Source of the DNA: Candidatus Thorarchaeota archaeon
GTDB lineage: Archaea; Asgardarchaeota; Thorarchaeia; Thorarchaeales; Thorarchaeaceae
Reading direction: 5' to 3'
DNA: 64,000 bases
Assembly (NCBI GenBank): GCA_020348985.1
Contig: CP070761.1
Coordinates: forward strand, 3,093,243-3,157,242
Positions 1 to 64,000 of the stretch are shown here, piece after piece. The notes beneath the pieces were generated by a model. That model was not told the DNA's origin, did no database searches, and saw nothing but the letters and a program-made list of their open reading frames with translations. The translations under genes and the position numbers were made by a program. Numbering within the stretch: the stretch's first letter is position 1; each line of letters starts with the position of its first letter.

Positions 1-69
1 GCTAGAATGATTCACAAAGAGGAAAGAGGAGTTGACGGCATTTCAACCATCAACCCCAGCAAGACAGTC

Positions 70-729
70 CTACTTCATCGATTTGACCCAATCGTATACA
101 GGTGCACAAAGCTCCTTCATTCGCTCCTTCTCTGGGTTCATTGGACTTGGTTCCCAACCGTCATCAGGCTCAAACCACCAGTCAGTCACTGTACCCCGGC
201 GGTCCTCTTTTGGTGCCCAAACTACCTTGACAGGCATTCCAAATTCAGCATTCCAAGGATCAATGCCTCGCAGTTCATTTGCAATAGCTGTCTTGCAGCC
301 ATCAACGACGACATAAGCTAACACGAACGGGAGTCTCTTGAGAGACGACTTCCCACTCCATCCAGCTATAGTAAAGGTATGAACAATTCCTTCTCCCTTG
401 AGCTTGATCCACTCCGACTTTGCCAGATTGCATTCCACATCCCAGCAGTTCACTCGGGGCGGGAAGAACTTGTCACCACAGTTCGGACACTGAGTTGCCC
501 AGAATTCGCCATCAAGAAAGCCTTTGCCCATCTTGGATATTTCAGCTAGTTTCCAATAGTAAAGTTGGTCGTAGTGAAGATAGACTTTGAATTGCTCCTC
601 GTCAGCATCCCAATCATACCCAGCGAAGTGAAATCCGATTTCTTTGACATCCCCGCGGAAATCGTCTTTGTGGCTGTCTGAGAACTTGACCTCATCGGGT
701 ATCCTATGCATTCGCTTGTCATCACCCAT
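70..729 (-). CDS. DUF35 Zn-ribbon/OB-fold protein (thiolase partner) with N-terminal extension
   Basis: CPNCG..FFPPRVNC Zn ribbon, then GIVHTFT..LPFVLAYV..GMPVKVVW OB fold; 3 bp downstream of the thiolase gene. Confidence 0.9.
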   Translation of the reverse strand: MGDDKRMHRIPDEVKFSDSHKDDFRGDVKEIGFHFAGYDWDADEEQFKVYLHYDQLYYWKLAEISKMGKGFLDGEFWATQCPNCGDKFFPPRVNCWDVECNLAKSEWIKLKGEGIVHTFTIAGWSGKSSLKRLPFVLAYVVVDGCKTAIANELRGIDPWNAEFGMPVKVVWAPKEDRRGTVTDWWFEPDDGWEPSPMNPEKERMKELCAPVYDWVKSMK

Positions 730-732
730 TCT

Positions 733-2007
733 CTATGGCCTCCTCAAAATGAAGTTCGAAATACTAGTCCCAGTTCCTGCATGACTGTTGACTAGACCGG
801 TCTGCGCGTCCGGCACATAGGTTCGTGCACTCAGATGTTTCTTTGGAGTCATATCAGTTAGGTGGTAGTAGGTTTCGATTGCAGACATGAGCCCTGTCGC
901 ACCTACTGGATGTCCGTAGCCCATAAGACCCCCACCAGGATTGGCAGGCAAATCTCCACCGCCATCACTTTCTAGGAAAGTTCTCTTTTCACGAATGAAC
1001 TCCTTGATGTTGTCCTTGTCACACCAGTGGAGAGCTTTGTATATCTGAGTCTCGGAGCTACTGAATGCATCGTGAATTTCTGCGACGTCTATCTCCTTCA
1101 CTGCTCTTTTGTACTCGATACCAGCCATGTCATATGCATCCTCGCCAGATTTCCTACACGCAGCAAACTCGGTCATGTCTGGATATCCTTCGCCGTAGAG
1201 CTTTGTCCATCCAGGGAAGTGCAATCTGTCTCCAGCTCTGATGGTGCAGCTGCTTAATCCTGCTCCGTCTATGACCACGTACCTACCATCTGCATGCTTC
1301 TTGGCCCACTCTTCAGAGGTGACCAATGTGAAAGCACCACCACGGCTCATGAGGCAGCAATCGTATCTCTTCAGAGGATAGCTTATCAACCGGCTGTTCA
1401 TAATGTCATCCACAGTCAGAGGCCGACCGTACTTCTTGTATTCGCCTCTATACCACTGAGTCTTTGCGTTGTTCGCGGCGTTGTTCCTATTCTTCAGGGC
1501 AGCTAGAGCAAAATCCTCCTCTGTGAGGTCATGCTCCTTCATGAATTTGTAAGCCATCGCTGCGTAGTATATGGGGTATATCCCACCAGCGAGTGCCTCG
1601 TATCGAGTGTCAGATGCCAGGGCGATAAACTCGGATCCTTGTGACTGTGTCACATTATCCATTGTTTCCCAACCTGCGACACCTACCACATCGAAGAGAC
1701 CGGACTTCACTGCAAGAAACGCACCATAAAGAGCGGAACCCCCAGTATTCCCTCCGTTCTCAATTCGCACATGTGGAAGACCAACAAGCCCCAGATGGTC
1801 GTGAACAATCCATTCTGGAGTGAGTTGCTTCCCAAAGTGCACTGAGAAGTGACTATAAACCATGAACTGAAGGTCACGAAGATGAAAATCAGGAATGTCG
1901 CCCTGTGTTTCCACAACGCAATTGGCGATCATCGCTTCAGGTGTGATATGCATGGGATAGTCAAAGGGTGTGGCAGCACCGCCCGCTATACACACTCTTC
2001 TCGTCAT
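733..2007 (-). CDS. SCP2/SCP-x-type thiolase-fold protein lacking the nucleophilic Cys
   Basis: EIHDAF and NPGGGLMGYGHPVGATG motifs; RIENGGNTGG where E-x-A-C-A-S-G is expected. Confidence 0.9.
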   Translation of the reverse strand: MTRRVCIAGGAATPFDYPMHITPEAMIANCVVETQGDIPDFHLRDLQFMVYSHFSVHFGKQLTPEWIVHDHLGLVGLPHVRIENGGNTGGSALYGAFLAVKSGLFDVVGVAGWETMDNVTQSQGSEFIALASDTRYEALAGGIYPIYYAAMAYKFMKEHDLTEEDFALAALKNRNNAANNAKTQWYRGEYKKYGRPLTVDDIMNSRLISYPLKRYDCCLMSRGGAFTLVTSEEWAKKHADGRYVVIDGAGLSSCTIRAGDRLHFPGWTKLYGEGYPDMTEFAACRKSGEDAYDMAGIEYKRAVKEIDVAEIHDAFSSSETQIYKALHWCDKDNIKEFIREKRTFLESDGGGDLPANPGGGLMGYGHPVGATGLMSAIETYYHLTDMTPKKHLSARTYVPDAQTGLVNSHAGTGTSISNFILRRP

Positions 2008-2098
2008 AATAGATCTCTCTAATCAAGTGGTTTACTCTGACGAGGGGGCCCCTCTTGACGCTACTTATGTTCTTCGGGTGACAGTTGATTCAGTCTGT

Positions 2099-2770
2099 TC
2101 AATTCCTTCTGATTAACAATTCTCGCCGGAGCAAAACCAATACAACTGCCAATGACCCAATCAAACTACTCATGTGCAAGACGATGCTTAGGTTTGGATG
2201 CGGTCTACGGGAGATCTCCTGGTAGAATGCATCCGTATCCCTTTGGAATACGACCATCATGACTTCGTAAGAAAGGACGTTTAGCATTCCATCAGTCTTG
2301 GAGTATTCAACATCTCCCCTGTTAAGATGACCTAGGGCATGTGAACTCTCCCAGGAAAAGCCCCAGAATTCAGGCGTATCATTCACCCCTTCCGTCCTGA
2401 TCCTAGTGAAGACCTCAGTGATAAGAGTCCAGTTACCGACTGGAAGAATCCAACTGGGCAAGAGATTAGAAATCAGCATTCCATGAAAGGACGGGTCAAA
2501 CTCTGTACCATTCTTCCAGAAGTACTGAATCTCCAGCGACAAAATCTCGGTATCCCATGATTGGTCTGCAAGATTCTCTAGATCGGAGACTATGACGTAG
2601 AACTCCTCCTCCAAAACTGTGGTCCCATCTGCCTCCATTGAGATTGTGTAGTCAGCCCGAGAACCCACGCTAACTCCCCACTTGAGTCCATGAGTGTCGG
2701 CTTCCACTGGAAACACGAATATGGAACACAGTATGAGCACCAAAAATACCGATTTCGAATTCATGTCCAC
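2099..2770 (-). CDS. Secreted, C-terminally membrane-anchored hypothetical protein
   Basis: Signal-peptide-like N-terminus, GLKWGVSVG start of mature part, C-terminal hydrophobic helix followed by RR. Confidence 0.8.
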   Translation of the reverse strand: MDMNSKSVFLVLILCSIFVFPVEADTHGLKWGVSVGSRADYTISMEADGTTVLEEEFYVIVSDLENLADQSWDTEILSLEIQYFWKNGTEFDPSFHGMLISNLLPSWILPVGNWTLITEVFTRIRTEGVNDTPEFWGFSWESSHALGHLNRGDVEYSKTDGMLNVLSYEVMMVVFQRDTDAFYQEISRRPHPNLSIVLHMSSLIGSLAVVLVLLRRELLIRRN

Positions 2771-2933
2771 CCGCTCTAGTTCCTCTTAGCAAACCTCCTT
2801 CTCTGAACAGAGACAAAGAGCTAACATGTAGATAACACTTTTGTCGTTTTTCGACGGACAAACGCTTTGGTAAGAAGATGATGCTTCAACACAACCCTCC
2901 CAGCTTAAATCGAAGTGGTCTCTACAATGTTAG

Positions 2934-3545
2934 GTGGCGAAAGTTGTGATTGCTGAGTTGAATATCGTTCTGTTACTAGCCTTTGTTTTGATAATGTCGT
3001 ACTTCTATGTGAAGAGTGTAGGACCGGCCGCTCTTGAACAGGAGATCGGTGAAGTGGCTTACAAGAAATGTGAGCAATATAGGGTGATTGCAAGCATTCC
3101 GTTCTATCTTATAGTACTCAATTACTTAGTCTACTTCCTTTATCCACTCTCAATTCCTCTACCGAGGCACTTCCCGTGGGACTATAATCTGACAGCAACA
3201 GCAGCGACCGCGATTCTGATTCCCAGTCTCTACCTAATGCTCCGTGGTGTCAAAGATGCAGGGAGGGAAACAATATCGCCACGGAAGGAGCATTCTCTCT
3301 ACGGCGGTATATATGAAACAATCAGACACCCCCAGGCCCTAGGAGAAGTCTGGCTCTATCTTGTCATTGCGCTCTTTCTCAACTCCCCATTCCTCACACT
3401 GTTCTCCTTGATCTTCTTCCCGTTGTTCTATTACTTCTCACTCAAAGAAGAAGACGATCTCGTTATTCGATATGGCCAAACCTATGTTGACTACAAAGAG
3501 AAAACGGGGATGTTCCTACCAAAGCGAAAAACAGAAACTGACTAG
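2934..3545 (+). CDS. Isoprenylcysteine/phospholipid methyltransferase (ICMT/PEMT) family membrane protein
   Basis: Several TM helices; GIYETIRHPQ and EE..L..RYG..Y..Y..KTGMFLP motifs. Confidence 0.85.
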   Translation: MAKVVIAELNIVLLLAFVLIMSYFYVKSVGPAALEQEIGEVAYKKCEQYRVIASIPFYLIVLNYLVYFLYPLSIPLPRHFPWDYNLTATAATAILIPSLYLMLRGVKDAGRETISPRKEHSLYGGIYETIRHPQALGEVWLYLVIALFLNSPFLTLFSLIFFPLFYYFSLKEEDDLVIRYGQTYVDYKEKTGMFLPKRKTETD

Positions 3546-3606
3546 CGAAGAGGAACCGCTATTCTTAAGTTGCACCGACTCTTCGTCAGATGTTTGGTGA
3601 TGTGTT

Positions 3607-3960
3607 ATGGTCTATTGCGAACATTGTGGTGCACAGAGCGATGACAGCATGAACTACTGTGGCAACTGTGGGGCTGAGCTCCGTAAGCCACCCCCACCTG
3701 CGGCAGTCTCACCGCCGTCTACACCCGACAGGCAACGCCGACTCCAAAGGAGACCTGAGAATGAGTGTTTTGGAGTTCCAGGAGGAGGTGTGATCTGCTG
3801 GTCACTAGTCGGCATCGTAATGATCACATCCGCTATTGGGTGGATGATCGGGATGGATTTCACGTCATTTTGGAACAACTATTTCGGCGCAATAATCGTT
3901 GCTACTATTGGATTCATGATAATCGCAGGCTCCATTATCGACTATCGACGCCGTCACTGA
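3607..3960 (+). CDS. Zinc-ribbon protein with two C-terminal TM helices
   Basis: CEHCG..CGNCG ribbon, Pro-rich linker, ECFG motif, two hydrophobic segments. Confidence 0.8.
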   Translation: MVYCEHCGAQSDDSMNYCGNCGAELRKPPPPAAVSPPSTPDRQRRLQRRPENECFGVPGGGVICWSLVGIVMITSAIGWMIGMDFTSFWNNYFGAIIVATIGFMIIAGSIIDYRRRH

Positions 3961-4015
3961 AGATTTGTGACTGAAGCATAATCCCCGAATCCTAACCGAG
4001 TTGATATCATAGAAT

Positions 4016-5440
4016 CTAGAAGTATCCTCGGAGCAATGCAAGGACACCTTGGCGTGCCATGTATCTGTAGGCCTTTCTCTTTATCATGTTACTCGAGAAA
4101 ACGCCCATGATTCGTCTCTTCATAGACCCATAGAAGCTTCGATAGCAACTGTAGAGCTCCTCTTGCACTTCATCACAGGTAAGATACTCGGTGGGCATTA
4201 TCGCGTGTATCATATCGTAGTGAGCCCAGTTGGTGTCCTCAATCCAGTTGTTTTGAACGGCTTCTTCGTAGAGCTCTGTACCTGGAAAAGGAGTGAGTGT
4301 CATGAAAATGGCTATGTCAGGGTCAATATCGTTCACCCACGCGCGAAGTCCGTTTAGCGATTCGTGTGATTCGTGACGCGCACCGATGATTAGCGTGGCT
4401 TGCGCGAAGATGTCATTCTCTCTTAGTAGTTGCATGGCCTTTTTCGATACGGAAGGCTCTATTCTCTTATTGAACGATTTTAGAGTCTCCGGATTGTGGC
4501 TCTCTACACCTGCGAGAATCCACATATTGCCTGACTCCCTCATTTTTGAAAGAAGAGCTTGGTTCCTCACGATGTCATCGCATCGAGCTTGCATGAACCA
4601 CATAATGTCCTCGGCAATGCCCCGGCCGATAATTTCATCGCACAGCTCGTGTGTTCGAGACCCAAGTCCGAAGTTGTCATCGGTAAGCCAGAAGAACTTC
4701 GTTCCGTACCTATTGTGGCAGAACTCAAACTCGTCGGCGATGCGCTTTGGTGACTTGGACCTCCATGTTCCCTTCCAGAAACTGGCCTGAGAGCAGAACC
4801 TACATTTGTGTGGGCATCCTCTTGAGCCCTCTATCAGCGCAAATGGTGTGTTTGCACCAGCCATCATCGTAAAGTGATACTTCTTCATGTGTTCTTCCAC
4901 GAAATCATAGCCAGGAAATGGCAATTGGTCTAGATTATGAAGCGGTGCGCGATCGGCAGTAGCCACAATGCTTCCATAGTTTCTATAGGTGATTCCGAGG
5001 ACATCTGAAAGATTCATCCTTCCTTCTAAAGCCCTAATCACTTCGGTGAGCGTAACCTCTCCCTCACCCCTAACAACAATGTCAATCTCTGGATATGCTT
5101 CAAGGGCTTCCCTTGCGAGCGCCGTATAGTGTTGACCTCCAACAATTGTAATGATCTCAGGATCCACGCTCTTCGCGGTCCAAACAGTACGCAGGCCAGC
5201 ATACGCATTGCAGGTTGCCAGTGCACTTGGTGCCACAACATCGGGACGAAATGAGTCAATCCGTTTCTCTATTCCATACCATCCAATACTCTCAGATTGG
5301 CAATCCAGAACTTCTATCTCCAGCTCCTGGTCTTGCGAATAGAGATAGGCTGCCAGATTGAGTATTCCAAGAGGAGGAGGGAGATACTCACCCATCACAA
5401 ACCAGAATTCCTTTGGTGGTTCGACAAACAGGATTCTCAT
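4016..5440 (-). CDS. Cobalamin-binding radical SAM protein
   Basis: PPLGILNLAA and GGQH B12-domain motifs; SRGCPHKCRFC radical SAM motif. Confidence 0.93.
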   Translation of the reverse strand: MRILFVEPPKEFWFVMGEYLPPPLGILNLAAYLYSQDQELEIEVLDCQSESIGWYGIEKRIDSFRPDVVAPSALATCNAYAGLRTVWTAKSVDPEIITIVGGQHYTALAREALEAYPEIDIVVRGEGEVTLTEVIRALEGRMNLSDVLGITYRNYGSIVATADRAPLHNLDQLPFPGYDFVEEHMKKYHFTMMAGANTPFALIEGSRGCPHKCRFCSQASFWKGTWRSKSPKRIADEFEFCHNRYGTKFFWLTDDNFGLGSRTHELCDEIIGRGIAEDIMWFMQARCDDIVRNQALLSKMRESGNMWILAGVESHNPETLKSFNKRIEPSVSKKAMQLLRENDIFAQATLIIGARHESHESLNGLRAWVNDIDPDIAIFMTLTPFPGTELYEEAVQNNWIEDTNWAHYDMIHAIMPTEYLTCDEVQEELYSCYRSFYGSMKRRIMGVFSSNMIKRKAYRYMARQGVLALLRGYF

Positions 5441-5847
5441 TCCACACCCTCAGCTGCAAAAGAGAGCGATTTGTGGGCGAAGCAAATCGTAGGGAGGCGT
5501 TAACGCCTACTTAACAACTTCGACAAGATGAGGGCTTAAGGATAGATCTGGATGTCCGAAATGTTATTGGATTCTGCATAGGCTCGAGCATCGTCTTCAT
5601 ATTGACACACTTGGGTCACACCAAACTAGGGAAGTAGCATGGCACCTTCTTGTTCTATCTCAATCATGGGTCGTGCAATCTTCGGATGATTTCTACGCAT
5701 AGCCTTTCTTCATCCGATATTTCCATGGCTTCTTCTCAGTTGCACTTTCTTTGAGATTTTCACAGACAGATTTCAACGTTAGATGTGTGGTTTTGTACTC
5801 GCACTAAACCGAAAACATGGTTTGTGTAACACACCGAGTTCGTTAGA

Positions 5848-5982
5848 TTTATATGCAAGAGAAACTATCATCTCTCAGTCAAGGCTCAATGTCTTGATGT
5901 CAAACGTGGTTGTTTAGGGCCAGGGGCCCAATCTGAATTCGACTCGGCACCATATCTACAGATATAGTGCCAACCAGGTGAT
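5848..5982 (+). promoter_or_regulatory. TATA box followed by a structured ~105-nt 5' leader
   Basis: TTTATAT at 5848-5854; four stem-loops; AGGTGA SD-like site just before the start codon. Confidence 0.45.
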
Positions 5983-6930
5983 GTGATAATGAAAGTGGTA
6001 TATCGGAACTACGAGCCAGATCAGGGACTTGATGAGATACAAGCCGAAATCTATACTTCTATGTCAGGACTACCCGCCAGAGCGGATCAAATCAGAGGCC
6101 GTAATACAAGCAGAGCTCCGGAAATGACTCGCTATGCATTTACGGAAGATGGTAAACCTCTGGCATTCATTACCGCCCGGGACTCAACATCAGACACAGG
6201 AAGGACCTACATTGGGTATCCTTGGGCTTTTCCGGAGTGTCCCGAGGAAGTGCGGGAGAAACTCTTCAGCGAGCACATGAAATTCCTGAAGGAGAGAGAG
6301 GAAACCAAGGAAATCGGAGTAACGGTAGTTAGTACCTGCAAGATTGCAGAGCAACAGCTCACCTACTTGCAGGGCAAGGGTTTCACAGAAGAAGACCGCT
6401 TTTACTACTTCGACAAGGATTTGGACGTTAGAGAGGTAAGTAAGTGGAAACTCTCCAAGAATGCGGCATCTTATGAAAGCCGATTGGCCAATCAGAAGGA
6501 TATTGATACTCTTATCGAGTTGAGTATGTCAGACCCGTATTTGAAGAATGCATTTCCAAGTGAAGAGGCGTCAAGGATCTACTTCGAAGAGAGAGTTCTC
6601 AAAGAGGGGCATGCAATGCTAATCTTCAATGGCGACAAGCCAGTTGCGGCAGGTGCCTTGTTGCGAATGCAGCCGAATGGTTTGTTCCTCAGGGGCGACG
6701 AAGAGAGAATCGTAATGAGGTTCACGGCCAACAATCCAGAATACTCTGATGCATGGAATAGGCTTGTGTACGAGCTGGCCAAGGAGGCCAAGGCTGCAGG
6801 ATGGTCTGAAGTGCCGCTTAGAGTCAGTTTCTACTTCCGCACTAGAGATCCTAACGCGGCCCGAATGTCAGGTTTGCAAGAGGAAATCGTCGAGTTCGAG
6901 AAAATCTTAGTCTATCAAGGGCAGAAGTGA
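5983..6930 (+). CDS. Hypothetical protein, probable tandem GNAT fold
   Basis: Long ORF with GNAT-like pattern (YRNYEP..; YLQGKGFTE; RLANQKDI); weak family signal. Confidence 0.6.
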   Translation: MIMKVVYRNYEPDQGLDEIQAEIYTSMSGLPARADQIRGRNTSRAPEMTRYAFTEDGKPLAFITARDSTSDTGRTYIGYPWAFPECPEEVREKLFSEHMKFLKEREETKEIGVTVVSTCKIAEQQLTYLQGKGFTEEDRFYYFDKDLDVREVSKWKLSKNAASYESRLANQKDIDTLIELSMSDPYLKNAFPSEEASRIYFEERVLKEGHAMLIFNGDKPVAAGALLRMQPNGLFLRGDEERIVMRFTANNPEYSDAWNRLVYELAKEAKAAGWSEVPLRVSFYFRTRDPNAARMSGLQEEIVEFEKILVYQGQK

Positions 6931-6949
6931 ACTCATAGTCTTCCAGGAG

Positions 6950-7588
6950 GTGCTTCAAATCATGGCAAAGCCGGCGGAGAAGAGTGTGATTGGGATAGTG
7001 GGAAGCCCACGTGTACGTGGTAATACGGATCTTCTCGTTGAAGAGATTCTGGCAGGGGCGGCAGAAGCTGGAGCAGAAACGGAAAAGATCATTCTGATTG
7101 ACCATTCCATTGCCGCATGCAAGGCATGCAATGCCTGCAGAACGACTGGGAGCTGTGCTCATGATGATGACATGAGCTCAATATTGGATCGAATGGACAA
7201 GAGCAACGTATGGGTTCTGGGAACTCCGATCTATTGGTGGGGACCAACAGCCCAATTCAAGACATTTATTGATCGATGGTACGGCGCAAAACACCCGCGA
7301 TTCCAGGAGAAACGTGTTATCCTCGCGATACCTTTGGGTGGGGGGCATGAGCGTTACGCCCGACACGTAGTTGGAATGCTGCAGGACACAATGAACTATC
7401 TTGGGATGGAACATCACGGGACTATACTTGCACCGGGTATGAACAATAAGGGTGAGGTCCAAGAACATGTTAAGCTGATGGCCGAGGCACGTCGTCTTGG
7501 TCGTTCAGCATTTGATTCTGACGAGGTAGGTCTCCCAACTACAGAGCTGACTGCAGATTCAGGTCTGTCAGCAAACGACGTTCACTAG
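6950..7588 (+). CDS. Flavodoxin-family iron-sulfur flavoprotein
   Basis: GSPRVRGNT FMN loop, CKACNAC..C cluster motif, GTPIYW, KTFIDR. Confidence 0.92.
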   Translation: MLQIMAKPAEKSVIGIVGSPRVRGNTDLLVEEILAGAAEAGAETEKIILIDHSIAACKACNACRTTGSCAHDDDMSSILDRMDKSNVWVLGTPIYWWGPTAQFKTFIDRWYGAKHPRFQEKRVILAIPLGGGHERYARHVVGMLQDTMNYLGMEHHGTILAPGMNNKGEVQEHVKLMAEARRLGRSAFDSDEVGLPTTELTADSGLSANDVH

Positions 7589-7730
7589 AGTCATTTTGGA
7601 TTGATACTAGAAAGGTTTCCAGTCTTCGTGTTGGACCAGCTATCAGTTCTATTCAATCCCTGTAGCTGCCTTCTCTATATTTCCCATCTAATGAACCGTT
7701 CACTCTAAAAAGGGAATCAAGAAAGAGAAC

Positions 7731-9434
7731 TTGATTCAAGAGCCATGCGCTGACAATATATATCATCTACAGGTCCTCAGGATTCTGAGCGCCCGGACTT
7801 TGAGTCAAGATGGAGGGCCCACCATGCAGGGAGAGAGAGACCCCTCACATGAACGTAAAGTGTTCCGCCTCTTGGCAGAGGCTGCGCTTAGGCCAAGCTG
7901 CACGCGGGATGTGTGCCATCAAGTCTTGGATGGAATGGTAACATCAATGGAATTTGATTTTGGGACACTACGGTTCTACGACGAGAACACTGAAGTCCTC
8001 AATTTGCAGGCAGTAGTTGGTCTTGAAATGGACTCTGTGTCCAAAACCGTCCGACTTGATGACAAGGATCATTTGGGGGCCAGGGTATCCAGAACAAAAA
8101 TCCCAATCTTCGCTTCTGACGTGAGCAAGATGCCCGAACTCGACGCGAGGAGAGACATCCTCGATTCATTGGAGGTGAGGTCTCTAATCTTCTGGCCGAT
8201 TGTGGGGAGCCTAGGCGATTTGCTGGGAGTTCTCAATATCGCATCTAGATCTCCGAAGAATCTATCGGATCAAGATCGAGGATACTTTGAAACAGTCGCA
8301 CGGATGTTCGCTGCAGTTCTTGAGAGGCATCGAGCAATTGAAGCGCTACAAAGCAGCGAGGAGAGTTATCGCTTACTTGCTGAAGCGTCGAAGGACGTCA
8401 TTTGGACAGTTGACATGAATCTGCAATTCACGTATCTTAGTCCATCAATCACGCACCTTGTAGGGTATACGCCTGAAGAAGCATTGGCCACACCAATGAC
8501 AGAATTGATGACGCCGAAATCGCTAAAGCACATTCAGGATGCAATGACAGAAGCTATTGAGTTGGAGTCCCGCTTTGGCAAAGATGGGTATGATTCGCCA
8601 CCTTTGGAAGTCCAGATGTTGAAGAAAGATGGTTCAACAGTCTGGGTTGAGATATCAAGGACATTCCTTCGAGATGAGAATGATCGCCCTATCGGTGTTC
8701 TCGGCGTCGCAAGGGACGTTACGAGAAGGAAATTCGTCGAGATGGAATTGAAAAGAGAGAAGGGCAGAGCAGAGTTTTACAACGACCTTCTAGCACACGA
8801 TCTAGCGAATATCCAACAAGGAATAATGGCAAGTCTCGAGCTTCTATTTGAGGAGGCAATGCCAAAGCACTTGGAACGCTTCGTGTCAAGCGCCCTTTCA
8901 TTAACCAAACGGGGAGTCAAGTTGACGTCGAACGTGAAGAAGCTGGCCATGTTGTCTAGAGAGGAGGCTCAGCTACACAAACTCAATTTTGGAGCCCAAG
9001 TCTCGGCAGCAGCTGACATGGTATTGGAGTCGTTTCCCGAGAAGAGAGTGGATATTCGATTCCACTCTGCTTCTGACAACCTTTACGTAATGGCTGACGA
9101 GTTCCTAGTCGATGTCTTCTACAACCTACTTCACAATTCCGTTAGGCTTGACAATGGATCACCTGTAGTTGTCGAAATACGAGCCAGCAACCCAGATGAG
9201 CGCGGCCTGATTACTATTGAAGTCGAAGACAGAGGACCTGGGATTCGAGATGCACTCAAAGAATCTGTCTTTGCTCGTATAGGCGAGGAGGAGAGGAGAG
9301 GGAGAGGACTAGGTCTGACTCTAGTGAAGCAGATTATCGAGCGGTACAAAGGAATGATTGCAATAGAAGACAGGGTCAAAGATGATTACACCCAAGGCAC
9401 AAGATTCGTTATCTCCTTGCCTAGCGCTCCTTGA
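7731..9434 (+). CDS. Cytoplasmic GAF-PAS sensor histidine kinase (true start probably ATG ~7823, MQGERD)
   Basis: GAF (LGVLNIAS), PAS (YLSPS..GY..EE, KDGS.VWV), H-box HDLAN, NLLHNS, DRGPGI, GRGLGL. Confidence 0.92.
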   Translation: MIQEPCADNIYHLQVLRILSARTLSQDGGPTMQGERDPSHERKVFRLLAEAALRPSCTRDVCHQVLDGMVTSMEFDFGTLRFYDENTEVLNLQAVVGLEMDSVSKTVRLDDKDHLGARVSRTKIPIFASDVSKMPELDARRDILDSLEVRSLIFWPIVGSLGDLLGVLNIASRSPKNLSDQDRGYFETVARMFAAVLERHRAIEALQSSEESYRLLAEASKDVIWTVDMNLQFTYLSPSITHLVGYTPEEALATPMTELMTPKSLKHIQDAMTEAIELESRFGKDGYDSPPLEVQMLKKDGSTVWVEISRTFLRDENDRPIGVLGVARDVTRRKFVEMELKREKGRAEFYNDLLAHDLANIQQGIMASLELLFEEAMPKHLERFVSSALSLTKRGVKLTSNVKKLAMLSREEAQLHKLNFGAQVSAAADMVLESFPEKRVDIRFHSASDNLYVMADEFLVDVFYNLLHNSVRLDNGSPVVVEIRASNPDERGLITIEVEDRGPGIRDALKESVFARIGEEERRGRGLGLTLVKQIIERYKGMIAIEDRVKDDYTQGTRFVISLPSAP

Positions 9435-9644
9435 TCTATATAGCAATCAGTCTTCAGTACATTGGCGCCCACTGTTTTATATCATAAATGTATCCGGCTT
9501 CGCGCCGGGAACCACGAAGCCGGTAGTGAGGAAGAGAAAGTGATTTGCTATCTTAAGTAGAGTCGTGAACTGAATTCGATCTCTTCTTCACAAATCAGTT
9601 CACCGCAAATGATTATCAGCAAGATATTAGTATAAAACAGCATT

Positions 9645-9666
9645 TCAACGCAAGAAGTTGCGTTGA
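9645..9666. terminator. Perfect 9-bp hairpin between convergent genes
   Basis: TCAACGCAA-GAAG-TTGCGTTGA, 6 bp beyond the stop of 9673..10824. Confidence 0.5.
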
Positions 9667-9672
9667 CCGAAG

Positions 9673-10824
9673 CTAGCCTTCAATCACGATTAATGGAACG
9701 AGCATTTCGTCTTCACTGGCTCCGCCGTGATGACCGACCAATCCAGGCATCTCGGATCCAGGGAAGAGACTGACCATGGCATAGTTCTCTTTGTATACCA
9801 TGGCGTAGTCCCCAATTCGATTGTGAAGCCTAGGGTTTGGTTCATAGAGGCCAAACCAGTTTTCACGAACCAGTTCGTCACTTCTAAACAAATGGCAGGC
9901 ATCGGATAGATTCTTGGAGACATATCTCTCGAAGTCATCTACTTTGAAGGGTCTTACATAGCAGAAAGATGTCCTTGTATCGCCGCAAATTGGGTGAGAG
10001 AGGCACTCCTCCAACTTTGGGTGTCCTTTGGTTGATAGGAAATTGTCCTTCTCCACGTCCACGAATCCATGATCACTCGTGATGACTAACGTAACGTTAT
10101 GCTCGCCGAGCTTCTCCACGAATTCCCTCAACGCGTTGTCGAAAATGCCCAGGATTTCCTTAGCTTCATCGCTTTTGTTCCCGACAATATGGGAAACTTC
10201 GTCAAATGAAGGCCAGTAAGCATAGACGTATTTCCTGTTGTCACTTGAGCCTAGCACAGCCTCGATGCAAGTGAAGAGCCCCTCCATCTCAGAGTAGCCA
10301 ACCCGTCCTCCATCTCCTGCCATGAATCTCGAAAACTCAGAATCTATTATATTGGCTGTACTGATAATCGAGTATTCTCTTCTGGCAGAGTGAGTCAAAG
10401 GTCTCACATTAAGTACGTTGGAAATGTCTGTGCCAAGTGGATCATAGTTGATAACGCTGCTGAACGGCATTATCCTTGACACAATGCCATACTCCCTTAG
10501 ATACATCCACCAGCCAGTAACGGCATGCTGCTGAGGTGCCAGACCAGTCATGTACGTCGTCACGGCCGACGAAGTGGAAGGAGGGAACACGGATGTGATT
10601 GATCCTTTGAGATTCTCCTTGAGAAATGTCCTAGACCCATTCTCAACGAGGTGCTTGTAACCAAGCCCATCCAGAATCAAGAGGACAATGGAGTCTGAAT
10701 CATTGAGATTGGCCAGCGAGTCATGTTCCATCTCAACATAGGGGCTTTCTACACCTGACGCTCTTAGAATTGAGCTCATCAGGTTAACGATGCTCCCACC
10801 GTTGAAATCAGGCTTGACGAGCAT
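9673..10824 (-). CDS. Alkaline phosphatase superfamily / nucleotide pyrophosphatase-phosphodiesterase
   Basis: LILDGLG, SVFPPST nucleophile region, DEVSH, TSDHG, GHHGG..EMLVP. Confidence 0.9.
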   Translation of the reverse strand: MLVKPDFNGGSIVNLMSSILRASGVESPYVEMEHDSLANLNDSDSIVLLILDGLGYKHLVENGSRTFLKENLKGSITSVFPPSTSSAVTTYMTGLAPQQHAVTGWWMYLREYGIVSRIMPFSSVINYDPLGTDISNVLNVRPLTHSARREYSIISTANIIDSEFSRFMAGDGGRVGYSEMEGLFTCIEAVLGSSDNRKYVYAYWPSFDEVSHIVGNKSDEAKEILGIFDNALREFVEKLGEHNVTLVITSDHGFVDVEKDNFLSTKGHPKLEECLSHPICGDTRTSFCYVRPFKVDDFERYVSKNLSDACHLFRSDELVRENWFGLYEPNPRLHNRIGDYAMVYKENYAMVSLFPGSEMPGLVGHHGGASEDEMLVPLIVIEG

Positions 10825-10907
10825 GTGCTCTGATTGGGAACCATGCTTATAGTAGATTCCTATTTTGTGCCACGAGAATCGTATTGTTTATATGCAGTCA
10901 CGTGATA

Positions 10908-10929
10908 TGTAATACGTAACAGTATTACA
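10908..10929. promoter_or_regulatory. Palindromic operator candidate downstream of a TATA box
   Basis: TGTAATAC-N6-GTATTACA; TTTATAT at ~10887. Confidence 0.5.
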
Positions 10930-10934
10930 AACCG

Positions 10935-11327
10935 GTGAACGAACTGACTACACTTCAATCAATCCAACTCGTTTGTCCAAACTGCAGCACTCAGCTTTCG
11001 ATTGTATATCCTGCGTCAATATGCACTTGGCTCAATCCCGATATGGTTCGTCAATTGCTGACTCGTGAGGGCTTCTCTCAGCAATGCGAGGGATGTGGCA
11101 GTGCCATCCATCTGCAAGGACATATTCTTGTCAATGCTCCATCTGGCATGTTCTGGATGGACCTTGGACTGGACATGGAATCCAGGAGGAGAATCCTCTT
11201 TCAGAATCGTGTGATCGATGATAAGGGAAACGTCGTTCAATCGGGTCCTGATGACAGGAACAGTGTGGCTGACAATGGGCAAGATACGCATGTACGTGAT
11301 AGATCAGAACCTGACTACTACGTATAA
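10935..11327 (+). CDS. CpXC-type zinc-binding protein
   Basis: CPNC..SI..LNPD..L..CEGCG pattern. Confidence 0.75.
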   Translation: MNELTTLQSIQLVCPNCSTQLSIVYPASICTWLNPDMVRQLLTREGFSQQCEGCGSAIHLQGHILVNAPSGMFWMDLGLDMESRRRILFQNRVIDDKGNVVQSGPDDRNSVADNGQDTHVRDRSEPDYYV

Positions 11328-11357
11328 AGGCAATAACGTCGAGCGGACATCTCTGGC

Positions 11358-13229
11358 CTAGTCGTCTTCTCCGTAAATCATCTCATAGACGTCGATTGGG
11401 TCCTTATCTTCAACTTCTGGCCACAGTATGTGTTTCACCCTCCTAATCAGTCTGAAGAGGTTCTCGCTTTTCCAGAGGTAGAAGACCAACACGATGCCTA
11501 GAATCCAGAAGTAAACGAATCGATAACACAAAAGAATCACCCAAGAAGCCAGAAGACCAAGCAAGTGCCGCTTCTTGAATCTGAATTCTGCCCTGTCCGA
11601 GTAGGACAAATCCTTGTGGTCGAACAACAGCGCCAAAAAAGGTGATAGTGCAAGAAGATAGAATTTGTAGGATCCTCGCGGATAGAATAGCTGGATGCAA
11701 AGCACCGCGACAAGGCCCCAGACAAGCATGTGAGAGAAGAGAGTTCTGATGTTGCTTGGTGGATCATCCACTTTCGTAAGGGAGAATGTGCCATACACGA
11801 AAATGGCGCATGCAATTAGAAATACGTAGTTGATTAGGAGTACCGCGACGAAGTCAGTGAGCCATGTGGGGGCTCCAAGCCAAAGGAAGAACGTGTTGGC
11901 ATGAACGGGCATCCAAAGATCAGGAATGAAGACGGTCAATCTATCAAGCGTACCTGTGTTCCATAGAATCATTCTGCCAAGATAGGTAGAAGCATCAACC
12001 AAAAGAAATGGAATTGATACTAGACCAGCTACGAGACAGAAGATACCCGTATGCGTCAGTGTGCTAATCAGTTTCTTCCTCACTCCAGAAACAGAATTCT
12101 GCTTAATCAGGTATACCGCAAGAAGAGGGAAGAAGACGACAGCAAACTGCTTGTACAGTGTGGCAATTGCGAGCGCTGCAATGGCATAGGGCCCCTTATT
12201 CCTCAATGCGAAGTAGTATGCGCCTACAATAAAGAAGACAAATGGAGTCGGATTCAACCACATGAAGCTCCCGTACAATAGCGTGAACGGATTCAACAGA
12301 TAGAGCATCATGGCGAAGATAGCACGTCTTTCATCTTCCGTGAGAATCACTGCAATTTTGTGGACGAAGATTGCCGTTCCTACATTGAACGAGAACAGGA
12401 TAAAGCCGGGCAACCATGAAGGGACGTTTCCAAGAAGGCCAACGGTATAGATCCAGAGCGGCGGGTAGATGTATACGGCCATTTCCACGGAATAGGGATA
12501 TACTCCTTCCCACAGGCGAGGAACCCAAGACAAGTAGAAGAACTGATAGTCGTTGTAGAATTCGACATGGACAATCTCTAGGAAGATTGGAGGCAGACCA
12601 AGACTGTATGTAGAAAGCGTGAATGTACGCACAAAGAATAGAATGAGATTGAGTGCGACTCCCCCGACAAAGTATCGCTTCCATCCAGTAAGTGTCACGA
12701 TTGCGCCAGCAAGAATAGTGAATGCGCCCGAAAACGCAATTGTTAGGGACACGTAAAAGCTGCTCGGGAACATTGTGTAGTAATAGGTCCAGACTGATTG
12801 ATTGGTGTTTGAGTTGCTGATAATCAAATGTAGTTCCACTCTGCCATCAGTTGATAGCTCAAGTGTTCCCCTTGGTTGATCAACCACTTCAAGGAGTGCC
12901 TCAATCTGATCCAGCGGAGTACCACTCTGGTACGCGCCATAGCCTAGTCTATCAACTATGATTGCGGTGCAATTTGATTGGTCAGATTGGTCAAGGCCCA
13001 TAACCTCTATCCCGAACGAGTAATCAGAAGGCCCAAATTCGAGGGCAATAGATTCCACAACATCGCTACCTCCCTCGACATTGATTGCGAAGCCACCCCG
13101 GGAAGTTCCCGGAATGGAGAAGTGCCAAACCAGCCCTACAGCGAGAAGAACGAATCCCACCAAATAGATCCCTTTGAGAAAGACTGTCCGTTCTGGAGGT
13201 TTCATGGTTGGCCATGGTGGGCCGCTCAA
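11358..13229 (-). CDS. GT-C fold glycosyltransferase (GT87/PIG-M-like) with N-terminal extracellular beta domain
   Basis: ND Y..F, PY..YIYPPL, LYLLNPF, LYKQFA motifs; more than 10 TM helices. Confidence 0.75.
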   Translation of the reverse strand: MSGPPWPTMKPPERTVFLKGIYLVGFVLLAVGLVWHFSIPGTSRGGFAINVEGGSDVVESIALEFGPSDYSFGIEVMGLDQSDQSNCTAIIVDRLGYGAYQSGTPLDQIEALLEVVDQPRGTLELSTDGRVELHLIISNSNTNQSVWTYYYTMFPSSFYVSLTIAFSGAFTILAGAIVTLTGWKRYFVGGVALNLILFFVRTFTLSTYSLGLPPIFLEIVHVEFYNDYQFFYLSWVPRLWEGVYPYSVEMAVYIYPPLWIYTVGLLGNVPSWLPGFILFSFNVGTAIFVHKIAVILTEDERRAIFAMMLYLLNPFTLLYGSFMWLNPTPFVFFIVGAYYFALRNKGPYAIAALAIATLYKQFAVVFFPLLAVYLIKQNSVSGVRKKLISTLTHTGIFCLVAGLVSIPFLLVDASTYLGRMILWNTGTLDRLTVFIPDLWMPVHANTFFLWLGAPTWLTDFVAVLLINYVFLIACAIFVYGTFSLTKVDDPPSNIRTLFSHMLVWGLVAVLCIQLFYPRGSYKFYLLALSPFLALLFDHKDLSYSDRAEFRFKKRHLLGLLASWVILLCYRFVYFWILGIVLVFYLWKSENLFRLIRRVKHILWPEVEDKDPIDVYEMIYGEDD

Positions 13230-13298
13230 CCCCCAATATTACGCTTCGGGTACAATTTCTCAACTATTGCGCAAAAAGGCCGAATATAAGTGAGCGAA

Positions 13299-13874
13299 TC
13301 AAGACTTGGTTCCTTTCGGCAGGATTCCATACCTTTCGACGAATTCCGACTTCAGAATGTCCATTACCACAACATCATGACGCTCACCGTTTCGGTAGGC
13401 CATCTCACGAATCTTCCCCTGATTCTTGAATCCAATCTTCTCGTAGAACCTTATGGCACGCTCATTGAACGAAGCAACCCAGAGGTAGACACTATGCATG
13501 TCAAGAACTGAATATGCAAAATCAAGCAAGACGATTAAGGCATCCGATCCAAATCCTTCCCCCCAAACCGAAGGGTCAAGAATTCCTAGGATACCTATCT
13601 CACCGCTTCGACTCATCCAACTGATATTGGCAAGATTCACAAGACCAACGAGCTTGCCAGTCTCCTTCGATTCGATTCCGAAAGTGAATCCGCTCCGTTT
13701 GGTGTATGACTCGTTGGCGCTCTGAATGTAAGCCTTCATGTCTTCAAGGCTCGTTGGCAGCGGTGTTGGTAAATACTGTCGCAGGTTGTAGTTGTTCCAA
13801 TGACGTAGGATGGTTTCTGCATCTTCCACGTCTAAGCGTCTCAAGCGCGTGAGCTTTCCTTCGTACATACCCAT
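13299..13874 (-). CDS. GNAT N-acetyltransferase, RimJ/RimL family
   Basis: WGEGFGSDA, FNERAIRFYEKIGF..G.IRE motifs. Confidence 0.92.
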   Translation of the reverse strand: MGMYEGKLTRLRRLDVEDAETILRHWNNYNLRQYLPTPLPTSLEDMKAYIQSANESYTKRSGFTFGIESKETGKLVGLVNLANISWMSRSGEIGILGILDPSVWGEGFGSDALIVLLDFAYSVLDMHSVYLWVASFNERAIRFYEKIGFKNQGKIREMAYRNGERHDVVVMDILKSEFVERYGILPKGTKS

Positions 13875-13969
13875 CAGTTAACGATTGTGCATCCGGTATA
13901 AAACGGGTCGGGAAGCGGCAGAATGAATCTGAATCAAATCCTGAACCTAGTCCTTGACTGTCTCAGTCA

Positions 13970-14947
13970 CTATTCGGCCATTTCCTCCTCTGCCTTCAGC
14001 GATATCGTCGCTAGGAAGAATCTGAGGCTTACTGCTAGCATGCCCAAGCCAAAAGCAGCCCCGAAGATTGTGGGAAATATCATGTCGAAGTAGACGAGCC
14101 CTAAGTAGACCAGTAGTAGGCCAATGCCGCCACCTACACCCAGGTGCAATAGTCCAGCCATAAGTGTCATAGCTCGATAGGCAAGTTTGCGTGGGAATTT
14201 GAGGCGGATTATCCTTCCGGAGGCACCATCAATGAGAGCATCGTAAGAACGGAGCGAGTAGCTATACTTGATATGCCAAACGGGGATGTGAACCAAGAAG
14301 ACAGCCGGGACTTCTAGTTTCGCGTCAATATCGTATATCCGATCTACCTCTTTCATTGCTTCCTCTCTGAGAAGACCTCTCATCGATTCTTTTGCTGACT
14401 CTATCGCTACTGAGCGTTCCACTACTGTATGTTCTAGGCGACCCCCCATATTCTTGACAACATCCTTGCTGAAGAATTCCTTACGTTTCGTGGGGATTAC
14501 ATATTGCATCAAAGGGCGTGGCACATTAGCAGCAGCCGGAACGAAGATGTCCTTCTCCATTTCCAGATGCCCTTTCTCTGAAACATCCGTCCAACCGAGC
14601 TCAGAAGCCGTGTCTCCTTCACCAAAATTGGGTTTCTTCTGGAACCCTGAATAGTCTGCGATTGCCTCAACCTCAACAACCCAGAATGGCCAGTATACGA
14701 GTCTGCTGCTCTCTATTTCCGCCTTGGTCTCAAGCGCCTTTGGTACACCCAGCTGCTTGAGGGCCCAGCTCAACATCTTGTCCTTTGTCTCTTTGATACT
14801 AAACTGGAGCCTCATAACGTAGCTCTCTTTCAGGATCTCTCCAGTTCGAACTTGCACAGTTGTTCCACAATATGGACAGACGGCAGTACTGCTGTTCTCT
14901 GGAACTTCGAACGGACCATCACAGTTTGGACATCGTAGATCAGTCAT
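13970..14947 (-). CDS. Zinc-ribbon membrane protein (paralog of 14944..16008)
   Basis: CPNC..CPYCG; YWPFW; HIPVWHIKY..IDGASGRI; two C-terminal TM helices. Confidence 0.8.
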   Translation of the reverse strand: MTDLRCPNCDGPFEVPENSSTAVCPYCGTTVQVRTGEILKESYVMRLQFSIKETKDKMLSWALKQLGVPKALETKAEIESSRLVYWPFWVVEVEAIADYSGFQKKPNFGEGDTASELGWTDVSEKGHLEMEKDIFVPAAANVPRPLMQYVIPTKRKEFFSKDVVKNMGGRLEHTVVERSVAIESAKESMRGLLREEAMKEVDRIYDIDAKLEVPAVFLVHIPVWHIKYSYSLRSYDALIDGASGRIIRLKFPRKLAYRAMTLMAGLLHLGVGGGIGLLLVYLGLVYFDMIFPTIFGAAFGLGMLAVSLRFFLATISLKAEEEMAE

Positions 14948-16008
14948 CGTCTTCGCCTCCCCAGGCTACTGACAGAATCAGTGAAATCAAAAGCATCCTC
15001 GCGTTCTTTTCCACTGGCTGTCAGCGTGACTTCATATCTGAGCACATGACCCAAGAAGATCAAGCCGGCCACCCAGAGGAACGCTCCGCCCCCGAACAGA
15101 AGAACGGGGACCAGAAGCGCTTCGGAATCGGTGCTGCTTTGAAGGATTATTGCAGTCGCGTATGGCAGTGCTTGGAAGAGAAGAGCAGATGCGATGAACA
15201 TGACTATGCTTGTCAACCATCTCTTCATTCTGTAGAGTTTCGTGACGGGTAGCTCACCAAGGATCACTTCCCCCGTCGCCCCTGAGACAGCCACGCGGAA
15301 TGTCCCTCTCATGTAGTTATAACGGACCAACCAGTAAGGTGCATGCGTGTATGAACGGTCAGTGACGTCCATGTTAATCCGGTAGTCGAAGAGTCGGTCG
15401 AGTTCTTCTTGGAGATGCACCCTATCCTCCTCAGACTTCCTATAGAGCGCTCTCGGGTTGGCGTCTTCCTCTCCGATCTCTGCATTTAGCACAGGGGCTT
15501 CAGTACTGCTTATGTCGAAGTCTTCGGTTGCGAGGCCCTGGAAGGTCTCTATATATTCCTCAACGCCGAAAGTTGCAGCGTGCCTACGTGCTATAACCCA
15601 AATCTCAGCTTCTTCATTCTCACTACGTTCAATCTTCTTCCATACTGTGCGGTTTCCTCGCTTCTCTTTCTTTCCGCCAAGATGATATGTCTGGCAATTG
15701 CCGCGGACTCTGAAGAATGGAATCCATCGGAGGTCGGGAGTTTCGATTTCGACCTGGTCCATGATGCCTCGCCCAACTGACTTCCCAGCGGCGAAGGAAA
15801 GCCACATCTTGACAACATCTACTACTTCATCTGGTGACAGCTTGTTGGGCAACAAGAGATGCCTACCGATTTCGTCGCCGCCTACCGTGAAGGTGAATCC
15901 ACAGTATGGGCACGTGGCTATGACATCATCGGCTCCCAAAGGGTACGGAGCATTACACTTCTCGCAACGATACTGTTCTATGTCCTTCGTTTCACCATCA
16001 ATGGCCAA
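14944..16008 (-). CDS. Zinc-ribbon membrane protein
   Basis: CEKC..CPYCG; WIPFF; HAPYWLVRY..VSGATGEV; two C-terminal TM helices; 4-bp overlap with the downstream paralog. Confidence 0.8.
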   Translation of the reverse strand: MAIDGETKDIEQYRCEKCNAPYPLGADDVIATCPYCGFTFTVGGDEIGRHLLLPNKLSPDEVVDVVKMWLSFAAGKSVGRGIMDQVEIETPDLRWIPFFRVRGNCQTYHLGGKKEKRGNRTVWKKIERSENEEAEIWVIARRHAATFGVEEYIETFQGLATEDFDISSTEAPVLNAEIGEEDANPRALYRKSEEDRVHLQEELDRLFDYRINMDVTDRSYTHAPYWLVRYNYMRGTFRVAVSGATGEVILGELPVTKLYRMKRWLTSIVMFIASALLFQALPYATAIILQSSTDSEALLVPVLLFGGGAFLWVAGLIFLGHVLRYEVTLTASGKEREDAFDFTDSVSSLGRRRR

Positions 16009-16117
16009 AGTTGAAGCAACTCCAATCTCACGCGTTTATCACAGTAATCTGACTGACTTATCAATCTCACTCATGTCCAATAGTGTAAGTCCAAGCCGAT
16101 GGTGTGCTGCTCGGTTC

Positions 16118-19100
16118 TTAGCCAGCTGACGAAACAAAATCCTCGGCAAGAATCTTGTCAAGTGTCTTAACGATGCGGTCGGCGTCGATCTTGGAGAAGA
16201 CCAGAGAGGGTTTGATTATCAGAACATTGTGGTGGATTCCGTCAGAACCGATCATAATCTGATTGTCCTTCATGCGCTCAGCAATGTACCTCGCCTCTTC
16301 GGCAGCGGGCTTCAATGAATCACGATCTCCTACTAGCTCAACGCCGATGAAAAGCCCAGAACCTCTGACATCACCAATGATGCTGTGCCTATCGCCCAAT
16401 TGACTCAATTGCTCGATAAGATAACTTCCTGTGGAGTGAGCATTTTCCTGCAGTGCTTCTTCTTCGAGGACATCTAGAACAGTAAGTCCCACAGCACACG
16501 ACACAGTATTGCCTCCTGTGGTGCTGAACCATTCCATACCCGCTCCAAGCGATTCTGCTATCTCACGTGTAGTTATGACTGCACCAATGGGATGTCCATT
16601 GCCTATTGGTTTGCCAAGAGTGACTATGTCTGGAACGACACCCTGTGTCTCAAAACCCCAGAAGTGAGTTCCAACTCGTCCGAAACCAACTTGGACTTCA
16701 TCCACAATGCAGATACCGCCTGCTTCTCGAACATGTCGAAACGCGCTCTTCAGGTACTGTTCTGGAAAAACAATCTGTCCTCCACAAGACATGATTGACT
16801 CACAAAGGAAGGCCGCAGGCTTCCTCCCACTTGCAGCCAGTTCATCGACTATCTCCTTCAAATCTGTCGCGTACTTCTTTCCGGCTTCCGAGTCTGATCT
16901 TCGATAAGGTCCCCTGAATGTGTCTGGAATCCGCACCTTATGGACATGTGGTGGCATGCCTTTCCCACCAGGGCCCTCGGACTTGTACGGACTCAGACCA
17001 ACCAAAGCTTCCGTGTTGCCATGATAGGCCCCTTCGATGACAATCATGTCCTCATTGCCCGTGTAGGCTCTGGCTAGTCTAAGTGCCAGCTCGTTTGCCT
17101 CGCTTCCGCTGTTCACGAAAAAGCAGATACTCAGTGGCATTGGGAACTTGGTACACAGCTTCTCAGCATACTCGACGAGTGCCTCATGTATGTAGCGTGT
17201 GTTGGTGTTTAGGACTGCCGCTTGCCTCTGCAATGCTTCGACGACTTTGGGGTGGCTGTGGCCAACAATCGGCACATTGTTTCTAGCGTCGAGGTATGCT
17301 CTGCCGTCCTTGTCGTAGAGATACTGCATGTATCCCTCTACAATCTCAATCGGCTCCTCGTACATAAGGCTGAGAGAACTACTCAGCCTCTGACTCCTGA
17401 TATCCAAGATTTCGTCGCGGCCTAGCCTTTCAACTCGCACGGGCTTATCGGGGAGTCCAAGAATGACGTTGGGGTCCGGCGAAATGCTCTTCCAAAGCTG
17501 TCTCCGGTTTGGACTTGCGGCTCCGAAAAAGTCACCTTCTCTCCCAATCATGTCAACAATGACCTGAAAGTGAAGATGTGATGGCCAGCCACCATTGGTC
17601 GGGTATTCGCCCACTTCTCCTATCTTGTCCCCTTTCCTGATCGAACTTCCTTTGACTAGGTTATCAATCGAGTCCAGAGAGAGATGAGCGTACAGAGTGT
17701 AGAACTTCAGATCAGAATTCTCGATGCTATGCTCAACAACAATCGTGGGACCGTTGTCAAGTGGAGAGTCATTGTTTCTGAAACTGTGAATCGTTCCATC
17801 AAGCGGAGCAAATAGCGGTGTTCCGGATTCAAGAAACAGGTCAATAGCCAAGTGCACTGTCCTTGATTCGGGGCCATCGATTCCCATCAAAGAGTACTGA
17901 TCTCCGGCATAGATGAGCCGGGCCTCGTCATATCGTCCGACACCATATTCCGCCAGTTCGTCTCTCAGCCGAGCCTCAATCATTCTGCTCCACTTCTCAA
18001 TTTCCATCAGGTCGCCTAGGGTGCCAAATTCAGTGGAGCCTGCAGACAGGTCAAAGACCACATGAGGTGTCGAAGAAAGGTCAAAGTCAACGATAGACCC
18101 AATCTTCTTGCGGTTCTTCTTCAACCACTCAGTTACCTCGCTACTTTTCTGGCATGGAACGAGGTCACAAGCATCACGGAAGGTGTATGTAACAAGCCGC
18201 GGGTTTACTACTCTGAGCTTCTCGAGAGCCTCCCACGCCATCTCCTCACTTATTCTGAGGTATTCGTTTTGGGGCTCCAACTTGCTTTGGTAGGCCGCAA
18301 TGGCCACTGTCATTGTCAACCTTGTACAAATCATGTAGAAGAGAAGGTCGATTTCATGTTCTTCTAAAGGAAACACTGAATGATAGCCCTTGACTACTTC
18401 CGCTGCAGCAGCGATTGGATCTGCATGACCAAGAACTGCGTAGGCAATCGCTATGGCCAGCTCGAAAACAGTGTGACTGAATACAAGGTCGCCGAAGTCG
18501 ACTACACCAAACCGGGATCGATTGCCAGGTACAGCCCAATCAACTATGACATTGTAATCATTGAAGTCATTGTGAACAACGCTCTTTCTCAAAGTCGATA
18601 GAGCCGGCTTGACTCTGTTTTCGTATTCACTAAGGAAGTGTTTGACGATTCCTTGCTGAACGGGGTCCCCTATATCCCCAACGTGTTTTGGGATTACTTG
18701 GTCCGCGTTCTTCATGTCCCAATATAAGTCCCTGTGAGCTGCAGGGTGTTTGAAATCTTGAAGCGCCTTCGTCACTGAACCTATGAATTCACCAAACTCA
18801 CGGAGCAATTTCGTCGAATGAGGATTGACCTTTGCATACACTTTCCCAGGAACATAACGAAGCAGTCTCACCATGTAGTGGTTTCCCTGTGGATCGTCGA
18901 CAATCTCAATGTACCTGCCTTCCTTGCTTTTCGTGGGTGTTGGGCATAGCATCAATCCTGTTTTGGCAACAATGTGGAGCATTGCGGAGTTTTGTGATTC
19001 GATTATGTCGCGTTCATCTGAAAGTGCTGAGAACTTCAGGACAAACTCCTCACCCGAGTCTGTCCTTACGTAGTAGTTGCGGTCTCGCTCGCTTGGCAGT

Positions 19101-19204
19101 TCTCTCAAGTCGCCAACTGCAGAGAAAATGTCTTCTGCCACTTTGGCTGCTTCCTGTTTGTCGAACCGTGGGCGAAAGGCGTCTTTTGTTGACATGTGAG
19201 TCAT
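16118..19204 (-). CDS. APH-type kinase + M23 peptidase + class-III PLP aminotransferase/phospho-lyase fusion (hydroxylysine kinase/phospho-lyase type)
   Basis: HNDFNDYN and DFGD kinase motifs; HLAID and HLHFQ M23 motifs; [28 protein letters not shown] motifs. Confidence 0.9.
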
Positions 19205-19343
19205 CCCTCACGACTTATGAAAACAGGCACCAAGCGCTGATATCGTTTCTCCTCGGTCGGCTATCAATCACACCAGCTGACACTGATTGGCCAAAAGACT
19301 TCTATCTTGGGATTATAGTTCAGAATGCAGAGGAGAATGACAC

Positions 19344-19766
19344 ATGCCGTTTTTTGAGAGCACTGAGCAGTTCAAGGAAGTCTTCGACAGGTTCTGGGAA
19401 CTCGCCATGGAGGAGACAGAGGTCATCGAAAAGCTAGGGAAATCCCAAATCGTTGTCAGATTCGACATCGAACAACCAGAAGTCCACTTAACCATCAACT
19501 TCCGAGACCCTGGTCCGGACGGTGAGATCGGGACATTGTCCTACAACGCAGACGTTGAGCCGGAAATCACCGTCTGGTCAACTTCGGAAACCACCAACAA
19601 GTTCTGGCAGGGTAAGCTTAACGCAACTGTGGCCATGGCAAAGGGCCAGGTCAAAATGCAGGGATCTATTGCCAAGGCACTTGGATTGCTGTCCAAGATT
19701 AAGCCGCTCTATAAGTTCTGGCCCGAAGTCCTTAAGGAGAAAGGCTTGGACAGCATGGTCTTGTGA
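19344..19766 (+). CDS. SCP2 sterol/lipid-binding domain protein
   Basis: FWQGKLNATVAMAKGQVKMQGS..AL.L SCP2 pattern. Confidence 0.85.
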   Translation: MPFFESTEQFKEVFDRFWELAMEETEVIEKLGKSQIVVRFDIEQPEVHLTINFRDPGPDGEIGTLSYNADVEPEITVWSTSETTNKFWQGKLNATVAMAKGQVKMQGSIAKALGLLSKIKPLYKFWPEVLKEKGLDSMVL

Positions 19767-19881
19767 CCAGCGTGACCAGGATCGTGCAACGACGGAGGTT
19801 CAGAAAGCAAAGTATATTAGCCTAGAATTGGGCCTTTAGCTTGTAAGACAATATTAACCATTGTTAAACAGGTGAGATATC

Positions 19882-20100
19882 ATGGCTGAAGCAATCACAA
19901 AGACAATGACGATTGGAGAAGTCGTCGCGAAATGGCCCGAGACTGCAGCAGTGTTCCTCGAATGGGGTCTTCACTGCTACGGATGTGCAGTCGCCAGATA
20001 CGAGAACATTGAGCAGGGTGCAACTGCCCATGGCATCCCGGCTGATGATCTGGTAAAGGCGTTGAACGAGGTTGTTGCCAAGACCTCAGCGACCGCATAA
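19882..20100 (+). CDS. DUF1858 (hybrid-cluster-associated redox disulfide) domain protein
   Basis: ITKTMTIGEVV.KWPE..VF..GLHCYGC..E.IEQGA.AHGI. Confidence 0.9.
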   Translation: MAEAITKTMTIGEVVAKWPETAAVFLEWGLHCYGCAVARYENIEQGATAHGIPADDLVKALNEVVAKTSATA

Positions 20101-20116
20101 GCCCAGAATGAGAAGC

Positions 20117-20980
20117 TCAGGTACGGCCGTATAGGCGGCCTGATTCTTCTTCCGTCATCTCGAAACTGTGAGTCTCATCCGGAAAGACGCCAGCTCTTAC
20201 TTCTTCTGAGTATGCCTTCACTGCCTCAGAGATCACTGATCGAATGTCTGCATACTTCTTCAAGAACTTCGGCTTGAAATCCTCGAAGAGACCCAGCATA
20301 TCCCAGAGAACAAGGACCTGACCGTCGCAATATGGACCTGCGCCTATTCCGATAGTAGGAATTCCTACTGACTCAGTGATCAGTTTGGCAGTCTCTGTTG
20401 GCACGAGCTCGATGACCATTGAGAAGGCTCCAGCCTCTTCGATTCTCTTCGCTTGCTCAACAAGGACCTCGGCACCATCTGCCGTCCGTCCTTGAACTCT
20501 ATATCCGCCTAGTTCGTAGATTGACTGTGGGGTCAGTCCGATGTGGCCCATAACAGGTATGCCAGCATCCACTACAGCAGCGATTTTGTCAACAACATCT
20601 CCGCCGCCCTCAATTTTCACAGCCTCAGCCCCTCCCTCTTGGAGCATCCTACCGCAGTTCTCTAGAGCTTGGGTCTCGCTCACCTTGTAGGACATGAAGG
20701 GCATGTCACCAACAATCAGACTGTTGGGGCGAGCACGAGAGACCGCCTTGCAGTGATGAATCACATCATCTAGTGTAACAGGAATTGTACTCTCGTAGCC
20801 CAGTAGTGTATTTCCGACCGAATCGCCCACAAGGATGAGGTCTACGCCGCAGTCGCTTAGAATTCTGGCAGTAGGAGCGTCATATGCTGTTAGCATCACG
20901 ATCTTCTTGCCCTTCTTCTTTTTTCCCCGGATTCTATAAGTAGTGACTCTGGCCATTATCGTTTCACTTCCCAGGTCCAT
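20117..20980 (-). CDS. panB: 3-methyl-2-oxobutanoate hydroxymethyltransferase
   Basis: MLTAYD, LVGDS, GDMPFMSY, VKIEGG, GHIGLTPQS, IGIGAG..CDGQVLV. Confidence 0.97.
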   Translation of the reverse strand: MDLGSETIMARVTTYRIRGKKKKGKKIVMLTAYDAPTARILSDCGVDLILVGDSVGNTLLGYESTIPVTLDDVIHHCKAVSRARPNSLIVGDMPFMSYKVSETQALENCGRMLQEGGAEAVKIEGGGDVVDKIAAVVDAGIPVMGHIGLTPQSIYELGGYRVQGRTADGAEVLVEQAKRIEEAGAFSMVIELVPTETAKLITESVGIPTIGIGAGPYCDGQVLVLWDMLGLFEDFKPKFLKKYADIRSVISEAVKAYSEEVRAGVFPDETHSFEMTEEESGRLYGRT

Positions 20981-21014
20981 GTCGGACCATCATATATAGA
21001 GTTCCCATCAGACA

Positions 21015-21947
21015 ATGGTATGTCTGGGTATGGTATATATTTCCCATAGGAATCAAGGCATTGAGATGCGTGTAAGCCTAGGTTTAGATGCGTTAGTTTT
21101 ACCGGCATTTTGGGAGTGTGTCTTGGTGAAACCGAAAGTCGCAGTTGTGGATGCGGATTCCTTCGGTGAAGCAGTAGACCTGATAGGCGGTTTAAGCGAT
21201 CTGAACAATCAGGATAGAGATGTCATCGTGAAGGTCGGAATCTACAATGTTACTACAGGAATCTGTTCAACAGTGAAGACTGTCAACTCAATTGTAGAAT
21301 CTTTTGACGAGGTGCCAGCCATTCGCATAGCAGAGTCTGACAGTGGTGCAGGTCCGGGACTAGAGCGGTTGAAGTTATGGAATGAATGCTTCAACAGCAG
21401 GGTCACTCCATTCAATCTGTCAGATGATGAAACCAGGGAAGTCAGAGTTGCCGGGGAGACTGTTCCTTTTTCCAGTACTCTGCTCGGGCCAAAGACATTC
21501 ATCAGCACACACGTACCAAGAAGGTATGAAGAGGCTGGACTCGAGGATCTCATGAACCTTGGATCTATAATCAAAAACCTCCTGGGTCTTGTTCTCGACA
21601 CGAAGAAGCACAGATTTCACGAAGAGCTTCCAAATGCTCTGCTAGATATGTATGAAGCTTCAGGAGGCATAGACCTCGCAGTACTAGACGGAACCAAGGT
21701 CTACTTGGGCAAGAAGAAGGAGCGAGCCATTGCATCTCCAAATGTGTTAGTTGTGGGAAGGGATGCATTTGCTGTAGAAGCAGTAGGAATGCACCTTGTG
21801 GGGTTTGACCCTCTCGAAAACCCCGTACTTCTAGAAGCCAGAAGAAGAGGCTTGGGTGAAATCGATGTTGAGAATGTCGACATTATTGGTGACATCGAGA
21901 CCCCACGAAGTCTGGTTCTTGAGGCCTTCAAAGACCTGTCTTCCTGA
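21015..21947 (+). CDS. DUF362 family protein (start probably ~21126)
   Basis: VIVK, IAESDS, IKNLLG..KKHRFH, LAVLDG, DAFAVEAV..G.DP..P.L.EA..GLGE. Confidence 0.8.
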   Translation: MVCLGMVYISHRNQGIEMRVSLGLDALVLPAFWECVLVKPKVAVVDADSFGEAVDLIGGLSDLNNQDRDVIVKVGIYNVTTGICSTVKTVNSIVESFDEVPAIRIAESDSGAGPGLERLKLWNECFNSRVTPFNLSDDETREVRVAGETVPFSSTLLGPKTFISTHVPRRYEEAGLEDLMNLGSIIKNLLGLVLDTKKHRFHEELPNALLDMYEASGGIDLAVLDGTKVYLGKKKERAIASPNVLVVGRDAFAVEAVGMHLVGFDPLENPVLLEARRRGLGEIDVENVDIIGDIETPRSLVLEAFKDLSS

Positions 21948-21956
21948 AGTAAATTA

Positions 21957-23957
21957 TCAGGTGACAGATTCCTTTCTTACAACATATACGTCAGACCTAG
22001 GAACATACGCACCTTTCAGGTATCGTCTGAGAAGAGACAACGTCGCGTTTCTTCGAAGCCCTCGTTCTCGTGCAAAGGAAGTCACTCGGATCACTCGTTC
22101 TTCTTGTGCGTAATCGCGCAGGCCTTCAACCCATATCCCGTCTACAATCACGCCAGCTTCTTCGACCACGAACTCGTTGTCTCCGACATGTGGTTGAATC
22201 ACACCAAGAACTTCTTCAGGAACTAGGGCGAGTCCCCTTGCCGTCGCATCGAAATCGAAGACACCTTTCTTCGTAAGCGTCTGCTTCATTAGTTGAACCA
22301 TGACTCGAGGTGCAACAAGCTTCCCTCTCGCAGACTTCAACGCATCAAGATGCATTCGGTCAACAAGTCGTTCCAGATCTGCAACGTCCAGACCTCGTTC
22401 TTCAGCTATCTGCGGTGGGTCAAGAACCCCTTTCTTGGCGAAGATGGCACGCATTTCCTGCTCAATCTTCTGCGCTGGTATTAGCGCGCCTTCGCCATCA
22501 ATGAAAGCGTCTACTTGAACCTGCGACAGAATGGCTTCTGCAACGCGAACTTCAATTTCGAACTCCTTTGCTAGAGTCCCCGGATCAACTAGCTCACCCT
22601 TGGCGACTTGGCTTTCAATTCGCTTCCTTATCCAAGTTAATGAGAGATGATCCCCTGAAGGAGTAGCCACTGTCTTTAGGCCGAAACGTTCAAGCAGCAT
22701 ACGAAGTTGTATGCCAGCAAGACTCCAAGTCTCCTCAACCTCGTTTGCTCTGATGAATCCTGATTCCTTTATCGAGTCAAGGAGCCATCTCCTGAACTCT
22801 TGTAGTGATATGTATCTGCCATCAGACCCCTTCCTCAGTCCTGGAATCTGACCGATCAGCTGCTTGATTAGTGTTGCACTGACGCCGAGAGCTTTTGCAG
22901 TCTCGTCTGCTATGACCATCCCACTCAGTGCAAGGTCTTCTTTGATCCTGTCAGTTAGATATGTCAGCAGCACAACAGAGCCATAATCTGTTCGGACAAA
23001 CTGATGCCCCGCTTTTCGGATATGGCGGAGAATCTCTGATTCGCCAACGTGCAGCCGTTCTGTCTCCTTGTCGAGCTCCAGAATTCCTTCCGCCATTATC
23101 TTCTCTATTATGTCCCCCTCAAGAAGATGTGCAGGCACCAAACGGCCATCAGTTGTCTCAATCATCTTCCAACCAAATCGACGAATCGAATTGTGAATAT
23201 CTCGGGAATCTAGGTCCAGTCGAGTCGCAAGTGACTCAGGCGCGAGAAACCCTTCCTGCTCAATTCCCTTCTCAAGAGCCCTCTGCAACCAATTGTAAGA
23301 AACAAGTTGACCTAGTCTTGTCTCGACTAGGTTCCAGCCCCAAGTCATAACGAGGCGAACCAATTCATCTCTCTTTACCCTTATCCTTTGTGACTCCGAA
23401 GTAACATCAATCCGTCCATGTAGTTCAAGGAATTCTTTGAGACGATCCTTTAGTTCAGGAACAAGAATGAAATCTCCGTCTTCGGTTCTTACAACATCAA
23501 GCCCCTCGCTCCTGCAGACAGCTTCGACAATCTCTACAATCTCGGATTCGGTTAAATCCCATCTACTTGATTCACCAGAAACATGAACTGAGCCACTTTC
23601 CATTAGTTGAGAACGAAGACGATCTGTGAGCAATGGCGCTGAAATCACAGTGCTACCAGAGTAGCTCAGAATTGCATTCCTGCTTGCTTTGATAACGCTC
23701 TTCATAGCTGACATATCGAGGCCTTTCTTGTGCAGTGTCCTTGAAAGTACCTCAATTGATATAGAAGGTTGGATTACGAGAATTCTGTCGAGATGTTCGA
23801 TCTGCAGCCTCCTAACTCTGGAAGTCCAAGCATAGAGACCGGCTCCGATGCCCCCTAGAATCAGGAGTGCAGTCAGCATTCCCCAGAAGGGGTCCGCTAG
23901 GAACTCGAATTGAAGTAGCGCACTCTTTACTGCGCTACTAGAGAGTGATTCGTTCAC
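21957..23957 (-). CDS. Membrane-anchored tandem winged-helix repeat protein (UFL1/DDRGK1-like)
   Basis: One N-terminal TM helix, then ~11 repeats of ~55 aa (L...G.hxhxxhA..hxh....h..hh...G..hh.T.DG.hh); overlaps the ATPase stop by 20 bp. Confidence 0.7.
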   Translation of the reverse strand: MNESLSSSAVKSALLQFEFLADPFWGMLTALLILGGIGAGLYAWTSRVRRLQIEHLDRILVIQPSISIEVLSRTLHKKGLDMSAMKSVIKASRNAILSYSGSTVISAPLLTDRLRSQLMESGSVHVSGESSRWDLTESEIVEIVEAVCRSEGLDVVRTEDGDFILVPELKDRLKEFLELHGRIDVTSESQRIRVKRDELVRLVMTWGWNLVETRLGQLVSYNWLQRALEKGIEQEGFLAPESLATRLDLDSRDIHNSIRRFGWKMIETTDGRLVPAHLLEGDIIEKIMAEGILELDKETERLHVGESEILRHIRKAGHQFVRTDYGSVVLLTYLTDRIKEDLALSGMVIADETAKALGVSATLIKQLIGQIPGLRKGSDGRYISLQEFRRWLLDSIKESGFIRANEVEETWSLAGIQLRMLLERFGLKTVATPSGDHLSLTWIRKRIESQVAKGELVDPGTLAKEFEIEVRVAEAILSQVQVDAFIDGEGALIPAQKIEQEMRAIFAKKGVLDPPQIAEERGLDVADLERLVDRMHLDALKSARGKLVAPRVMVQLMKQTLTKKGVFDFDATARGLALVPEEVLGVIQPHVGDNEFVVEEAGVIVDGIWVEGLRDYAQEERVIRVTSFARERGLRRNATLSLLRRYLKGAYVPRSDVYVVRKESVT

Positions 23958-26877
23958 TTCTCAGCCTCTTCTTGTAGATCTCCATCCCAACTATTGCAGG
24001 CAATGAAAGCACGATACATACAATCCAATCGAACAACGTCAAAGGTATGAAGTAGAAGTGAAGGCCATACGTTGACAGGATTTCTGGGACCAGTGGGTGA
24101 TACATAAGGAGGAAGTGAGCCAGATATATCAGACCCAAGAAGGGTACAAATCTACCGGTGCCAGGTTCACGCAGACTGGATGTTATTGGCATGTTGATTC
24201 TTCTGATGATCAGCACAAGAGTGCTCTCGACAAGAAGAATCACTGTCAAAAGCATCACTGCAGCCTTTGCTTCATAGACCGTTCTTCCTGCCTCAAATGG
24301 CTCTACTACTGGATAGAATCCTTCGAGATTCTCAGGATAGATGCCGACAATTCCGAACCAGCCAGTATAGGTTAGGAGGTAAGCCATACCGGCTCCAAGT
24401 GCCATTAGAATGACGTTTATGGCCATGAAACGAGCCATCTGCTTAGTGATTATTTCTTCACTATCGCGGGGTTTCTCTTTCATTGCCCCAGGTGATGTTT
24501 TGTCGAAGACAAGTGCCAATCCAGGGAACGAGTGCGTTGTGACTACTAAATAGAGTGCTTGCCAAGTTGTTAGAAGATTGATGACTTCGGGAAGAATGAA
24601 CATGGCCCCGAAGAATATGATGCTCTCGAATAGGTTGATGGCTACGTAGAAGTAGATCATCATTCGAATCTTGGTGAAAAGACCACGACCCTGGTGGACT
24701 CCGGTCACAATAGACGCAAAACTGTCATCAGTAATGACGAGGTCCGCGGCCTCTTTGGCAACATCGGTACCTGTTATTCCCATCGCGATTCCAGCATCAC
24801 TCATCGCCAAGGCAAGCGCGTCATTAACCCCGTCCCCGGTCATTGCAACTACTTTCTTCTGATTCTGATATCTTTCGACGATGACCTGTTTGTGTGCGGG
24901 ATTAACTCTTGCGAACACGTTGACCTTCGCAAACTCGTGCTCTGTTAGCGTCTCTATCTGGCCTCCTTCGACTACTAGCGAACCGGGTTCGTGGATTCCA
25001 AGATTCTCAGCGATTGTCTTCGCAGTGGCTGAAGAGTCGCCAGTGATCATCACGACATTGATTCCTGCACTGTGACAGGCACTCACTGCTTCTTTGACTC
25101 CTTCGCGTGGAGGATCGACAATGCATACAAAGCCCAAGTAGATTAGATCCTTCTCCACCTTGTCCCTTATGTTCGCCCCAGATGGTATCTCATCTAGGCG
25201 TTGATAGGCAAAAGAGATGACGCGGTACCCTCGTGCAGCAAATCCGTTTACCTGTGCTTGAATTCGTTTGGCGTCGTTTTCGTCCATTGCGGAAGGTCTC
25301 CTGCCTCCATTCATCAAAGCACAGCGGGGCAAGAGGACTTCAGTTGCACCCTTGGTAAACACCACAAGTTTCTTACCGTCTTTGCATACCTTTGACATTC
25401 GTTTGAGTTCGGATTCGAATGGAAACTCCTTCTCGATCTTGTACTTCTCTCGAAGCTCCTCTTCATTTACACCACTCTTCCTAAATAGGGTAAGAAGAGC
25501 GGCATCTGTTGGATCACCAATCGGAATCCAATTCACGCCTTGATCCGGGATCTCTCTTCGCTCAATCTCCGAATCGTTGTTGATGCCCCCATTGGCTATT
25601 ATGCGATGAAGTCCCTTCCATCCAAGAACATCGGTCACTTTGACTGCTTCGCTTGGTTTGAAGAGATCCAAGGAAGAGTCGTCTGGAAGACGAAGAATCT
25701 CCCCTATGGGCTCGTACCCTTCACCTGTAACATGATAGAGGTTCTCAGTATCCCAGATGAACTTCACCATCATCTGATTCTTGGTCATCGTCCCAGTCTT
25801 GTCTGATGCAATGACGCTGACCCGACCCAGGCTCTCGACTGCTGATAGATCACGAATAATGACTCCTTTCCTTGCCATTGCTAGGACACCAGTTAGAAGC
25901 ACAATAGTCGTTAGCAAGGGTATGTTGATTGGCATGATAGTCATTGCTTTCGTTATACCTATGCTCAGAGTCTCAGCAATTATATTGATTCCGAGATCTA
26001 TCGGATTGCCAAAGAGAAACGGAACACCGAAGACCGGCCACAAGACAGAGAGAATCATTAGGAATACTGCTGCTGTGGCGAGATACTTTGCAAGAAGATT
26101 CACCTTCTTCCGCAACGGGATGTCGCCCGTGTTCAGTTGCTCCAGTTCTCCCTGAATCTTTCCAATCTCCGTGCGTCCACCCGTCTCCGTGGTGACGAAA
26201 GTCGCTGTGCCTGTTGCAACATACGTTCCAAAGAATACGATGTTAAACATGTCTGTGAGTGGAATATCCCGTTTGAGTACAGGATCACTCTCCTTGTTTA
26301 CTGGTATGCTTTCACCGGTCAATGATGCCTCGTTGGTAGTCAGATTTGTACATGTGATAATTCTACCATCTGCTGGTATTCTGTCCCCTTGTTCTAGTTT
26401 GACTATATCTCCAGGGACTATTTCGTCAGGAGGTATGGCCGCCTCGCTTCCGTTGCGAATAACACGTGCCTCACCCGCAGAGAGTTTCTCCAGGGCCTCA
26501 AGCTTCTTCTGTGCCCTATATTGCTGAAAGATTGCCACAAGAGCATTGATGAGCACAACACCCAACCAAATAGTTGCTTGTGCTAGCTCATTGTTGGCAG
26601 TTGGAAACATGTATGCGAGTCCGACCAATGCAAAAGAGCTGACCAGGTATATCGTAATGAGCCAATTCATTATAGGTGCCAAATACACCTGCCAGAATGT
26701 ACCCTTGATCTTTGGAATTGTGTTTGGCCCGTATTTGCTGGTTCGAGAGGAGACATCACTGCTAGATAGGCCGTTCTCGGCGCTAGCTGAGAAGACCTGA
26801 AGGACCTCTTCAATAGACATGGCTTGATACTGACTCTCAGCAGATTCTGATTCAGTGATGGCGTCGCTTTCAGACAA
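23938..26877 (-). CDS. P-type ATPase, P2A-like scaffold with atypical transport site
   Basis: TGES, DKTGT, KGA, DPPR, MITGD, TGDGVNDA present; TM4 PINIP and TM6 VVTTHSFP deviate from Ca2+ pumps. Confidence 0.93.
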   Translation of the reverse strand: MSESDAITESESAESQYQAMSIEEVLQVFSASAENGLSSSDVSSRTSKYGPNTIPKIKGTFWQVYLAPIMNWLITIYLVSSFALVGLAYMFPTANNELAQATIWLGVVLINALVAIFQQYRAQKKLEALEKLSAGEARVIRNGSEAAIPPDEIVPGDIVKLEQGDRIPADGRIITCTNLTTNEASLTGESIPVNKESDPVLKRDIPLTDMFNIVFFGTYVATGTATFVTTETGGRTEIGKIQGELEQLNTGDIPLRKKVNLLAKYLATAAVFLMILSVLWPVFGVPFLFGNPIDLGINIIAETLSIGITKAMTIMPINIPLLTTIVLLTGVLAMARKGVIIRDLSAVESLGRVSVIASDKTGTMTKNQMMVKFIWDTENLYHVTGEGYEPIGEILRLPDDSSLDLFKPSEAVKVTDVLGWKGLHRIIANGGINNDSEIERREIPDQGVNWIPIGDPTDAALLTLFRKSGVNEEELREKYKIEKEFPFESELKRMSKVCKDGKKLVVFTKGATEVLLPRCALMNGGRRPSAMDENDAKRIQAQVNGFAARGYRVISFAYQRLDEIPSGANIRDKVEKDLIYLGFVCIVDPPREGVKEAVSACHSAGINVVMITGDSSATAKTIAENLGIHEPGSLVVEGGQIETLTEHEFAKVNVFARVNPAHKQVIVERYQNQKKVVAMTGDGVNDALALAMSDAGIAMGITGTDVAKEAADLVITDDSFASIVTGVHQGRGLFTKIRMMIYFYVAINLFESIIFFGAMFILPEVINLLTTWQALYLVVTTHSFPGLALVFDKTSPGAMKEKPRDSEEIITKQMARFMAINVILMALGAGMAYLLTYTGWFGIVGIYPENLEGFYPVVEPFEAGRTVYEAKAAVMLLTVILLVESTLVLIIRRINMPITSSLREPGTGRFVPFLGLIYLAHFLLMYHPLVPEILSTYGLHFYFIPLTLFDWIVCIVLSLPAIVGMEIYKKRLRSERITL

Positions 26878-26984
26878 GATCCTTCCCTCGTCTTCTAGTG
26901 GTCTGCTTCAGTCTCCTCACAGATAAATGGTCTCGTTACAAACCCATCTGATAGAGAGTACGTTCGAATTGCCCTGCGGGCCTT

Positions 26985-29069
26985 TTGAAAGTTTTCAGCA
27001 CAAAGGAGGTGGACCGAAAGGTCTCAAATGCATCGGTCGATAGGTTCATCTTAGTCAAAAATGAGAGCTTATTGCCGCGCGCGGTACAACACAATCTGGT
27101 GCAGACAATGTCGTACTACTGGGAATATCAGCCGACACAAAGCAAGCCCCCGTCGTCTAGCATCAGAATCATCGGCGTCATTGTGATTCTGATGTTGATA
27201 GTCGCCACAGGTCTGGTCATGCTAATCCCTGATTTTCGCGGGGGTGCTCAACCTGGCGAAGAAGTACGAGTTGCTGTTGTAGATTCAGGTGTCAACTCAG
27301 ACTTTGCCCTTATAGGACGAATCGTGGCTGAAAGGAGCTTTGTGTCAAGGGAGAATGGGTATGACTTCAATGAACCATCTCCGACTGACAGTGATCCCGA
27401 GGACGTCTCTCATGGAACTGTTGTGGCAACCACGATAGTGCAGAACAGTAACAACGCCATGATTGTGAACGCAAAGGTCCTGGATTCATCAGGTTTTGCT
27501 ACAACTCTTGGAATAATCGCTGCCATCGAGTGGGCAGTCGAACAGAATTGCAGTGTCATCAACTTGAGCCTTGGAGGAGCCCCCACCTATGGAGACCCTC
27601 TTGAGGACAGTGTGGAATGGGCGTTCTCAAAAGGTGTTGTAGTTGTGGCTGCAGCTGGCAATGACGGTCAAAACGGAGTGTCTGGAACATCAATTCATTC
27701 TCCCAGCGTCCATCAGCACGCACTGAGTGTCGGCGGGTTAGATGAGCAAGGGGCTCCGGCATACTATACGAGTATGGGCCCAACTCGATCCCGAAGCTTG
27801 AAACCAGACATTAGCGCCCAAGGATTCACTCAGACAACAACGGCAATCTACTACGGCACAAGTTTCGCGTCCCCGAAGGTCGCCGCCGCCGCAGTTGAGC
27901 TGATTGTCTTCTGTAAACAGAACGAGATTATGTACTCTCCAGGTTCTATAATGACAGCACTGCTTGCAGGTGCTACGCCCCTTCCATATTCATCCTATCT
28001 CGTTGGAGCTGGGAGACTTGACCTCCAAGCCTCCAAGTTGATCATGCTACAAAACTCAGTTGATGGAGGGCTGCCCCAGATCACTTTTGCACTCCCGGGA
28101 ACGCTTCCATTTGATTTTGAGAGACTTTTCTATGGAGACTCTTACCAATTCAACATCCATTTGCTGACGTCAGGGTTCACAGAGTACGATATTGAGGTGA
28201 CGAGCGCGACTCCCGAGATTTTCGAAATCCAGGCAAGTGTTACTCTGAATCAAAGCGACTTCGTTCCTTTGACCCTCAACATCCCCGCCGATGGTTTGTC
28301 CATTGTACAGGGACAGATTGATTTCGTGTCCCAAGATTATGGGAACTCAAGTGTCGAGTTTGAAGCTCAGATACACCACTCAAATGCCAGGGTTGCATTC
28401 GACATAAGCCATACCGGGTGGTCAATCGACTCATCCTATGGTCAATTCAGAGCGTTCTATGAGCTCCTTGTCGAGAACGATATATCGGTTAACGAGATTC
28501 GTGAAGGCACTGACATCACATCAGGCTTCCTTGACGAGTTTGATGCCGTCTTCATTCTGGACCCATGTGCTTGGAATCTAGATGAATCAAACCCTGCAAA
28601 CGTTTCTGAGTTCTCGATTCCGTTTAGTCCTGAAGAAACTCAAGCTTACAAGGATTACTTTGAAAATGGCGGAGGCATTCTTGTCGCCGGTCTTTCGAAC
28701 AACACGCTTGATATCCGATCCCTCAATACGTTCCTCAATTGGACCGGATTCGAGTTCGGTTTCAGTAGCATTTCTAATCAGGGAGACACAGTGGAAGTGA
28801 CCAATATTACCGCACATGCGGTGACAGTCGGAGTAGATAGCTTCGACTTTTCTGGCGCACCAATAACCGAGTTAGGCAATGGTACAGCGCTCGCTTTCTA
28901 CAATGGTAGACCAGTACTTGGAAGTCTTGAAGGAAGTCAGGGCGGCAGGATGATTGCAACAGGCACGAACTTCTTCCTCGACAATTGGGGATTGAATGGC
29001 ATGTACGATTCAGACGACAATGACAATCTTACCGTCAGGATTGCCCTCTGGTTGTCTGGACTGCTCTAG
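26985..29069 (+). CDS. Membrane-anchored S8 subtilase with C-terminal GATase/GIFT-like domain (Site-1 protease-like); start probably ATG 27108
   Basis: VAVVDSG, SHGT, AAGNDG, GTSFASP triad and oxyanion motifs; N-terminal TM; RVAFDISH..FYELL..FSPEE..YFENGGGIL C-terminal domain. Confidence 0.88.
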   Translation: MKVFSTKEVDRKVSNASVDRFILVKNESLLPRAVQHNLVQTMSYYWEYQPTQSKPPSSSIRIIGVIVILMLIVATGLVMLIPDFRGGAQPGEEVRVAVVDSGVNSDFALIGRIVAERSFVSRENGYDFNEPSPTDSDPEDVSHGTVVATTIVQNSNNAMIVNAKVLDSSGFATTLGIIAAIEWAVEQNCSVINLSLGGAPTYGDPLEDSVEWAFSKGVVVVAAAGNDGQNGVSGTSIHSPSVHQHALSVGGLDEQGAPAYYTSMGPTRSRSLKPDISAQGFTQTTTAIYYGTSFASPKVAAAAVELIVFCKQNEIMYSPGSIMTALLAGATPLPYSSYLVGAGRLDLQASKLIMLQNSVDGGLPQITFALPGTLPFDFERLFYGDSYQFNIHLLTSGFTEYDIEVTSATPEIFEIQASVTLNQSDFVPLTLNIPADGLSIVQGQIDFVSQDYGNSSVEFEAQIHHSNARVAFDISHTGWSIDSSYGQFRAFYELLVENDISVNEIREGTDITSGFLDEFDAVFILDPCAWNLDESNPANVSEFSIPFSPEETQAYKDYFENGGGILVAGLSNNTLDIRSLNTFLNWTGFEFGFSSISNQGDTVEVTNITAHAVTVGVDSFDFSGAPITELGNGTALAFYNGRPVLGSLEGSQGGRMIATGTNFFLDNWGLNGMYDSDDNDNLTVRIALWLSGLL

Positions 29070-29187
29070 ATGGCCAGAAATGAGCTCTTCCACAAATTGA
29101 GCACGAAGTGTATCTGGAAGCACCTAGGTTGCGTGTTCTCGGACCTTTAAAAGGGAAGAGTGGTATGTCTTCTTACCAAAAAATACC

Positions 29188-29258
29188 GAGTCGAATTCGG
29201 ATGTGCTGATGACTTGAGCTTATACTCGGGTCATCGGCTACCCGAAACTCCTTTTTTT
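29188..29258 (+). ncRNA. Candidate small structured RNA or strong terminator
   Basis: 14-bp stem GCTGATGACTTGAG/CTCGGGTCATCGGC extended by TTCGG/CCGAA, followed by a T7 tract; TTTAAAA at ~29146. Confidence 0.4.
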
Positions 29259-29361
29259 CCGATTGCTGACGTTTGAGGTTATCTTGTATAGCGAGTATTC
29301 AGATTGTCTTCCTCACAGCACATAGTACAGCTGTGCACCATCAGTACACTTAACAAAGGGA

Positions 29362-30624
29362 ATGAAGGCCAACCACGACACGCAACGCAAAGAGGCCCCC
29401 AACATGAGCAAAGTGACCAACGCATCATATGCAGTTCTGATTGCTTGTGTCCTTGCTCACTTCATGAACCACGTTTACCACGGGATCCTATCTCCCTTTC
29501 TTCCAGTCATCACCGACGAACTCAGCCTGAGCTACACCGAAGCAGGTATTGTTACAAGCGCTGCAATTGTCACGATGACAATGGCGCACCTAGGAGTGGG
29601 ATATCTGAGCGACAAAGGTTGGGGAGATATTTTCATTCCCGCGAGCATACTCCTCAGTGCAGCAATTGTCCTATTCGCAAGCTTAGCAACAACATTCCTG
29701 TTTCTGGTGATGTGCATGGCTCTTCTTGGTATGGGAGCCTCTGGTTACCATCCGAGTGCTTTCCCGGCGCTTACCGTGAAATTCCCAAGAAGGTCACGCG
29801 CAAAAGCTACTGGGATGCAAGCTGCGGGTGGTCTAGTCGGCATGGCGTTGATCCCTTTATTGGGAGTAGTCCTGCTTGACATTCTGGGCGGTTGGAGAGA
29901 GTCAATGTTCGCCTTGGGCGCGGCCGGAATCTTTGTCTTTGTTCCTACTGCACTCCTAATGAGATACGCACGGAAAGAAGATGGATTTGTGGAGGCTACG
30001 GTTCCTATTCGAGAAGGACCAGAGGGATGGACTAGAGACTTCAAGCTTGCTCTTGGTGTGATGGGTCTCAGAGGAATACCATTCCGATGTACAACTCTTC
30101 TGATGCCCCTTTATCTTGTTGCCAGCTACGGTTACGAGCCACTGTGGGCAGGGTCTTTGACGACGCTGATGCTTGTTGCTGGCCTTGTCGGTCAGGCGGT
30201 TTCCGCACCCCTTTCTGATAGAACTGGACGAAGGGTTCCATACATAGTTATCTCGACTGCGGTGGTAGCCCCCTCCCTGTTGTTGCTGAACTTCGCTCTC
30301 GATCCTGTCTTTCTTATTCTGGTCTTGATAACCATTGGTTTCTTCTTCTTCTTTGGAGTACCTGCAACAACAGCCTATCTTACAGAGGTCACTCCAGCTG
30401 AATCCAAGGGTCTCGCATTCGGCATATTGTTCTCTTTCGGCGCCATACCAGGAGCCCTCTCTCCCGCAATCTTTGGCATTATCGGGGATTCATTCGGTCT
30501 GCCAGCGTCCATTCTATTCCTAGTGCTTATGGCGTTCTTCGCTTCGTTGATTGCAACCCTAATGAAAGACAACGAGGACTATGAACCCAAAATCCCTGTC
30601 GCTGCCACATTGATTAGCGAGTGA
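29362..30624 (+). CDS. MFS transporter
   Basis: About 12 TM helices; GYLSDK.W and LSDRTGRR motifs, GYHP. Confidence 0.92.
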   Translation: MKANHDTQRKEAPNMSKVTNASYAVLIACVLAHFMNHVYHGILSPFLPVITDELSLSYTEAGIVTSAAIVTMTMAHLGVGYLSDKGWGDIFIPASILLSAAIVLFASLATTFLFLVMCMALLGMGASGYHPSAFPALTVKFPRRSRAKATGMQAAGGLVGMALIPLLGVVLLDILGGWRESMFALGAAGIFVFVPTALLMRYARKEDGFVEATVPIREGPEGWTRDFKLALGVMGLRGIPFRCTTLLMPLYLVASYGYEPLWAGSLTTLMLVAGLVGQAVSAPLSDRTGRRVPYIVISTAVVAPSLLLLNFALDPVFLILVLITIGFFFFFGVPATTAYLTEVTPAESKGLAFGILFSFGAIPGALSPAIFGIIGDSFGLPASILFLVLMAFFASLIATLMKDNEDYEPKIPVAATLISE

Positions 30625-31484
30625 CCCGAGTGAGAGTGATGATCGACTATCATGTTCATCCCAACTATTCCCTGGACGCAGAGGGCAGCCTTGAGGAGTA
30701 CTGTGAAGTTGCGACAAGGAAGGGCTTACGGGAGATAGCATTCACTACACACTTGGACAGTGATCCTGCTACTGACGACTGCTTTGTAATCGTCGAGGGA
30801 AGAAGAATCGATGTACAATCAGGTTACTGGCTTGAGCACTACGAGGCCTCCGTAGCTGAGGTAGCTGATGAATATCGGGAACGAGGAATTGAGGTTCGTC
30901 TTGGGGTGGAGGTAGACATATACCCAGGTGTTGCCGAGAACCTTCCAGAAGCTTTCCACAGGACTGAGTTTGACATCATCATTGGCTCTGTTCACCTTAT
31001 CGATCACAGAGCAATCTCTGCCGAAGAGGGAGCGAACGCCGTGTTCTCGAAGTACGCAGTTGAGGAGCTGGGCCACAATTACTTCTCAATAATGACAGAT
31101 GTGATTGAGAGTTCGTTCATCAATGTACTTGGACACATCGACCTTTACAGACGCTATGGAGAGACCCACTATGGAGAAGCTATACACTCTCTCTGGAAGC
31201 CACATATGAAACTCTTGACGGAGAAGATGAAGAGATTCAACGTTGCCTTTGAGATCAACACTTCTCCGTGGAGGAAGGGTCAGTCGGAGACCATGCCATC
31301 ACGCCCAATCTTGGAAGCGCTAATTGAGAGAGGCATTACTCAATTGACTCTGGGTTCTGACGCACATAGACCTGAAGATGTGGGAGCGGGGGTAGATCGC
31401 TGTCTGAAGCTAGTTCAGGAAATGGGGTTCCCCTCACCCGTTGGTTTCAAGAAAGGTGTGCCGTACACAATCTCGGTCTTGTAG
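30621..31484 (+). CDS. PHP-family phosphatase (HisJ/HisK histidinol-phosphatase-like)
   Basis: DYHVH, FTTH, GVEVD, GSVH, GHID, EINT, GSDAH. Confidence 0.9.
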   Translation: MTRVRVMIDYHVHPNYSLDAEGSLEEYCEVATRKGLREIAFTTHLDSDPATDDCFVIVEGRRIDVQSGYWLEHYEASVAEVADEYRERGIEVRLGVEVDIYPGVAENLPEAFHRTEFDIIIGSVHLIDHRAISAEEGANAVFSKYAVEELGHNYFSIMTDVIESSFINVLGHIDLYRRYGETHYGEAIHSLWKPHMKLLTEKMKRFNVAFEINTSPWRKGQSETMPSRPILEALIERGITQLTLGSDAHRPEDVGAGVDRCLKLVQEMGFPSPVGFKKGVPYTISVL

Positions 31485-31531
31485 GTGCGCTCAAGCGACA
31501 CAGAATTAAGAAAGTAGCACAAGGCACAAAC

Positions 31532-31963
31532 GTGGTGAGCTCTGTGGAGAACAAGACACCATTTCTGCTCTGCCTAATAGGAGGTATCCTTCTTTTCCAG
31601 GCGGGATGGACAGGAAGCCTTGGGATCTTAAGCTATCTCGCCCTAATTCAAACAATTCCTGAGCTAGCGGATTTCGTCTGGATCATCAATGCTCTTTTGT
31701 ACATCCTTGCGATTATGGCAGCAATCGGTGGAGTAGGGGTCATCGCGGGTGGGTATGTCTTGACTCGTGGAAGGGTTACAACTGGCAAGCTCGTGATTGG
31801 AGTGGCTCTTGGCATTTCTATCGTGGGCCTAGTGATACAGCTAGCGCAGTGGCTCTGGCTCTATGGGGCTACATCGGTCGTCGACTTCTTCGGGCTCACG
31901 GCTGAAGCGACTGGATGTATTGGAATCGTCTTAACCTTAGTTGGCCGTTCTCGTGCATCCTAA
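31532..31963 (+). CDS. Small multi-pass membrane protein
   Basis: Four hydrophobic Gly-rich helices. Confidence 0.75.
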   Translation: MVSSVENKTPFLLCLIGGILLFQAGWTGSLGILSYLALIQTIPELADFVWIINALLYILAIMAAIGGVGVIAGGYVLTRGRVTTGKLVIGVALGISIVGLVIQLAQWLWLYGATSVVDFFGLTAEATGCIGIVLTLVGRSRAS

Positions 31964-31984
31964 TATTATAGAGAGAAGATCAGG

Positions 31985-32638
31985 ATGACAGAAGACAATC
32001 AAGAAGTGATCAAGAGAGCGGTAACGCTCATTCAGGATGGTATGTGTAAAGAAGCCATCAGTGTGCTAGAAGCCCATCTTGAACACTACCCGGAGTCTCT
32101 GGAAGGGTGGTACAACCTAGGGATTGCACTCGGTGATTGTGAACGAGAAGAAGAGGCGGTCAAAGCGTATGATGAAGCTCTCGCCATAGACAATGAGATC
32201 TTCGAGATTTGGTTTAATAAAGGAACTGTGTTGTACGAGCTTGCTGACTTCAAGAGTGCGAAAGATTGCTATGCGAAGGCACTGGAGATTAGTCCAGATG
32301 ACGCTGAGGTTTGGAACAATCTTGGCAATTGTCACTCACGACTTGGGGATGGAAGGGCTGCAATCGAAGCCTACACGAGGGCTGTTGCCTTGAAGCCAGA
32401 TTATGCCGAAGCATTCTACAACAAGGCAAATGCCCACTTTATTGAAGGTGAAGATGAGAAAGCTGTTGCCTTTGCAGAAGTGGCTCTTCAACTTGACCCA
32501 GCTCTCAAGAAGCTTGTAGACCAATGGATACATGTTGCCTTATCACGACTGGAATCCGCCAGACTTGAGGCAGAGTATAGACGAAGGCCCAAAGAGGAAC
32601 AGCGCATCATTCCACCTGAAGAAGAGTCAAAGGAATGA
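31985..32638 (+). CDS. TPR repeat protein
   Basis: Repeats WYNLG, WFNKG, WNNLG, FYNKA at ~34-aa spacing. Confidence 0.92.
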   Translation: MTEDNQEVIKRAVTLIQDGMCKEAISVLEAHLEHYPESLEGWYNLGIALGDCEREEEAVKAYDEALAIDNEIFEIWFNKGTVLYELADFKSAKDCYAKALEISPDDAEVWNNLGNCHSRLGDGRAAIEAYTRAVALKPDYAEAFYNKANAHFIEGEDEKAVAFAEVALQLDPALKKLVDQWIHVALSRLESARLEAEYRRRPKEEQRIIPPEEESKE

Positions 32639-32685
32639 GCGATTCATCAAACCTAAAAGGATGATTCCCAGAGCCCCCCAAGTGA

Positions 32686-33234
32686 TTGAGTATGAGCCTA
32701 GAGAGTAGTGCCAGACGTAGTCCAGTGAAGAGTGCGCTCACTGTAGCATTCTTGATTCTCCTTGGCGGAATAAGTTACGCGTTTCTTCAAGTCCAAGGAT
32801 TCTTGCCGATTATTCCAGATCCTACTGTTATTCTTGGGTTCTCATTTCTGACGTTTGTAATCATAATCTGTTGCGGCACGAACATTCTCACAGGGACATA
32901 CATCCAAAGAATGACAGGATACAGCGAAGAAGAGGCAGAGTACAAGGAAGGGAAACACCTCTTTGACTTGGAGGAGTGGGAAGCAGCACTTGAGGTATTC
33001 AAGAAGATTCTGCACCCCGAAATGGACCATAGGAGAGCTCTGTTCTATGGAGCTCAGTGCTACTCAAAACTAGGCGAATGGGAAGGAATGAAAGAGTACT
33101 GCAAGCGATATCTTGAGCTGGTACCAAAAGATGCTGAGGTCTGGGAGATGCTATCTGAAGCCCATAAGCGTCTGTTCGAGTACTCTGAAGCAGAAGAGGC
33201 TATGCAGAGAGCTCTAGAGCTAGCTCCAAAGTGA
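32686..33234 (+). CDS. Two-TM membrane protein with cytoplasmic TPR repeats
   Basis: Two N-terminal hydrophobic helices, then ~3 TPRs (..RYLELVPKDAEVW..). Confidence 0.8.
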   Translation: MSMSLESSARRSPVKSALTVAFLILLGGISYAFLQVQGFLPIIPDPTVILGFSFLTFVIIICCGTNILTGTYIQRMTGYSEEEAEYKEGKHLFDLEEWEAALEVFKKILHPEMDHRRALFYGAQCYSKLGEWEGMKEYCKRYLELVPKDAEVWEMLSEAHKRLFEYSEAEEAMQRALELAPK

Positions 33235-33266
33235 TTGATTGGCCTATAGAATGGATGTCACTCGCT

Positions 33267-34169
33267 CTATACAATCTTGTTCCGAAGAGTCCCAATATTC
33301 TCTATGTAGACCTCGACCTCATCGCCAGATGAGAGGTACTCAGGAGGGTCTCTCACAAACCCAACCCCTGAAGGTGTTCCCGTCGCTATCACATCTCCTG
33401 GCTCGAGTGTAAACGACTCCGAAAGATATGATACAAGCTTTGGTACACCGACCAAGAGATTCGATGTGGTGGAGTCCTGTTTGATTTCACCATTGACTTT
33501 TGTGTGCATCTTGAGGCCAGAAGCGTCTCCAAGCTGATCGGTTGTGACAATGCAAGGACCCATTGGACATAACCCGTCCAGTGATTTACCTCGGACCCAC
33601 TGACCATCTCGACGCTGTACATCTCTCGCGCTTAGGTCATTCACGACCGTGTACCCAGCAACATAGTCCAAGGCACTCTCCTCTGTCACGTTCCTGCATA
33701 TACGCCCAATGATTACGCCCAGCTCAACTTCCCAGTCAAGTCGGCTGGTGACTTTGGGATAAGGAATGGGCTCATCCGGACCCACAATGCTGGACGAAAA
33801 CTTGGCAAAGACAACAGGGTATTCCGGAACTTCCTGACCTGTTTCTTCTATATGGTCAGTGTAATTCAGGCCTATGGCAACGATCTTTCCAGGTCTTCGT
33901 ATAGGGGCCTCAATCTTCACATCCTCAAACGAAGATATCATGGGGCGTTCAATGTCTGGTGTCCTAGAGAATCGGTCTAGAATCTGACGCGCCACTTCAA
34001 TACCTGGTTCCCAATATAAGAGTCGCATCATTGTGTTTGGAAAGGGCTGGCCATCGATCTGATACTTCCGTCCGAAACGTGAGGCTGCTTCAGGGATGTT
34101 GAGGATTCCACCATCTGTCTCAATGCCTATCGATGTCATGCCTAGGCTTGAGAACGTTACAAGCCGCAT
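33267..34169 (-). CDS. Fumarylacetoacetate hydrolase family protein
   Basis: IGLNYTDH, DWEVELG, NDLSARD, GKSLD..CPMGP, GDVIATGTPSGVG. Confidence 0.95.
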   Translation of the reverse strand: MRLVTFSSLGMTSIGIETDGGILNIPEAASRFGRKYQIDGQPFPNTMMRLLYWEPGIEVARQILDRFSRTPDIERPMISSFEDVKIEAPIRRPGKIVAIGLNYTDHIEETGQEVPEYPVVFAKFSSSIVGPDEPIPYPKVTSRLDWEVELGVIIGRICRNVTEESALDYVAGYTVVNDLSARDVQRRDGQWVRGKSLDGLCPMGPCIVTTDQLGDASGLKMHTKVNGEIKQDSTTSNLLVGVPKLVSYLSESFTLEPGDVIATGTPSGVGFVRDPPEYLSSGDEVEVYIENIGTLRNKIV

Positions 34170-34233
34170 GTCGATTGAAAGCCAAACGCTTCATTTATCC
34201 GTAGCGGTGAGATGTCGGTGATGGGTGCATTAG

Positions 34234-34563
34234 GTGCCGGAAGAACCGACTCTCGACGACTTGCCAGATCAGGTCTACGTTGCACTGGGAAGGAGAGGCA
34301 TGGAAGGGATACCGCTCAAGGAATGCACCTATGCCTGTGACAGCGATGAGCTCGAACTTATCGAGGTGAAGAAAGACCCCCCATCGATATCAGGTAGATC
34401 CCTAGAAGTCGTGATTGAAGACTGGCTCCTCAAATGCGCAAAGTGTAAGAAGGATTTCACAATTCGTCAGAGAGTGAGGTATGTAGACGGAGAGAGAGTC
34501 GACACAATGGTTAGCATTCTTGATGATCGCGGCAATGACTTGGGCTGGATAGGAAGCTATTAG
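34234..34563 (+). CDS. Small putative zinc-binding hypothetical protein
   Basis: ECTYAC and CAKC pairs; 4 bp before the dehydrogenase gene. Confidence 0.7.
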   Translation: MPEEPTLDDLPDQVYVALGRRGMEGIPLKECTYACDSDELELIEVKKDPPSISGRSLEVVIEDWLLKCAKCKKDFTIRQRVRYVDGERVDTMVSILDDRGNDLGWIGSY

Positions 34564-34567
34564 GTGG

Positions 34568-35734
34568 TTGGATTTGCCTAAGAAGTACAAGTTGGGAATT
34601 CTGCCTGGAGATGGCATCGGCAAAGAGGTAGTTCCTGCTGCCGTGAGAGTCGTTCAAGCAGCGTGCGAAGGCGTTGGCGGCTTTGATATCGAATTGAGAG
34701 GGTTTGACTGCGGCGGTGAATATTACCTAGCAAATGGTGAAGAGTGGTCCGAAGAAGCTGAAGAGTATGTCTGGAACGAAGCGGACGCTGTGTTGCTTGG
34801 AGCGATTGGAGCGTTGGACTCCAAAGGAGAGTCCGTGAAACTACCCGATGGCAATCTCGCCGGGTATAATGTGGTGATAGGCCTAAGACTCAGGCTAGAC
34901 CTTTACGCGAATGTTCGGCCTGTTAAGCTCTACGAGGGCGTTCCCACGCCGCTCGCAGACAAAGGTCCGGATGATATTGACATGGTCATAATCCGAGAAA
35001 ACACTGAGGGGTTGTACACTCCTGCAAGAGGAGCATTGTCGAGGGGCGGTCTCAAGGACTTGGCTGTCGACATGAGAGTAATAACCAAGAAAGGATCAGA
35101 GAGGGTTTCGAGATTCGCCTTTCAGGTAGCAGAGGAAAGGAATGGTGCTCCCTCAGATGGTGTGAAGAGAGTCACCTGCGTGGACAAGAGCAATCTACTT
35201 GCTGGATGCCAGCTCTTTAGAGAGAGCTTCAATCGGATTGGTGAGGAATATCCAAAGATCGAGAAGGATTATGCATTCGTTGATGCATGGACACAGTGGT
35301 GTCTCAAGAAACCTGAGTTCTACGATGTTGTTGTGACACCCAACGAGTTTGGCGACATCATAACAGACCTTGGCGGAGCGGTTCAGGGAGGACTAGGTGT
35401 TGCTCCAGCAGGCAACATAGGGCAGAAGTACGGAGTGTTCGAACCAGTGCATGGCTCTGCTCCGAAGCATGCTGGAAAAGGCGCTGCTAATCCTATTGCT
35501 GCCACTTTAGCCGGTTCGATGCTTTTGGAGTGGCTTGGGAAGAAACACAATGACAACAAAGTCCTGAAGGCAGGCGGACTTGTCAAAGAAGCAGTCGCTT
35601 CGGTGCTAAGGGATGGAGAGCCGCGAACATACGATCTGTGTTTGGGGCAGTGGTTAGGAATTACACCATCGTCAACAGACAAAGTCGGAGACGCGATTGC
35701 AGAGAGAGCACGTTCTCTTGCTAGTGAGGGTTGA
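34568..35734 (+). CDS. Beta-decarboxylating dehydrogenase (isopropylmalate/tartrate/D-malate family)
   Basis: PGDGIGKEV, LDLYANVRP, RENTEGLY, VDKSN, FGDIITD, FEPVHGSAP. Confidence 0.92.
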   Translation: MDLPKKYKLGILPGDGIGKEVVPAAVRVVQAACEGVGGFDIELRGFDCGGEYYLANGEEWSEEAEEYVWNEADAVLLGAIGALDSKGESVKLPDGNLAGYNVVIGLRLRLDLYANVRPVKLYEGVPTPLADKGPDDIDMVIIRENTEGLYTPARGALSRGGLKDLAVDMRVITKKGSERVSRFAFQVAEERNGAPSDGVKRVTCVDKSNLLAGCQLFRESFNRIGEEYPKIEKDYAFVDAWTQWCLKKPEFYDVVVTPNEFGDIITDLGGAVQGGLGVAPAGNIGQKYGVFEPVHGSAPKHAGKGAANPIAATLAGSMLLEWLGKKHNDNKVLKAGGLVKEAVASVLRDGEPRTYDLCLGQWLGITPSSTDKVGDAIAERARSLASEG

Positions 35735-37008
35735 CAGCCATGGGTGCCACATTAGCAGAGAAGATTCTTGCCACACATACGACCGACGGAAAGGCAACAG
35801 CAGGAGAGATAGTTGAGGCAAACGTAGACTTCGTCATGGTACATGAGGTACTTGGATCAAGGATAATGCCAATCCTTGATGAAATGGGTGTTGACAAAGT
35901 ATGGGACCCCAAACGAATTCTCGTCGTTAATGACCATTGGGCCCCTGCTCCCAACATCCAGAGTGCTGAGATTCATCAAAGAAATCGAGATTTCGTTAGG
36001 AAACATGGGATTACACACTTCTGTGATGTCAACTGTGGCATTTGCCATCAGGTCATGGCAGATTGGGGTCTCGCCAGGCCGGGAGAGCTCATCGTTGGTT
36101 GTGATTCACACACGTGCAGTTATGGCGCATTCAATGCATTCTCGACTGGTCTTGCTGCAACTGATACTGCAATCATCCTGGCCACGGGTAGCAATTGGTT
36201 TAGGGTTCCTGAGTCAAGAAGATTTGAGATCTCAGGTGAGCTGCCTGACTTTGTGATGAGCAAGGATCTCATTCTTAGAATAGTCACAGACCTTGGAAGC
36301 GATGGTGCAACCTATGAGTCTCTCGAGTTCCACGGCCCCACAATAGACAGCATGACAGTGCCTTCAAGGATGACCATGTGCAACATGAGCGTGGAGGCGG
36401 GCGCCAAAACTGCTATCATGACCCTGAATGAGTCTGCAACTTCTTGGTTGAATGCCAAGTCAGCCATGTCCACTTGGACCCCTATGGAACCTGACAGAGA
36501 TGCAGGATATGTTGAAACCCACAGGTATGACCTAGATAGTGATCCGCTTGGTCCGATTGTCAGTGCGCCTAACAGCCCTGCAAACGGAAAAGCCGTCGAA
36601 GAAGTCGAGGGCATTGAAATAGACCAGGCATTCATTGGATCCTGCACGAACGGACGGCTGGAAGACATTGAGATTGCTGCAAGAATTCTGAAAGGAAAGA
36701 ACGTCGCTCAAGGCGTAAGGCTGATTCTGACGCCTGCGAGTATGGAAACCTATCTGTCAGCTGTTAGAGCAGGCTTCATTGAGACCCTTATCACGTCAGG
36801 TGCGGTCGTTACAAATCCTACTTGCGGCGCGTGTGTGGGAGGACATCTTGGTATACTAGGTCCAGACGAAGTGGCAATCTCCAGCACCAATCGAAACTTC
36901 CGTGGTCGAATGGGACATCCTGAGTCCCTTGTCTATCTCGCTTCACCAGCGACTGTGGCCGCAAGCGCACTGAAGGGAGTAATAACCGATCCGAGGAGTG
37001 TTGCATGA
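35731..37008 (+). CDS. leuC: 3-isopropylmalate dehydratase/homoaconitase family large subunit
   Basis: TLAEKIL, NDH, GICHQV, DSHTC, CNMSVEAG, GSCTNGR, CGACVG, STNRNFRGRMG. Confidence 0.9.
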   Translation: MTAMGATLAEKILATHTTDGKATAGEIVEANVDFVMVHEVLGSRIMPILDEMGVDKVWDPKRILVVNDHWAPAPNIQSAEIHQRNRDFVRKHGITHFCDVNCGICHQVMADWGLARPGELIVGCDSHTCSYGAFNAFSTGLAATDTAIILATGSNWFRVPESRRFEISGELPDFVMSKDLILRIVTDLGSDGATYESLEFHGPTIDSMTVPSRMTMCNMSVEAGAKTAIMTLNESATSWLNAKSAMSTWTPMEPDRDAGYVETHRYDLDSDPLGPIVSAPNSPANGKAVEEVEGIEIDQAFIGSCTNGRLEDIEIAARILKGKNVAQGVRLILTPASMETYLSAVRAGFIETLITSGAVVTNPTCGACVGGHLGILGPDEVAISSTNRNFRGRMGHPESLVYLASPATVAASALKGVITDPRSVA

Positions 37009-37517
37009 TGAAGAGAAATCTTGAGAACATCGTCGGCAAGGTCTGGAAGTTCGGATCCAACATAGACACCGACCAGATCATTCAGGGCCGTTATCTAATG
37101 ATGCTAGATTACTCGGAAATGGCCAAACACACTCTGAAGATTCAACGCCCCGACTTTGCGTCCAATGTTCAGAAGAACGATATTGTTGTAGCAGGCAAGA
37201 ACTTCGGAGGAGGGAGCTCTCGTGAGGAGGCTCCAAAGGTTTTGGAAGTTCTTGGAGTAGGGTGTGTGATTGCTGAATCCTTTGCGCGTATATTCTTCAG
37301 AAACTCATTCAACGTCGGCCTGCCATCATTGATAGTCCCGGACATTACTGAACAGGTCGAAGACGGCGAAACTCTGATAGTCAACCTCTCCAAAGGGACA
37401 GTCAAGAAGGATAATGGCACGATTCTCCAGGCTGCCCCGCTCCCCCCACTGATGATGGACATAGTCAGTGCCGGTGGTGCTATTCCCTGGTTCAAGCAGA
37501 GACTGGTTGGCCAATGA
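37005..37517 (+). CDS. leuD: 3-isopropylmalate dehydratase family small subunit
   Basis: NIDTDQII..RYL, NFGGGSSREEA, SFARIFFRN..N.GLP. Confidence 0.9.
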   Translation: MMKRNLENIVGKVWKFGSNIDTDQIIQGRYLMMLDYSEMAKHTLKIQRPDFASNVQKNDIVVAGKNFGGGSSREEAPKVLEVLGVGCVIAESFARIFFRNSFNVGLPSLIVPDITEQVEDGETLIVNLSKGTVKKDNGTILQAAPLPPLMMDIVSAGGAIPWFKQRLVGQ

Positions 37518-37597
37518 AGTTGCAGCAGAAGAGAAAAACGCTAAAAGCGTGGGTACTCACTCAAACCTCAGCTACCAAGAGGTGCGGAGGATAGCAA

Positions 37598-39382
37598 ATG
37601 AATGTCATGCTCTTCTTGATTATATCATTGATTGTTCATTCAATCCCAGTTCCATTCTCTGGATTGATGTTCAGACCAAATCGCTTGATTCGGTGGCTCC
37701 CGTTTCGGCTAGTATGGGGCACAGGTGCGTGGATTGTGATATCGATCGCATTCGCTATGACCTTGCCTTGGGCGATTATCTCGCTCATAATGAGCGTGGC
37801 ATTGCTCATCATGATTAGCGGCGGCTTCAGACCGGGTGAGGTGGGAGAGATGATGGAAGGCCTGCGGACACCACTAGTCTGTGTGGGATTCATGATCCTG
37901 CTCATACTGCCAATGGTCTCTGGCGTCATATCCTGGACATCCGATGTCTCGAATGCTGAAACTGTTGACGAATTCATAACTCGGACGGAAGAACCTCTGT
38001 TCACAACGCCCATACCTGACGAGATGGTCAGGCTTGTGACATCCGAATTCGCCGAGTTTGAAGCGCGGAGACGTCTGGCTTCTATTGGCTCCAATCTGGA
38101 GATTGCAGCCTCTCACATCACTACTAGGAATGGCCGGCTGGTCTGGGTCTGTACTGTTGTGTCCACAAATGTTCTGTCTGAGAACTTTATCAAAGCGTTC
38201 ATTGTCGTAGACGCGAATGATCCAACACTAGTGGAAGTCATCCAGCCCGTGTCTATCCCGGTGGGAGAAGGCCTCTTTTGGGATAGGAACATACAGTTTT
38301 CCAACTACCTCGAAGACATGACTTCAGCATACGAGTATGCGTATCCAACGTGGGACCCGATTGGCAACATGGTCTATGTACAGACGAGAACACAACTTGG
38401 GTGGGATTTCGTCGAACGCCCTCTTGGACCTAAGGTCTACTGGGAAAACGGGACCGTTTATGCATATAGTACGATTGAAGAGACCCCTGAATGGATCACT
38501 CAGGCCTATAGTGAGGAGTGGCTGGAGCGTCAAGTTTCTCGTTGGGGAGGATACCAACGAGGCGACACCTTCGATCTTTTCGCCGGAGGATTTCTCTGGT
38601 TCATTCCTCCATCAAACGATCGACTCGAGATGACAGAAGATACAAGGTACATTGTCAATCCCGACACAAACAGAGTTGAAGCCTTCATTGCTGTGCATCC
38701 TCCAGCTTCATCTCAGTTGTCGTTAAGTGGGATGATTCGGGCAACAACGGACGGAATCTTATATCACGATCTGAGCGAGCAGGAGCTCTCGAGCGGATCC
38801 TCGGCAATTAACGAGGTCATCAAAGACTTTCCGGATCCTGTGGAAGGCTCATACCGAGGTGCCATGCCTCTGATCTACCCAGTACAAATCAACTCAACTT
38901 ATTCACGGCTGGCGTGGTATTGCCCAATCTACTGGTGGAATGCGCAGTATGACGAAGACGTTGAAGACTATGTTCTATCGGACATTCGCCTTCATGCTCT
39001 TGGAATGGCGGATGCTGAAGATGTGACGATATCCTATACTGAAACCTCGGAAGGATCATTGATAGGGGCCAGTCTTGTGGAGTCAGTACGTGAGAGCTAC
39101 ATACAGACAGTAAAAGATGCACTTGGCTTAGGCGAAGAAGTGAGGGATGCAGTCCAGCTATCAGCCAACATCATTAATGTGACCTCATTTGTTGAGCAAG
39201 GAAACACACACATTGTTTTACGGACTGACAATGCCACCTACGAATGGCTGGAAGGAGCCGCAGAGTGGATGGACACAATAGATTGGTATGCACTTCTAAC
39301 CATACAAGTTGGTGATAGTTTCACAGCAACAATTCAGAACGTAGACGGCGTGAATCGGATAATCGCCTTCTCAAAGAACTAG
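37598..39382 (+). CDS. Membrane protein with ~4 N-terminal TM helices and a large extracellular domain
   Basis: Hydrophobic N-terminus, acidic beta-rich remainder, C-terminal OB-like segment (IQVGDSF). Confidence 0.75.
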   Translation: MNVMLFLIISLIVHSIPVPFSGLMFRPNRLIRWLPFRLVWGTGAWIVISIAFAMTLPWAIISLIMSVALLIMISGGFRPGEVGEMMEGLRTPLVCVGFMILLILPMVSGVISWTSDVSNAETVDEFITRTEEPLFTTPIPDEMVRLVTSEFAEFEARRRLASIGSNLEIAASHITTRNGRLVWVCTVVSTNVLSENFIKAFIVVDANDPTLVEVIQPVSIPVGEGLFWDRNIQFSNYLEDMTSAYEYAYPTWDPIGNMVYVQTRTQLGWDFVERPLGPKVYWENGTVYAYSTIEETPEWITQAYSEEWLERQVSRWGGYQRGDTFDLFAGGFLWFIPPSNDRLEMTEDTRYIVNPDTNRVEAFIAVHPPASSQLSLSGMIRATTDGILYHDLSEQELSSGSSAINEVIKDFPDPVEGSYRGAMPLIYPVQINSTYSRLAWYCPIYWWNAQYDEDVEDYVLSDIRLHALGMADAEDVTISYTETSEGSLIGASLVESVRESYIQTVKDALGLGEEVRDAVQLSANIINVTSFVEQGNTHIVLRTDNATYEWLEGAAEWMDTIDWYALLTIQVGDSFTATIQNVDGVNRIIAFSKN

Positions 39383-39423
39383 AAGCGGAAGGGTATCGAC
39401 CCCTTCCAATAGCTTTCTTCGAA

Positions 39424-40590
39424 CTATCTGGGGAAGAATTCCTTGTAGACCTCTCTCTGAATGAGGAACCTCATAATCTCGGCAGTTCCACCGCCAATAG
39501 TCATGAGTCTCGCATCTCGAAGGAATCGTTCTACCGGATAGTCGGTAGTATACCCAGAGCCGCCAAGTATCTGCAGCGCATTGTTTGTTATCTCAATAGC
39601 CGCCTCTGTTGTGAAGAGCTTCGCAATCGAGGCCTGCTTCGTGGCCTTCTGACCACTGTCTAACATCCTAGCCGCAGTCAAGGTGAGGGCTCTTCCTGCT
39701 TCAAGTTTCACGGCCATGTCAGATATTTTGAAGCTCACGCCCTCGAAAGCTCTTATGGGTCTTCCGAACTGGACTCGTTCATTGGCAAACTTAACAGCTA
39801 TCTCGAAGGGAGTGCGCCCATATCCTATTGCCTCTGCTGCAATCGCAGTACGTTCGCTATCTAGTTCATCCATTAGAATCTCGAAGCCTTGACCCGGAAC
39901 CCCAAGCAACATATCCGAAGGAATTCGCACATCCTCCATCTTGAGCCAAGATACTCTGGCGGATTTCATTCCAAGTAGTTCGTGATCTTCAATGACACTG
40001 AAGCCGTCGCTTGTTGTATCGAGAATGAATGCAGACATTCCGTCTTTCGCGTCTACTGATGGGTCCGTAATCGCAAAAGTGCACATGAAGTCAGCCTGGC
40101 TTCCGTTCGTAATGAAACGCTTCTCACCGTTGAGAATCCACTCATCGCCGTCTTTCTCGGCACGAGTCTCCATTCCAGCAGTGTCAGAGCCGACATTCGG
40201 CTCACTGATACCAATACAGCCAATCTTCTCGCCTCTTACGATTGGCTCAAGGTACTTCTTCTTCTGCTCAGCGGTACCGAATTTGCTGACAGGCATACCG
40301 TAGAGAGTAGTTGATGCCATTCTGGCCATGTCCAAACCCGCATTTACTGCAGATATCTCCTCGGCCACAATAATCTCATACGAAACGCCCCTTTTTGAGC
40401 CGCCAGCAGACTCATCATGAAGAACACCCATGTATCCAACCTGACCCAGCTTGCGTATGAGCTCTCTTGGATAGGGGCCTTTGTCTATCTCGTCTGCGAT
40501 AGGCGCTATTTCCTTGTCACAGAACTCACGGACTTCCTGGCGGAATGCAATCTCATCATCTGTCCAGAGGACCTTGGATAGATAGTCCAT
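39424..40590 (-). CDS. Acyl-CoA dehydrogenase
   Basis: ISEPNVGSD, LNGEKRFITNG, RVQFGRPI, QILGGSGY..VERFLRDAR..GGGT. Confidence 0.95.
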   Translation of the reverse strand: MDYLSKVLWTDDEIAFRQEVREFCDKEIAPIADEIDKGPYPRELIRKLGQVGYMGVLHDESAGGSKRGVSYEIIVAEEISAVNAGLDMARMASTTLYGMPVSKFGTAEQKKKYLEPIVRGEKIGCIGISEPNVGSDTAGMETRAEKDGDEWILNGEKRFITNGSQADFMCTFAITDPSVDAKDGMSAFILDTTSDGFSVIEDHELLGMKSARVSWLKMEDVRIPSDMLLGVPGQGFEILMDELDSERTAIAAEAIGYGRTPFEIAVKFANERVQFGRPIRAFEGVSFKISDMAVKLEAGRALTLTAARMLDSGQKATKQASIAKLFTTEAAIEITNNALQILGGSGYTTDYPVERFLRDARLMTIGGGTAEIMRFLIQREVYKEFFPR

Positions 40591-40661
40591 TAGTGTAGCA
40601 CCTAGGCTACACTCGGACTACGGCTCCTTAAATCCATAACCTAGTGTGCCACTTGGGAAGC

Positions 40662-41054
40662 TCATTCATCATTGGTGGGCTTCAACGCTTGTACAGCTAA
40701 ATGCTGGGCTGCTTCGCGCTTCTTCTTGATGTCAGTCGCTTGTTTTCGGATCTCATCAAAGATTGGTTTCCTCTGATTCACAAATCCCTCAACGAAAGCT
40801 GCGACAGCTTCTGAACGGCTCTTGAAAATCTCAAGTTCAACTAGAGCATCGAGAAGATCCACGATGTTTTCGCTCATTCTTGTCATGACAGATACTTCTC
40901 TTCTACGGAGCCCGAATCCCTCACTCTCAAGGCGCCCTAGGAGTTCTTCTCGAATGATTGTGGGAGTCGCTCTTTGATCTTCCTGAACATTGTCCTTCGA
41001 CATGGTTTCCCACCATTGACACAGTCTTTGTGTGTGTGGTGACGTGATATCCAC
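40662..41054 (-). CDS. Ribbon-helix-helix (CopG-like) regulator with C-terminal coiled coil; start probably ~41003
   Basis: VSVMTRM.E..VDLLDALVE..IFKSRSEAV RHH signature. Confidence 0.82.
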   Translation of the reverse strand: MDITSPHTQRLCQWWETMSKDNVQEDQRATPTIIREELLGRLESEGFGLRRREVSVMTRMSENIVDLLDALVELEIFKSRSEAVAAFVEGFVNQRKPIFDEIRKQATDIKKKREAAQHLAVQALKPTNDE

Positions 41055-41091
41055 ACAATCAACTCTTATATGAATTGTGTAATACTATTAC
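41053..41091. promoter_or_regulatory. Inverted repeats around the TATA box of the RHH gene
   Basis: ACACAAT..ATTGTGT (41053-41080) flanks a minus-strand TATAAG; GTAATA-C-TATTAC at 41079-41091. Confidence 0.45.
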
Positions 41092-41215
41092 GTGTTAGTC
41101 GGTCATAAACGCGATCGGTCCCCGTACCTCGCGCTTAAGGGGGTGCTCTTTTCTGTTGAGCCCCCCAACCGATTGGCACTCTCCTTCTCTAGAAGCAGGT
41201 TGTCACTGCACGGGG

Positions 41216-41551
41216 TCATTTTGAAAGAGAATAGAAGAAGCGTTCATCCTCACCAAGAACCACGGTGACCTGATCGCCAATCTCGATTGCGTCGTCGTCA
41301 GTGCTTTTGCTCACACAAAGGACCACAGCCTCGTGTTGAAGTGATACGAGTGCAATCTTCAGGGGTGCATCGAATCCCTCTGGGGGATTGTGCAGCATAG
41401 TATGAGATAGCACTTCTCCGCGGCCCTCAAGCTTGGTCGCAGTCATGTTGTTCACACGTGGACCGCAGTAGGGGCATAGATCTCTTGGAGGAACTACTGC
41501 GCGACCACAATTGCCGCATAGTGACGCATCAATCGACATTCCAATAGCCAA
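41216..41551 (-). CDS. DUF35 Zn-ribbon/OB-fold protein
   Basis: CGNCG..PPRDLCPYC, GEVLSHT..PPEGF, IEIGDQV. Confidence 0.9.
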   Translation of the reverse strand: MAIGMSIDASLCGNCGRAVVPPRDLCPYCGPRVNNMTATKLEGRGEVLSHTMLHNPPEGFDAPLKIALVSLQHEAVVLCVSKSTDDDAIEIGDQVTVVLGEDERFFYSLSK

Positions 41552-41597
41552 CGATACCCAGCAGGTTCACTCTGAAAAGAATTGTCTCAAAGGTAGG

Positions 41598-42020
41598 CTA
41601 TTCCTTGGTCTTCAATACGTCTTTCATCGTTCCACTAGTTCGTTCCGCTTCGTATTTCTGCAGAACTCCCTTGTAGCCCATACCCTCGAGCTTGGATGCA
41701 AGTGCCTTCATTCTCTCTGTTACCTGAGCTGCCTCTTGCATCTTCATCATCAGTTGCTTACGATACTCTATGGCAGTTATCTCTCCAGCATCAAGGCGTC
41801 GTGCTAGCTCGTCTCGCTCCAATAGGATCTCTTCACGTCTCTTCTCCAATTCCTCGAACTCGTTGACGAGTGAGTACATCTTTGATTGGGAGCGAGTTGT
41901 CTTTCCTTCCCGATCGCGAACATCCTCGCTCTTTGTGACCCTAATTCGTCTCAGGCGGTCGAATTTACCCATTCTTCGAGCACCATTGCCTACTAATCTG
42001 GCATGGACGTGTAGTTCCAC
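41598..42020 (-). CDS. Small coiled-coil protein with SHOCT-like motif (start probably MGKFD ~41972)
   Basis: Charged heptads; LDAGEITAIEYRKQ. Confidence 0.65.
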   Translation of the reverse strand: MELHVHARLVGNGARRMGKFDRLRRIRVTKSEDVRDREGKTTRSQSKMYSLVNEFEELEKRREEILLERDELARRLDAGEITAIEYRKQLMMKMQEAAQVTERMKALASKLEGMGYKGVLQKYEAERTSGTMKDVLKTKE

Positions 42021-42061
42021 AATATTAGTCTACATCGCATGTATTTCTGTCCGGTTGAGGG

Positions 42062-43231
42062 TCAACTGCCTTTCTTTAGGATAGTCACGACCATGTTGTT
42101 CCCAAATCCACCGATATTGTGTGTTAGCGCAGTCTCTGGAGACTCTACCTGGATGCCTTTTGGGGCCGCGCCCCGAAGCTGCAGAACTACGTCTCTTATC
42201 TGAGCAACTCCTGTGGCGCCGGTTGGATGGCCTCTGGATTTCAAGCCGCCACTGGGATTGACAGGCAAGTCCCCATCAACATCGGTCACACCTTCTTTAA
42301 TCAGCTCAATGGCAGATCCTCTGGGCGCGATACCAACGTCCTCCATGTTGATTATCTCAAGGATAGAGAAGGCATCGTGAAGCTCGAACACATCCACCTC
42401 GGTTGGACTGATTCCAGCCATCTTGGTCGCTTCACGAACAGCCTGAACAGTTGCATTGAGAGAGGTCAATGACAGTCTGTGCTGGACTGCATGATGGTCT
42501 GTTGCATGACCGATCCCCAGCACCTGTACTGAGCGATCCCTTAGACCAGACTCCTCCACTATTCTCTCAGAAGCAACAACTATCGAAGCAGCACCATCAC
42601 TAACCGGGCTGCAGTCGTAGAGTGTGAGGGGATCAGCCACTATTGGAGAGGAATTGACTTTCTCAATGGTGACCTCCTTCTGGAAATGGGCCAGAGGATT
42701 CTTGGCCCCGTTTCGGTGGGCCTTCATTGGGACTAGTGACAATTCGTCGCGTGTCAATCCGTAGTCATGCATGTATCGTCTTGCAACCATTGCCGCAAGG
42801 GCGGCAGGGGTGGCCCCATACCTTGTCTCACTCTCTTGTGACATCATCTTTGAGAGAATTCGGGAAGCAGAGCGACCATCTACCTCCGACATCTTTTCGA
42901 CGCCAATCACGATCACAAGGTCCGCCATACCGGCGCCAACAATAGCAACTGCAACCTCGAAAGCACTCGAACCTGATGAAGGGCCTGTTTCGATGCGTGT
43001 TGCACCAGATGGGACAAAGCCCAACCTATCAGCCATCAGAGTGGACAGGTGACCAATTCCCGTGAATTCGTCAGGATTCTGCGATGCTATAATGAGCCGG
43101 TCGAAACGTGAATCAAGTGTTTCAGAATCCTTCAAAGCCTCAAGAGAGGCTTCGACGGCCAATTCCGTGATTGATTGCTCTAGTCGCCCAAACCTCGTCA
43201 TTCCTACTCCAACAACGTGGACAGGCTTCAT
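42062..43231 (-). CDS. SCP2/SCP-x-type thiolase-fold protein lacking the nucleophilic Cys
   Basis: GVEKM, PVSDGAA, ELHDAF, NPSGGLKSRGHPTGATG; RIETGPSSG in place of ACASG. Confidence 0.9.
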   Translation of the reverse strand: MKPVHVVGVGMTRFGRLEQSITELAVEASLEALKDSETLDSRFDRLIIASQNPDEFTGIGHLSTLMADRLGFVPSGATRIETGPSSGSSAFEVAVAIVGAGMADLVIVIGVEKMSEVDGRSASRILSKMMSQESETRYGATPAALAAMVARRYMHDYGLTRDELSLVPMKAHRNGAKNPLAHFQKEVTIEKVNSSPIVADPLTLYDCSPVSDGAASIVVASERIVEESGLRDRSVQVLGIGHATDHHAVQHRLSLTSLNATVQAVREATKMAGISPTEVDVFELHDAFSILEIINMEDVGIAPRGSAIELIKEGVTDVDGDLPVNPSGGLKSRGHPTGATGVAQIRDVVLQLRGAAPKGIQVESPETALTHNIGGFGNNMVVTILKKGS

Positions 43232-43245
43232 GACCTGAACGGCTC

Positions 43246-43770
43246 CTATTCTACAAGAATCAGCAAGTCGCTCGGAGTGACACTGGATCCGGGCTCAATG
43301 TTGACTTCCTTAATCTGGCCATCGGAGGGTGCCTTCAATTCATTAAACATCTTCATGGCTTCAAGGATGCATACTGTGTCACCCGCTTGTACACTGTCTC
43401 CCACGCGAACTTTGACCTCTGTGATTTTGCCCGGCATGGGAGGATAAATCCCGCCTGAGATTCTCTTGTCATCTGCAATGGCACCACCAGTCGCCACATG
43501 ATCTTCCTGTTGGCGGACACGGTCCCAGACAATTTCAACTTCTTCTTCGTTGAGTTCGATTGTGGCCTTGCGGCCGGCCCTCCTGATGATTCTGGCTTGA
43601 TGATCAGTTGAAGTGTCGTTAATGGTCCAGGTACCGTCTTCGGACACTGCCGTCTTCAAAGTGAAGGTCTCGTCACCAACCTTGACTATTAACAGCCCGC
43701 CCTCGTCAAGCATATCGACACTTACTCTATAGTCACGTTCGCCAACCTTTAGGTCGTAATCCGGACTCAT
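43246..43770 (-). CDS. Biotin carboxyl carrier protein
   Basis: PMPGKI..VGD.V..GD..ILEAMKM biotinylation motif. Confidence 0.95.
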   Translation of the reverse strand: MSPDYDLKVGERDYRVSVDMLDEGGLLIVKVGDETFTLKTAVSEDGTWTINDTSTDHQARIIRRAGRKATIELNEEEVEIVWDRVRQQEDHVATGGAIADDKRISGGIYPPMPGKITEVKVRVGDSVQAGDTVCILEAMKMFNELKAPSDGQIKEVNIEPGSSVTPSDLLILVE

Positions 43771-45356
43771 CAGGGCACCCCCTGTCTACGCCCACGCATC
43801 TCGTCCTTTCTTCCTTCTGATGCCCATGATGAAGTGGCACGCTCCCACCGAGCATATGTCCGGACACCGGTCCGTCCAGCACGGAGATCATGCTTTCCAC
43901 TAGCCGCCCAAGAGTCTTCCAAGACTACTGCTCCCACTGTCGTTCCAACTCCCTGGGAGCTCATATGCAAGACTGAGGCAATAATTGCGGCTTCAAGGAC
44001 TTCAGGAGTCGCGCCTCTCTTCTTTCTCGCGTTTCGTCTAATCAAGAAGTCCCTCACATATTGTGGGAAAATCGCATAGGACACCTCATCACGTGGAACA
44101 TGTGGGATATCTTCTAAGGCCTTCTTTGCTGCCAGAAGCCCCGGCTCTATGAGATCAGCAGGTCGACAATCGATCGGATCTTCGTCTCCGATAGCCAGTT
44201 TCTTGATTTTCGGATCTATCGGCGCGGGGGGTCTCCCGTAATACCCACGAACATACTGCTTGACTTCGTGCGGAATCATTGAGTATCTCTTGCCAGTGAT
44301 AACATTCAGGGTTGCCTGAGTACCAACAATTTGACTTGAGGGTGTCACAAGAGGGGGGTATCCTAGCTCGGCTCGCACTCTGGGGACTTCCTCCAGCACC
44401 TCATCATATCGGTCTAGTGCCCCTTGTTCGCGAAGCTGATTGTCAAGATTCGACAACATGCCGCCAGGAATCTGGAAGACGAGCACCTGAGGATTGACTC
44501 CCTGAAGACTACCTTCAAAGCGACTGTATTTCCTCCGAATCTTTCGGAAGTAGTCTGCAATCTCTGCAAGCAGCTCCAAATCAAGGCCTGTGTCACGCTT
44601 CGTTCCTTTCAGAGACTCCACGATGGATTCTGTTGCTGGTTGAGATGTCGCCATTGACAGTGAGGATATTGCACAATCCACGACGTCTACGCCGACCTCA
44701 GCGGCCTTGAGATATGCCATCGAAGCCATTCCAGAAGTCATGTGGCTATGAAGCTGGATTGGGATATCTATCTCATCTTTGAGTTTGATGACGAGATCCT
44801 CGGCTGCGGAGGGCGAGATTAGCCCGGCCATGTCTTTGATACAGATTGAATCGGCTTCGAGTTCGTAGAGATTCTTGGCCTTCTCCACGAACTTTTCGTT
44901 TGTGTGAAATGGACTGATTGTGTAGCAGAAGCTCGCTTGAACATGCGCGCCGGCTTTCTTGACGAATCTCATCGCGGCCTCCATATTCCGGACATCATTC
45001 AGAGCGTCGAAGATTCTGAAGATATCAATGCCCACTTTGGCGGCCTCGTTGATAAACGCCTCCAGCACATCGTCCGGGTAGTGTGAGTAGGCGACAATAT
45101 TCTGTGCTCTGAGGAGCATCTGGAACTTCGTGTTTGGCATGGCTTCCTTGAGGGTCTCAACACGTTCCCAAGGATCTTCGTCTAGAAACCGCATCATGCT
45201 ATCAAATGTCGCACCACCGAACATTTCCAACGAGTGATATCCGACTTTGTCCAGCTTCTCACAGATTGGAAGCATATCCTCTGTTCGCATTCTCGTGGCT
45301 AGCAGGGACTGATGGGCGTCGCGAAGGACTGTGTCGGTAATGCGGAGTTGCGCCAT
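43770..45356 (-). CDS. Pyruvate/oxaloacetate carboxyltransferase (PycB/OadA/transcarboxylase 5S type) with extra C-terminal tail
   Basis: LRDAHQSLLATRM, GGATFD, EDPWER, RIFDALND, CIKDMAG, LHSH, PGGMLSN, VTPSSQIVG. Confidence 0.93.
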   Translation of the reverse strand: MAQLRITDTVLRDAHQSLLATRMRTEDMLPICEKLDKVGYHSLEMFGGATFDSMMRFLDEDPWERVETLKEAMPNTKFQMLLRAQNIVAYSHYPDDVLEAFINEAAKVGIDIFRIFDALNDVRNMEAAMRFVKKAGAHVQASFCYTISPFHTNEKFVEKAKNLYELEADSICIKDMAGLISPSAAEDLVIKLKDEIDIPIQLHSHMTSGMASMAYLKAAEVGVDVVDCAISSLSMATSQPATESIVESLKGTKRDTGLDLELLAEIADYFRKIRRKYSRFEGSLQGVNPQVLVFQIPGGMLSNLDNQLREQGALDRYDEVLEEVPRVRAELGYPPLVTPSSQIVGTQATLNVITGKRYSMIPHEVKQYVRGYYGRPPAPIDPKIKKLAIGDEDPIDCRPADLIEPGLLAAKKALEDIPHVPRDEVSYAIFPQYVRDFLIRRNARKKRGATPEVLEAAIIASVLHMSSQGVGTTVGAVVLEDSWAASGKHDLRAGRTGVRTYARWERATSSWASEGRKDEMRGRRQGVP

Positions 45357-45589
45357 TTTGTTCGACTCACCTCAGTAACCTCGCTCATAAAGCAGTTCCG
45401 TTACCAATGCTTTCGGACATTGTTGAGTTAGATATGAAGTTGGAGACTTTGTGTGGCATGGAACAGACTTGACGAACCGCATAGCTCAGAGAGTGTTCAC
45501 CTCTGTTCAAACCGGCATTTTTTTTAAAAAGTTCGAGCATCTTTTGCAGCTAAATTGGCTTCGGGAAGCCAATTGGAGGAGAGATTGAA

Positions 45590-46726
45590 TTGGAAATGCG
45601 AAGACTAGCCAAGGTGATGCTACTCATTTCATGTTTGTTGCTCCCGGTGTTGGGTATCGGTCTTGATGTTAGCACTTTTGGTGTACAGGAGAGATACTCC
45701 GGTCTTGATGTTGGCACTTTAGATGTACAGGAAGGATTCTCGCCAAGTGCTGTGGTTTGGTCAGATGACTTTAATGATAACAATACAGACGGTTGGGAAA
45801 TTTGGGGAATGAATTACACAGACCCTGCTTCTCTCCCAGCCAACTATTCTGTGTCCGAAGGCGTGCTACGATTCCGAGGAGTAGACAATCATTGGACTAT
45901 TGCAATGTACAATACAACTCAGGGTGTAGGCACCTGGAGCTTTGATCTTGATGTCCAGGACCAACACAGGCATCATTTCTACGTGCCATTTTTCAGTGGC
46001 TATTGGGACTATGACAGTATCAATTGGTCACAGTGGTTGGAATCAGTACCGTATGAGTATGGGATAATGCCAGTCATAGGTGAATTTAGCGGATGGGAAG
46101 ACGAGTTTGTCTTGTACCGGCGCAGTCCAGGAAGTGGGTCTATCACCCCTTTGGGTCGATACTCTCATGAGGAAATGATTGGTTGGCACCATATCGACAT
46201 CCAACGCGACTCTTCAGGTCGGATCCATGTCTACCTCAATGAGACCCACGTTATGTCAGGTCAGGACACAAGGTTCTCAGTGAGTGAGTGCTTCAAGATC
46301 TATAGTCAAGGGGGTTCTGCGATCGACAACATATTTGCTTTTGACGATTTCACACACATTGACAAAGTGGCACCAGAGTGGGATCAAGAACCAACGAATC
46401 AAGCTATAGATCAGGGACAAGCTTTCAGCTACAATCTAAATGCATCGGACTTCAATGGCATTGACAAATGGGCGGTGAATGACACCGTTCATTTCGAGAT
46501 TGATTCTAACGGGGATATCACTAATGCTATTGAATTGAGTCCATCTGTCTATTGGCTTGAGGTATCAGTAAATGATACCATGGGAAACGAACGAACTGCT
46601 GTATTCTCAGTCACCGTCAGTGGATCAACACCACCCCCGCTCCCAGATCTCTCATTGCTCGCAGTGATAGGTGGCGGAGTCCTGGCTGTGATTGTGGTGG
46701 TCGTCATCATAAGGAGAAAGTCCTAG
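45590..46726 (+). CDS. Secreted surface protein: LamG/concanavalin-like beta sandwich + Ig/cadherin-like domain + TM anchor
   Basis: Signal peptide, WSDDFNDN, WHHIDIQRD..G.I.VYLN, DKVAPEW..YNLNASD, C-terminal TM followed by RRKS. Confidence 0.8.
   Translation: MEMRRLAKVMLLISCLLLPVLGIGLDVSTFGVQERYSGLDVGTLDVQEGFSPSAVVWSDDFNDNNTDGWEIWGMNYTDPASLPANYSVSEGVLRFRGVDNHWTIAMYNTTQGVGTWSFDLDVQDQHRHHFYVPFFSGYWDYDSINWSQWLESVPYEYGIMPVIGEFSGWEDEFVLYRRSPGSGSITPLGRYSHEEMIGWHHIDIQRDSSGRIHVYLNETHVMSGQDTRFSVSECFKIYSQGGSAIDNIFAFDDFTHIDKVAPEWDQEPTNQAIDQGQAFSYNLNASDFNGIDKWAVNDTVHFEIDSNGDITNAIELSPSVYWLEVSVNDTMGNERTAVFSVTVSGSTPPPLPDLSLLAVIGGGVLAVIVVVVIIRRKS
45658..45741 (+). repeat. In-frame 42-bp tandem duplication
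   Basis: CGGTCTTGATGTTAGCACTTTTGGTGTACAGGAGAGATACTC / CGGTCTTGATGTTGGCACTTTAGATGTACAGGAAGGATTCTC, 36/42 identical. Confidence 0.9.
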
Positions 46727-46821
46727 GCACATCAACAGTTGCCAGATTGAGAATGACCTGAATGTATAAGACCGTTGACGGAATTGCTAGATTGAAGAAT
46801 ACAGATAGAAGACGTTCATTC

Positions 46822-47682
46822 CTAGCTCTCTTCAAGTCCTGGAAAAGGAGGCGGCATTCTCATCGAGATAGGAATTGGATATTTCGCAAAAGGCTGTTGT
46901 CTCATCCCGTTTACTATTTCCTCAGCTTTTGTGGCTGGTATTGCAAAGAGCATTTCATCGTCATTTGCGCCCGCAAATACACGGTCTCCATTTCCTGGAA
47001 TTACCATTTGATACTCTTGAGTATTGAAAGCACGAAGAACTCCACTAGTACAAGAGGCCATAATCCCTGCTAACTCAGCTTTCAATCTCTTTCCCTCTTT
47101 GTGCATAGCCCCTTGTAGGAGACGCATCATCTGAGCAGGATTCCCATACACAAGAATGACATCCGGTACAATCTTTGTTCTTGTCAATGGTGATACTACT
47201 AGAGCACTGTATCTTCCCTTTTCTAGATGGTCAACATTCTCTAGGATTGTGTTTGCTCCATCTTCATCTACAGCATAACCTGCTTCAACGAAGAAAAATG
47301 CAAGCGTGGATCTATCAAGCAGCTCTTTCCAGCCATACGCAAAACTAGCACCAGGACAACCACTATCCTCCTCTGTTATGCCCATTGTCCAGCCAAACCG
47401 TCGAGACAAACTTAGAGCTTGACAGATTGCGATCCTATTTTCGGGTCTTCGTGTTTTCTCGGGAAATTCTGATTCATCCTTAACTAGCTTAACAGCCAAT
47501 GGATATGTAGCAGGCCGAAGAACTTCCTCCAAGGCTTTTCCGATACTTCTCCATAAATCCATGTTCATGCAACCACATCCGAATTCTTGGATTTGTCGAA
47601 ATATCTCTTTCGAGTTGTTCAGCGTGGGCTTGCTTGATACACAGTTTCTCAGCCACCACAGTATTATGGGAGCAACCATCAT
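46822..47682 (-). CDS. DUF169 family protein (start probably ~47568)
   Basis: PLAVKL, ICQA..RR.G, CPGA..G, PDVILVYGNPAQMMRL, GDRVFA..DDEM. Confidence 0.88.
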   Translation of the reverse strand: MMVAPIILWWLRNCVSSKPTLNNSKEIFRQIQEFGCGCMNMDLWRSIGKALEEVLRPATYPLAVKLVKDESEFPEKTRRPENRIAICQALSLSRRFGWTMGITEEDSGCPGASFAYGWKELLDRSTLAFFFVEAGYAVDEDGANTILENVDHLEKGRYSALVVSPLTRTKIVPDVILVYGNPAQMMRLLQGAMHKEGKRLKAELAGIMASCTSGVLRAFNTQEYQMVIPGNGDRVFAGANDDEMLFAIPATKAEEIVNGMRQQPFAKYPIPISMRMPPPFPGLEES

Positions 47683-48521
47683 TTTCCGGGCGTGTCAATC
47701 TTGAGAGACCGTCTCGGGGGCAGTCGTTGGTATTTCACTCGAGGATACCCGAATGCAATCACTCCCCAGCAATGCCCTTTCATATGAATCGTTTGAGCCA
47801 GATCCTTATCGATATTGAGGGGAGCCTGCGCCCAGCCGACCCACAAAGAGCCAATACCTAGGGATTGAGCCGCCAGTTGCATATACAGACCGATAATCCC
47901 TGTGTTCACACCATCTATGTCGGTTTTTGTAGGTGTACTGATGACAATGACTAATGGGGCCTTCCGAAAAATCATGTCTTCGTCCGGGTCTTTCTTAAGA
48001 ACGGACTTGATGAACACGCCGTATCGGCCCGGCAACGACATCATCACCTCTGCACAGCCCTTAGAAAGGGCCCTAATCTGCTCTGTATCGTCTAGCTTGA
48101 TAAAAGTCCAAGACCGAGCGTTTCCCCCGCTTGCAGCAAATCGTGCCGTTGACCAGATTCGTTCCTGAATCTCTGGCGGAATTGGGTCGGACTTGAATTG
48201 GCGTATTGAACGGTTATTGGCTAGGAAGAAATGTAGATGCTCGTAATCTACGATGGATTCAGGATTCTTTGCCGCACTCGCGAGTGCTGACATTGGGTCA
48301 GATGCAAAGGATTCATCTTCAAAGACTCCTTTTGCTTCAAACTGAATGGCTTCTTCAGGGCAAATGGCGATGCAGTGACCACATCGAATACATATTCCAT
48401 ATGGGTCACTGTATTTGACTTCGGCTCCATGAACAAAGAGTCTCCCGGGGCAGTCCTTCACACATAGTCCACAGTTATTGCACTTCTCTCTATCTATTCT
48501 GCTGATCGTCATGATAATCAC
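47679..48521 (-). CDS. Nitroreductase family protein with N-terminal 2[4Fe-4S] ferredoxin
   Basis: CNNCGLCVKDCP and CIRCGHCIAICP; RSIRQF, ASGGN..W, LAAQSLGIGS.W, AFGYP. Confidence 0.92.
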   Translation of the reverse strand: MIIMTISRIDREKCNNCGLCVKDCPGRLFVHGAEVKYSDPYGICIRCGHCIAICPEEAIQFEAKGVFEDESFASDPMSALASAAKNPESIVDYEHLHFFLANNRSIRQFKSDPIPPEIQERIWSTARFAASGGNARSWTFIKLDDTEQIRALSKGCAEVMMSLPGRYGVFIKSVLKKDPDEDMIFRKAPLVIVISTPTKTDIDGVNTGIIGLYMQLAAQSLGIGSLWVGWAQAPLNIDKDLAQTIHMKGHCWGVIAFGYPRVKYQRLPPRRSLKIDTPGK

Positions 48522-49263
48522 TCAAAAACCATTCTAAAGCCGGCGACCCCATCACAATACACGACTCATCTTCGTCTGAGCTTCAATCGGAGACACAAGA
48601 CACTTCTCTATGAGCGCTAACTCAAAAAGACTTCTCTCTCCAGGAACTGTCACGTTCTCTGTATCTTATATGCACCCGTCACTAGATGGGGAAGCCTTCT
48701 TTCTCTCTAGAGACTAGTTCTCATGGAGAGTGATCTCTTGAACAGAAGGAAGAACACTTGTAGACCCCTGAAGAAGCGAAGGCGGTTTGACTTGATCGAA
48801 GTTTTCGGCCGAATTCAGACGCTCTGCTTTGAGCCGGTCGTGCGACAATCCTAACAAGCATACTGAGGAAGGCATTTGCACTAACCCCACATCTTGTCTA
48901 AACACCTGGACAATTGGTTGATAGCTGGGTCTTTCCTCCAACTTTGAACAGACCCGGCCTCATCCACTACTACTCGAATCCAGTCTCCGATATAACGAGT
49001 ATGTCCCGCTTGAAACAGAAGTTCTCTCTCAGATTCATCTTCATGCCACAAATCCGATCTGATGCGTACATTGTTCCACTCCTCATCATGGACCCACCCA
49101 ATAACCTGACCAAATAACTCCATCCTGAAGAATCACGCTCCTGATACCTCTGAAAACTTTGTCTGAGCTTGGGCCGCTGATTCAGCTCTCAGTTCCTGGA
49201 GCGGACTTCAACAGATTTCAGGTGTAGCCCAATCTGCGAACCCAACCCGGTGAATTTCGTCGA

Positions 49264-50574
49264 TTACTTGTATTCCACTGTGACAAGGTGAGCACTGCAA
49301 CTGATACAGGGGTCATAGGCCCTAGCAATCATCTCAAACTGAAGCTCGAGATCCACCGTGGTCTTTGTCGAAATCAGTCTCTCTCCAGATTCACGAATGA
49401 ACTCCTCTACGTCATCAAGGAACATCGCAGTGGGTGTAACGTAGTCAGCAGCCACAGCTCGGCCATTCTCAATCATGTAGTGATGAATGAGAGTCCCCCT
49501 TGGTGCCTCGACGGCACCGGTCCCGACACCACTCTCCCGGTTTGGCTCGGCTGTTTCAGGTTCCTTGAGAGTCGTCAAGCGATCGATGGTTTCGATCACG
49601 CCCTCCAACGAATAGACCTGTTCGATTGCCTGGGCGAAATTGTTGTACAATGGATTGCGTAGCCATCTATCATGGATAAGACCGTCGTAAGCCTTTCTTG
49701 CCTCACCTTTCAGTCGTTCACCCAAAAGATTCACGCGCGCCAATGCGCCGACGGTAAAGGGCCGTCCTCCGTATGAGCTCCGTTTGGCAAAGCTATGACT
49801 CACAACACGCTCTTCTATGACACTCTGATAGTCCTCGGCTGGGTGCTCCTTACCATCCGAAGTAATGAGAACATCACCGTAGTAACCGTATTCATTATGT
49901 GGCGGCTTGCAGCAGAGAAACTGAGTATCACGTTCCATGTGATCTGGAATCTCAAGGTCTGCCAGAATCTCGATTGTTTCTAGAGCGAAGGCAAGCCCGT
50001 CTTTGGCTTCCGTCTGTATCGAGAGAAGGCACTCCCGATCAGGAAGCTTCCCGAATCCTCCTAATACTGGATTCTCTCCATGAATCATCCGACCCCCGAT
50101 CGCCCTCATTATCTTGTTGCCGAGGGCTTTCATTTGGAGCGCTTTCGTCACAATCTCGCCATAGTCCACTGCCATTTCCACGGCATTCGTGTAGCCAAAG
50201 AAATCAGGCAGTGCAAGCATATAGAGATGAAGGCTATGACTTTCAATGATCTCTCCGTGATGCATCAGGTGTCGGTACAGGTCAGTGACTTCAGGAATCC
50301 TGACATCAAGCGCTTTCTCCAATCCTCGCAGACTTGCGTACTTGTGGGACAAATTGCAGATTGCACAGATACGTGGAACAAGACTAAGGATTTCTTCAGG
50401 TGTCTTTCCTATCACAAGTGTTTCAAAGAGCCGGGGGCCTTCTAGAATCTGTACTTCGACATTTATGATCCTATTGTCCTCTATCTCAACTCTGATGCCG
50501 CCATTCCCTTCTACTCTTGCAAGCGGCTTGATTTCGATTGTGTCTCTCTTTGCCACAGAATCACCTCTTCCCAC
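49264..50574 (-). CDS. hydA: Group 3b NiFe hydrogenase (sulfhydrogenase) alpha/large subunit
   Basis: ARVEG, RICAICNLSH (L1), EAPRG.L.H, AYDPCISCSAH (L2) plus short cleavable tail. Confidence 0.95.
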   Translation of the reverse strand: MGRGDSVAKRDTIEIKPLARVEGNGGIRVEIEDNRIINVEVQILEGPRLFETLVIGKTPEEILSLVPRICAICNLSHKYASLRGLEKALDVRIPEVTDLYRHLMHHGEIIESHSLHLYMLALPDFFGYTNAVEMAVDYGEIVTKALQMKALGNKIMRAIGGRMIHGENPVLGGFGKLPDRECLLSIQTEAKDGLAFALETIEILADLEIPDHMERDTQFLCCKPPHNEYGYYGDVLITSDGKEHPAEDYQSVIEERVVSHSFAKRSSYGGRPFTVGALARVNLLGERLKGEARKAYDGLIHDRWLRNPLYNNFAQAIEQVYSLEGVIETIDRLTTLKEPETAEPNRESGVGTGAVEAPRGTLIHHYMIENGRAVAADYVTPTAMFLDDVEEFIRESGERLISTKTTVDLELQFEMIARAYDPCISCSAHLVTVEYK

Positions 50575-51337
50575 TCAGCTTCTCGATATGTGCAAGTATC
50601 TTGTAGCCGCCGAAATTGCGGACTCTGCGGATTATGTCTTCGTGGGGGATTCCGAAACTCTCAAGCAGCCCTAGTTGTTCCTCAAAATTGCCATCAGGGT
50701 TGGGTCCCCAACATCCAACACAAGGAAGTCCATTGTTGGGACAGGCGGAGTGACATCCACCCAGTGTTAGAGGTCCGAGACAGAACTTCTGGTCGAGAAG
50801 AAGACATAGGTTCTCGTTCAGTTTGCATTCATGACATACAGGGTGAGGAAATTCCTCAGGGTCTGCTCCATGAATCAGTCTGGCGATAAGTGCCATTGCT
50901 TGAGACTGACTTATCGGACAACCAGGGAGATAATAATCTACGCTCACTACTTCATCTAGGGGGGCTCCTTCAACAGGATTGGTGATGAACTTGATATCAC
51001 CATAGACCTGTTTGAGCCTTCTTGCGAAGCTGCCATCTTTGGCGAACATCGCCTGGGGACCGCCGGAGACTGCGCAATTACCGATAGCCACAAGTACTCC
51101 AGCTCGGTCTCGGATTTCCTTGATGTGCTGTCTTTCCTCTTCAGTACTGATACTACCTTCTACGAATGCAATGTCAATCTCCGTTTCAAGCGGATTGCTC
51201 GAAGCCATGACGAAAGATCTCATTTCAACTGCATTGAAGAAATCGAGCAATCGGTCTTCCGTGTGGATGATAAGAAGCTGGTCACCAGCACAGCCTGTGA
51301 ATCCGTAGATGCCTACTCGTGGCTTGTATTCCGGCAT
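50561..51337 (-). CDS. hydD: Group 3b hydrogenase delta/small subunit
   Basis: FTGCAGDQ, EGSI, GNCAVSGG, PGCP, CHEC..CLGP..GC..CP..PCVGCWG. Confidence 0.92.
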   Translation of the reverse strand: MPEYKPRVGIYGFTGCAGDQLLIIHTEDRLLDFFNAVEMRSFVMASSNPLETEIDIAFVEGSISTEEERQHIKEIRDRAGVLVAIGNCAVSGGPQAMFAKDGSFARRLKQVYGDIKFITNPVEGAPLDEVVSVDYYLPGCPISQSQAMALIARLIHGADPEEFPHPVCHECKLNENLCLLLDQKFCLGPLTLGGCHSACPNNGLPCVGCWGPNPDGNFEEQLGLLESFGIPHEDIIRRVRNFGGYKILAHIEKLSGKR

Positions 51338-51338
51338 C

Positions 51339-52190
51339 TCAAATCAACTCCCTAAAATGAAGAGTATCCCAGTATGTGAAGATGGGACCATCTATGCAGG
51401 TGTAAATATGATCTAGTGCACAGTGTCCACACTTGCCTACTCCGCATTTCATCCTTCTTTCGAGCGTCATCTGAATCATGTTCTTCGGTATCTTGAGCTT
51501 AAGTAGCTCCTTGATCACAAACTTGTACATGATTGGGGGACCGCAGACTACTGCGGTAGTGGTCTGAGGATCGATTTTGGGTAGCTTCTGAAACAGGCTC
51601 GTGACCACTCCTGTATTCTCGGTCCAATCTCCTGTAGTGTCCTTGTCAACACTGTATAGGCAATCAATGTCTTCTCTCGCCTTGATCTGGAAGAACTCAT
51701 TCTTGAAAAGAAACTCGTTGGGATTCCTCGCCCCATACAGAAAGTAGAGTTCGTCGAACTGATCTCTGTTGTCTAGGACGAAGTAAAGAATAGAACGGAG
51801 AGGGATGACGCCGAGGCCACCCGCAACTATGATAATGTCACGTTCGACCATCGGCTCAATTTTGAACCCATTTCCATACGGGCCACGCAGGTAGACAATA
51901 TCGTTGTCCTTCTTCTTGAAGAGCGCCCGCGTTAGATTCCCGGTTCTCCTAATTCCCATTTCGAGAATGCCCGGCCTGCTTGGCGTGGAGGAAATGGAGA
52001 ATGGAGCTTCTCCGACGCCAGGTATCGACAACATAGCGAATTGACCCGGCACGTAGTCGAACGACATTGCTCTGTTCATGTCTATGAAGCGAATCTGAAA
52101 GAACCGATGATCCTTGATAAGATCATACTGCCTTACTATTCGGGCTGGTTCTGGTAGAAACGGGTTCTCAATCTGTTCTGATAGACTCAT
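51339..52190 (-). CDS. hydG: Group 3b hydrogenase gamma subunit (FAD/NAD(P), 2Fe-2S)
   Basis: PGQF, EAPFSI, RGPYGNGF, GGLG..PLRS, CGPPIM, ERRMKCGVGKCGHC..C.DGP. Confidence 0.92.
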   Translation of the reverse strand: MSLSEQIENPFLPEPARIVRQYDLIKDHRFFQIRFIDMNRAMSFDYVPGQFAMLSIPGVGEAPFSISSTPSRPGILEMGIRRTGNLTRALFKKKDNDIVYLRGPYGNGFKIEPMVERDIIIVAGGLGVIPLRSILYFVLDNRDQFDELYFLYGARNPNEFLFKNEFFQIKAREDIDCLYSVDKDTTGDWTENTGVVTSLFQKLPKIDPQTTTAVVCGPPIMYKFVIKELLKLKIPKNMIQMTLERRMKCGVGKCGHCALDHIYTCIDGPIFTYWDTLHFRELI

Positions 52191-53275
52191 TCTTCAGGCA
52201 CCTCACAGCTGGTTAGTGCTTCAGACACCGTTAGCACATTGATGTCCACAGGGCAGGTTTCGACACATCGGCCGCAGCCAACACACGCAGGTGAACCATA
52301 CTTGTGGGCAAATGCCTTTAGCTTGTGAGTGTACCACAGCTTCAATCGATCTGCCCGAGCGTGTCTAAAGTTATGACCTCCTGCCACCAAGCTGTAGTCT
52401 GCAAACATACAGCTGTCCCACATTCTTTCTCTCCGTCCCGAGGTCTCTGTGGCCAGATCAAGGACGTCTGTAACGTTGTAACAATTGCAGGTGGGACACA
52501 CCATTGTGCACTGGCCACATGATAGGCACTTCTTTCCGAAGTAGTCCCATATTTCGCTCTTGTAACTCAGTTCTATGATGTCTGGCATGTCTCGGAAGTT
52601 GAATGACTTCTTGAACATCCTATTGCGTTTCTCACGCCACTCGATGTAGATCTGGATATCTTCATGAGTTACATTCTCATCAAAGAAATCCTCTTTCTCC
52701 AGAATCATATCATAGCCGAAACTTGAGCCGACCCAGACTAGATAGAAGTCAGTCAAGTCTACAAAGAAGAGGTCGAATCCTTCTGCCACAATATCAGTTC
52801 CAGTAGATCTGCATAAGGCGTTCTCCGCCGGGAGACAAGAGAAACCGATGATTGCCGAGTTCTTCCTCAATCCTGCATAGTATGGATCTGGCGGATGAAC
52901 GAGGAATACTTCATCAAGCTTCAGGATTCCGTGGATCTCACAGGGATGAACTCCAATGATGACTCGTTTTTCAAAGATGGAATAATCGGCCTCAAAGCCT
53001 CTGCTGTCAAACCGGAACATGTCGAATCTCATTGGATGGAATAGTCTCTTCAATGGGAGTAGAGTATTCTCACCATCAAGAACCAGCTCATCATAGCTCT
53101 CAATAGGAGCGTATTTGAGAATGCCGCTTTGTCGCTTCGGCCCATAGAGTGCTCCAAAGCCCTCAAGACCCATGAGGAACTCCTTTAGGAAATCTGGCTT
53201 CATTTTCAGTATGCGCACGTGTGGCACCTCGACCTTGTCTTCATCTGAGGATTCTGATGGATTCCCCAAGAACAA
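52187..53275 (-). CDS. hydB: Group 3b hydrogenase beta subunit (4Fe-4S)
   Basis: GVHPCE, CLSCGQCTMVCPTCNC, RMWDSC, GGHNFR, CVGCGRCVETCP. Confidence 0.92.
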   Translation of the reverse strand: MFLGNPSESSDEDKVEVPHVRILKMKPDFLKEFLMGLEGFGALYGPKRQSGILKYAPIESYDELVLDGENTLLPLKRLFHPMRFDMFRFDSRGFEADYSIFEKRVIIGVHPCEIHGILKLDEVFLVHPPDPYYAGLRKNSAIIGFSCLPAENALCRSTGTDIVAEGFDLFFVDLTDFYLVWVGSSFGYDMILEKEDFFDENVTHEDIQIYIEWREKRNRMFKKSFNFRDMPDIIELSYKSEIWDYFGKKCLSCGQCTMVCPTCNCYNVTDVLDLATETSGRRERMWDSCMFADYSLVAGGHNFRHARADRLKLWYTHKLKAFAHKYGSPACVGCGRCVETCPVDINVLTVSEALTSCEVPEE

Positions 53276-53552
53276 GGGAAGATAGATGCAACATTAAATG
53301 AAAAACGTTGACCTTCTACGTGTCATCCGTCAGATTGCTTCTAAAGGGCGGCGCTGGTGACAGCTATGCAATTCTGCTTCTATCCGAATTAGTCTCTCGC
53401 ATTCGCACTGATCACGATAAGTGACATCTTGTGTGAATGCGGCGCTCTAGCCAGGTTGTCATCATGGTATTCTTGATTGAACAATGAGATTGCAGCCTAC
53501 TGAAAGAGGCCCCTGATTGAGTCTCGATTCTGTTTGTCCTAGCACGTTTAGA

Positions 53553-53945
53553 CTACGACCTGACGATGAAGTAAACGTACAAGAACAGGACAGCGAACAG
53601 CCCCAGCAGTCCAACAAGTGCCCACGCAATAATTGGCAACGTCATTGTGAAGATGTTCCACAACATCCCGATAGCTCCAAGAATGTTGAAGGATAGCTCC
53701 ATGATCACATAGACTTCAACCTGGTCCCAGGTTGTCTTCTGATATGCGAAGATGGAACCAATGGCCATCACTAGTGTTGCCATTCCCACCATTCGTCCAG
53801 CCGCGTACTCCACTGGCCACCCTGAGACAGCGCTCCAGTACTCTGGCATCAGGAACCAAAAGGCCCCAAAGACCAATGCGACAATGAAATGAAGCAGGAA
53901 TACATACTTCGCTATGTTAGATATCTCTCCGCTCATTTTACCCAC
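53553..53945 (-). CDS. Four-TM membrane protein
   Basis: Four hydrophobic helices; GWP..AGRMVG. Confidence 0.75.
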   Translation of the reverse strand: MGKMSGEISNIAKYVFLLHFIVALVFGAFWFLMPEYWSAVSGWPVEYAAGRMVGMATLVMAIGSIFAYQKTTWDQVEVYVIMELSFNILGAIGMLWNIFTMTLPIIAWALVGLLGLFAVLFLYVYFIVRS

Positions 53946-54081
53946 GCAATTACAGTTTTGTCTGCCTGCAGTCTAACCTTCTTTTCTATCTTTCCCACAG
54001 CTGTAAAACTAATGGTGAATGTTCTGGAACTAGTAATGGAGAAGTTGATATCAAATTCCTGCAGCAGGAGAATCTAGTGCT

Positions 54082-54726
54082 ATGAGAAATCTAAATGACG
54101 TGCTAGCGGAATCGGAGACAACTCAGACAGAATTGGCGAGTCAAGTCTCAAAGAGCGACCAGCACGAATTCGAGGGATTGTCACTCGGAGGTGTAGATGT
54201 CGCATATTGTAATGAGATGGCCCATGCATGCGCTGTGATTTTCGACATTCCAACACAGTCCATAGTACGAAGAGAGAAAGTGATTGTCGATTGTGAGTTT
54301 CCATACGTTCCAGGTCATTTCTATCTGCGAGAAGCTCCAGTAATCCTCAGACTTTTAGATAGATTTGAGAAAACCATGTTCCTGATTGACGGAAATGGCG
54401 TTCTGCATCCTCGCAGGATGGGATTGGCTTCCTACATAGGTGTAAAGCTAGATGTTCCGACCATCGGGATAGCCAAGAGTCTGCTCCATGGGAAATTGAG
54501 CAAGAGAGAAGGTAACCGCGCATTCATTACTGACAATGGCGAAACAATTGGTTCTGCTGTTTGGTTACCCGGAAAGAAGAAGCCAATCTTCGTTTCGATT
54601 GGGCATCGCGTGAGTCTAGACACAGCAATCAGAGTGGCAAAGATGTCTTCAGTCCACGGATACCCAGAACCACTCCGTCAAGCTCACCTTTGTGCCAATG
54701 AGATGGCACGAGTAGGCTCACAGTAG
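54082..54726 (+). CDS. nfi: Endonuclease V
   Basis: GGVDVAY, FPYVPG..LRE, IDGNGVLHPRRMGLAS, TIGIAKS, PIFVSIGH, PEPLRQAH. Confidence 0.95.
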   Translation: MRNLNDVLAESETTQTELASQVSKSDQHEFEGLSLGGVDVAYCNEMAHACAVIFDIPTQSIVRREKVIVDCEFPYVPGHFYLREAPVILRLLDRFEKTMFLIDGNGVLHPRRMGLASYIGVKLDVPTIGIAKSLLHGKLSKREGNRAFITDNGETIGSAVWLPGKKKPIFVSIGHRVSLDTAIRVAKMSSVHGYPEPLRQAHLCANEMARVGSQ

Positions 54727-54730
54727 AGCC

Positions 54731-55264
54731 TCACAACTCCAATTCCATGAATATTGCAAAAGGCTTGAAAGGTTCTGGAGTCTCGTAACCATCGTAAGGC
54801 TCACGCTCCTTGAAGCCCAGAGATCGATAGATGTGATGTGCAGACTCCATGTAGACGCCGCTTTCAAGTCGGACCAGAGAAAACCCCACACTTCCCGCGT
54901 GCTCAAGCAGTTTTCGGACCAACTCCTTTCCGAGCCCTTGTCCTCTGCACTCTGGACGTATGTACATTCGCTTGATTTCACAGATCCCTTCCTCAAGCTT
55001 GCGCACTCCACCCATACCCATAGCTTCACCGGCGACCTCTAGGATGTAGAATATCCCGTCTCGTTCAAAGCTACGGGCGACCTCTTCGTAACTTGCTTCG
55101 ACGTACTCACGGGCTGTACCACCCATGATTGCGACGATGTCCACGCCGTATCGGGCCTTAATCACCTCAACAGTCCAATTAAGAAACTCGACGTTCAACT
55201 CGATGAACTGCTGCTTATGCTTGATACGGCTGAATGGCACAAACTCTCCCATGAGAACAAGCAC
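54731..55264 (-). CDS. GNAT N-acetyltransferase
   Basis: EIKRMYIRPECRGQGLG..A..IYRSLGF..REPY. Confidence 0.92.
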   Translation of the reverse strand: MLVLMGEFVPFSRIKHKQQFIELNVEFLNWTVEVIKARYGVDIVAIMGGTAREYVEASYEEVARSFERDGIFYILEVAGEAMGMGGVRKLEEGICEIKRMYIRPECRGQGLGKELVRKLLEHAGSVGFSLVRLESGVYMESAHHIYRSLGFKEREPYDGYETPEPFKPFAIFMELEL

Positions 55265-55328
55265 CGCAATTCAGTATATGATTCTGAATCTAGATAACCA
55301 TACCGAGACTCAAAGCTATTCAGGCCCT

Positions 55329-56003
55329 TCAGGCCAACTGCTTCTCATCATTGTGGAAACTATGTAGGAGCTCTATGACCTCGCTGTCGGGCACGTCATA
55401 CCAATTCTCGTAGGCATTCGCAACGGCGAAAACGAATCCGGACTCGATTCGAGGACAGACCAAATGGTCAACCAATGGTTCCACTCTTGGAGCTGCGCTT
55501 CCGGATGAAGTCGGCACAGCAACAGTGATTCCTGCGGGTTCCGCCATCTTCACAGATTCGAGCGCGGCGACCATAGTAAACCCAGAGGCCAAGCCGTCAT
55601 CAACCAGGATGACATCGCGTCCTTGTGGGTCTTCTATTGCAGCAAGACCGCTGTAGGCTTCTTTCCTGTTCTCGATTTGTCTAAGAGTCTGATCACGTAC
55701 GGCCACAATGTCAATCTTAGAAAGACCAATCCGCTTCACCAAGTCATCATTCAGAATCATCGTTCCTAATGATGTCAATGCACCGAAGCCGGCCTCAGGA
55801 TTGTAAGGAATCTGAAGTTTGCGCACGATGAGGATGTCAAGTTGGGCATTCAGTCTCTCAGCGATAGGTGCAGCGACTGCAACGCCTCCATTGGGGATTG
55901 CCAGAATTAGGGGGTTAAACCATTCTTTGAGCTCAATCAGCTCATCTGCTAGAATCTGTCCCGCATGTCTACGGTCACGGTATGACCAATTCATTTGAAC
56001 CAC
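55329..56003 (-). CDS. Phosphoribosyltransferase family protein
   Basis: DRRHAG..LA, IPNGG, VRKL..P.NPE..GA, VILVDDGLASG. Confidence 0.92.
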   Translation of the reverse strand: MVQMNWSYRDRRHAGQILADELIELKEWFNPLILAIPNGGVAVAAPIAERLNAQLDILIVRKLQIPYNPEAGFGALTSLGTMILNDDLVKRIGLSKIDIVAVRDQTLRQIENRKEAYSGLAAIEDPQGRDVILVDDGLASGFTMVAALESVKMAEPAGITVAVPTSSGSAAPRVEPLVDHLVCPRIESGFVFAVANAYENWYDVPDSEVIELLHSFHNDEKQLA

Positions 56004-56034
56004 CTCTGGCCATCTATGTATGTCTCACTATGCT

Positions 56035-57687
56035 TCATGTGGATTTCATCTTTCTGAATCGCATCGCGTGAGTATCCAATGGCAGAAACATGTCAAAGCC
56101 GATGACTTGCTTCTTCTTGTTTCGTCTGAATCTGATCTGTACGGTGAGGAACAGAAGTTCATCTGTCGCCAATTTATGTAGTTCAAATTCGTCTGACCAA
56201 GAGCAAGGTCCTACGCAGACCAAAGTGGCGTTCTCCGTTTTCTTCAGTTGGAACTTACTATCAAGTTCCTTGCTATGGTAGTGTCCTGTGAAGTCATCCA
56301 TTTCGTCCGAAGGGATTCTCCCAGGGATTGGCACCCATTTGGATTGCTGTCCAGTTGGTTGGTGAAAGACGAACTGAGTCTGATTCTCTTCAGTGATTTG
56401 AACGACAAGACTCCCTGTTAGCGCACCGCCAGTTGGTCGGAACTCGGTCTTGGAAACAGGAGTGTAGATGGTCCGGGATTCTCTCCAGCCAACCACCATT
56501 ACTGAAAGCCCGGATTCTTCGCGTGATACTTCAATCAAACTCCCGTAAGGCGTTCGGTACATGCCTGCAAGCTCGTCCAGCTTCTTCTTCGAAAACTTGG
56601 TCGCCTTGGATAGATTTCTGTCTGGTTGATCCATATCCCTATCCTCAATGTGCTTCTCAAGAAACAAGCTTGCCACAGAAAGAGCAAGGCTTTGTGCTGG
56701 GACAGTACCAACGTTAGCCAGAGTGATAACACTGAGCCTTTGCTCAGGGAACCTTGCCATGAATGCGTGAAATCCCGCCCATGCACCACCGTGGCTGATC
56801 ATTGGCAACCCTCTATACTCGGAATTCACCAAACCAAATGCGTACGTGTGTGGCTCGCCGCTGTTTAGGACTCCAACAGTCTCAATAGTCTTTATGAGCG
56901 CCTCACCACCGGGCAGTTTGCTCTCGTAGAAATTTCGATCCCAAAGAAGTAGGTCATCCACGGTGGTAAAGACCGCACCGTCCCCAACGACTTCGTTGTT
57001 GCTCATCAGAATCTCAAACTTTCCATCTTCTCGGAGTGTGTATCCGTAGGCGCGGTTCTTCACAACCATCTTACAATCATCGTGATAGTGAGTATACTCC
57101 ATGCCAAGTGGACCAAAGATGTTCTCATCAGCAAATTCCCTTAGAGTCTTACCGCTCACTCTTTCGACAATAAGTCCAAGCAGGTAGTAATTGGAATTGC
57201 TGTAATCATAGCGTTCTCCGGGTTCAAATTTCGGATTCCTCTGTCGTACGATCATCTCTAGTACTTCTTCTTTCGTGATGTGGTCAGCGTACTTGATATC
57301 CAGCGCAAGCATTGACAAGAAGAGTAGATCCGTGTAGGAACGAATGCCGCTTGTGTGATGTACCATATGTCGAATCGTAATCGACTCAGCATATTCCGGC
57401 AGCTCGGGAATATACTTACAGATTCCATCATCTAGAGAAAGCAGCTTCTTCTCAGCTAGTATGGCGATACACATCGCAGTGAACTGCTTGGACATTGATC
57501 CAATTCGGAATACTGACTTCGATGTGATTGGGATTCTGTGTTCCAGGTTTGCCAAACCGTATCCTCGTTCGTAGAGCATCTCACCATCCTTGATCACGGC
57601 GAGCATGCATCCGGGCGAATCATCCTTGTCCCATTCCGAGAATAGACTGTCGACCTCCTTGCTTCTAGTGCTCATACAACATCCCAC
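56035..57687 (-). CDS. Serine hydrolase, beta-lactamase/D-aminopeptidase family (no signal peptide)
   Basis: FRIGSMSKQFT (SxxK), HTSG, YSNSNY (YxN), HGGAWAG. Confidence 0.92.
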   Translation of the reverse strand: MGCCMSTRSKEVDSLFSEWDKDDSPGCMLAVIKDGEMLYERGYGLANLEHRIPITSKSVFRIGSMSKQFTAMCIAILAEKKLLSLDDGICKYIPELPEYAESITIRHMVHHTSGIRSYTDLLFLSMLALDIKYADHITKEEVLEMIVRQRNPKFEPGERYDYSNSNYYLLGLIVERVSGKTLREFADENIFGPLGMEYTHYHDDCKMVVKNRAYGYTLREDGKFEILMSNNEVVGDGAVFTTVDDLLLWDRNFYESKLPGGEALIKTIETVGVLNSGEPHTYAFGLVNSEYRGLPMISHGGAWAGFHAFMARFPEQRLSVITLANVGTVPAQSLALSVASLFLEKHIEDRDMDQPDRNLSKATKFSKKKLDELAGMYRTPYGSLIEVSREESGLSVMVVGWRESRTIYTPVSKTEFRPTGGALTGSLVVQITEENQTQFVFHQPTGQQSKWVPIPGRIPSDEMDDFTGHYHSKELDSKFQLKKTENATLVCVGPCSWSDEFELHKLATDELLFLTVQIRFRRNKKKQVIGFDMFLPLDTHAMRFRKMKST

Positions 57688-57745
57688 ACCAAGGAGTGTC
57701 GACTAGAGTCCGGGGTGTAATAAGATTTGGTGGTGGTCTTGGGTG

Positions 57746-57865
57746 TCATCCTCCCCGTCTTTTTGAAGCCGCATCAATGATGACGATTACGACAACACCA
57801 CCAGCTCCGCCACCCATAACAATGAGGAGTCCTTTGAGGTCTCCGTCTGTTGGCTGAGAGTTCTC
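57746..57865 (-). pseudogene. Orphan C-terminal TM-anchor coding remnant in frame with the ankyrin gene
   Basis: Reads ENSQPTDGDLKGLLIVMGGGAGGVVVIVIIDAASKRRGG* after TGA-TTC-TGA. Confidence 0.5.
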
Positions 57866-57871
57866 TCAGAA

Positions 57872-58807
57872 TCAGAACGGTTGTGAAAGACCCTTCTTTG
57901 CACCAGGCTGTTGCTCCAAGATTCTTACAATCTCTAGGTGACCATTACGTCGAGCGTACAACATTGCAGTCATGCCGTCTTCAGTGTCAGTCCCTGATAT
58001 GGCCACATTTGGGTCTGCACCTTTCTCAAGCAGCATCCTCACTATATCCTCGTGCCCTTCTCCTGAGGCAAACATGAGAGCAGTGCCATTCACTAATGTC
58101 TTCATGTTCACATCCGCACCATTCTCCAATAGAAGACTGGTGATATCCACATGTCCTTGTGCCGCTGCTTGCATCAGAGGAGTCCACCCTGCCGAGTTGG
58201 TGCAATCCACGTTCGCGCCGTTTTCTAGTAGAACACGCACAATCTCCAGGTGCCCCCTCAGAGAAGCCCAGACAAGGGCGGTCATTCCACGACTGTCGGT
58301 GGCCTCGAGATCTGCTTTGCTATCTATCGCGTCAATGACATCCTCAAGTGTCCCGTCATGGGATGCTTGAAGCAGCTTGGCGGTGGCAGCTTCCATTCCG
58401 TCTGTTGATGGCTTGACATGAGCAATCCTGTATTCCCTTAGCATATCCACAATTTCAGGCAGGCCATACGCTGACATAGAGGCTACGTTGATCATATCGT
58501 TCAGAAGTCGTTCAGGGATATCCTCTGCTCGATCTAGTAGAAGCTCCACAATGTCAGAGTGACCGTCTCGGGCCGCGAGATGAATGGGAGTCATGTCGAT
58601 TCCGTTCAGTATCAGCAAGTCAGCACCGGCATCGATGAGCAGCTTCACAACTTCTATGTGCCCTTTGCTTGAAGCCAAGTGCATAGCGGTGTCACGGAAG
58701 TCCTCACTTGTGACATTCACATCAGCTCCTTTTTCGAGGGCCTCTCTCACGCCTGCAAGATTTCCGGATTCTGCGTGCGTGAGTAGCGCTTCATCTTCTG
58801 GTTTCAT
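57872..58807 (-). CDS. Ankyrin repeat protein
   Basis: About 8-9 repeats of G.T(P/A)L..A...GH..IV..LLE.GADVN. Confidence 0.95.
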   Translation of the reverse strand: MKPEDEALLTHAESGNLAGVREALEKGADVNVTSEDFRDTAMHLASSKGHIEVVKLLIDAGADLLILNGIDMTPIHLAARDGHSDIVELLLDRAEDIPERLLNDMINVASMSAYGLPEIVDMLREYRIAHVKPSTDGMEAATAKLLQASHDGTLEDVIDAIDSKADLEATDSRGMTALVWASLRGHLEIVRVLLENGANVDCTNSAGWTPLMQAAAQGHVDITSLLLENGADVNMKTLVNGTALMFASGEGHEDIVRMLLEKGADPNVAISGTDTEDGMTAMLYARRNGHLEIVRILEQQPGAKKGLSQPF

Positions 58808-58934
58808 TGTATTTCACGCTGGTGCTGTATTGCCACAGCAACGGGATGTTGCAAATGAACAGTAGACGTAGTATTAACCCTATTGTGCAGAAACCTGTTA
58901 AACAACGAGACTTCATTCTTGGAACAAACCTTAT

Positions 58935-61166
58935 GTGATGCAAACTTCTAGAACTGAGTTGCCTAGCCCCTGGGAGAGATGGTCAGTGGTAGACATCAAA
59001 GGGCTATTGAAGCGAGCTGGCAAGGGACTTGTTATAGCAGCAGCAAGTATCGCAGCCGGGCTCACCTTAGGTCCCGTTGCTGCAACAGCCGTCGGAGGCT
59101 TTGTGACAAGGAAGTTTGGAGAGATCGGCCTAACAGTAAGTGAAAGGCTCATTCAAGAGCATGTTCAGGACGCTGTGATGGCGGGTCCACATGGCATTGC
59201 CAGGCTTGTAGAATCCAGAAACATGGAAGTTCTCGCTAACGACGTGGCCGCGGAAACTGGCGTGGCAAGCGAGGAGGCTCATGCCGCCGTTCAATACGCT
59301 TTGCGAGACCTGCAGACGACAATGGGCTCTGTTGTACATGAGATGCAGAATGACAGGGGCCTGCTAATGGCGGCGCTTCAACTGGCACGCGAAACCGATG
59401 CAAAGATCGATGCCCTCAGTGAGCAGTCTGCACAAACTCAGGAGACTTTGGAACAGGTTCAGTCGATTCTTCTATCGATGGAGAGACAACTCGATAGATC
59501 ATATCGTAGTGTGATGGGATCCTTTGCCGATAGGTCTGTGCTGGGGTTCGACCGGCTTCTCATGATAAGTCGTCTACAAGAACAGAACATGACACTCTCC
59601 TCCAGATTCGATGTAGAGTACGATCCCGCCCTCTATGTTTCACGCCAGCAGGACGAATCTGTATTCGATGATTTCATGTCTCACGCGGGGATGACTGATC
59701 GGAATGTATTCCTTACTCTGGGAGATGTCGGAATGGGCAAGACATGGTTCCTAGCTCGACTGGCGGAAAAAACGCTCGAGGAGAACATTCCAACATTCTT
59801 TGTCCCACTGAGACACGGAATTCGCGGTTTGACAGGCATATTCCAGACTGGTTCAATACCTGAGCTTGTCACGTTGCTTGATTCGATTCTTGCTAGAGAA
59901 GGCAAAAACGCGTACATCTTTCTTGACGGACTGGACGAAATGCCATCCAGAGAAGCAAGGACAGTACTCAGCGGAGTATCAACTGCGCGGGTGGGAACGA
60001 TCTCTTTTGTGCTTTCTTGCAGATTGGCGGATTGGACATCAAATCCAATGATTGTGCAGAGCTGCCACGACTTGGAGCACTACATACACCAGAACTCCAT
60101 GGCAGCTTCCCGGGCGCGCTCAAGAGGGGTCAGTACGCCTCTGTCAGTGATGATGTCGGAATTCACTGAACAGGAACTTGTTGCAGCTCTGGAACGGTAC
60201 GGAATTCCAGCACCACTGCCAGAGGATATTCGAGATCTTCTGAAGAAGCCCTTCCTACTGAGACTTATCTCACGCAAGTACTCGCAAACAGGGAGGATGC
60301 CAAGTCCCGATTCGCCTGAGTTTCTTGATCTTTTTGCAGGAGAGCAGGAACAGGTACACACAGTGTTGGGAAGACTCGGCGTTATCACCGAAAGAGACAC
60401 GCTGTATGAGACCGTGGAGCAGTTTATTGACTCTGGTGCAGACTCTCTCTCATTGTCTGAACTCAAGGACCTGGACCCAGATGAGCCGACATTCCGTACA
60501 TTGGTTTCTTCGGGTCTTCTAGAACTCAATGTAACCAGGCTGGGAACAGCGGTCTCGTTGAGCACCGACTTTATGCTGCCGCTCATGACATTAGCCATTA
60601 TGCGTCACAAATCCAGACCAAGACGCTATAGGCAATTGCTCGATTCTGCGCAGAGATGGATACCGGACGTAACCCAGAAGGTTGTGGACCTACTTAGTGG
60701 TGTAGAAGGGACGCCAGCCGAGGTGCCAACTCTGCAGCTAGATCAGAGAGCGGAGACTCTCCGTGACCTACTAGAACAGAAAAGCTTCAAAGAACTGCCC
60801 GAGTTGAAGATTCCACCTTTCGTGGAATCCTCTGGCGCGGCAGAAGCTGACGAAGCACTAGAAGAAGTGGAGCAACATCTTAGGAGTCTGAACGATAACG
60901 ACGCTGAGGTCCGGCTAGCTGCTATTGATGCCCTCGGGAGACTACGCGAACCTAGCGCGGTGGTGCCACTAATAGAGGCACTTCAGGATGAAGACCAGAA
61001 GGTCAGAGCAATGGCTGTCAGATCACTTGGTCTTCTAGCTGACGAAAGAGCTGTTGATCCTCTTCGGCGCCTAGCTGACACAGAAGAGGTTCAAGACATT
61101 GCTATAAAGGCCAGATGGGCTGCAGACAGCATAGTGGACAAGCAGAGAAAGAAGAAGAGCGAATGA
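58935..61166 (+). CDS. NACHT/STAND-like P-loop NTPase with N-terminal hydrophobic/coiled-coil region and C-terminal HEAT repeats
   Basis: GDVGMGKT Walker A, IFLDGLDE Walker B, LSCR sensor, PFLLRL helical domain; ~3 HEAT/PBS repeats (VRLAAIDALG, VRAMAVRSLG). Confidence 0.85.
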   Translation: MMQTSRTELPSPWERWSVVDIKGLLKRAGKGLVIAAASIAAGLTLGPVAATAVGGFVTRKFGEIGLTVSERLIQEHVQDAVMAGPHGIARLVESRNMEVLANDVAAETGVASEEAHAAVQYALRDLQTTMGSVVHEMQNDRGLLMAALQLARETDAKIDALSEQSAQTQETLEQVQSILLSMERQLDRSYRSVMGSFADRSVLGFDRLLMISRLQEQNMTLSSRFDVEYDPALYVSRQQDESVFDDFMSHAGMTDRNVFLTLGDVGMGKTWFLARLAEKTLEENIPTFFVPLRHGIRGLTGIFQTGSIPELVTLLDSILAREGKNAYIFLDGLDEMPSREARTVLSGVSTARVGTISFVLSCRLADWTSNPMIVQSCHDLEHYIHQNSMAASRARSRGVSTPLSVMMSEFTEQELVAALERYGIPAPLPEDIRDLLKKPFLLRLISRKYSQTGRMPSPDSPEFLDLFAGEQEQVHTVLGRLGVITERDTLYETVEQFIDSGADSLSLSELKDLDPDEPTFRTLVSSGLLELNVTRLGTAVSLSTDFMLPLMTLAIMRHKSRPRRYRQLLDSAQRWIPDVTQKVVDLLSGVEGTPAEVPTLQLDQRAETLRDLLEQKSFKELPELKIPPFVESSGAAEADEALEEVEQHLRSLNDNDAEVRLAAIDALGRLREPSAVVPLIEALQDEDQKVRAMAVRSLGLLADERAVDPLRRLADTEEVQDIAIKARWAADSIVDKQRKKKSE

Positions 61167-61229
61167 GCATTGAGTGTATGTTGATGGGGCACATTCGCTC
61201 AGCTGTTCTCTTTTCTCCATGTGTCGCTT

Positions 61230-64000
61230 TCACTTACGGAACATATCGATTGTTATCGTTCGTCCACAGTATTGACACTCGATGGCTTGGCCACTCTTGA
61301 TCATTGTTACTTCATCTGTGGCTAGAGTGCTACCACAATTCATGCATATCCAGGCATCTATTCCTTTGGCAATTTCATCAATCGTCGTAGGTAGCATGGC
61401 CGCATCCTCACCAAGTCCCTCAACGATTACTTTCGAAGCCTCAGCATCTACTGGCCCCGTAATCACGATTCGCACTGCAACCTTCTTTCGTGTATACTTG
61501 CCTTCGGCCAATCCACGGATTGTACCCCTGAAGAGCCCCTCCTCTGTTGAGCTCTCCGCTTCAAGAATGTGAAAGTTCCTCTGTGGTAGCAGCTTCTCAG
61601 CTTTCGTGAAGAGGACTTCGGGATTCCATTGTACGACTTGCTCCTCTCGACTAGCAGACATTTCGCCCAGCATTAGTTCGAAGTCCTCCATTGTGGTCTG
61701 AAGAGGCTCAAGAAGATCACAGACTGACCGAATCAGGAAGGGCTCTACTTCGACGGTTTTGAGTTGATTGTGATGGTCAATGTAGGACACAGATGCGAGG
61801 ATCTTGCCCTCAACACAATCCTTTGTGGGAATGAATGTAAACTGCGGCGACCTGAATCCATCGGGTTCGATTCTTGCGAGCTTCTTTACAGTCTGATCTG
61901 GGAGTTCCATGCAGTCCTCAGGGTATGCTATGATTGTCACAGTAACGTTGTTGATAACATATGGACTATTGTTGACGATCTTCACTTTGTATTCGAATTT
62001 GCCACCGACGGGTGCGCATCCTCTGAGTACTTGAACTCCTTCTGGTGCGGCCTCATCTGGTTCCGTAGGTGGTGCTGGCACAGGAACATATGGCGGAGGC
62101 CCCTTGGGTCTCCTTCTGGACATCACAATAGCTATTAGGACGAATATTCCAATCCCTCCAACCATTAGAATCGGCCACAAGCCCATGAAGGGACCACCGT
62201 CATCGGGAGGCGTGGTAGTGGTAGTAGTTGTTGTCGTAGGTGTTGTTGTCGATGCGAGGATGGTTAAGGTGACTATGCTTGACGTCATATGCCCTCTTTG
62301 ATCCACCAATTCCAGCCGTACTGCGTAGGTGCCTTGCGTCAAATCATCCAGATAAGTTCCGGACGCCACGACATCTGCACCCCCCCAATCAAGCTGCACC
62401 ACTTGAGTATCATCGATGAAGATCCTGTAGAGGCTAGGATCTCCGTCCGAACAGTGCCAAGTTATCGATCTGCCGGACACATCCTCGGAGAACTCAGCAG
62501 GTGGTCCCACGGATCCCTCTTCGATATACGGTGGAGCATACGCACCCCTAACAACGTAGTGTATCACCTGTTTTACGAAGTTCCGACCATTCAGGGGCTT
62601 TGTGTAGTAATCATCCTCGTACATCGGACCATAATCGCCATAAGGCGAGGCGCCTGAAACAACGAGAGCACTGGTTGCTTGTGATTCTGCACCGCCCATG
62701 TGGGTCTCTATAGTGGCTGCGACAAATGAACCAGTCTCACCTACAACATGAGCCATAGGCAATGATTCTGGAGATTGGTTGATTACCTGTGCAGAGGCAT
62801 TATAATAGAGTACTGGGTGTACATTGGCGATTTGGAATGTCTCTAGTGAAACGGAGTCAACGCCGTGGCCAGGCGTATCGCTGTTGCTACCATATAGGAG
62901 TGTAGGTCCATGCATCAGAACAGCGTCAACGCCTCGCACTACATTTGCCACGTAAGCATCAGTGCTAGTGCCTGTGGCAATAACCCTGTATGCCGTATAT
63001 GCGTTCGAGACAGTATCTGAAACTCCACAATACTCTGGGTACACATGAGACCCAACAGCAGTGAGTAGTGCTGTCATGTTTTGGTTTATGTAATCGCCCG
63101 CGGCTGGTAGAGCTGTGTAGTCGGAGTCGCACCCAACCCAAAGGAGCTTGTGTCCCGAATTGAACCAGTCTACCACTGCAGTTATCTCAGAAGCCAAGAA
63201 CCCGTTGTCCTGACCTTCAATAGAACTCACCAGAAGAGCAGCCGCATTCGTAAGCACTGAGGAGTTCAATCCCCCTCTTGCGAAGATAACCGTATAGCCC
63301 ATTGTTGTGAGAAGCGCCTCCAATTCGGCATCAGATTCGGTTTGGCTCGTGGTCTGGGAATCACTTTGCCCATGAGAATAGTCGATAACAATCGTTCCCG
63401 AGCTTGAAGGATAGACCCAGACCCAAGCGGTCTCTATTCCTGAGAATCCGTCACTATCATCCACTTTCAGAGTGACGTTATGCAAACCGATGGATAGACC
63501 GTCAACATCTGCTACTATCTGTGATCCATCCCAGACCCCGTCGATGAGTATCCCATCGTCAATCCAAACTCTATAGAAGGAGGGATTGTTGTCGTGAGGA
63601 GTCCATGTTATTGAGTGGCCAGTAGTTCCTACTTGATAGTTAATCTCACTCGGACGGTCTATCCAGGGTCGAGGAGATACGACCTGTAGAGATGGACCAG
63701 CTATGGATCCAGTAACAGAGATGGATCCGTTTAGGATTCCGGCCTTGAAATCGTCCACTTCATCCAGAACACTCTGCGGGATATCCAAGAGTGTGGAGTT
63801 GAGCTCGTAGCCCACGCCACCATTCTCGATGTCAAGGACGTGATTCATCCCGCCCTGAAAAGTGTCATATATCGCATGTCCAATTATGTTGCGAACGGCA
63901 ATATCCGCGTGTTTCAGGTATGTTGTGAGGACAACTGTTGGCGGAACTGGATTGCCAGGATCTGCGCAACCATAATGCATGGAAGGGAAATCAGTACCAA
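61230..64000 (-). CDS. 5'-truncated multidomain single-pass receptor: BMP-type binding-protein C-terminus, Ig-like, GIFT/GATase-like, Ig-like, Thr linker, TM, appendage-like domain, Zn ribbon
   Basis: Frame stays open to the window edge (GTDFPSMHYG..); VLTTYLKHADIAV..FQGG..IENGGVGY; IVIDYSHGQ; TTTPTTTTTTTT; TM followed by SRRR; CMNC..CQYC. Confidence 0.8.
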   Translation of the reverse strand, partial: GTDFPSMHYGCADPGNPVPPTVVLTTYLKHADIAVRNIIGHAIYDTFQGGMNHVLDIENGGVGYELNSTLLDIPQSVLDEVDDFKAGILNGSISVTGSIAGPSLQVVSPRPWIDRPSEINYQVGTTGHSITWTPHDNNPSFYRVWIDDGILIDGVWDGSQIVADVDGLSIGLHNVTLKVDDSDGFSGIETAWVWVYPSSSGTIVIDYSHGQSDSQTTSQTESDAELEALLTTMGYTVIFARGGLNSSVLTNAAALLVSSIEGQDNGFLASEITAVVDWFNSGHKLLWVGCDSDYTALPAAGDYINQNMTALLTAVGSHVYPEYCGVSDTVSNAYTAYRVIATGTSTDAYVANVVRGVDAVLMHGPTLLYGSNSDTPGHGVDSVSLETFQIANVHPVLYYNASAQVINQSPESLPMAHVVGETGSFVAATIETHMGGAESQATSALVVSGASPYGDYGPMYEDDYYTKPLNGRNFVKQVIHYVVRGAYAPPYIEEGSVGPPAEFSEDVSGRSITWHCSDGDPSLYRIFIDDTQVVQLDWGGADVVASGTYLDDLTQGTYAVRLELVDQRGHMTSSIVTLTILASTTTPTTTTTTTTTPPDDGGPFMGLWPILMVGGIGIFVLIAIVMSRRRPKGPPPYVPVPAPPTEPDEAAPEGVQVLRGCAPVGGKFEYKVKIVNNSPYVINNVTVTIIAYPEDCMELPDQTVKKLARIEPDGFRSPQFTFIPTKDCVEGKILASVSYIDHHNQLKTVEVEPFLIRSVCDLLEPLQTTMEDFELMLGEMSASREEQVVQWNPEVLFTKAEKLLPQRNFHILEAESSTEEGLFRGTIRGLAEGKYTRKKVAVRIVITGPVDAEASKVIVEGLGEDAAMLPTTIDEIAKGIDAWICMNCGSTLATDEVTMIKSGQAIECQYCGRTITIDMFRK
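62211..62250 (-). repeat. Poly-Thr low-complexity linker (ACN codon run)
   Basis: gtggtagtggtagtagttgttgtcgtaggtgttgttgtc on + strand. Confidence 0.8.

Follow-up and report, generated by a model that had tools for sequence, protein, structure and literature searches.

The trio of adjacent genes described here encodes a winged-helix (wH) array protein, a P-type ATPase and a subtilase. It lies in the window, the whole stretch of 64,000 nucleotides of Candidatus Thorarchaeota DNA that was analysed, and most probably consists of two independent transcription units that stand back to back by inherited gene order in one Thorarchaeota family, not of a three-part machine. Each of the eukaryotic resemblances is real, and what joins the three genes is an inherited neighbourhood and not a demonstrated working unit. 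The first unit would be a bicistron for an ATP-driven P2-like cation pump and a dispensable single-pass wH protein, whose array of about 11 UFL1/DDRGK1-like winged-helix domains would extend into the cytoplasm. The second would comprise the gene for a signal-anchored, outward-facing subtilase with a predicted intact catalytic site, and then MFS and PHP genes.

Organisation of the locus

The features of the locus are as follows.

19344..21947: SCP2 and PanB (ketopantoate hydroxymethyltransferase) on the minus strand and DUF362 on the plus strand, flanking the wH gene (Pfam)
21957..23957, minus strand: wH gene, 666 aa, single-pass membrane protein with about 11 tandem winged-helix domains, UFL1/DDRGK1-like (Pfam PF09743, AF2 model, PDB profile match, Foldseek)
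23826..23888, minus strand: membrane anchor at the N terminus of the wH protein, residues 24-44, then RVRR (sequence and modelled helix)
23938..23957, minus strand: 20 bp shared by the 3' end of the ATPase gene and the 5' end of the wH gene
23938..26877, minus strand: P2-like P-type ATPase, 979 aa, catalytic motifs intact, non-canonical transport site (Pfam, NCBIfam, PDB match)
25918..25932, minus strand: M4 motif P-I-N-I-P at ATPase residues 316-320, where the P2 motif is PEGLP (LMCA1 alignment)
26878..27107, no strand: divergent intergenic region between ATPase and subtilase, in which the rearrangement in genus g14 falls
26985..29069, plus strand: S8 subtilase ORF, 694 aa, with a signal anchor at the N terminus, without a prodomain, and with a beta-sandwich and an alpha/beta domain after the catalytic domain
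28062..29066, plus strand: subtilase post-catalytic region, residues 360-694, a beta-sandwich and a Rossmann-like alpha/beta domain
29362..31484, plus strand: MFS transporter and PHP-domain genes with a 4-bp overlap, downstream of the subtilase and within the conserved block (Pfam)

The initial annotation had three ORFs with the ATPase and wH genes overlapping by 20 bp, and both the ORFs and the overlap are confirmed. The ATPase stop codon (TAG, 23938-23940) falls within the wH ORF, and the GTG at 23957 is the sole start codon upstream of the wH membrane helix, with GAGG about 9 nt before it. The overlapping genes are probably co-transcribed, and translational coupling is likewise probable. 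In 15 other genomes the two genes also lie on the same strand, -53 to +29 nt apart, and ATPase-to-wH co-transcription is the only specific linkage at the trio locus. The subtilase gene was correctly placed on the other strand about 100-230 bp away, the distance being 107 bp to the first TTG of its ORF and 230 bp to the ATG at 27108. The ATG is likely to be the true start, giving a protein of 653 aa, since the alignment of orthologues begins there and the gene call on record (P0078) is also of 653 aa. That all three proteins are membrane-bound also holds, the ATPase having cation-pump domains and the wH protein and subtilase hydrophobic anchors.

The P-type ATPase

The ATPase has the Pfam domains Cation_ATPase_N, E1-E2_ATPase, Cation_ATPase, Hydrolase and Cation_ATPase_C, the catalytic motifs TGES, DKTGT, KGA, DPPR, MITGD and GDGVND can be read in the translation, and it has the P-type catalytic motifs together with the ten-TM P2 architecture. 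With regard to its class, the best NCBIfam model is the PMR1-type TIGR01522 (457 bits against a cut-off of 798), TIGR01116 gives 422 bits (cut-off 703), and the protein is below every NCBIfam equivalog cut-off. The best PDB match is Listeria LMCA1 (2.4e-119), and the best PDB matches are all cation pumps. An atypical P-type ATPase had been proposed, with SERCA and P4-type pumps as comparison, and we keep the first part, as an atypical P2-like pump. A P4 lipid flippase was considered and rejected, the score against TIGR01652 being 104.5 bits for a cut-off of 431.

The transport site is not that of a Ca pump as represented by LMCA1. In the alignment the Ca-binding Glu of M4 (PEGLP) and the Asn/Asp of M6 are absent from the ATPase: it has Ile at the position of the M4 Glu, and its M6 reads TTHSFPG with His replacing Asp, while the N..E of M5 is kept. 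These M4, M5 and M6 motifs are invariant or nearly so across 30 pump orthologues, with or without wH. Read from the sequence, the site has Ile for the M4 Glu and His for the M6 Asp and so is without the two carboxylates that bind Ca. With these lost, the protein is not expected to be a Ca pump; we infer that the substrate is a proton or another metal cation. The pumps with the PINIP motif form a clade of their own, with members in Asgard lineages, in some Thermoproteota and in a few bacteria, and at 37-50% identity we found them in Loki-, Odin-, Heimdall-, Hermod- and Atabeya-type Asgard, Nitrososphaeria, Bathyarchaeia and two bacterial MAGs.

The winged-helix protein

The description of the wH protein as UFL1/DDRGK1-like is well supported. 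It matches Pfam PF09743 (UFL1, E3_UFM1_ligase) with 31.6 bits for a cut-off of 23.2 over residues 130-259, the only such match in the genome, and the family profile matches PDB 8b9x with an E of 1.5e-7. The AF2 model (pLDDT 87.4) has a helix at 23-62 and then 11 winged-helix repeats of about 55 aa, and in Foldseek its top match is UFL1 (8qfc_B, 3.9e-12), then 8ohd (8ohd_A), 9gy4 (9gy4_E) and 8b9x. Among the Atlas structure clusters an Asgard DDRGK/UFL1/PCI cluster lies nearest, and that of eukaryotic UFL1 comes next. The latter cluster is marked by the UFL1 C-terminal families PF23659 (UFL1) and PF25870 (WHD_UFL1_5th), neither of which has a match at E<=0.1 in the Pfam scan of the wH protein. 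The DDRGK1 profile PF09756 has no match in the protein, and the genome has only sub-threshold matches to it, elsewhere.

The hydrophobic stretch at residues 24-44 lies inside the modelled helix and is followed by RVRR, so by the positive-inside rule the array is predicted to be cytoplasmic. In distant relatives the array repeatedly comes right after a TM helix that is preceded by a PKD or NosD ectodomain, which fits a generic cytoplasmic adaptor role. UFL1-DDRGK1 is a docking scaffold for the 60S ribosome, in which the WH domains serve as a protein/ribosome scaffold, and by analogy we infer that the wH array would most likely serve, tethered to the membrane, as a scaffold on which a large partner in the cytosol docks.

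With regard to partners in the UFM1 pathway, UFC1 (the UFM1-type E2, PF08694) passes the Pfam threshold in 18 of 400 Asgard genomes, none of them among the 85 genomes of the trio's family, and this genome has no candidate. There being no UFM1-type E2 in the lineage, the wH array cannot act as a UFM1 ligase. Of the absences in this pathway only that of the E2 carries weight: the Ufm1 model PF03671 finds nothing in this genome and nothing over cut-off in the 400 Asgard genomes, but nine Asgard clades are reported to have homologues of Ufm1 (PMC12962969), so the negative result with this model says little about Ufm1 itself.

The subtilase

The subtilase has a Pfam Peptidase_S8 domain at residues 91-330, and its catalytic triad and oxyanion Asn (D100, H143, N226 and S293) are invariant in 12 orthologues. 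The sole hydrophobic segment, a strong one at about residues 60-82, is N-terminal; there is no C-terminal TM anchor, and the protein ends in a soluble helix. For a prodomain there is no I9 match and no room, as the catalytic domain begins about 10 residues past the TM helix.

The initial annotation called this a Site-1-like protease, which is correct for the fold and not for the sequence. Foldseek with the structural model, itself of moderate quality (pLDDT 66), gives S1P chains 9csd_A (1.4e-25) and 8uw8_A (1e-24) over about 615 columns, and superposition on 8uw8_A aligns 476 residues (model 92-694, chain 210-874) with a Z of 28.4 and an rmsd of 3.4. Among solved chains, those of S1P alone can be aligned along the entire ectodomain; other subtilases align on 219 residues only. 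We conclude with moderate confidence that the ectodomain is built like that of eukaryotic site-1 protease, by fold only. In the PDB sequence search, the catalytic domain is closer to subtilisin BPN' (1.4e-23) than to S1P (1.8e-14). For the post-catalytic region neither Pfam nor the PDB sequence search gives a match, and it contains no Pfam domain of MBTPS1; among the 12 orthologues it has weak Pfam matches, to ThuA in two and to ABC_transp_aux in one.

There are 10 N-x-S/T sequons in the subtilase ectodomain against one in the wH array, a contrast that is suggestive only, and would fit a protease outside and a wH array inside. The S8 family is present in 232 of 400 Asgard genomes, with one paralogue in this genome. 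The subtilase most likely would cleave surface or extracellular proteins.

Conservation of the gene order

The trio sits inside a block of about 15 kb that also keeps PanB, SCP2, MFS and PHP, whereas DUF362 is an insertion in this genome. The order PHP-MFS-S8<>ATPase-wH-PanB-SCP2 is kept in 12 of 16 loci, and the other four end at contig ends. A further 16 genomes of the family, including G320 of the same genus, have the same block without wH, the ATPase leading directly into PanB. PanB is the next gene after wH, or after the ATPase where wH is missing, in 30 loci; in the latter case it is co-directional with the pump at about 90-140 nt. All of these family observations stem from one ancestral arrangement and count as roughly one event.

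At least 70 of the 85 genomes of the family have an orthologue of the pump (at least 61% identity, paralogues having 39% or less); any pump match at E<=1e-100, paralogues included, is found in 81 of 86 genomes (the family and G000). The wH gene was found in 24 of the 85, three of these being distant paralogues at other sites in the genome; all wH orthologues that were found lie directly after the ATPase. On the pump tree the presence and absence of wH needs at least five changes and the wH-positive lineages are basal, which points to an ancestral gene with repeated loss. Pump and protease are unchanged where wH is missing, and no column of the pump alignment separates wH-positive from wH-negative genomes. 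The subtilase can also part from the others: in genus g14 (G385 and G386) the S8 gene is elsewhere in the genome, away from the ATPase, and in G385 MFS-PHP still come after it, as in nearly all loci of the family.

Beyond the family, about 35 loci with PINIP pumps had no wH-like or S8-like ORF in their flanks by tblastn or profile search. Neither a pump nor a wH gene adjoins the S8 gene at seven S8-family loci, six of them outside the family and one that of the paralogue in this genome. Many of the loci outside the family have flanks of 8 kb or less, some of them ended by the contig, so that distant linkage could be missed. Linkage of the trio is not kept in lineages with another surrounding gene order, the trio being found only inside the family-wide syntenic block. 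The suggested comparison across Thorarchaeia and Asgard genomes thus gave a trio conserved in one family and not beyond it, with unrelated flanking genes equally kept.

Alternative interpretations

The initial annotation saw in the three proteins an archaeal forerunner of ER quality control, a module for membrane proteostasis or lipid sensing. The genes are adjacent, the best counterpart of each protein in structure or sequence is an ER/Golgi protein, and the divergent S8<>ATPase pair is kept in most family genomes. However, the comparative data largely refute such a module, and we regard it as very improbable: the synteny is of one family and takes in the unrelated PanB, SCP2, MFS and PHP equally, wH is dispensable and S8 relocated in g14, the homologues are never linked outside the family at the loci examined, and the S8 family is widespread and has paralogues that lack pump or wH neighbours. 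In addition the transcripts are divergent, the protease is predicted to lie outside the membrane and the wH array inside it, the pump is unlike the P4 type and the family has no UFC1. A narrower proposal, that wH is an accessory subunit of the PINIP pump, acting as regulator, localiser or tether that brings ribosomes or a cytosolic machine to it, has more in its favour, and single-pass partners do serve other P-type ATPases. The two genes are always co-directional and overlapping or close in the 16 genomes, every wH orthologue found adjoins the pump at the same position, and the predicted topology of TM helix and cytosolic array would suit lateral association. Their adjacency is nevertheless weak evidence, because PanB follows the pump on the same strand just as closely in genomes without wH, and the pump is kept, with its transport site invariant, despite at least five wH losses, also in a relative of the same genus that lacks wH. 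As there is also no pump column that co-varies with wH and no wH neighbour for PINIP pumps outside the family, we consider this pairing rather unlikely.

The preferred reading of the array as a protein scaffold has also to be set against a membrane-tethered nucleic-acid binder, either a DNA/RNA anchor or an anti-sigma-like tether for a transcription factor. Winged-helix domains commonly bind nucleic acids, and the WH arrays of SelB bind SECIS RNA. SelB arrays are the next-best structural matches of the wH protein after UFL1, its Atlas neighbours include bacterial multi-HTH_17 proteins, and several of the repeats are basic (pI 9.4-11.7). The array overall is however mildly acidic (pI 5.8), the protein has no DNA-binding family over the Pfam cut-off, and its best matches in both sequence and fold are to UFL1/DDRGK1, a protein/ribosome scaffold, which makes nucleic-acid binding improbable.

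Comparison with known systems

In the case of the pump the nearest known proteins are the P2A Ca2+-ATPases, Listeria LMCA1 (PDB 9euq/6zhf), PMR1/SPCA and SERCA. They are its best sequence matches (2.4e-119 to 1e-99) and share the full domain set, catalytic motifs, ten-TM layout, and the Asn and Glu of M5. The pump differs in having PINIP for PEGLP in M4 and Val/His for Asn/Asp in M6.

The subtilase resembles site-1 protease (MBTPS1/S1P/SKI-1; PDB 8uw8, 9csd, 8uwc) in its S8A catalytic domain with D-H-N-S intact, in the post-catalytic domains that align with it, and in being membrane-anchored with the catalytic domain predicted to be on the non-cytosolic side. Site-1 protease has an N-terminal prodomain that is processed autocatalytically, and it cuts membrane-bound transcription factors after R-x-x-L-type motifs. 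The subtilase has no prodomain and no SPRING partner, its anchor is N-terminal instead of C-terminal, its catalytic sequence is nearer to bacterial subtilisins, and its C-terminal domains are without sequence or Pfam match.

The wH protein shares a tandem winged-helix array with the eukaryotic UFL1-DDRGK1 (UFBP1) scaffold (PF09743, PF09756; PDB 8qfc, 8ohd, 9gy4, 8b9x, 8c0d). Its sequence resembles the N-terminal WH region of UFL1, chains of which are the top fold matches, and like DDRGK1 it has a single N-terminal TM anchor with an array predicted to face the cytosol. It differs in being one chain of about 650 aa with about 11 WH domains, where UFL1-DDRGK1 is a two-protein complex with a composite WH, in having no UFL1 C-terminal families, and in being restricted to one Asgard family, in a lineage without UFC1.

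The Asgard DDRGK/UFL1/PCI proteins of about 790 aa (an Atlas cluster with 77 Promethearchaeota-type members; P0054 and P0065) belong to the same WH-array superfamily and are the nearest structural cluster. They carry PCI and DDRGK Pfam domains and are mostly without a TM helix, whereas the wH protein has no match to those domains, is TM-anchored and is probably co-transcribed with a pump. A function independent of UFM1 is already proposed for these Asgard proteins (Picchianti et al.).

The three genes

The window (G000:C1:3093243-3157242, G000 being the source genome) lies on a single 3.16-Mb contig, and most public records of orthologous loci bear the label Candidatus Thorarchaeota. The three genes under discussion are as follows.

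21957-23957, minus strand: wH, a UFL1/DDRGK1-like winged-helix (WH) array protein, ORF of 666 aa
23938-26877, minus strand: ATPase, the PINIP pump, ORF of 979 aa
26985-29069, plus strand: S8 subtilase, the S1P-like protease, ORF of 694 aa

These ORFs are as the initial annotation described them, the coordinates and the 20-bp overlap of the ATPase and wH genes both matching, with the ATPase stop falling within the wH ORF. The GTG at 23957, preceded by GAGG, is the sole start of wH upstream of its membrane helix. In the case of the subtilase the start is most likely the ATG at 27108, because the orthologue alignment begins there and the recorded gene call is of 653 aa, and the divergent spacer between the ATPase and S8 would therefore be 230 bp.

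With regard to the neighbouring genes, wH and PanB are separated here by an inserted DUF362 gene (21015-21947, plus strand), which is convergent with wH and ends 9 bp from the wH stop; none of the other 30 loci examined has it there. A 1028-aa fusion of phosphotransferase (APH), Peptidase_M23 and class-III aminotransferase (16118-19204, minus strand) is kept near the block at about 50% identity in several genomes of the family. Downstream of the PHP gene are two neighbouring TPR-repeat proteins of 217 and 182 aa (31985-33234, plus strand); TPR fusions are also found among the distant relatives of wH (P0040, P0049 and locus L084).

The winged-helix protein

The wH protein gives the sole match in the genome to Pfam E3_UFM1_ligase (31.6 bits, cut-off 23.2), and a profile of 17 orthologues run against the PDB finds the DDRGK1-UFL1 chimera 8b9x (E 1.5e-7) on the UFL1 N-terminal WH region. 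The AlphaFold2 model (pLDDT 87.4) has a helix at 23-62 followed by 11 winged-helix repeats of about 55 aa each, and its best Foldseek matches are UFL1 chains (8qfc_B at 3.9e-12, then 8ohd_A, 9gy4_E and 8b9x), with SelB WH arrays ranking after them. The nearest ESM-Atlas structure clusters are Asgard DDRGK/UFL1/PCI proteins of about 790 aa, with eukaryotic UFL1 second; an Atlas search by features gave no result. The hydrophobic stretch at 24-44 is followed by RVRR and the array should therefore be cytoplasmic.

The family is small: 72 of 1.84 billion representatives match at E<=1e-3, and about 17 of these matches are full-length. In some distant relatives a PKD or NosD ectodomain is followed by a TM helix and, immediately after the helix, by a similar WH block, and a membrane-proximal cytoplasmic WH array is therefore a recurring Asgard design; in others the block is fused to TPR or PCI/DDRGK domains. 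Among P0024, P0027, P0033, P0042, P0047, P0048 and P0050 some are large surface proteins whose ectodomains are of PKD, DUF2341 or NosD type, with the WH array directly after the TM helix; in others the array is joined to PCI+DDRGK(+VPS28-like) domains or to TPR repeats. In G336 and G382 the wH matches seemed to carry in-frame TAGs, and a stop-free ORF was recovered at both loci.

There is no candidate for the E2 enzyme UFC1 (PF08694) in G000 or in any of the 85 other genomes of its Thorarchaeota-type Asgard family (f1). UFC1 does exceed the Pfam cut-off in 18 of 400 Asgard genomes, all outside f1, and its absence from the family is therefore meaningful. These UFC1-like frames, of about 190-280 aa, come from five Asgard families (e.g. 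genomes G109, G111, G011, G012, G015 and G016) and conflict with the statement that UFC1 is exclusive to eukaryotes (PMC10183829). The Ufm1 Pfam profile has no match in G000, but neither does it exceed its cut-off in any of the 400 Asgard genomes, and it is not informative for Asgard; homologues of Ufm1 have been reported in nine Asgard clades (Köstlbacher et al. 2026, PMC12962969).

The protease

The catalytic residues of the subtilase are invariant among orthologues, and the protein has a single N-terminal anchor and no prodomain. The catalytic domain resembles subtilisin BPN' (1.4e-23) more closely in sequence than it does S1P (1.8e-14). The C-terminal half alone has no PDB sequence match and no MBTPS1 Pfam domain, and a search of this region against 5.8 billion proteins found Thorarchaeota-type S8 peptidases only and no eukaryotic S1P. 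In fold, S1P is the best match of the model (pLDDT 66) and the sole chain to span the whole ectodomain, by Foldseek (1.4e-25 and 1e-24, about 615 columns) and by VIA (Z 28.4, 476 residues aligned, model 92-694 against chain 210-874); subtilisins align over 219 residues only. There are ten N-x-S/T sequons in the ectodomain as against one in the wH array, counts that would fit an outward-facing protease.

The C-terminal domain family is found in 232 of 400 Asgard genomes, and in a paralogue in G000. This second S1P-like subtilase (L081, G000:C1:192460-193533, outside the window) is a 695-aa frame with about 35-40% identity and with neither a pump nor a wH gene beside it; most genomes of the family have it as well. 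A eukaryotic origin has been hypothesised for the S1P group in one analysis (PMC6713707), and an Asgard-wide subtilase family with its whole ectodomain built like site-1 protease is relevant to eukaryote origins.

The pump

Every P-type motif of the pump is intact. Its best-scoring models are P2 Ca-pump types, none reaching the equivalog cut-off, and its best solved relative is LMCA1 (2.4e-119). Aligned with LMCA1 it has PINIP in M4 in place of PEGLP (Glu to Ile) and TTHSFPG in M6 (Asp to His), retaining N..E in M5; across 30 orthologues the three motifs vary little or not at all. A P4-flippase reading, for which PINIP might be compared with PISL, was rejected as the P4 model scores only 104 against a cut-off of 431. 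The three homology calls of the initial annotation are largely borne out, wH being UFL1-like and the protease S1P-like in fold, with the comparison to P4-type pumps the exception.

A scan with MPINIPLLTT found pumps in many Asgard lineages, Nitrososphaeria, Bathyarchaeia and two bacterial MAGs. Outside Thorarchaeota (L085-L164) PINIP-type P2-like pumps occur in Lokiarchaeum ossiferum and in Odin-, Heimdall-, Hermod- and Atabeya-type Asgard genomes; the bacterial MAGs are of Aerophobetes and Dehalogenimonas. A second PINIP-pump clade, at about 48% identity, is present in a Thorarchaeota-labelled genome (L148). A conserved P2-like clade with a rebuilt ion site is a useful lead for work on eukaryote origins.

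Is the trio a functional unit?

Within the family the order of the trio is kept, as part of a block of about 15 kb, PHP-MFS-S8<>ATPase-wH-PanB-SCP2, but wH is missing from 16 examined genomes and the linkage is not seen at the loci examined outside the family. The full order is seen in the 12 wH-containing loci with block-spanning contigs, the remaining 4 of 16 being interrupted by contig ends. The spacing from ATPase to wH ranges from -53 to +29 nt, and that from wH to PanB, on the same strand, is 55-178 nt except for a nominal 44-nt overlap in L035 that comes from a longest-ORF start call. All 16 examined wH-negative genomes, including G320 of the same genus, have the same block with PanB directly after the ATPase; wH-negative means no orthologue in the wH search, and takes in G323 and G347, which retain no more than a distant wH paralogue at another locus.

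At least 70 of the 85 family genomes have a pump orthologue (>=61% identity; paralogues <=39%), and 81 of 86 counting G000 have any pump match at E<=1e-100, paralogues included. wH is found in 24 of the 85, three of these being distant paralogues at other loci without block neighbours. On a quick IQ-TREE pump tree, in which the out-group branches are long, wH presence requires at least 5 changes and the wH-positive lineages are basal, which indicates that wH is ancestral and was lost repeatedly. No pump alignment column co-varies with wH presence. wH is dispensable. The S8 gene is gone from the locus in genus g14; in G385 MFS-PHP still follow S8, which places the break in the divergent spacer.

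Outside the family, tblastn and profile HMMs found no wH-like or S8-like ORF at about 35 PINIP-pump loci, and six S8-family loci, like the G000 paralogue, have no pump or wH neighbour. Given conservation within the family block and no linkage outside it, the three genes are therefore neighbours through a single inherited arrangement in a broadly syntenic block, which takes in unrelated genes such as PanB, and the only specific feature of the trio is ATPase-wH co-transcription. The suggestion that the three form a membrane-proteostasis or lipid-sensing module predating the ER is not supported by these data: the neighbourhood is limited to the family, wH is repeatedly lost, S8 relocates and no linkage is seen at the loci examined elsewhere. 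Had the trio been a working unit, it would have pointed to ER-type membrane quality control before eukaryotes, and the comparative data remove an attractive but misleading "proto-ER" story.

Relation to UFL1, DDRGK1 and site-1 protease

It is conceivable, though we think it improbable, that the ATPase-wH bicistron preserves an ancestral, UFM1-independent job of a UFL1/DDRGK1 scaffold, with the S1P-like family separately the prokaryotic root of site-1 protease. The membrane-anchored winged-helix rod would then dock ribosomes or another large cytosolic machine beside a specific membrane pump, and such docking would be a pre-eukaryotic way of tethering ribosomes to membranes, from which the ER UFMylation platform later arose; the surface protease family, found in 232 of 400 Asgard genomes sampled, would have its own line of descent to site-1 protease.

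As predicted for wH, DDRGK1 has its array on the cytoplasmic side. The presence of a TM-anchored UFL1-like scaffold where the UFM1 E2 is missing from the lineage lends support to the published view that UFL1/DDRGK1 are older than UFM1 and had another function, the general point of a UFM1-independent role for proteins of this type being already known (Picchianti et al.).

Follow-up and report, generated by a model that had tools for sequence, protein, structure and literature searches.

A rebuilt transport site in a P2-like ATPase family of Asgard archaea

A stretch of 64,000 nucleotides from the genome of a Candidatus Thorarchaeota archaeon (contig CP070761.1; in the following, the window) encodes a P-type ATPase, P0001, in which the transport site of the calcium pumps has been rebuilt. 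Judging from the sequence, we suggest with a probability of about 0.7 that P0001 is a single-site pump with a site resembling site I of SERCA, that it transports a cation other than calcium, and that it belongs to a distinct and ancient P2-like branch found across Asgard archaea. We call this branch the PxN/His family and define it by the motif P-[IVLFWM]-[N/S/T] in M4, an invariant histidine at the position of SERCA D800, N..E in M5 and a glutamate in M8, all of which P0001 possesses. The family is an old, mostly Asgard-archaeal and uncharacterised branch of the calcium-pump superfamily.

The pump and its membrane site

The positions of the gene, its motifs and its neighbours within the window are collected in Table 1. 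The TTG start of P0001 is plausible because an N-terminal stretch MSExDAI is common to the homologues. Pfam recognises the domains Cation_ATPase_N, E1-E2_ATPase, Cation_ATPase, Hydrolase and Cation_ATPase_C, and P0001 reaches 264 bits on the general model of the P-type superfamily (TIGR01494), the cut-off of which is 62.3. An AlphaFold2 model (pLDDT 81.4, pTM 0.73) has SERCA, SPCA, LMCA1 and the Na,K-ATPase as its closest folds, and the helices M4 and M6 are predicted to unwind exactly at the motif residues, which is the usual P-type pattern. A search of the ESM Atlas returned only P-type ATPase clusters for P0001 and nothing further. By its sequence, P0001 is an intact ATP-driven membrane pump of the 10-TM, P2-like type.

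Table 1. Features of the P0001 locus. Positions are those of the window; residue numbers are those of P0001. Unwound stretches are those of the predicted model.
Feature	Position	Strand	Remarks
P-type ATPase gene, 979 aa (P0001)	23938..26877	-	ORF list and translation; member of the Asgard PxN/His family
M1 P68-I69-M70	26668..26676	-	residues specific to the family, against Q in canonical pumps; signature-position analysis
TGES, residues 187-190	26308..26319	-	dephosphorylation motif, A domain; G188 and E189 invariant in the family
M4 MPINIP, M315-P320	25918..25935	-	PINIP at 25918-25932; helix unwound at 315-318
DKTGT, residues 359-363	25789..25803	-	phosphorylation motif; D359, K360, G362 and T363 invariant in the family
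GDGVND, residues 681-686	24820..24837	-	hinge motif; translation and family alignment
M5 N748..E751 (AINLFES)	24625..24636	-	equals SERCA N768/E771, site I ligands kept; alignment to ATP12A
M6 LYLVVTTHSFP, L775-P785	24523..24555	-	H782 codon at 24532-24534; unwound at 780-783
M8 E884 (LLVEST)	24226..24228	-	likely equivalent of SERCA E908; MAFFT column with Q/E in canonical pumps
666-aa gene, downstream	21957..23957	-	overlaps the ATPase stop by 20 nt; Pfam E3_UFM1_ligase, 1.7e-7
Subtilase (Peptidase_S8), divergent, upstream	26985..29069	+	syntenic within Thorarchaeia only

The catalytic machinery is conserved throughout. In 30 family representatives with identities down to 33-35%, the motifs TGES, DKTGT, KGA, DPPR, TGD and GDGVND are invariant, and GDGVND is followed by ALAL in the family as against APAL in canonical pumps. 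From these sequences the PxN/His pump looks catalytically competent.

The membrane site is different. We aligned P0001 with HMMER to pumps of solved structure. In M4, the stretch 'mpinip' pairs with 'ipeals' of LMCA1, which places I317 at SERCA E309 and N318 at SERCA G310. In M6, 'lylvvtthsfp' pairs with 'lfinlvndslp' of LMCA1 and with 'lfiDlgtDiiP' of ATP12A, so that V778 stands at SERCA N796 and H782 at SERCA D800. In M5, 'aiNlfE' pairs with 'taNiaE' of ATP12A. The alignments therefore give the replacements E309 to Ile, G310 to Asn, N796 to Val and D800 to His, with N768 and E771 retained. Within the family P316 and E751 are invariant, as is H782 in the 30 aligned representatives, and N318, N748 and E884 are conserved to at least 90%. 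That E884 corresponds to SERCA E908 is likely, on the weaker evidence of its column in a MAFFT alignment with 111 canonical pumps and of its position in the predicted M8 helix (residues 867-892); the segment M7-M10 searched alone against the PDB gave no match. In M1, our own alignment places P68-I69-M70 at what we take to be, in SERCA numbering, Q56 and E58.

A preliminary description of this DNA had reported PINIP and LYLVVTTHSFP in M4 and M6, the loss of the ligands E309, N796 and D800 with N..E of M5 and the glutamate of M8 retained, and intact DKTGT, TGES and GDGVND motifs. The translation and the HMMER alignments bear out these readings, the M8 equivalence on the lesser grounds just given. 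Its view that the pump looks active also agrees with our data, as the catalytic residues and those of the rewired site are both conserved over a deep divergence.

Among known pumps the P2A calcium pumps are closest. LMCA1 (6zhf/9euq), SPCA1 (8iwp/7yag) and SERCA1/2 are the best sequence matches of P0001 (E = 2e-119 to 1e-99) and also give its best HMM and fold matches. P0001 shares with them the 10-TM architecture and the cation-ATPase domains at both termini, the motifs TGES, DKTGT and GDGVND, the spacing of 43 residues between the proline of M4 and the phosphorylated aspartate, and the M5 N..E and M8 glutamate of SERCA site I. It differs from them in the calcium ligands themselves: the glutamate of PEGL in M4 and the Asn and Asp of M6 are absent, with Ile, Val and His at the positions E309, N796 and D800 and Asn at G310.

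A calcium (or magnesium) pump that moves one ion per cycle through site I instead of site II might come to mind. The best HMM and structure matches are indeed Ca2+-ATPases, N748, E751 and E884 remain as oxygen ligands of site I, and relatives are publicly annotated as Ca2+-transporting ATPases. All scores, however, stay far below the curated cut-offs, with 422 bits against 703.4 for the SERCA-type model TIGR01116 and 457.5 bits against 798.3 for the PMR1-type model TIGR01522; other family members reach 421-489 bits on the P2A models. The known single-site calcium pumps LMCA1, SPCA and PMCA keep site II, the very site that is destroyed in the PxN/His family. Moreover, the aspartate that bridges both calcium sites is here an invariant histidine, a poor ligand for hard cations, and the genome already encodes two canonical calcium pumps with PEGLP and NLVTDG (its sole P1B pump is of the CopA type). 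We therefore regard a calcium or magnesium pump as improbable, and the annotation of the P0001 family as "Ca2+-ATPase" is probably wrong.

Conservation, spread and placement of the family

The rewired residues are not peculiar to P0001. Both PINIP and TTHSFP are kept in about 120 homologues with 64-89% identity, and P-[IVLFW]-N in M4 together with the invariant histidine at the D800 position is common to about 40 cluster representatives down to an identity of about 35%. Histidine fills the D800 column of all 35 family rows and of none of the 111 canonical rows (D in 101, E in 8). Likewise, 34 of 36 family rows but no canonical row have asparagine in the G310 column. This pattern is far beyond chance. 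In 270 further proteins PxN is always paired with His and PEGLP always with Asp. The residue at the E309 position varies among hydrophobics only (I, V, L, F, W, M), and one Asgard family has Thr or Ser at the N318 position (P-I-S-I or P-I-T-I). About 20 further positions distinguish the family from canonical pumps, among them those in GDGVNDALAL, DDSF and R352. The conservation of PINIP and THS across homologues, which the preliminary description had named as a check, is thus borne out.

One could argue that P0001 is a derivative that transports nothing, for example an ATPase with a regulatory or sensor role that has lost substrate binding at its membrane site, since half of the classical ligands are lost. 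Against this, H782, E751, N318, N748 and E884 vary little or not at all over deep divergence, and the same is true of all the catalytic residues. The joint invariance of the replacements and of the catalytic residues speaks for selection on a working site, and we give a non-transporting role very little chance.

At a threshold of E <= 1e-150, which the canonical paralogues of the P0001 genome do not reach, a family member is present in 300 of 400 Asgard genomes and in 63 of 85 genera; about 293 genomes still have one at E < 1e-180. The genes often occur as tandem pairs. Carriers include the cultured Promethearchaeum syntrophicum and a Hodarchaeota MAG; for the most distant representatives the taxonomy was taken from the source names. 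A match labelled as Brockarchaeota (P0379) carries the canonical PEGLP and was rejected as a family member. In the literature that we searched (subscription journals and TCDB lay outside its scope), we found no description of the PxN/His family.

The gene neighbourhood is variable. Only 6 of 30 Thorarchaeia loci have the E3_UFM1_ligase-type gene on the downstream side of the pump, where it is context rather than a conserved partner, and the subtilase is not beside the pump in any of 16 loci from outside the Thorarchaeia. Clustering of the neighbourhoods of 17 loci yielded no conserved partner gene that would point to a substrate. The genes next to the pump are specific to their lineages and include a Mo-oxidoreductase domain, an M24 peptidase, RFC, LonB and a luciferase-like gene.

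For the placement we calculated trees of prokaryotic sequences only, with FastTree and then with IQ-TREE (LG+G4) in a quick and a careful run. As outgroups served 80 canonical PEGLP pumps, none of them a family member, which were obtained from the contigs by a profile search on generic DKTGT/GDGVND patterns. In the careful maximum-likelihood tree the PxN/His family is monophyletic with a support of 83/76, its core of 26 rows reaches 98/99, and its sister clade (95/89) holds all canonical P2A/B/C-like and P3 rows. P0001 lies inside the family clade with nearest nodes at 100/100. The family is not nested in the sampled prokaryotic P2A, P2B or P2C-like pumps and falls outside the canonical P2A clade; the P3A rows join MgtA in another part of the tree. 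A constrained tree beats the quick tree by 27.6 log-likelihood units. The quick tree is thus not the best tree, and the order of P3 relative to the family is not fixed by the trees (AU p = 0.85). The relation to the eukaryotic P2B/C/D, P4 and P5 pumps was judged from HMM scores.

Candidate substrates and mechanism

A proton pump on the logic of the P3A ATPases deserves consideration. Here a hydrophobic M4 residue in place of the glutamate would be combined with a protonatable M6 histidine, paired with E751 and E884, that binds and gives off H+; fermentative Asgard archaea would use the pump to energise their membrane. The P3A pumps (Pma1 7vh5, AHA2 5ksd and archaeal homologues) have a single key protonatable residue at the D800 position of M6, and the solved ones are hydrophobic at the E309 position, with PVGLP in Pma1 and PVAQP in an archaeal P3A-like pump to compare with PINIP. 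Histidine is protonatable near neutral pH, the near-universal and often duplicated occurrence in Asgard genomes fits a housekeeping role, and the unsettled order of P3 in the trees leaves room for this idea. On the other hand, the M6 residue of P3A pumps is an aspartate and not a histidine, and the family stands apart from the P3 rows in the maximum-likelihood tree. Two intramembrane glutamates and two asparagines are kept, more ligands than a proton needs. P0001 scores 315 bits against a cut-off of 615.5 on the P3A model TIGR01647, and the NCBIfam scores of the family are lower on that model (311-376 bits) than on the P2A models. A P3A-like proton pump thus appears rather unlikely, though it is worth keeping in mind.

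The preliminary description had also considered a lipid substrate and an intermediate between P2 and P4, on the premise that Ile at the E309 position is the hallmark of P4 flippases. P4 pumps do have this residue; the premise is incomplete, as the P3A-type motifs named above are hydrophobic there as well. In such a lipid or amphipathic pump I317 would be a hydrophobic gate like the Ile of PISL, with the Asn/His/Glu cluster handling a head group, and the protein might be an Asgard analogue, or even a distant relative or stem kin, of the eukaryote-only P4 and P5 pumps. The M4 motif does resemble PISL, with proline followed by Ile and a small polar residue (PINI; PISI or PITI in the one Asgard family), and the position varies among hydrophobics only. 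The Asgard lineage itself is suggestive, as P4 and P5 pumps are without known prokaryotic relatives (PMC7065118).

Most other observations point away from the flippases. On the P4 model TIGR01652, P0001 scores 104.5 bits against a cut-off of 431, and the family (86-117 bits) scores no higher than the canonical PEGLP pumps of the same genome (83-103 bits). The same holds for the P5 model TIGR01657, with 216 bits against 618 for P0001, 216-271 bits for the family and 239-257 bits for the canonical paralogues; nor is MPINIP of P0001 the P5 motif PP(E/D/A/V)LP. The spacing between the M4 proline and the phosphorylated aspartate is 43 in all 38 family rows as in all 39 rows of other pumps, therefore the M4-P linker of the family has no insert; in P4 pumps this spacing is about 53. 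M5 and M6 follow the P2 pattern with N..E and not that of P4, and the top fold matches include no P4 structure. In the A domain the family has TGES (LTGES in P0001) and not DGET, the Asp of which is unique to P4 (PMC11460456). A gene for a CDC50-like subunit (PF03381) was not found in the genome, which is 86% complete, in a search that also gave no match in any control genome and thus lacks a positive control; no conserved partner gene is there either. In our view P0001 is probably neither a P4-type flippase nor an intermediate towards one; the suggestion of a P2-to-P4 intermediate is not supported, a pump for lipids or other amphipathic substrates is very unlikely, and no link to P4 or P5 is seen.

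We therefore return to the single-site cation pump. One of the two calcium sites is gone and the other has a histidine at its rebuilt centre, so the substrate is probably a small cation other than calcium. The preliminary description had likewise favoured a substrate other than Ca2+, and the conservation of the rewired residues themselves makes calcium unlikely on sequence grounds. That the substrate is not Ca2+ we infer with less weight than the pump cycle.

We read the arrangement as follows. Site II and its cytoplasmic gate are replaced by hydrophobic residues, with E309 changed to I, V, L, F or W, N796 to V and the M1 glutamate to Met. The site-I ligands N748 and E751 (M5), E884 (M8) and T781 are retained, and the invariant histidine at the D800 position and the new asparagine in the unwound part of M4 join them. 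The pump would run through an ordinary Post-Albers cycle and could carry one small cation per turn via one site composed of two carboxylates, two amides and one imidazole. H782 might bind the cation itself or be a built-in, protonatable counter-ion.

For the latter role there is a precedent, as an intramembrane histidine is an internal counter-ion in a metal-pumping P1B-4 ATPase of the sCoaT type (PMC10654040), and built-in counter-ions as such are also on record. The likeness extends to a histidine in the transport site and, for P1B-4, a transition-metal substrate (PMC10654040). The relationship is not close, however, as P1B-4 belongs to the P1B topology class and carries SPC in M4; P1B HMMs score 171-241 bits on P0001. 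As the leading candidate for the substrate we tentatively name a divalent transition metal (Mn, Fe, Co, Ni or Zn). The second, somewhat more doubtful, is H+ or a monovalent cation.

We note some observations that fit the single-site pump less well. A hydrated cation would have to enter, unusually, past the hydrophobic lining at the former site II, one Asgard family has Thr or Ser in place of N318, and the M8 equivalence comes from the multiple alignment only.

Implications for Asgard archaea

For the few subfamilies into which the P-type ATPases are divided, the transport sites are understood down to single residues. In the PxN/His clade, which is large and old and occurs in about three quarters of the Asgard genomes sampled, that of a cultured organism among them, the usual single-site solution is turned round: site I of SERCA is kept, site II is erased, and histidine replaces the central aspartate of the P2 and P3 pumps. 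The PxN/His family gives no prokaryotic origin for flippases. Calcium signalling has been inferred to be important in Asgard archaea (PMC7997004), and a corrected annotation bears on arguments which rest on such annotations, as in that study, whose proteins may be of this family or canonical pumps.

In summary, the PxN/His family, if characterised, would bring a transport chemistry that is new to the superfamily, and the blanket annotation "Ca2+-ATPase" would be corrected in hundreds of Asgard genomes.

Transport-site residues of the pump

The pump P0001 carries the full P2-type set of Pfam domains (Cation_ATPase_N, E1-E2_ATPase, Cation_ATPase, Hydrolase and Cation_ATPase_C), and its TTG start is supported by an N-terminal MSExDAI stretch conserved in homologues. 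The motif residues named in the preliminary description are all present in the translation. Residue equivalences were set by HMMER alignment to solved pumps, without manual alignment. Against LMCA1, mpinip is aligned to ipeals and lylvvtthsfp to lfinlvndslp; against ATP12A, aiNlfE is paired with taNiaE and lylVvttHsfP with lfiDlgtDiiP. From these pairings follow, in SERCA numbering, E309->I, G310->N, N796->V and D800->H with N768 and E771 retained, so that E309->I, N796->V, D800->H and the kept N..E of M5, previously read by manual alignment, are recovered. Less firmly, E884 appears to be the counterpart of SERCA E908, as it shares a MAFFT column with the canonical Q/E and lies in the predicted M8 helix; M7-M10 as the sole query against the PDB gave no match.

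Positions of the pump, its motifs and other genes mentioned in the text (window coordinates unless a locus L of this or another genome is named)
Feature	Position	Strand	Remark
P-type ATPase P0001	23938-26877	-	ORF; translation of 979 residues
PINIP (M4)	25918-25932	-	residues 316-320; translation
H782 (M6)	24532-24534	-	codon; translation
N748/E751 (M5)	within AINLFES	-	translation
E884 (M8)	within LLVEST	-	translation
TGES, DKTGT, GDGVND	residues 187, 359, 681	-	catalytic motifs; translation
666-aa gene	21957-23957	-	overlaps the pump stop codon by 20 nt
1028-aa ORF	16118-19204	-	APH-type phosphotransferase, Peptidase_M23 and class-III aminotransferase in one chain, an unusual fusion
CopA-type pump, own genome	L013:1760-4621 (C1:265759-268620)		CPC motif, N-terminal HMA domain
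P2C-like pump, Methanobacterium sp. MAG contig	L043:100-2886		NVPEGLL / IDLGTD
P3A-type H+-ATPase homologue, same contig	L043:3146-5221		adjoins the P2C-like pump; 552 bits to Pma1
Oxidored_molyb (PF00174) proteins	L126:5325-5897, L127:10369-10941, L134:5329-5913, L135:4520-5116, one more in L141		190-212 aa

A mostly Asgard family of pumps

The PINIP and THS motifs are conserved in homologues: MPINIP is kept in all of the roughly 120 sequences at 64-89% identity and TTHSFP in nearly all, the nearest relatives coming from Thorarchaeota MAGs. A wider search, which covered 1.84 billion cluster representatives, gave a smooth identity gradient from 63% to about 35%, with ordinary PEGLP/NLVTDG pumps (canonical pumps) setting in at about 510 bits. 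About 40 representatives have in common M4 P-[IVLFW]-N-[ILF]-[PVI], a His at the D800 column, the M5 N..E and the M8 E; we call these the PxN/His family. Among 30 aligned full-length representatives, P316, E751, H782 and all catalytic residues show no variation, and conservation of N318, N748 and E884 reaches 90% or more. The His is found in 35 of 35 family rows versus none of 111 canonical rows. About 20 more positions split the family from the canonical pumps, many of them in the cytoplasmic domains (for example GDGVNDALAL, DDSF, R352, N433 and I253). In M1, P68 stands in the place of a canonical Q and M70, by our own alignment, in that of the gating Glu. Judged by these signature positions, the family is an old, coherent clade and not a product of recent drift.

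In 400 genomes of the phylum, searched at E<=1e-150, a match was found in 300 (63 of 85 genera; 72 of 90 high-quality genomes), in about 293 of them at E<1e-180 and thus well beyond the reach of canonical pumps; about ten Asgard families gave no match. The motifs are carried by all 16 loci sampled from seven other Asgard families, and one family replaces PINI by PITI or PISI. The subclade that diverges most (P[FVLW]NFP ... IHFFP) is likewise Asgard; among its members are the cultured Promethearchaeum syntrophicum (P0289), 'Candidatus Harpocratesius' and MAGs of Hermod-, Hod- and Thorarchaeota. The only non-Asgard members seen were one Korarchaeota-labelled protein (P0128) and one from a Nanopelagicaceae-labelled MAG, the latter probably mis-binned.

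In several Loki-type genomes the pump occurs as a tandem pair on one strand, and each copy has PxN and His. In four such loci of one family (f22: L132, L138, L139, L140) one copy reads MPIN[IL]P...[ST]ITLHxFPG and the other [VIL]PINLP...[GA]I[VAM]HS[LF]PS; in L130 (family f32) both read MPINIP...SLIHSFPA. The L132 copies fall into different subclades of the tree, pointing to an early duplication in which specificity may have been divided.

The tree held 28 family members, 24 named canonical bacterial and archaeal pumps (P2B-like and P2C-like among them), an archaeal P3A-like pump (552 bits to Pma1), E. coli MgtA, KdpB, and CopA and two P2A paralogues of the own genome. In a careful IQ-TREE search (LG+G4) the family forms one clade (UFboot 83, SH-aLRT 76; 98/99 for a 26-row core), sister to a clade (95/89) of all other type II/III rows, under a site-homogeneous model with long-branch outgroups and with bacterial and archaeal rows in place of eukaryotic references. 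Neither FastTree nor a quick search nests the family among canonical pumps. The AU test does not reject P3 outside the family plus P2 (p = 0.85), so that P3 may have branched off either before or after the family.

The own genome, a single contig of 3.16 Mb, encodes four P-type ATPases: a CopA-type P1B, two canonical P2A-like pumps (IPEGLP, LW[IL]NLVTDG) and P0001, which alone passes the E<=1e-150 cut. Given the two P2A-like pumps, P0001 is added to ordinary Ca-type pumps and does not replace them. The CopA-type pump, the only P1B pump there, carries two C-terminal Cys-rich repeats (DPICxMxVD...YYFCAxYCKxTF) resembling YHS/TRASH metal-binding domains.

Relation to P4 and P5 pumps

The preliminary description took Ile at the E309 position as a P4 hallmark and proposed, tentatively, a P2-to-P4-like intermediate. 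Hydrophobic residues at this place are not confined to P4: the sequence there is PVGLP in Pma1 and PVAQP in the archaeal P3A-like pump. On NCBIfam models P0001 scores highest with P2 classes (PMR1-type 457 bits, SERCA-type 422, IID 417, IIB 394, IIC 368), followed by IIIB (317), IIIA (315), P5 (216) and P4 (104), all below the curated cut-offs. Three other family members reach 86-117 bits for P4 and 240-271 for P5, and the canonical paralogues of the own genome 83-103 and 239-257. By these scores the family shows no particular leaning towards P4 or P5. P4 flippases carry DGET in the A domain, whose Asp is unique to P4, whereas P0001 has TGES; an insert in the M4-P linker is also P4-specific (PMC11460456), and the spacing from the M4 Pro to the Asp is 43 in 38 of 38 family and 39 of 39 other rows. 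The AF2 model (pLDDT 81.4, pTM 0.73) has SERCA, SPCA1, LMCA1 and Na,K-ATPase as top Foldseek matches. We have thus dropped the bridge, and a lipid or amphipathic substrate, which the flippase-like Ile had brought up, is very improbable. A search of the own genome, run without positive control, gave no CDC50 domain match.

Substrate and gene neighbourhood

As read from its sequence, P0001 holds every residue required for the phosphorylation cycle, and conservation shows N318, N748, E751, H782 and E884, together with T781, to be under strong selection; a non-transporting derivative is the least probable reading. In the AF2 model M4 is unwound exactly at N318 and M6 exactly at H782. We suggest that SERCA site II and its gate were lost and that a single site-I-like site is left. 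This would consist of two carboxylates, two amides and one imidazole, a set which would balance one divalent cation and would be characteristic of sites for Mn, Fe, Co, Ni or Zn, not for Ca or Mg. Binding of Ca or Mg at site I, whose N768 and E771 are retained, seems improbable. Alternatively, H782 could be a protonatable group that acts as a proton carrier, following P3A logic, or as a built-in counter-ion. In a metal pump of the P1B-4 type a His is reported to fill the role of internal counter-ion, as are positively charged TM5 residues in P1B-2, P3A and P4A pumps (PMC10654040). Overall a small non-Ca cation is the favoured substrate (probability about 0.7); a transition metal is our tentative choice among these, and H+ or a monovalent cation is somewhat less favoured. 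The preliminary reading of a probably active pump with a substrate other than Ca2+ is supported by invariant catalytic residues and a conserved rewired site; its P2-to-P4 part is not supported.

In Thorarchaeia the gene order is an S8 peptidase gene, divergent from the pump, and panB downstream. The 666-aa gene, which Pfam matches weakly (1.7e-7) to the winged-helix region at the UFL1 N-terminus (E3_UFM1_ligase), stands downstream of the pump in just 6 of the 30 loci from Thorarchaeia. It is hence no conserved partner but a gene inserted between pump and panB. The 16 loci of other Asgard families have differing neighbours (Mo-oxidoreductase domain, M24 peptidase, RFC, LonB, luciferase-like), none of them common to all, so that the context points to no substrate and no partner subunit. 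The small PF00174 protein lies 0-4 kb from the pump in five of these loci, from two Asgard families; this association is too patchy for assigning a function.

Public names of family members are 'Ca2+-transporting ATPase' or 'cation-translocating P-type ATPase', and a survey of Asgard transporters lists only a 'putative Ca2+ ATPase' as common to all five proteomes (PMC7997004). We found no description of the family in the full-text literature; subscription literature and TCDB were outside this search, and an earlier description is possible. The PxN/His family is of solid interest for specialists of P-type ATPases and for Asgard physiology, though not as the bridge first proposed.

Follow-up and report, generated by a model that had tools for sequence, protein, structure and literature searches.

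Why should a surface protein of an Asgard archaeon carry, on the inner side of the membrane, a module that resembles the appendages ("ears") of eukaryotic vesicle-coat adaptors? The question is raised by a gene at the end of the window, that is, the whole 64,000-nucleotide stretch of Thorarchaeota DNA analysed here, where a single open reading frame of 922 codons occupies the minus strand at 61230-63998 and remains open at the window end. Despite its 'single contig' label, the record consists of 131 contigs joined through 100-N spacers, and the 5' end of the gene is therefore lost at a contig end, only 100 N separating the window end from the record end. Joining the record end to the record start to regain the 5' end was ruled out, because the end is 100 N and the record is a concatenation. 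The remainder of the gene, which an earlier reading made from the letters alone (the sequence-only reading) had sought beyond position 64000, is supplied by the Thorarchaeota orthologue P0152 (1196 aa, 77% identity), with which the window protein aligns from P0152 residue 272. By this comparison, approximately 271 residues are missing, comprising the signal peptide and most of a Bmp/PnrA domain: P0152 starts with a hydrophobic signal and matches PF02608 at residues 65-332 (E 3.5e-38, 131.7 bits, above the Pfam cut-off), and the window protein retains a weak Pfam Bmp match to the last part of the domain only (residues 21-76, E 0.11, 11.9 bits). Among 30 species representatives of relatives, no full-length orthologue was found; a 1194-aa ear protein of genome G182 has an SBBP propeller as its ectodomain instead. 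The features of the window protein, from the N-terminal side, are as follows.

63771-63998, minus strand: C-terminal remnant of a Bmp/PnrA solute-binding domain, residues 1-76 (weak Pfam Bmp match and P0152)
63411-63668, minus strand: first Ig-like beta-sandwich of the ectodomain, residues 111-196
62532-63398, minus strand: GIFT-type alpha/beta domain, residues 201-489
62256-62495, minus strand: second Ig-like domain, residues 502-581 (AF2 strands 408-487)
62205-62252, minus strand: poly-Thr/Pro stalk, residues 583-598 (read from the translation)
62121-62180, minus strand: single transmembrane helix, residues 607-626 (hydropathy 2.59 over 19 aa, the sole such segment)
62037-62120, minus strand: basic stop-transfer RRRPK and Pro/Glu-rich flexible linker with PPPY, residues 627-654 (from the translation)
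61725-62036, minus strand: appendage-like Ig beta-sandwich lobe, residues 655-758 (AF2 model residues 6-109, pLDDT mostly >90)
61356-61724, minus strand: appendage-like alpha/beta platform lobe, residues 759-881
61233-61355, minus strand: C-terminal C4 zinc ribbon, CxxC...CxxC, residues 882-922 (Cys conservation and AF2)
61230-61232, minus strand: stop codon, end of the open frame

All the elements named in the sequence-only reading (Bmp/PnrA end, Ig-like modules, GIFT-like domain, poly-Thr stalk, transmembrane segment, Pro-rich PPPY segment, ear and zinc ribbon) are thus present, nearly where it had placed them. Within the ectodomain, residues 201-489 have the GIFT alpha/beta fold and, together with the second Ig-like domain, which lies inside OST48/Wbp1 alignments extending to model residue 500, resemble the luminal part of OST48/Wbp1. 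The identity of the window ectodomain to OST48/Wbp1 of the oligosaccharyltransferase (OST) and to the GIFT domains of IFT52/GldG is only 10-13%, and the window protein differs from OST48/Wbp1 in that additional Bmp and Ig domains precede this region and a folded ear takes the place of the short tail; no evidence of an OST role was found for it. Thorarchaeota are rich in standalone GIFT surface proteins. The poly-Thr/Pro stalk is a typical archaeal extracellular linker, and a Thr-rich stalk before the membrane helix is also found in most ectodomain homologues. The homologues differ in what follows the helix: among 38 of them (P0152-P0189), 35 stop 2-13 residues past it, two are fragments, and the ear is present in P0152 only, although P0018, from a separate search, has it as well.

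The 273-aa cytoplasmic module, a beta-sandwich, an alpha/beta platform and a C4 zinc ribbon, was located at 61233-62036, close to the approximate 61353-62039 proposed earlier, and its AF2 model (mc26a8a09b93d) reaches a pLDDT of 94.7 and a pTM of 0.78. The ear-like two-lobed fold of the tail is therefore confidently predicted, with an N-terminal Ig-like sandwich modelled as packing on a C-terminal alpha/beta platform. The platform opens with a nearly invariant V-C-D-L-L-x-P and contains conserved N-F and G-K-Y-T-G-K loops; D-x-x-M also counts among the invariant residues of the family. The ribbon matches Pfam Zn_ribbon_9 under the cut-off (E 3e-4), its four Cys are conserved across the family alignment, and its pLDDT of 87-97 predicts that it is folded. 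With respect to orientation, the helix is flanked by an acidic PPDDGG outside and by RRRPK inside, and the 95 family members with an adjacent helix carry on average 3.67 K+R near the helix on the ear side vs 0.46 on the other, the ear side being higher in 80 of them; the zinc ribbon and 8 Cys also lie on the inner side. The cytoplasmic placement of the ear, already proposed from the letters, is supported accordingly.

The best Foldseek matches to the ear model are the appendages of beta-COP, alpha- and beta2-adaptin and gamma-COP (E 7e-11 to 6e-7, 236-253 columns), and the sandwich lobe is included in the alignments that span both lobes of beta-COP and the adaptins, which bears out, at the level of models, the adaptin/beta-COP/BBSome likeness proposed in the sequence-only reading. 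At the sequence level, the picture is blank. Pfam at E<=1 gives no appendage family for the whole protein or for the 273-aa tail, no such family is among the 25 most-matched of the 130 families matched by 44 family members, and phmmer finds nothing in the PDB. The only PDB match of the family profile, 60 aa of the beta-arrestin-2 C-domain (E 0.04), is non-significant and was treated as noise or generic E-set similarity. Because there is no sequence-level link, homology to the eukaryotic appendages rests on fold and architecture, and the ear is best described as predicted to be homologous, or at least isostructural, to the AP adaptin and COPI appendages. It could alternatively have arisen by convergence, an Ig sandwich having been set on a helix-grip lobe to give a module for anchorage or oligomerisation, by which surface proteins would be attached to a scaffold that is cytoskeletal or organises the envelope, with no relation to trafficking. 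We consider this unlikely, given that, in an unbiased structure search of 48,161 chains, only appendages and BBS9 matched both lobes with their order and packing preserved, that protein-language-model features independently place the ear nearest, among named clusters, to eukaryotic adaptin C-terminal domains (scores 0.75-0.78), and that trafficking-type fusions (ESCRT-II wH, PCI, longin-like) occur in the family.

The ear is by no means confined to this protein. It defines a large Asgard family whose relatives fall into 444 clusters at E<=1e-3 and 152 at E<=1e-30, numbers far above what chance would give, and this genome alone has 8 copies (the window gene and 7 paralogues), in answer to the earlier question of which other proteins carry the domain. 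The family is found in 71 of the 76 genomes of the same taxonomic family, in the sole genome from the rest of its order that was searched, and among six additional Asgard families; members from Njord- and Hodarchaeota are so named by their sources. In 95 of 150 representatives, the ear lies within 150 aa downstream of a membrane helix, behind ectodomains that are mutually unrelated (propellers, beta-helices, Ig/PKD, glycosidase-like domains and SBP_bac_5), and the soluble ear proteins contain HEAT, TPR, LRR, EAP30/Vps36 (ESCRT-II) or PCI domains. Remote members are fused to ESCRT-II wH, PCI or longin-like domains, and one of them, P0141, has HEAT repeats before the ear. A conserved zinc-ribbon ear protein of ~760 aa also occurs. 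Between orthologues, the ear is the best-conserved part of the protein (87-90% identity vs 66-81% for the ectodomain; 90% for the sandwich lobe). As a reusable tail under strong conservation, the ear recurs on many unrelated Asgard membrane proteins and also on soluble scaffold proteins.

Appendage domains as such have been reported in archaea. Appendage regions of Ig plus TBP fold were described in archaeal ESCRT loci, namely the Methanosarcinales 'Meth_adaptin' loci, and in Asgard multidomain proteins with Vps28-C/longin, where they are combined with longin, TPR, Ig and PCI domains; one archaeal appendage protein has an added zinc ribbon, and in another a GOLD domain is linked through a transmembrane segment (Makarova 2024, mBio 15:e00335-24). 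The window protein shares the Ig and TBP-fold composition of these regions as well as the optional ribbon and transmembrane link, and remote members of its ear family match the Asgard proteins in domain partners. The difference is that the published cases were found via ESCRT neighbourhoods or ESCRT-domain fusions, whereas neither the window gene nor any of its 7 paralogues has an ESCRT linkage, and ESCRT-type fusions (EAP30/Vps36 or PCI) are limited to remote relatives. Alpha-adaptin C-terminal and Beta2-adaptin appendage platform domains have also been noted in Asgard genomes, sparse and 'not fused to each other' (Eme 2023, Nature 618:992); those were separate and detected by Pfam-type models, whereas the present family escapes Pfam models and has both lobes in one chain. 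The claim to novelty is weakened by the published archaeal appendage domains, which include a transmembrane-linked one and one with a zinc ribbon, and the ear-tailed surface protein is a new layout of an already published part (Makarova 2024; Eme 2023). For the Bmp-Ig-GIFT-Ig ectodomain, and for the shared use of the ear as a tail by many surface proteins, no account was found in the literature searched. Compared with the AP/COPI ears themselves (PDB 9qpq_H, 3hs8, 1w80, 1b9k, 1e42, 1pzd and 1r4x, and the AP-4 beta platform 2mj7), the window ear is 8-16% identical and without a Pfam match, has an extra C4 zinc ribbon, and sits behind the membrane helix of a surface protein, not behind a HEAT-repeat trunk at the C-terminus of an AP/COPI-F subunit, in a genome where no AP/COPI core is detected.

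This last point bears on the idea, put forward in the sequence-only reading, of a receptor with a cargo-binding outer part and an inner part that recruits a vesicle coat, amounting to primitive receptor-mediated uptake. Coat adaptors have this ear fold, the ectodomain has a ligand-binding Bmp domain, genes for ESCRT-III, Vps4 and ESCRT-II are present in this genome, and P0141 has the adaptin order of HEAT repeats and ear. However, the AP-2 ear of eukaryotes recruits accessory proteins to the adaptor and is neither its coat-binding nor its cargo-binding part, and we know of no endocytosis in Asgard archaea. The genome gives no match for the AP sigma chain (Clat_adaptor_s), a weak negative as the control was silent too, and its Adaptin_N matches are generic HEAT repeats, the model also matching in Methanosarcina. 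Nor is there any ESCRT gene linkage: the ESCRT cluster lies at 2.9697-2.973 Mb and the 8 ear genes elsewhere (contig order being arbitrary in the record), none of them beside the EAP30, Snf7 or Vps4_C matches at ~2.97 Mb, 1.86 Mb and 2.27 Mb, respectively. No neighbour recurs among the 8 copies, which are surrounded by unrelated metabolic genes; those of paralogues p3, p5 and p6/p7, for example, include aldehyde ferredoxin oxidoreductase, Fe-S proteins, GNAT, radical SAM, TrmB and beta-helix proteins. In the family, the linkers between helix and ear measure 52 aa at the median, with a basic stretch that gives way to a Pro/Glu-rich one. Appendage-type ligand motifs (DPF/W, FxDxF, WxxF), and also YxxPhi, are unenriched in 95 of them, with a mild enrichment of [DE]xxxL[LI] (12 vs 7.0 +/- 2.0). 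The PPPY singled out earlier is indeed in the window linker but is not a family feature, PPxY occurring in 1 of 95 linkers vs 1.1 in shuffles; with this, and with no WW match in the genome (the control was also silent), PPPY as a WW-domain or ubiquitin-ligase signal was set aside. Moreover, the ear is also found on enzymes and on adhesin-like ectodomains that are unlike cargo receptors. With neither coat core, ESCRT or recurring neighbour, nor ligand-motif enrichment, the uptake proposal is unsupported, and we regard it as quite improbable.

Equally improbable, in our view, is that the protein is an ordinary solute-binding protein (SBP) of an ABC transporter, anchored in the membrane as is common in archaea, with a tail that contacts or regulates the ATPase or permease. 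Bmp/PnrA (PF02608) is the solute-binding component of nucleoside ABC importers, the orthologue is named 'BMP family lipoprotein' by NCBI, relatives of the ectodomain include SBP_bac_5 carriers, and the DNA upstream of the gene, where transporter genes might stand, is lost at the contig end. Nevertheless, most SBP-type relatives of the ectodomain are without the ear, which is in turn common to non-SBP ectodomains (propeller, beta-helix, glycosidase-like) and soluble proteins, and a related long Bmp fusion, L033 (Bmp and PLD-like), lies outside any ABC operon. The window protein also departs from Bmp/PnrA lipoproteins, of whose binding domain it retains the last ~75 residues where the orthologue's passes the Pfam cut-off, in having ~800 more residues after that domain and a C-terminal helix rather than a lipid as its anchor. 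Still less credible is a transmembrane sensor in which an outside ligand changes the oligomeric state and the ear and ribbon then bind a signalling protein, ubiquitin or nucleic acid, as the receptor-like layout with its ligand-binding head, the matches of several family ribbons to Vps36 NZF, UBZ and Sec23/24 zinc-finger models, and the neighbouring STAND NTPase and ankyrin protein might suggest, given that these matches are all under curated cut-offs and such models cross-match freely, that the two neighbouring genes, convergent or unrelated, do not recur beside other copies, and that the family has no kinase, cyclase or other output domain.

We therefore favour, at a probability of roughly 60%, a type I surface protein whose cytoplasmic ear is a docking platform. 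Outside, a Bmp/PnrA-type ligand-binding domain, probably a nucleoside binder, precedes an Ig-like, a GIFT/OST48-like and a second Ig-like domain, and a Thr-rich stalk leads on to the single membrane-crossing helix; inside, a flexible Pro-rich linker bears the predicted two-lobed ear with its zinc-ribbon cap. The ear is most likely a built-in cytoplasmic docking handle, and its presence both behind a wide variety of unrelated ectodomains and in soluble proteins is in keeping with a generic module for docking. By analogy with eukaryotes, it may tie a subset of surface proteins to a cytoplasmic partner, which could serve sorting, turnover, clustering or positioning. Given the ESCRT-II-type, PCI and longin-like fusions of remote members, we infer that ESCRT-linked components are the best candidate partners. 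A bolder version is doubtful: that Thorarchaeota and other Asgard archaea have a class of surface proteins with their own adaptor ear, which would recruit ESCRT- or GTPase-linked machinery to sort, remove or cluster its members, and that the ear, at first the tail of a receptor or a docking module on its own, acquired its link to the HEAT trunks of AP/COPI adaptors only afterwards.

Ears act as hubs for interactions in the vesicle coats of eukaryotes, and their origin is relevant to the emergence of membrane trafficking. In Asgard archaea, to which eukaryotes are most closely related among archaea, the predicted ear is hard-wired inside ordinary-looking surface proteins, as their best-conserved part, and its 273 residues make a defined, expressible bait for the partners that Asgard cells bring to the cytoplasmic face of such proteins. 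Were these partners to prove ESCRT or small-GTPase components, they would directly attest selective membrane-protein sorting at a pre-eukaryotic stage; otherwise, the ear fold would be older than its trafficking role. Should the version in which surface proteins carry their own adaptor ear be true, these proteins would represent a concrete pre-eukaryotic stage of cargo-adaptor coupling.

The last 2.77 kb of the window is occupied by one minus-strand reading frame (61230-63998), which is open at the window edge. The record ends in 100 N, starting where the window stops, and the 'one-contig' genome is composed of 131 contigs joined with 100-N spacers; the ear gene is thus cut by a contig end. 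Its 922 residues share 77% identity with P0152, a full-length orthologue of 1196 aa (NCBI name 'BMP family lipoprotein'), from residue 272 of the latter to the C-terminus. As seen in P0152, the missing 5' part encodes a Bmp/PnrA solute-binding domain preceded by a hydrophobic signal sequence. The relatives matched in the genome collection are all Candidatus Thorarchaeota. The anatomy established for the protein is as follows:

P0152 residues 65-332: Bmp/PnrA domain (Pfam PF02608, E 3.5e-38)
Between the second Ig-like domain and the membrane helix: Thr/Pro run (translation)
Residues 607-626: single hydrophobic helix (translation)
Directly after the helix: RRRPK, then a Pro/Glu-rich linker with PPPY (translation)
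Model residues 6-109 of the last 273: beta-sandwich (AF2)
Model residues 110-232 of the last 273: alpha/beta lobe (AF2)
C-terminal, after the alpha/beta lobe: C4 zinc ribbon (AF2)

In the AF2 model of residues 95-600 (mean pLDDT 82.7; 37-sequence alignment), the ectodomain consists of an Ig-like, a large alpha/beta and a second Ig-like domain, in this order. A close homologue passes the Pfam threshold of IFT52_GIFT, and the position of the GIFT-like domain (62532-63398) agrees with that first read from the sequence (62545-63399). Among 38 ectodomain homologues checked, two are fragments and 35 end 2-13 residues past the membrane helix; the ear is present only in P0152 among them, and also in P0018, found by an earlier search. 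Because those 35 stop just past the helix, the ear seems to be a cassette appended to a surface protein of the ordinary kind with a C-terminal anchor, judging from the sequences compared. Constraint on the ear is strong, with its lobes 90% and 87% identical between the two orthologues, versus 66-81% for the ectodomain parts. A 1250-aa Thorarchaeota protein encoded elsewhere (locus L033:6189-9941, minus strand; G005:C46) combines a full Bmp/PnrA domain with two PLD-like (nuclease/phospholipase D) domains and PKD; its gene lies outside any ABC operon, and a role as a surface nuclease that works together with the uptake of nucleosides by the binding domain seems plausible.

The last 273 residues are modelled with confidence (mean pLDDT 94.7, pTM 0.78; 44-sequence alignment) as a sandwich followed by a platform, the fold that the sequence-only reading had expected. 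Foldseek ranks 1-14 are all appendage domains or COPI coat entries containing them, including beta-COP (9qpq_H, E 7e-11), alpha-adaptin, beta2-adaptin and gamma-COP, with alignments spanning 235-253 columns, that is, both lobes, which supports the likeness to adaptin and coatomer ears proposed in the sequence-only reading. In a Foldseek-independent search of 48,161 representative chains, the top places go to alpha-adaptin, beta2-adaptin, the AP-4 platform and gamma-COP, and both lobes are matched only by appendages and by BBS9. In protein-language-model features, a partly independent line of evidence, the nearest named families are eukaryotic adaptin C-terminal clusters (scores 0.75-0.78, to be read as leads only). 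At the sequence level, no Pfam appendage family matches the tail at E<=1, such families are absent among the 25 most-matched families in a Pfam scan of 44 family members, phmmer with the module finds no PDB match, and the family profile yields only a non-significant 60-residue PDB match to the beta-arrestin-2 C-domain.

The module is cytoplasmic, as first proposed. Acidic residues and the Thr stalk lie N-terminal of the helix, and the basic cluster, the zinc ribbon and 8/12 Cys lie C-terminal of it. In the 95 family representatives that have a helix shortly before the module, K+R within 18 residues averages 3.67 on the module side versus 0.46 on the other, and is higher on the module side in 80.

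A phmmer search of 1.84 billion cluster representatives returned 444 relatives at E<=1e-3, of which 152 reach E<=1e-30. As for further carriers in this genome, a question raised by the sequence-only reading, eight ear copies were found. Among the 150 best representatives, a membrane helix lies within 150 residues upstream of the ear in 95 (median linker ~52 aa), and the chain ends within 15 residues of the module in 113. In 300 genomes sampled from the phylum, the module is present in 71/76 from the family to which this genome belongs and in the single additional genome searched within its order. Six more families also have it (62/68, 5/5, 6/7, 1/4, 1/6 and 1/1 genomes), and this query detected none in another 22 families. 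Ear genes often stand in tandem arrays, each with 2-5 short copies of 350-480 aa that are membrane-anchored (G000:C1:2650991-2654850, loci L022 and L023; G255:C20, G219:C15, G252:C51, G279:C144), which suggests recent local duplication. PPPY is not a family feature, and PPxY is not enriched in the family linkers.

The module is reused in diverse architectures. The ectodomains of large single-pass members contain SBBP, LVIVD or PQQ propellers, beta-helices, Big/PKD, glycosidase-like barrels or SBP_bac_5, and soluble members have LRR, TPR or HEAT repeats N-terminal of the ear. In some soluble members, the place of the zinc ribbon is taken by an EAP30/Vps36 (ESCRT-II) domain, by PCI together with zinc ribbons, by a helical extension whose end is hydrophobic or, in Hodarchaeota, by a longin-like segment. 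The EAP30/Vps36 case is P0123 (Candidatus Njordarchaeum guaymaensis cluster, 780 aa), a physical ear-ESCRT-II fusion in which the ear (375-603) is directly followed by the winged-helix domain (609-738; E 1.5e-9, above the cut-off). P0141 (705 aa, JGI metagenome) has HEAT repeats (weak Adaptin_N, E 0.006), the ear at 217-447 and a 258-aa Cys-rich extension, with the same trunk-then-ear order as adaptin large subunits. P0083, P0099, P0050 and P0089 have the helical extension in place of the zinc ribbon (C-terminal ~95-145 aa, short hydrophobic end); it may attach these LRR/TPR ear proteins, otherwise soluble, to membranes, as a tail anchor or an amphipathic helix. In the ESM Atlas, a 788-aa Promethearchaeota cluster with PCI, E3_UFM1_ligase and DDRGK is close to the ear by its features (score 0.76, to be taken only as a lead), a hint that Asgard proteins resembling UFM1 ligases may contain ear-like domains.

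The gene at 58935-61166 (plus strand) is convergent with the ear gene; its 743-aa product has a hydrophobic/Gly-Ala segment at the N-terminus, HEAT/PBS-lyase repeats at the C-terminus and a STAND-type NTPase domain (nSTAND_NTPase5, below cut-off). Adjoining it, 57872-58807 (minus strand) encodes a 311-aa protein that is nearly all ankyrin repeat (Ank_4, E 1e-56), a repeat family of eukaryotic character. At 49264-53275 (minus strand), a cluster of NiFe hydrogenase large subunit, small subunit (Oxidored_q6), FAD/NAD-binding Fe-S subunit and 4Fe-4S protein encodes what looks like a group 3 hydrogenase of the cytoplasm.

Like eukaryotic ears, the module would serve as a docking platform on a flexible leash, tying the surface proteins that carry it to a partner in the cytoplasm. 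Sorting or turnover machinery is the best guess for this partner, because remote members are fused to ESCRT-II-type, PCI and longin-like domains. The sequence-only reading, confirmed in its observations and supported in its structural interpretation, had gone on to propose coat recruitment and uptake, and for this function no direct support was found. An AP sigma chain was not found in this genome, a weak negative given that the search control was silent too, and an Adaptin_N search returned only generic HEAT matches. No ESCRT gene adjoins any ear gene in this genome, ear paralogues have no recurring neighbour, and ear-ligand motifs are not enriched in the family linkers.

Adaptin-appendage regions with Ig and TBP lobes have been described in archaeal ESCRT loci, one with a zinc ribbon and one linked to a GOLD domain via a membrane segment, together with Asgard multidomain proteins containing Vps28-C and longin (Makarova et al. 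2024). AP/COPI appendage Pfam domains have been reported in Asgard genomes (Eme et al. 2023), and the two later structure-based surveys checked do not mention appendages. Relative to the literature searched, the Bmp-Ig-GIFT/OST48-like-Ig ectodomain ahead of the ear, the sister proteins without the ear and the family-wide topology test are new. As a bait, the ear is well defined and should serve mainly to find what Asgard cells attach inside their surface proteins.
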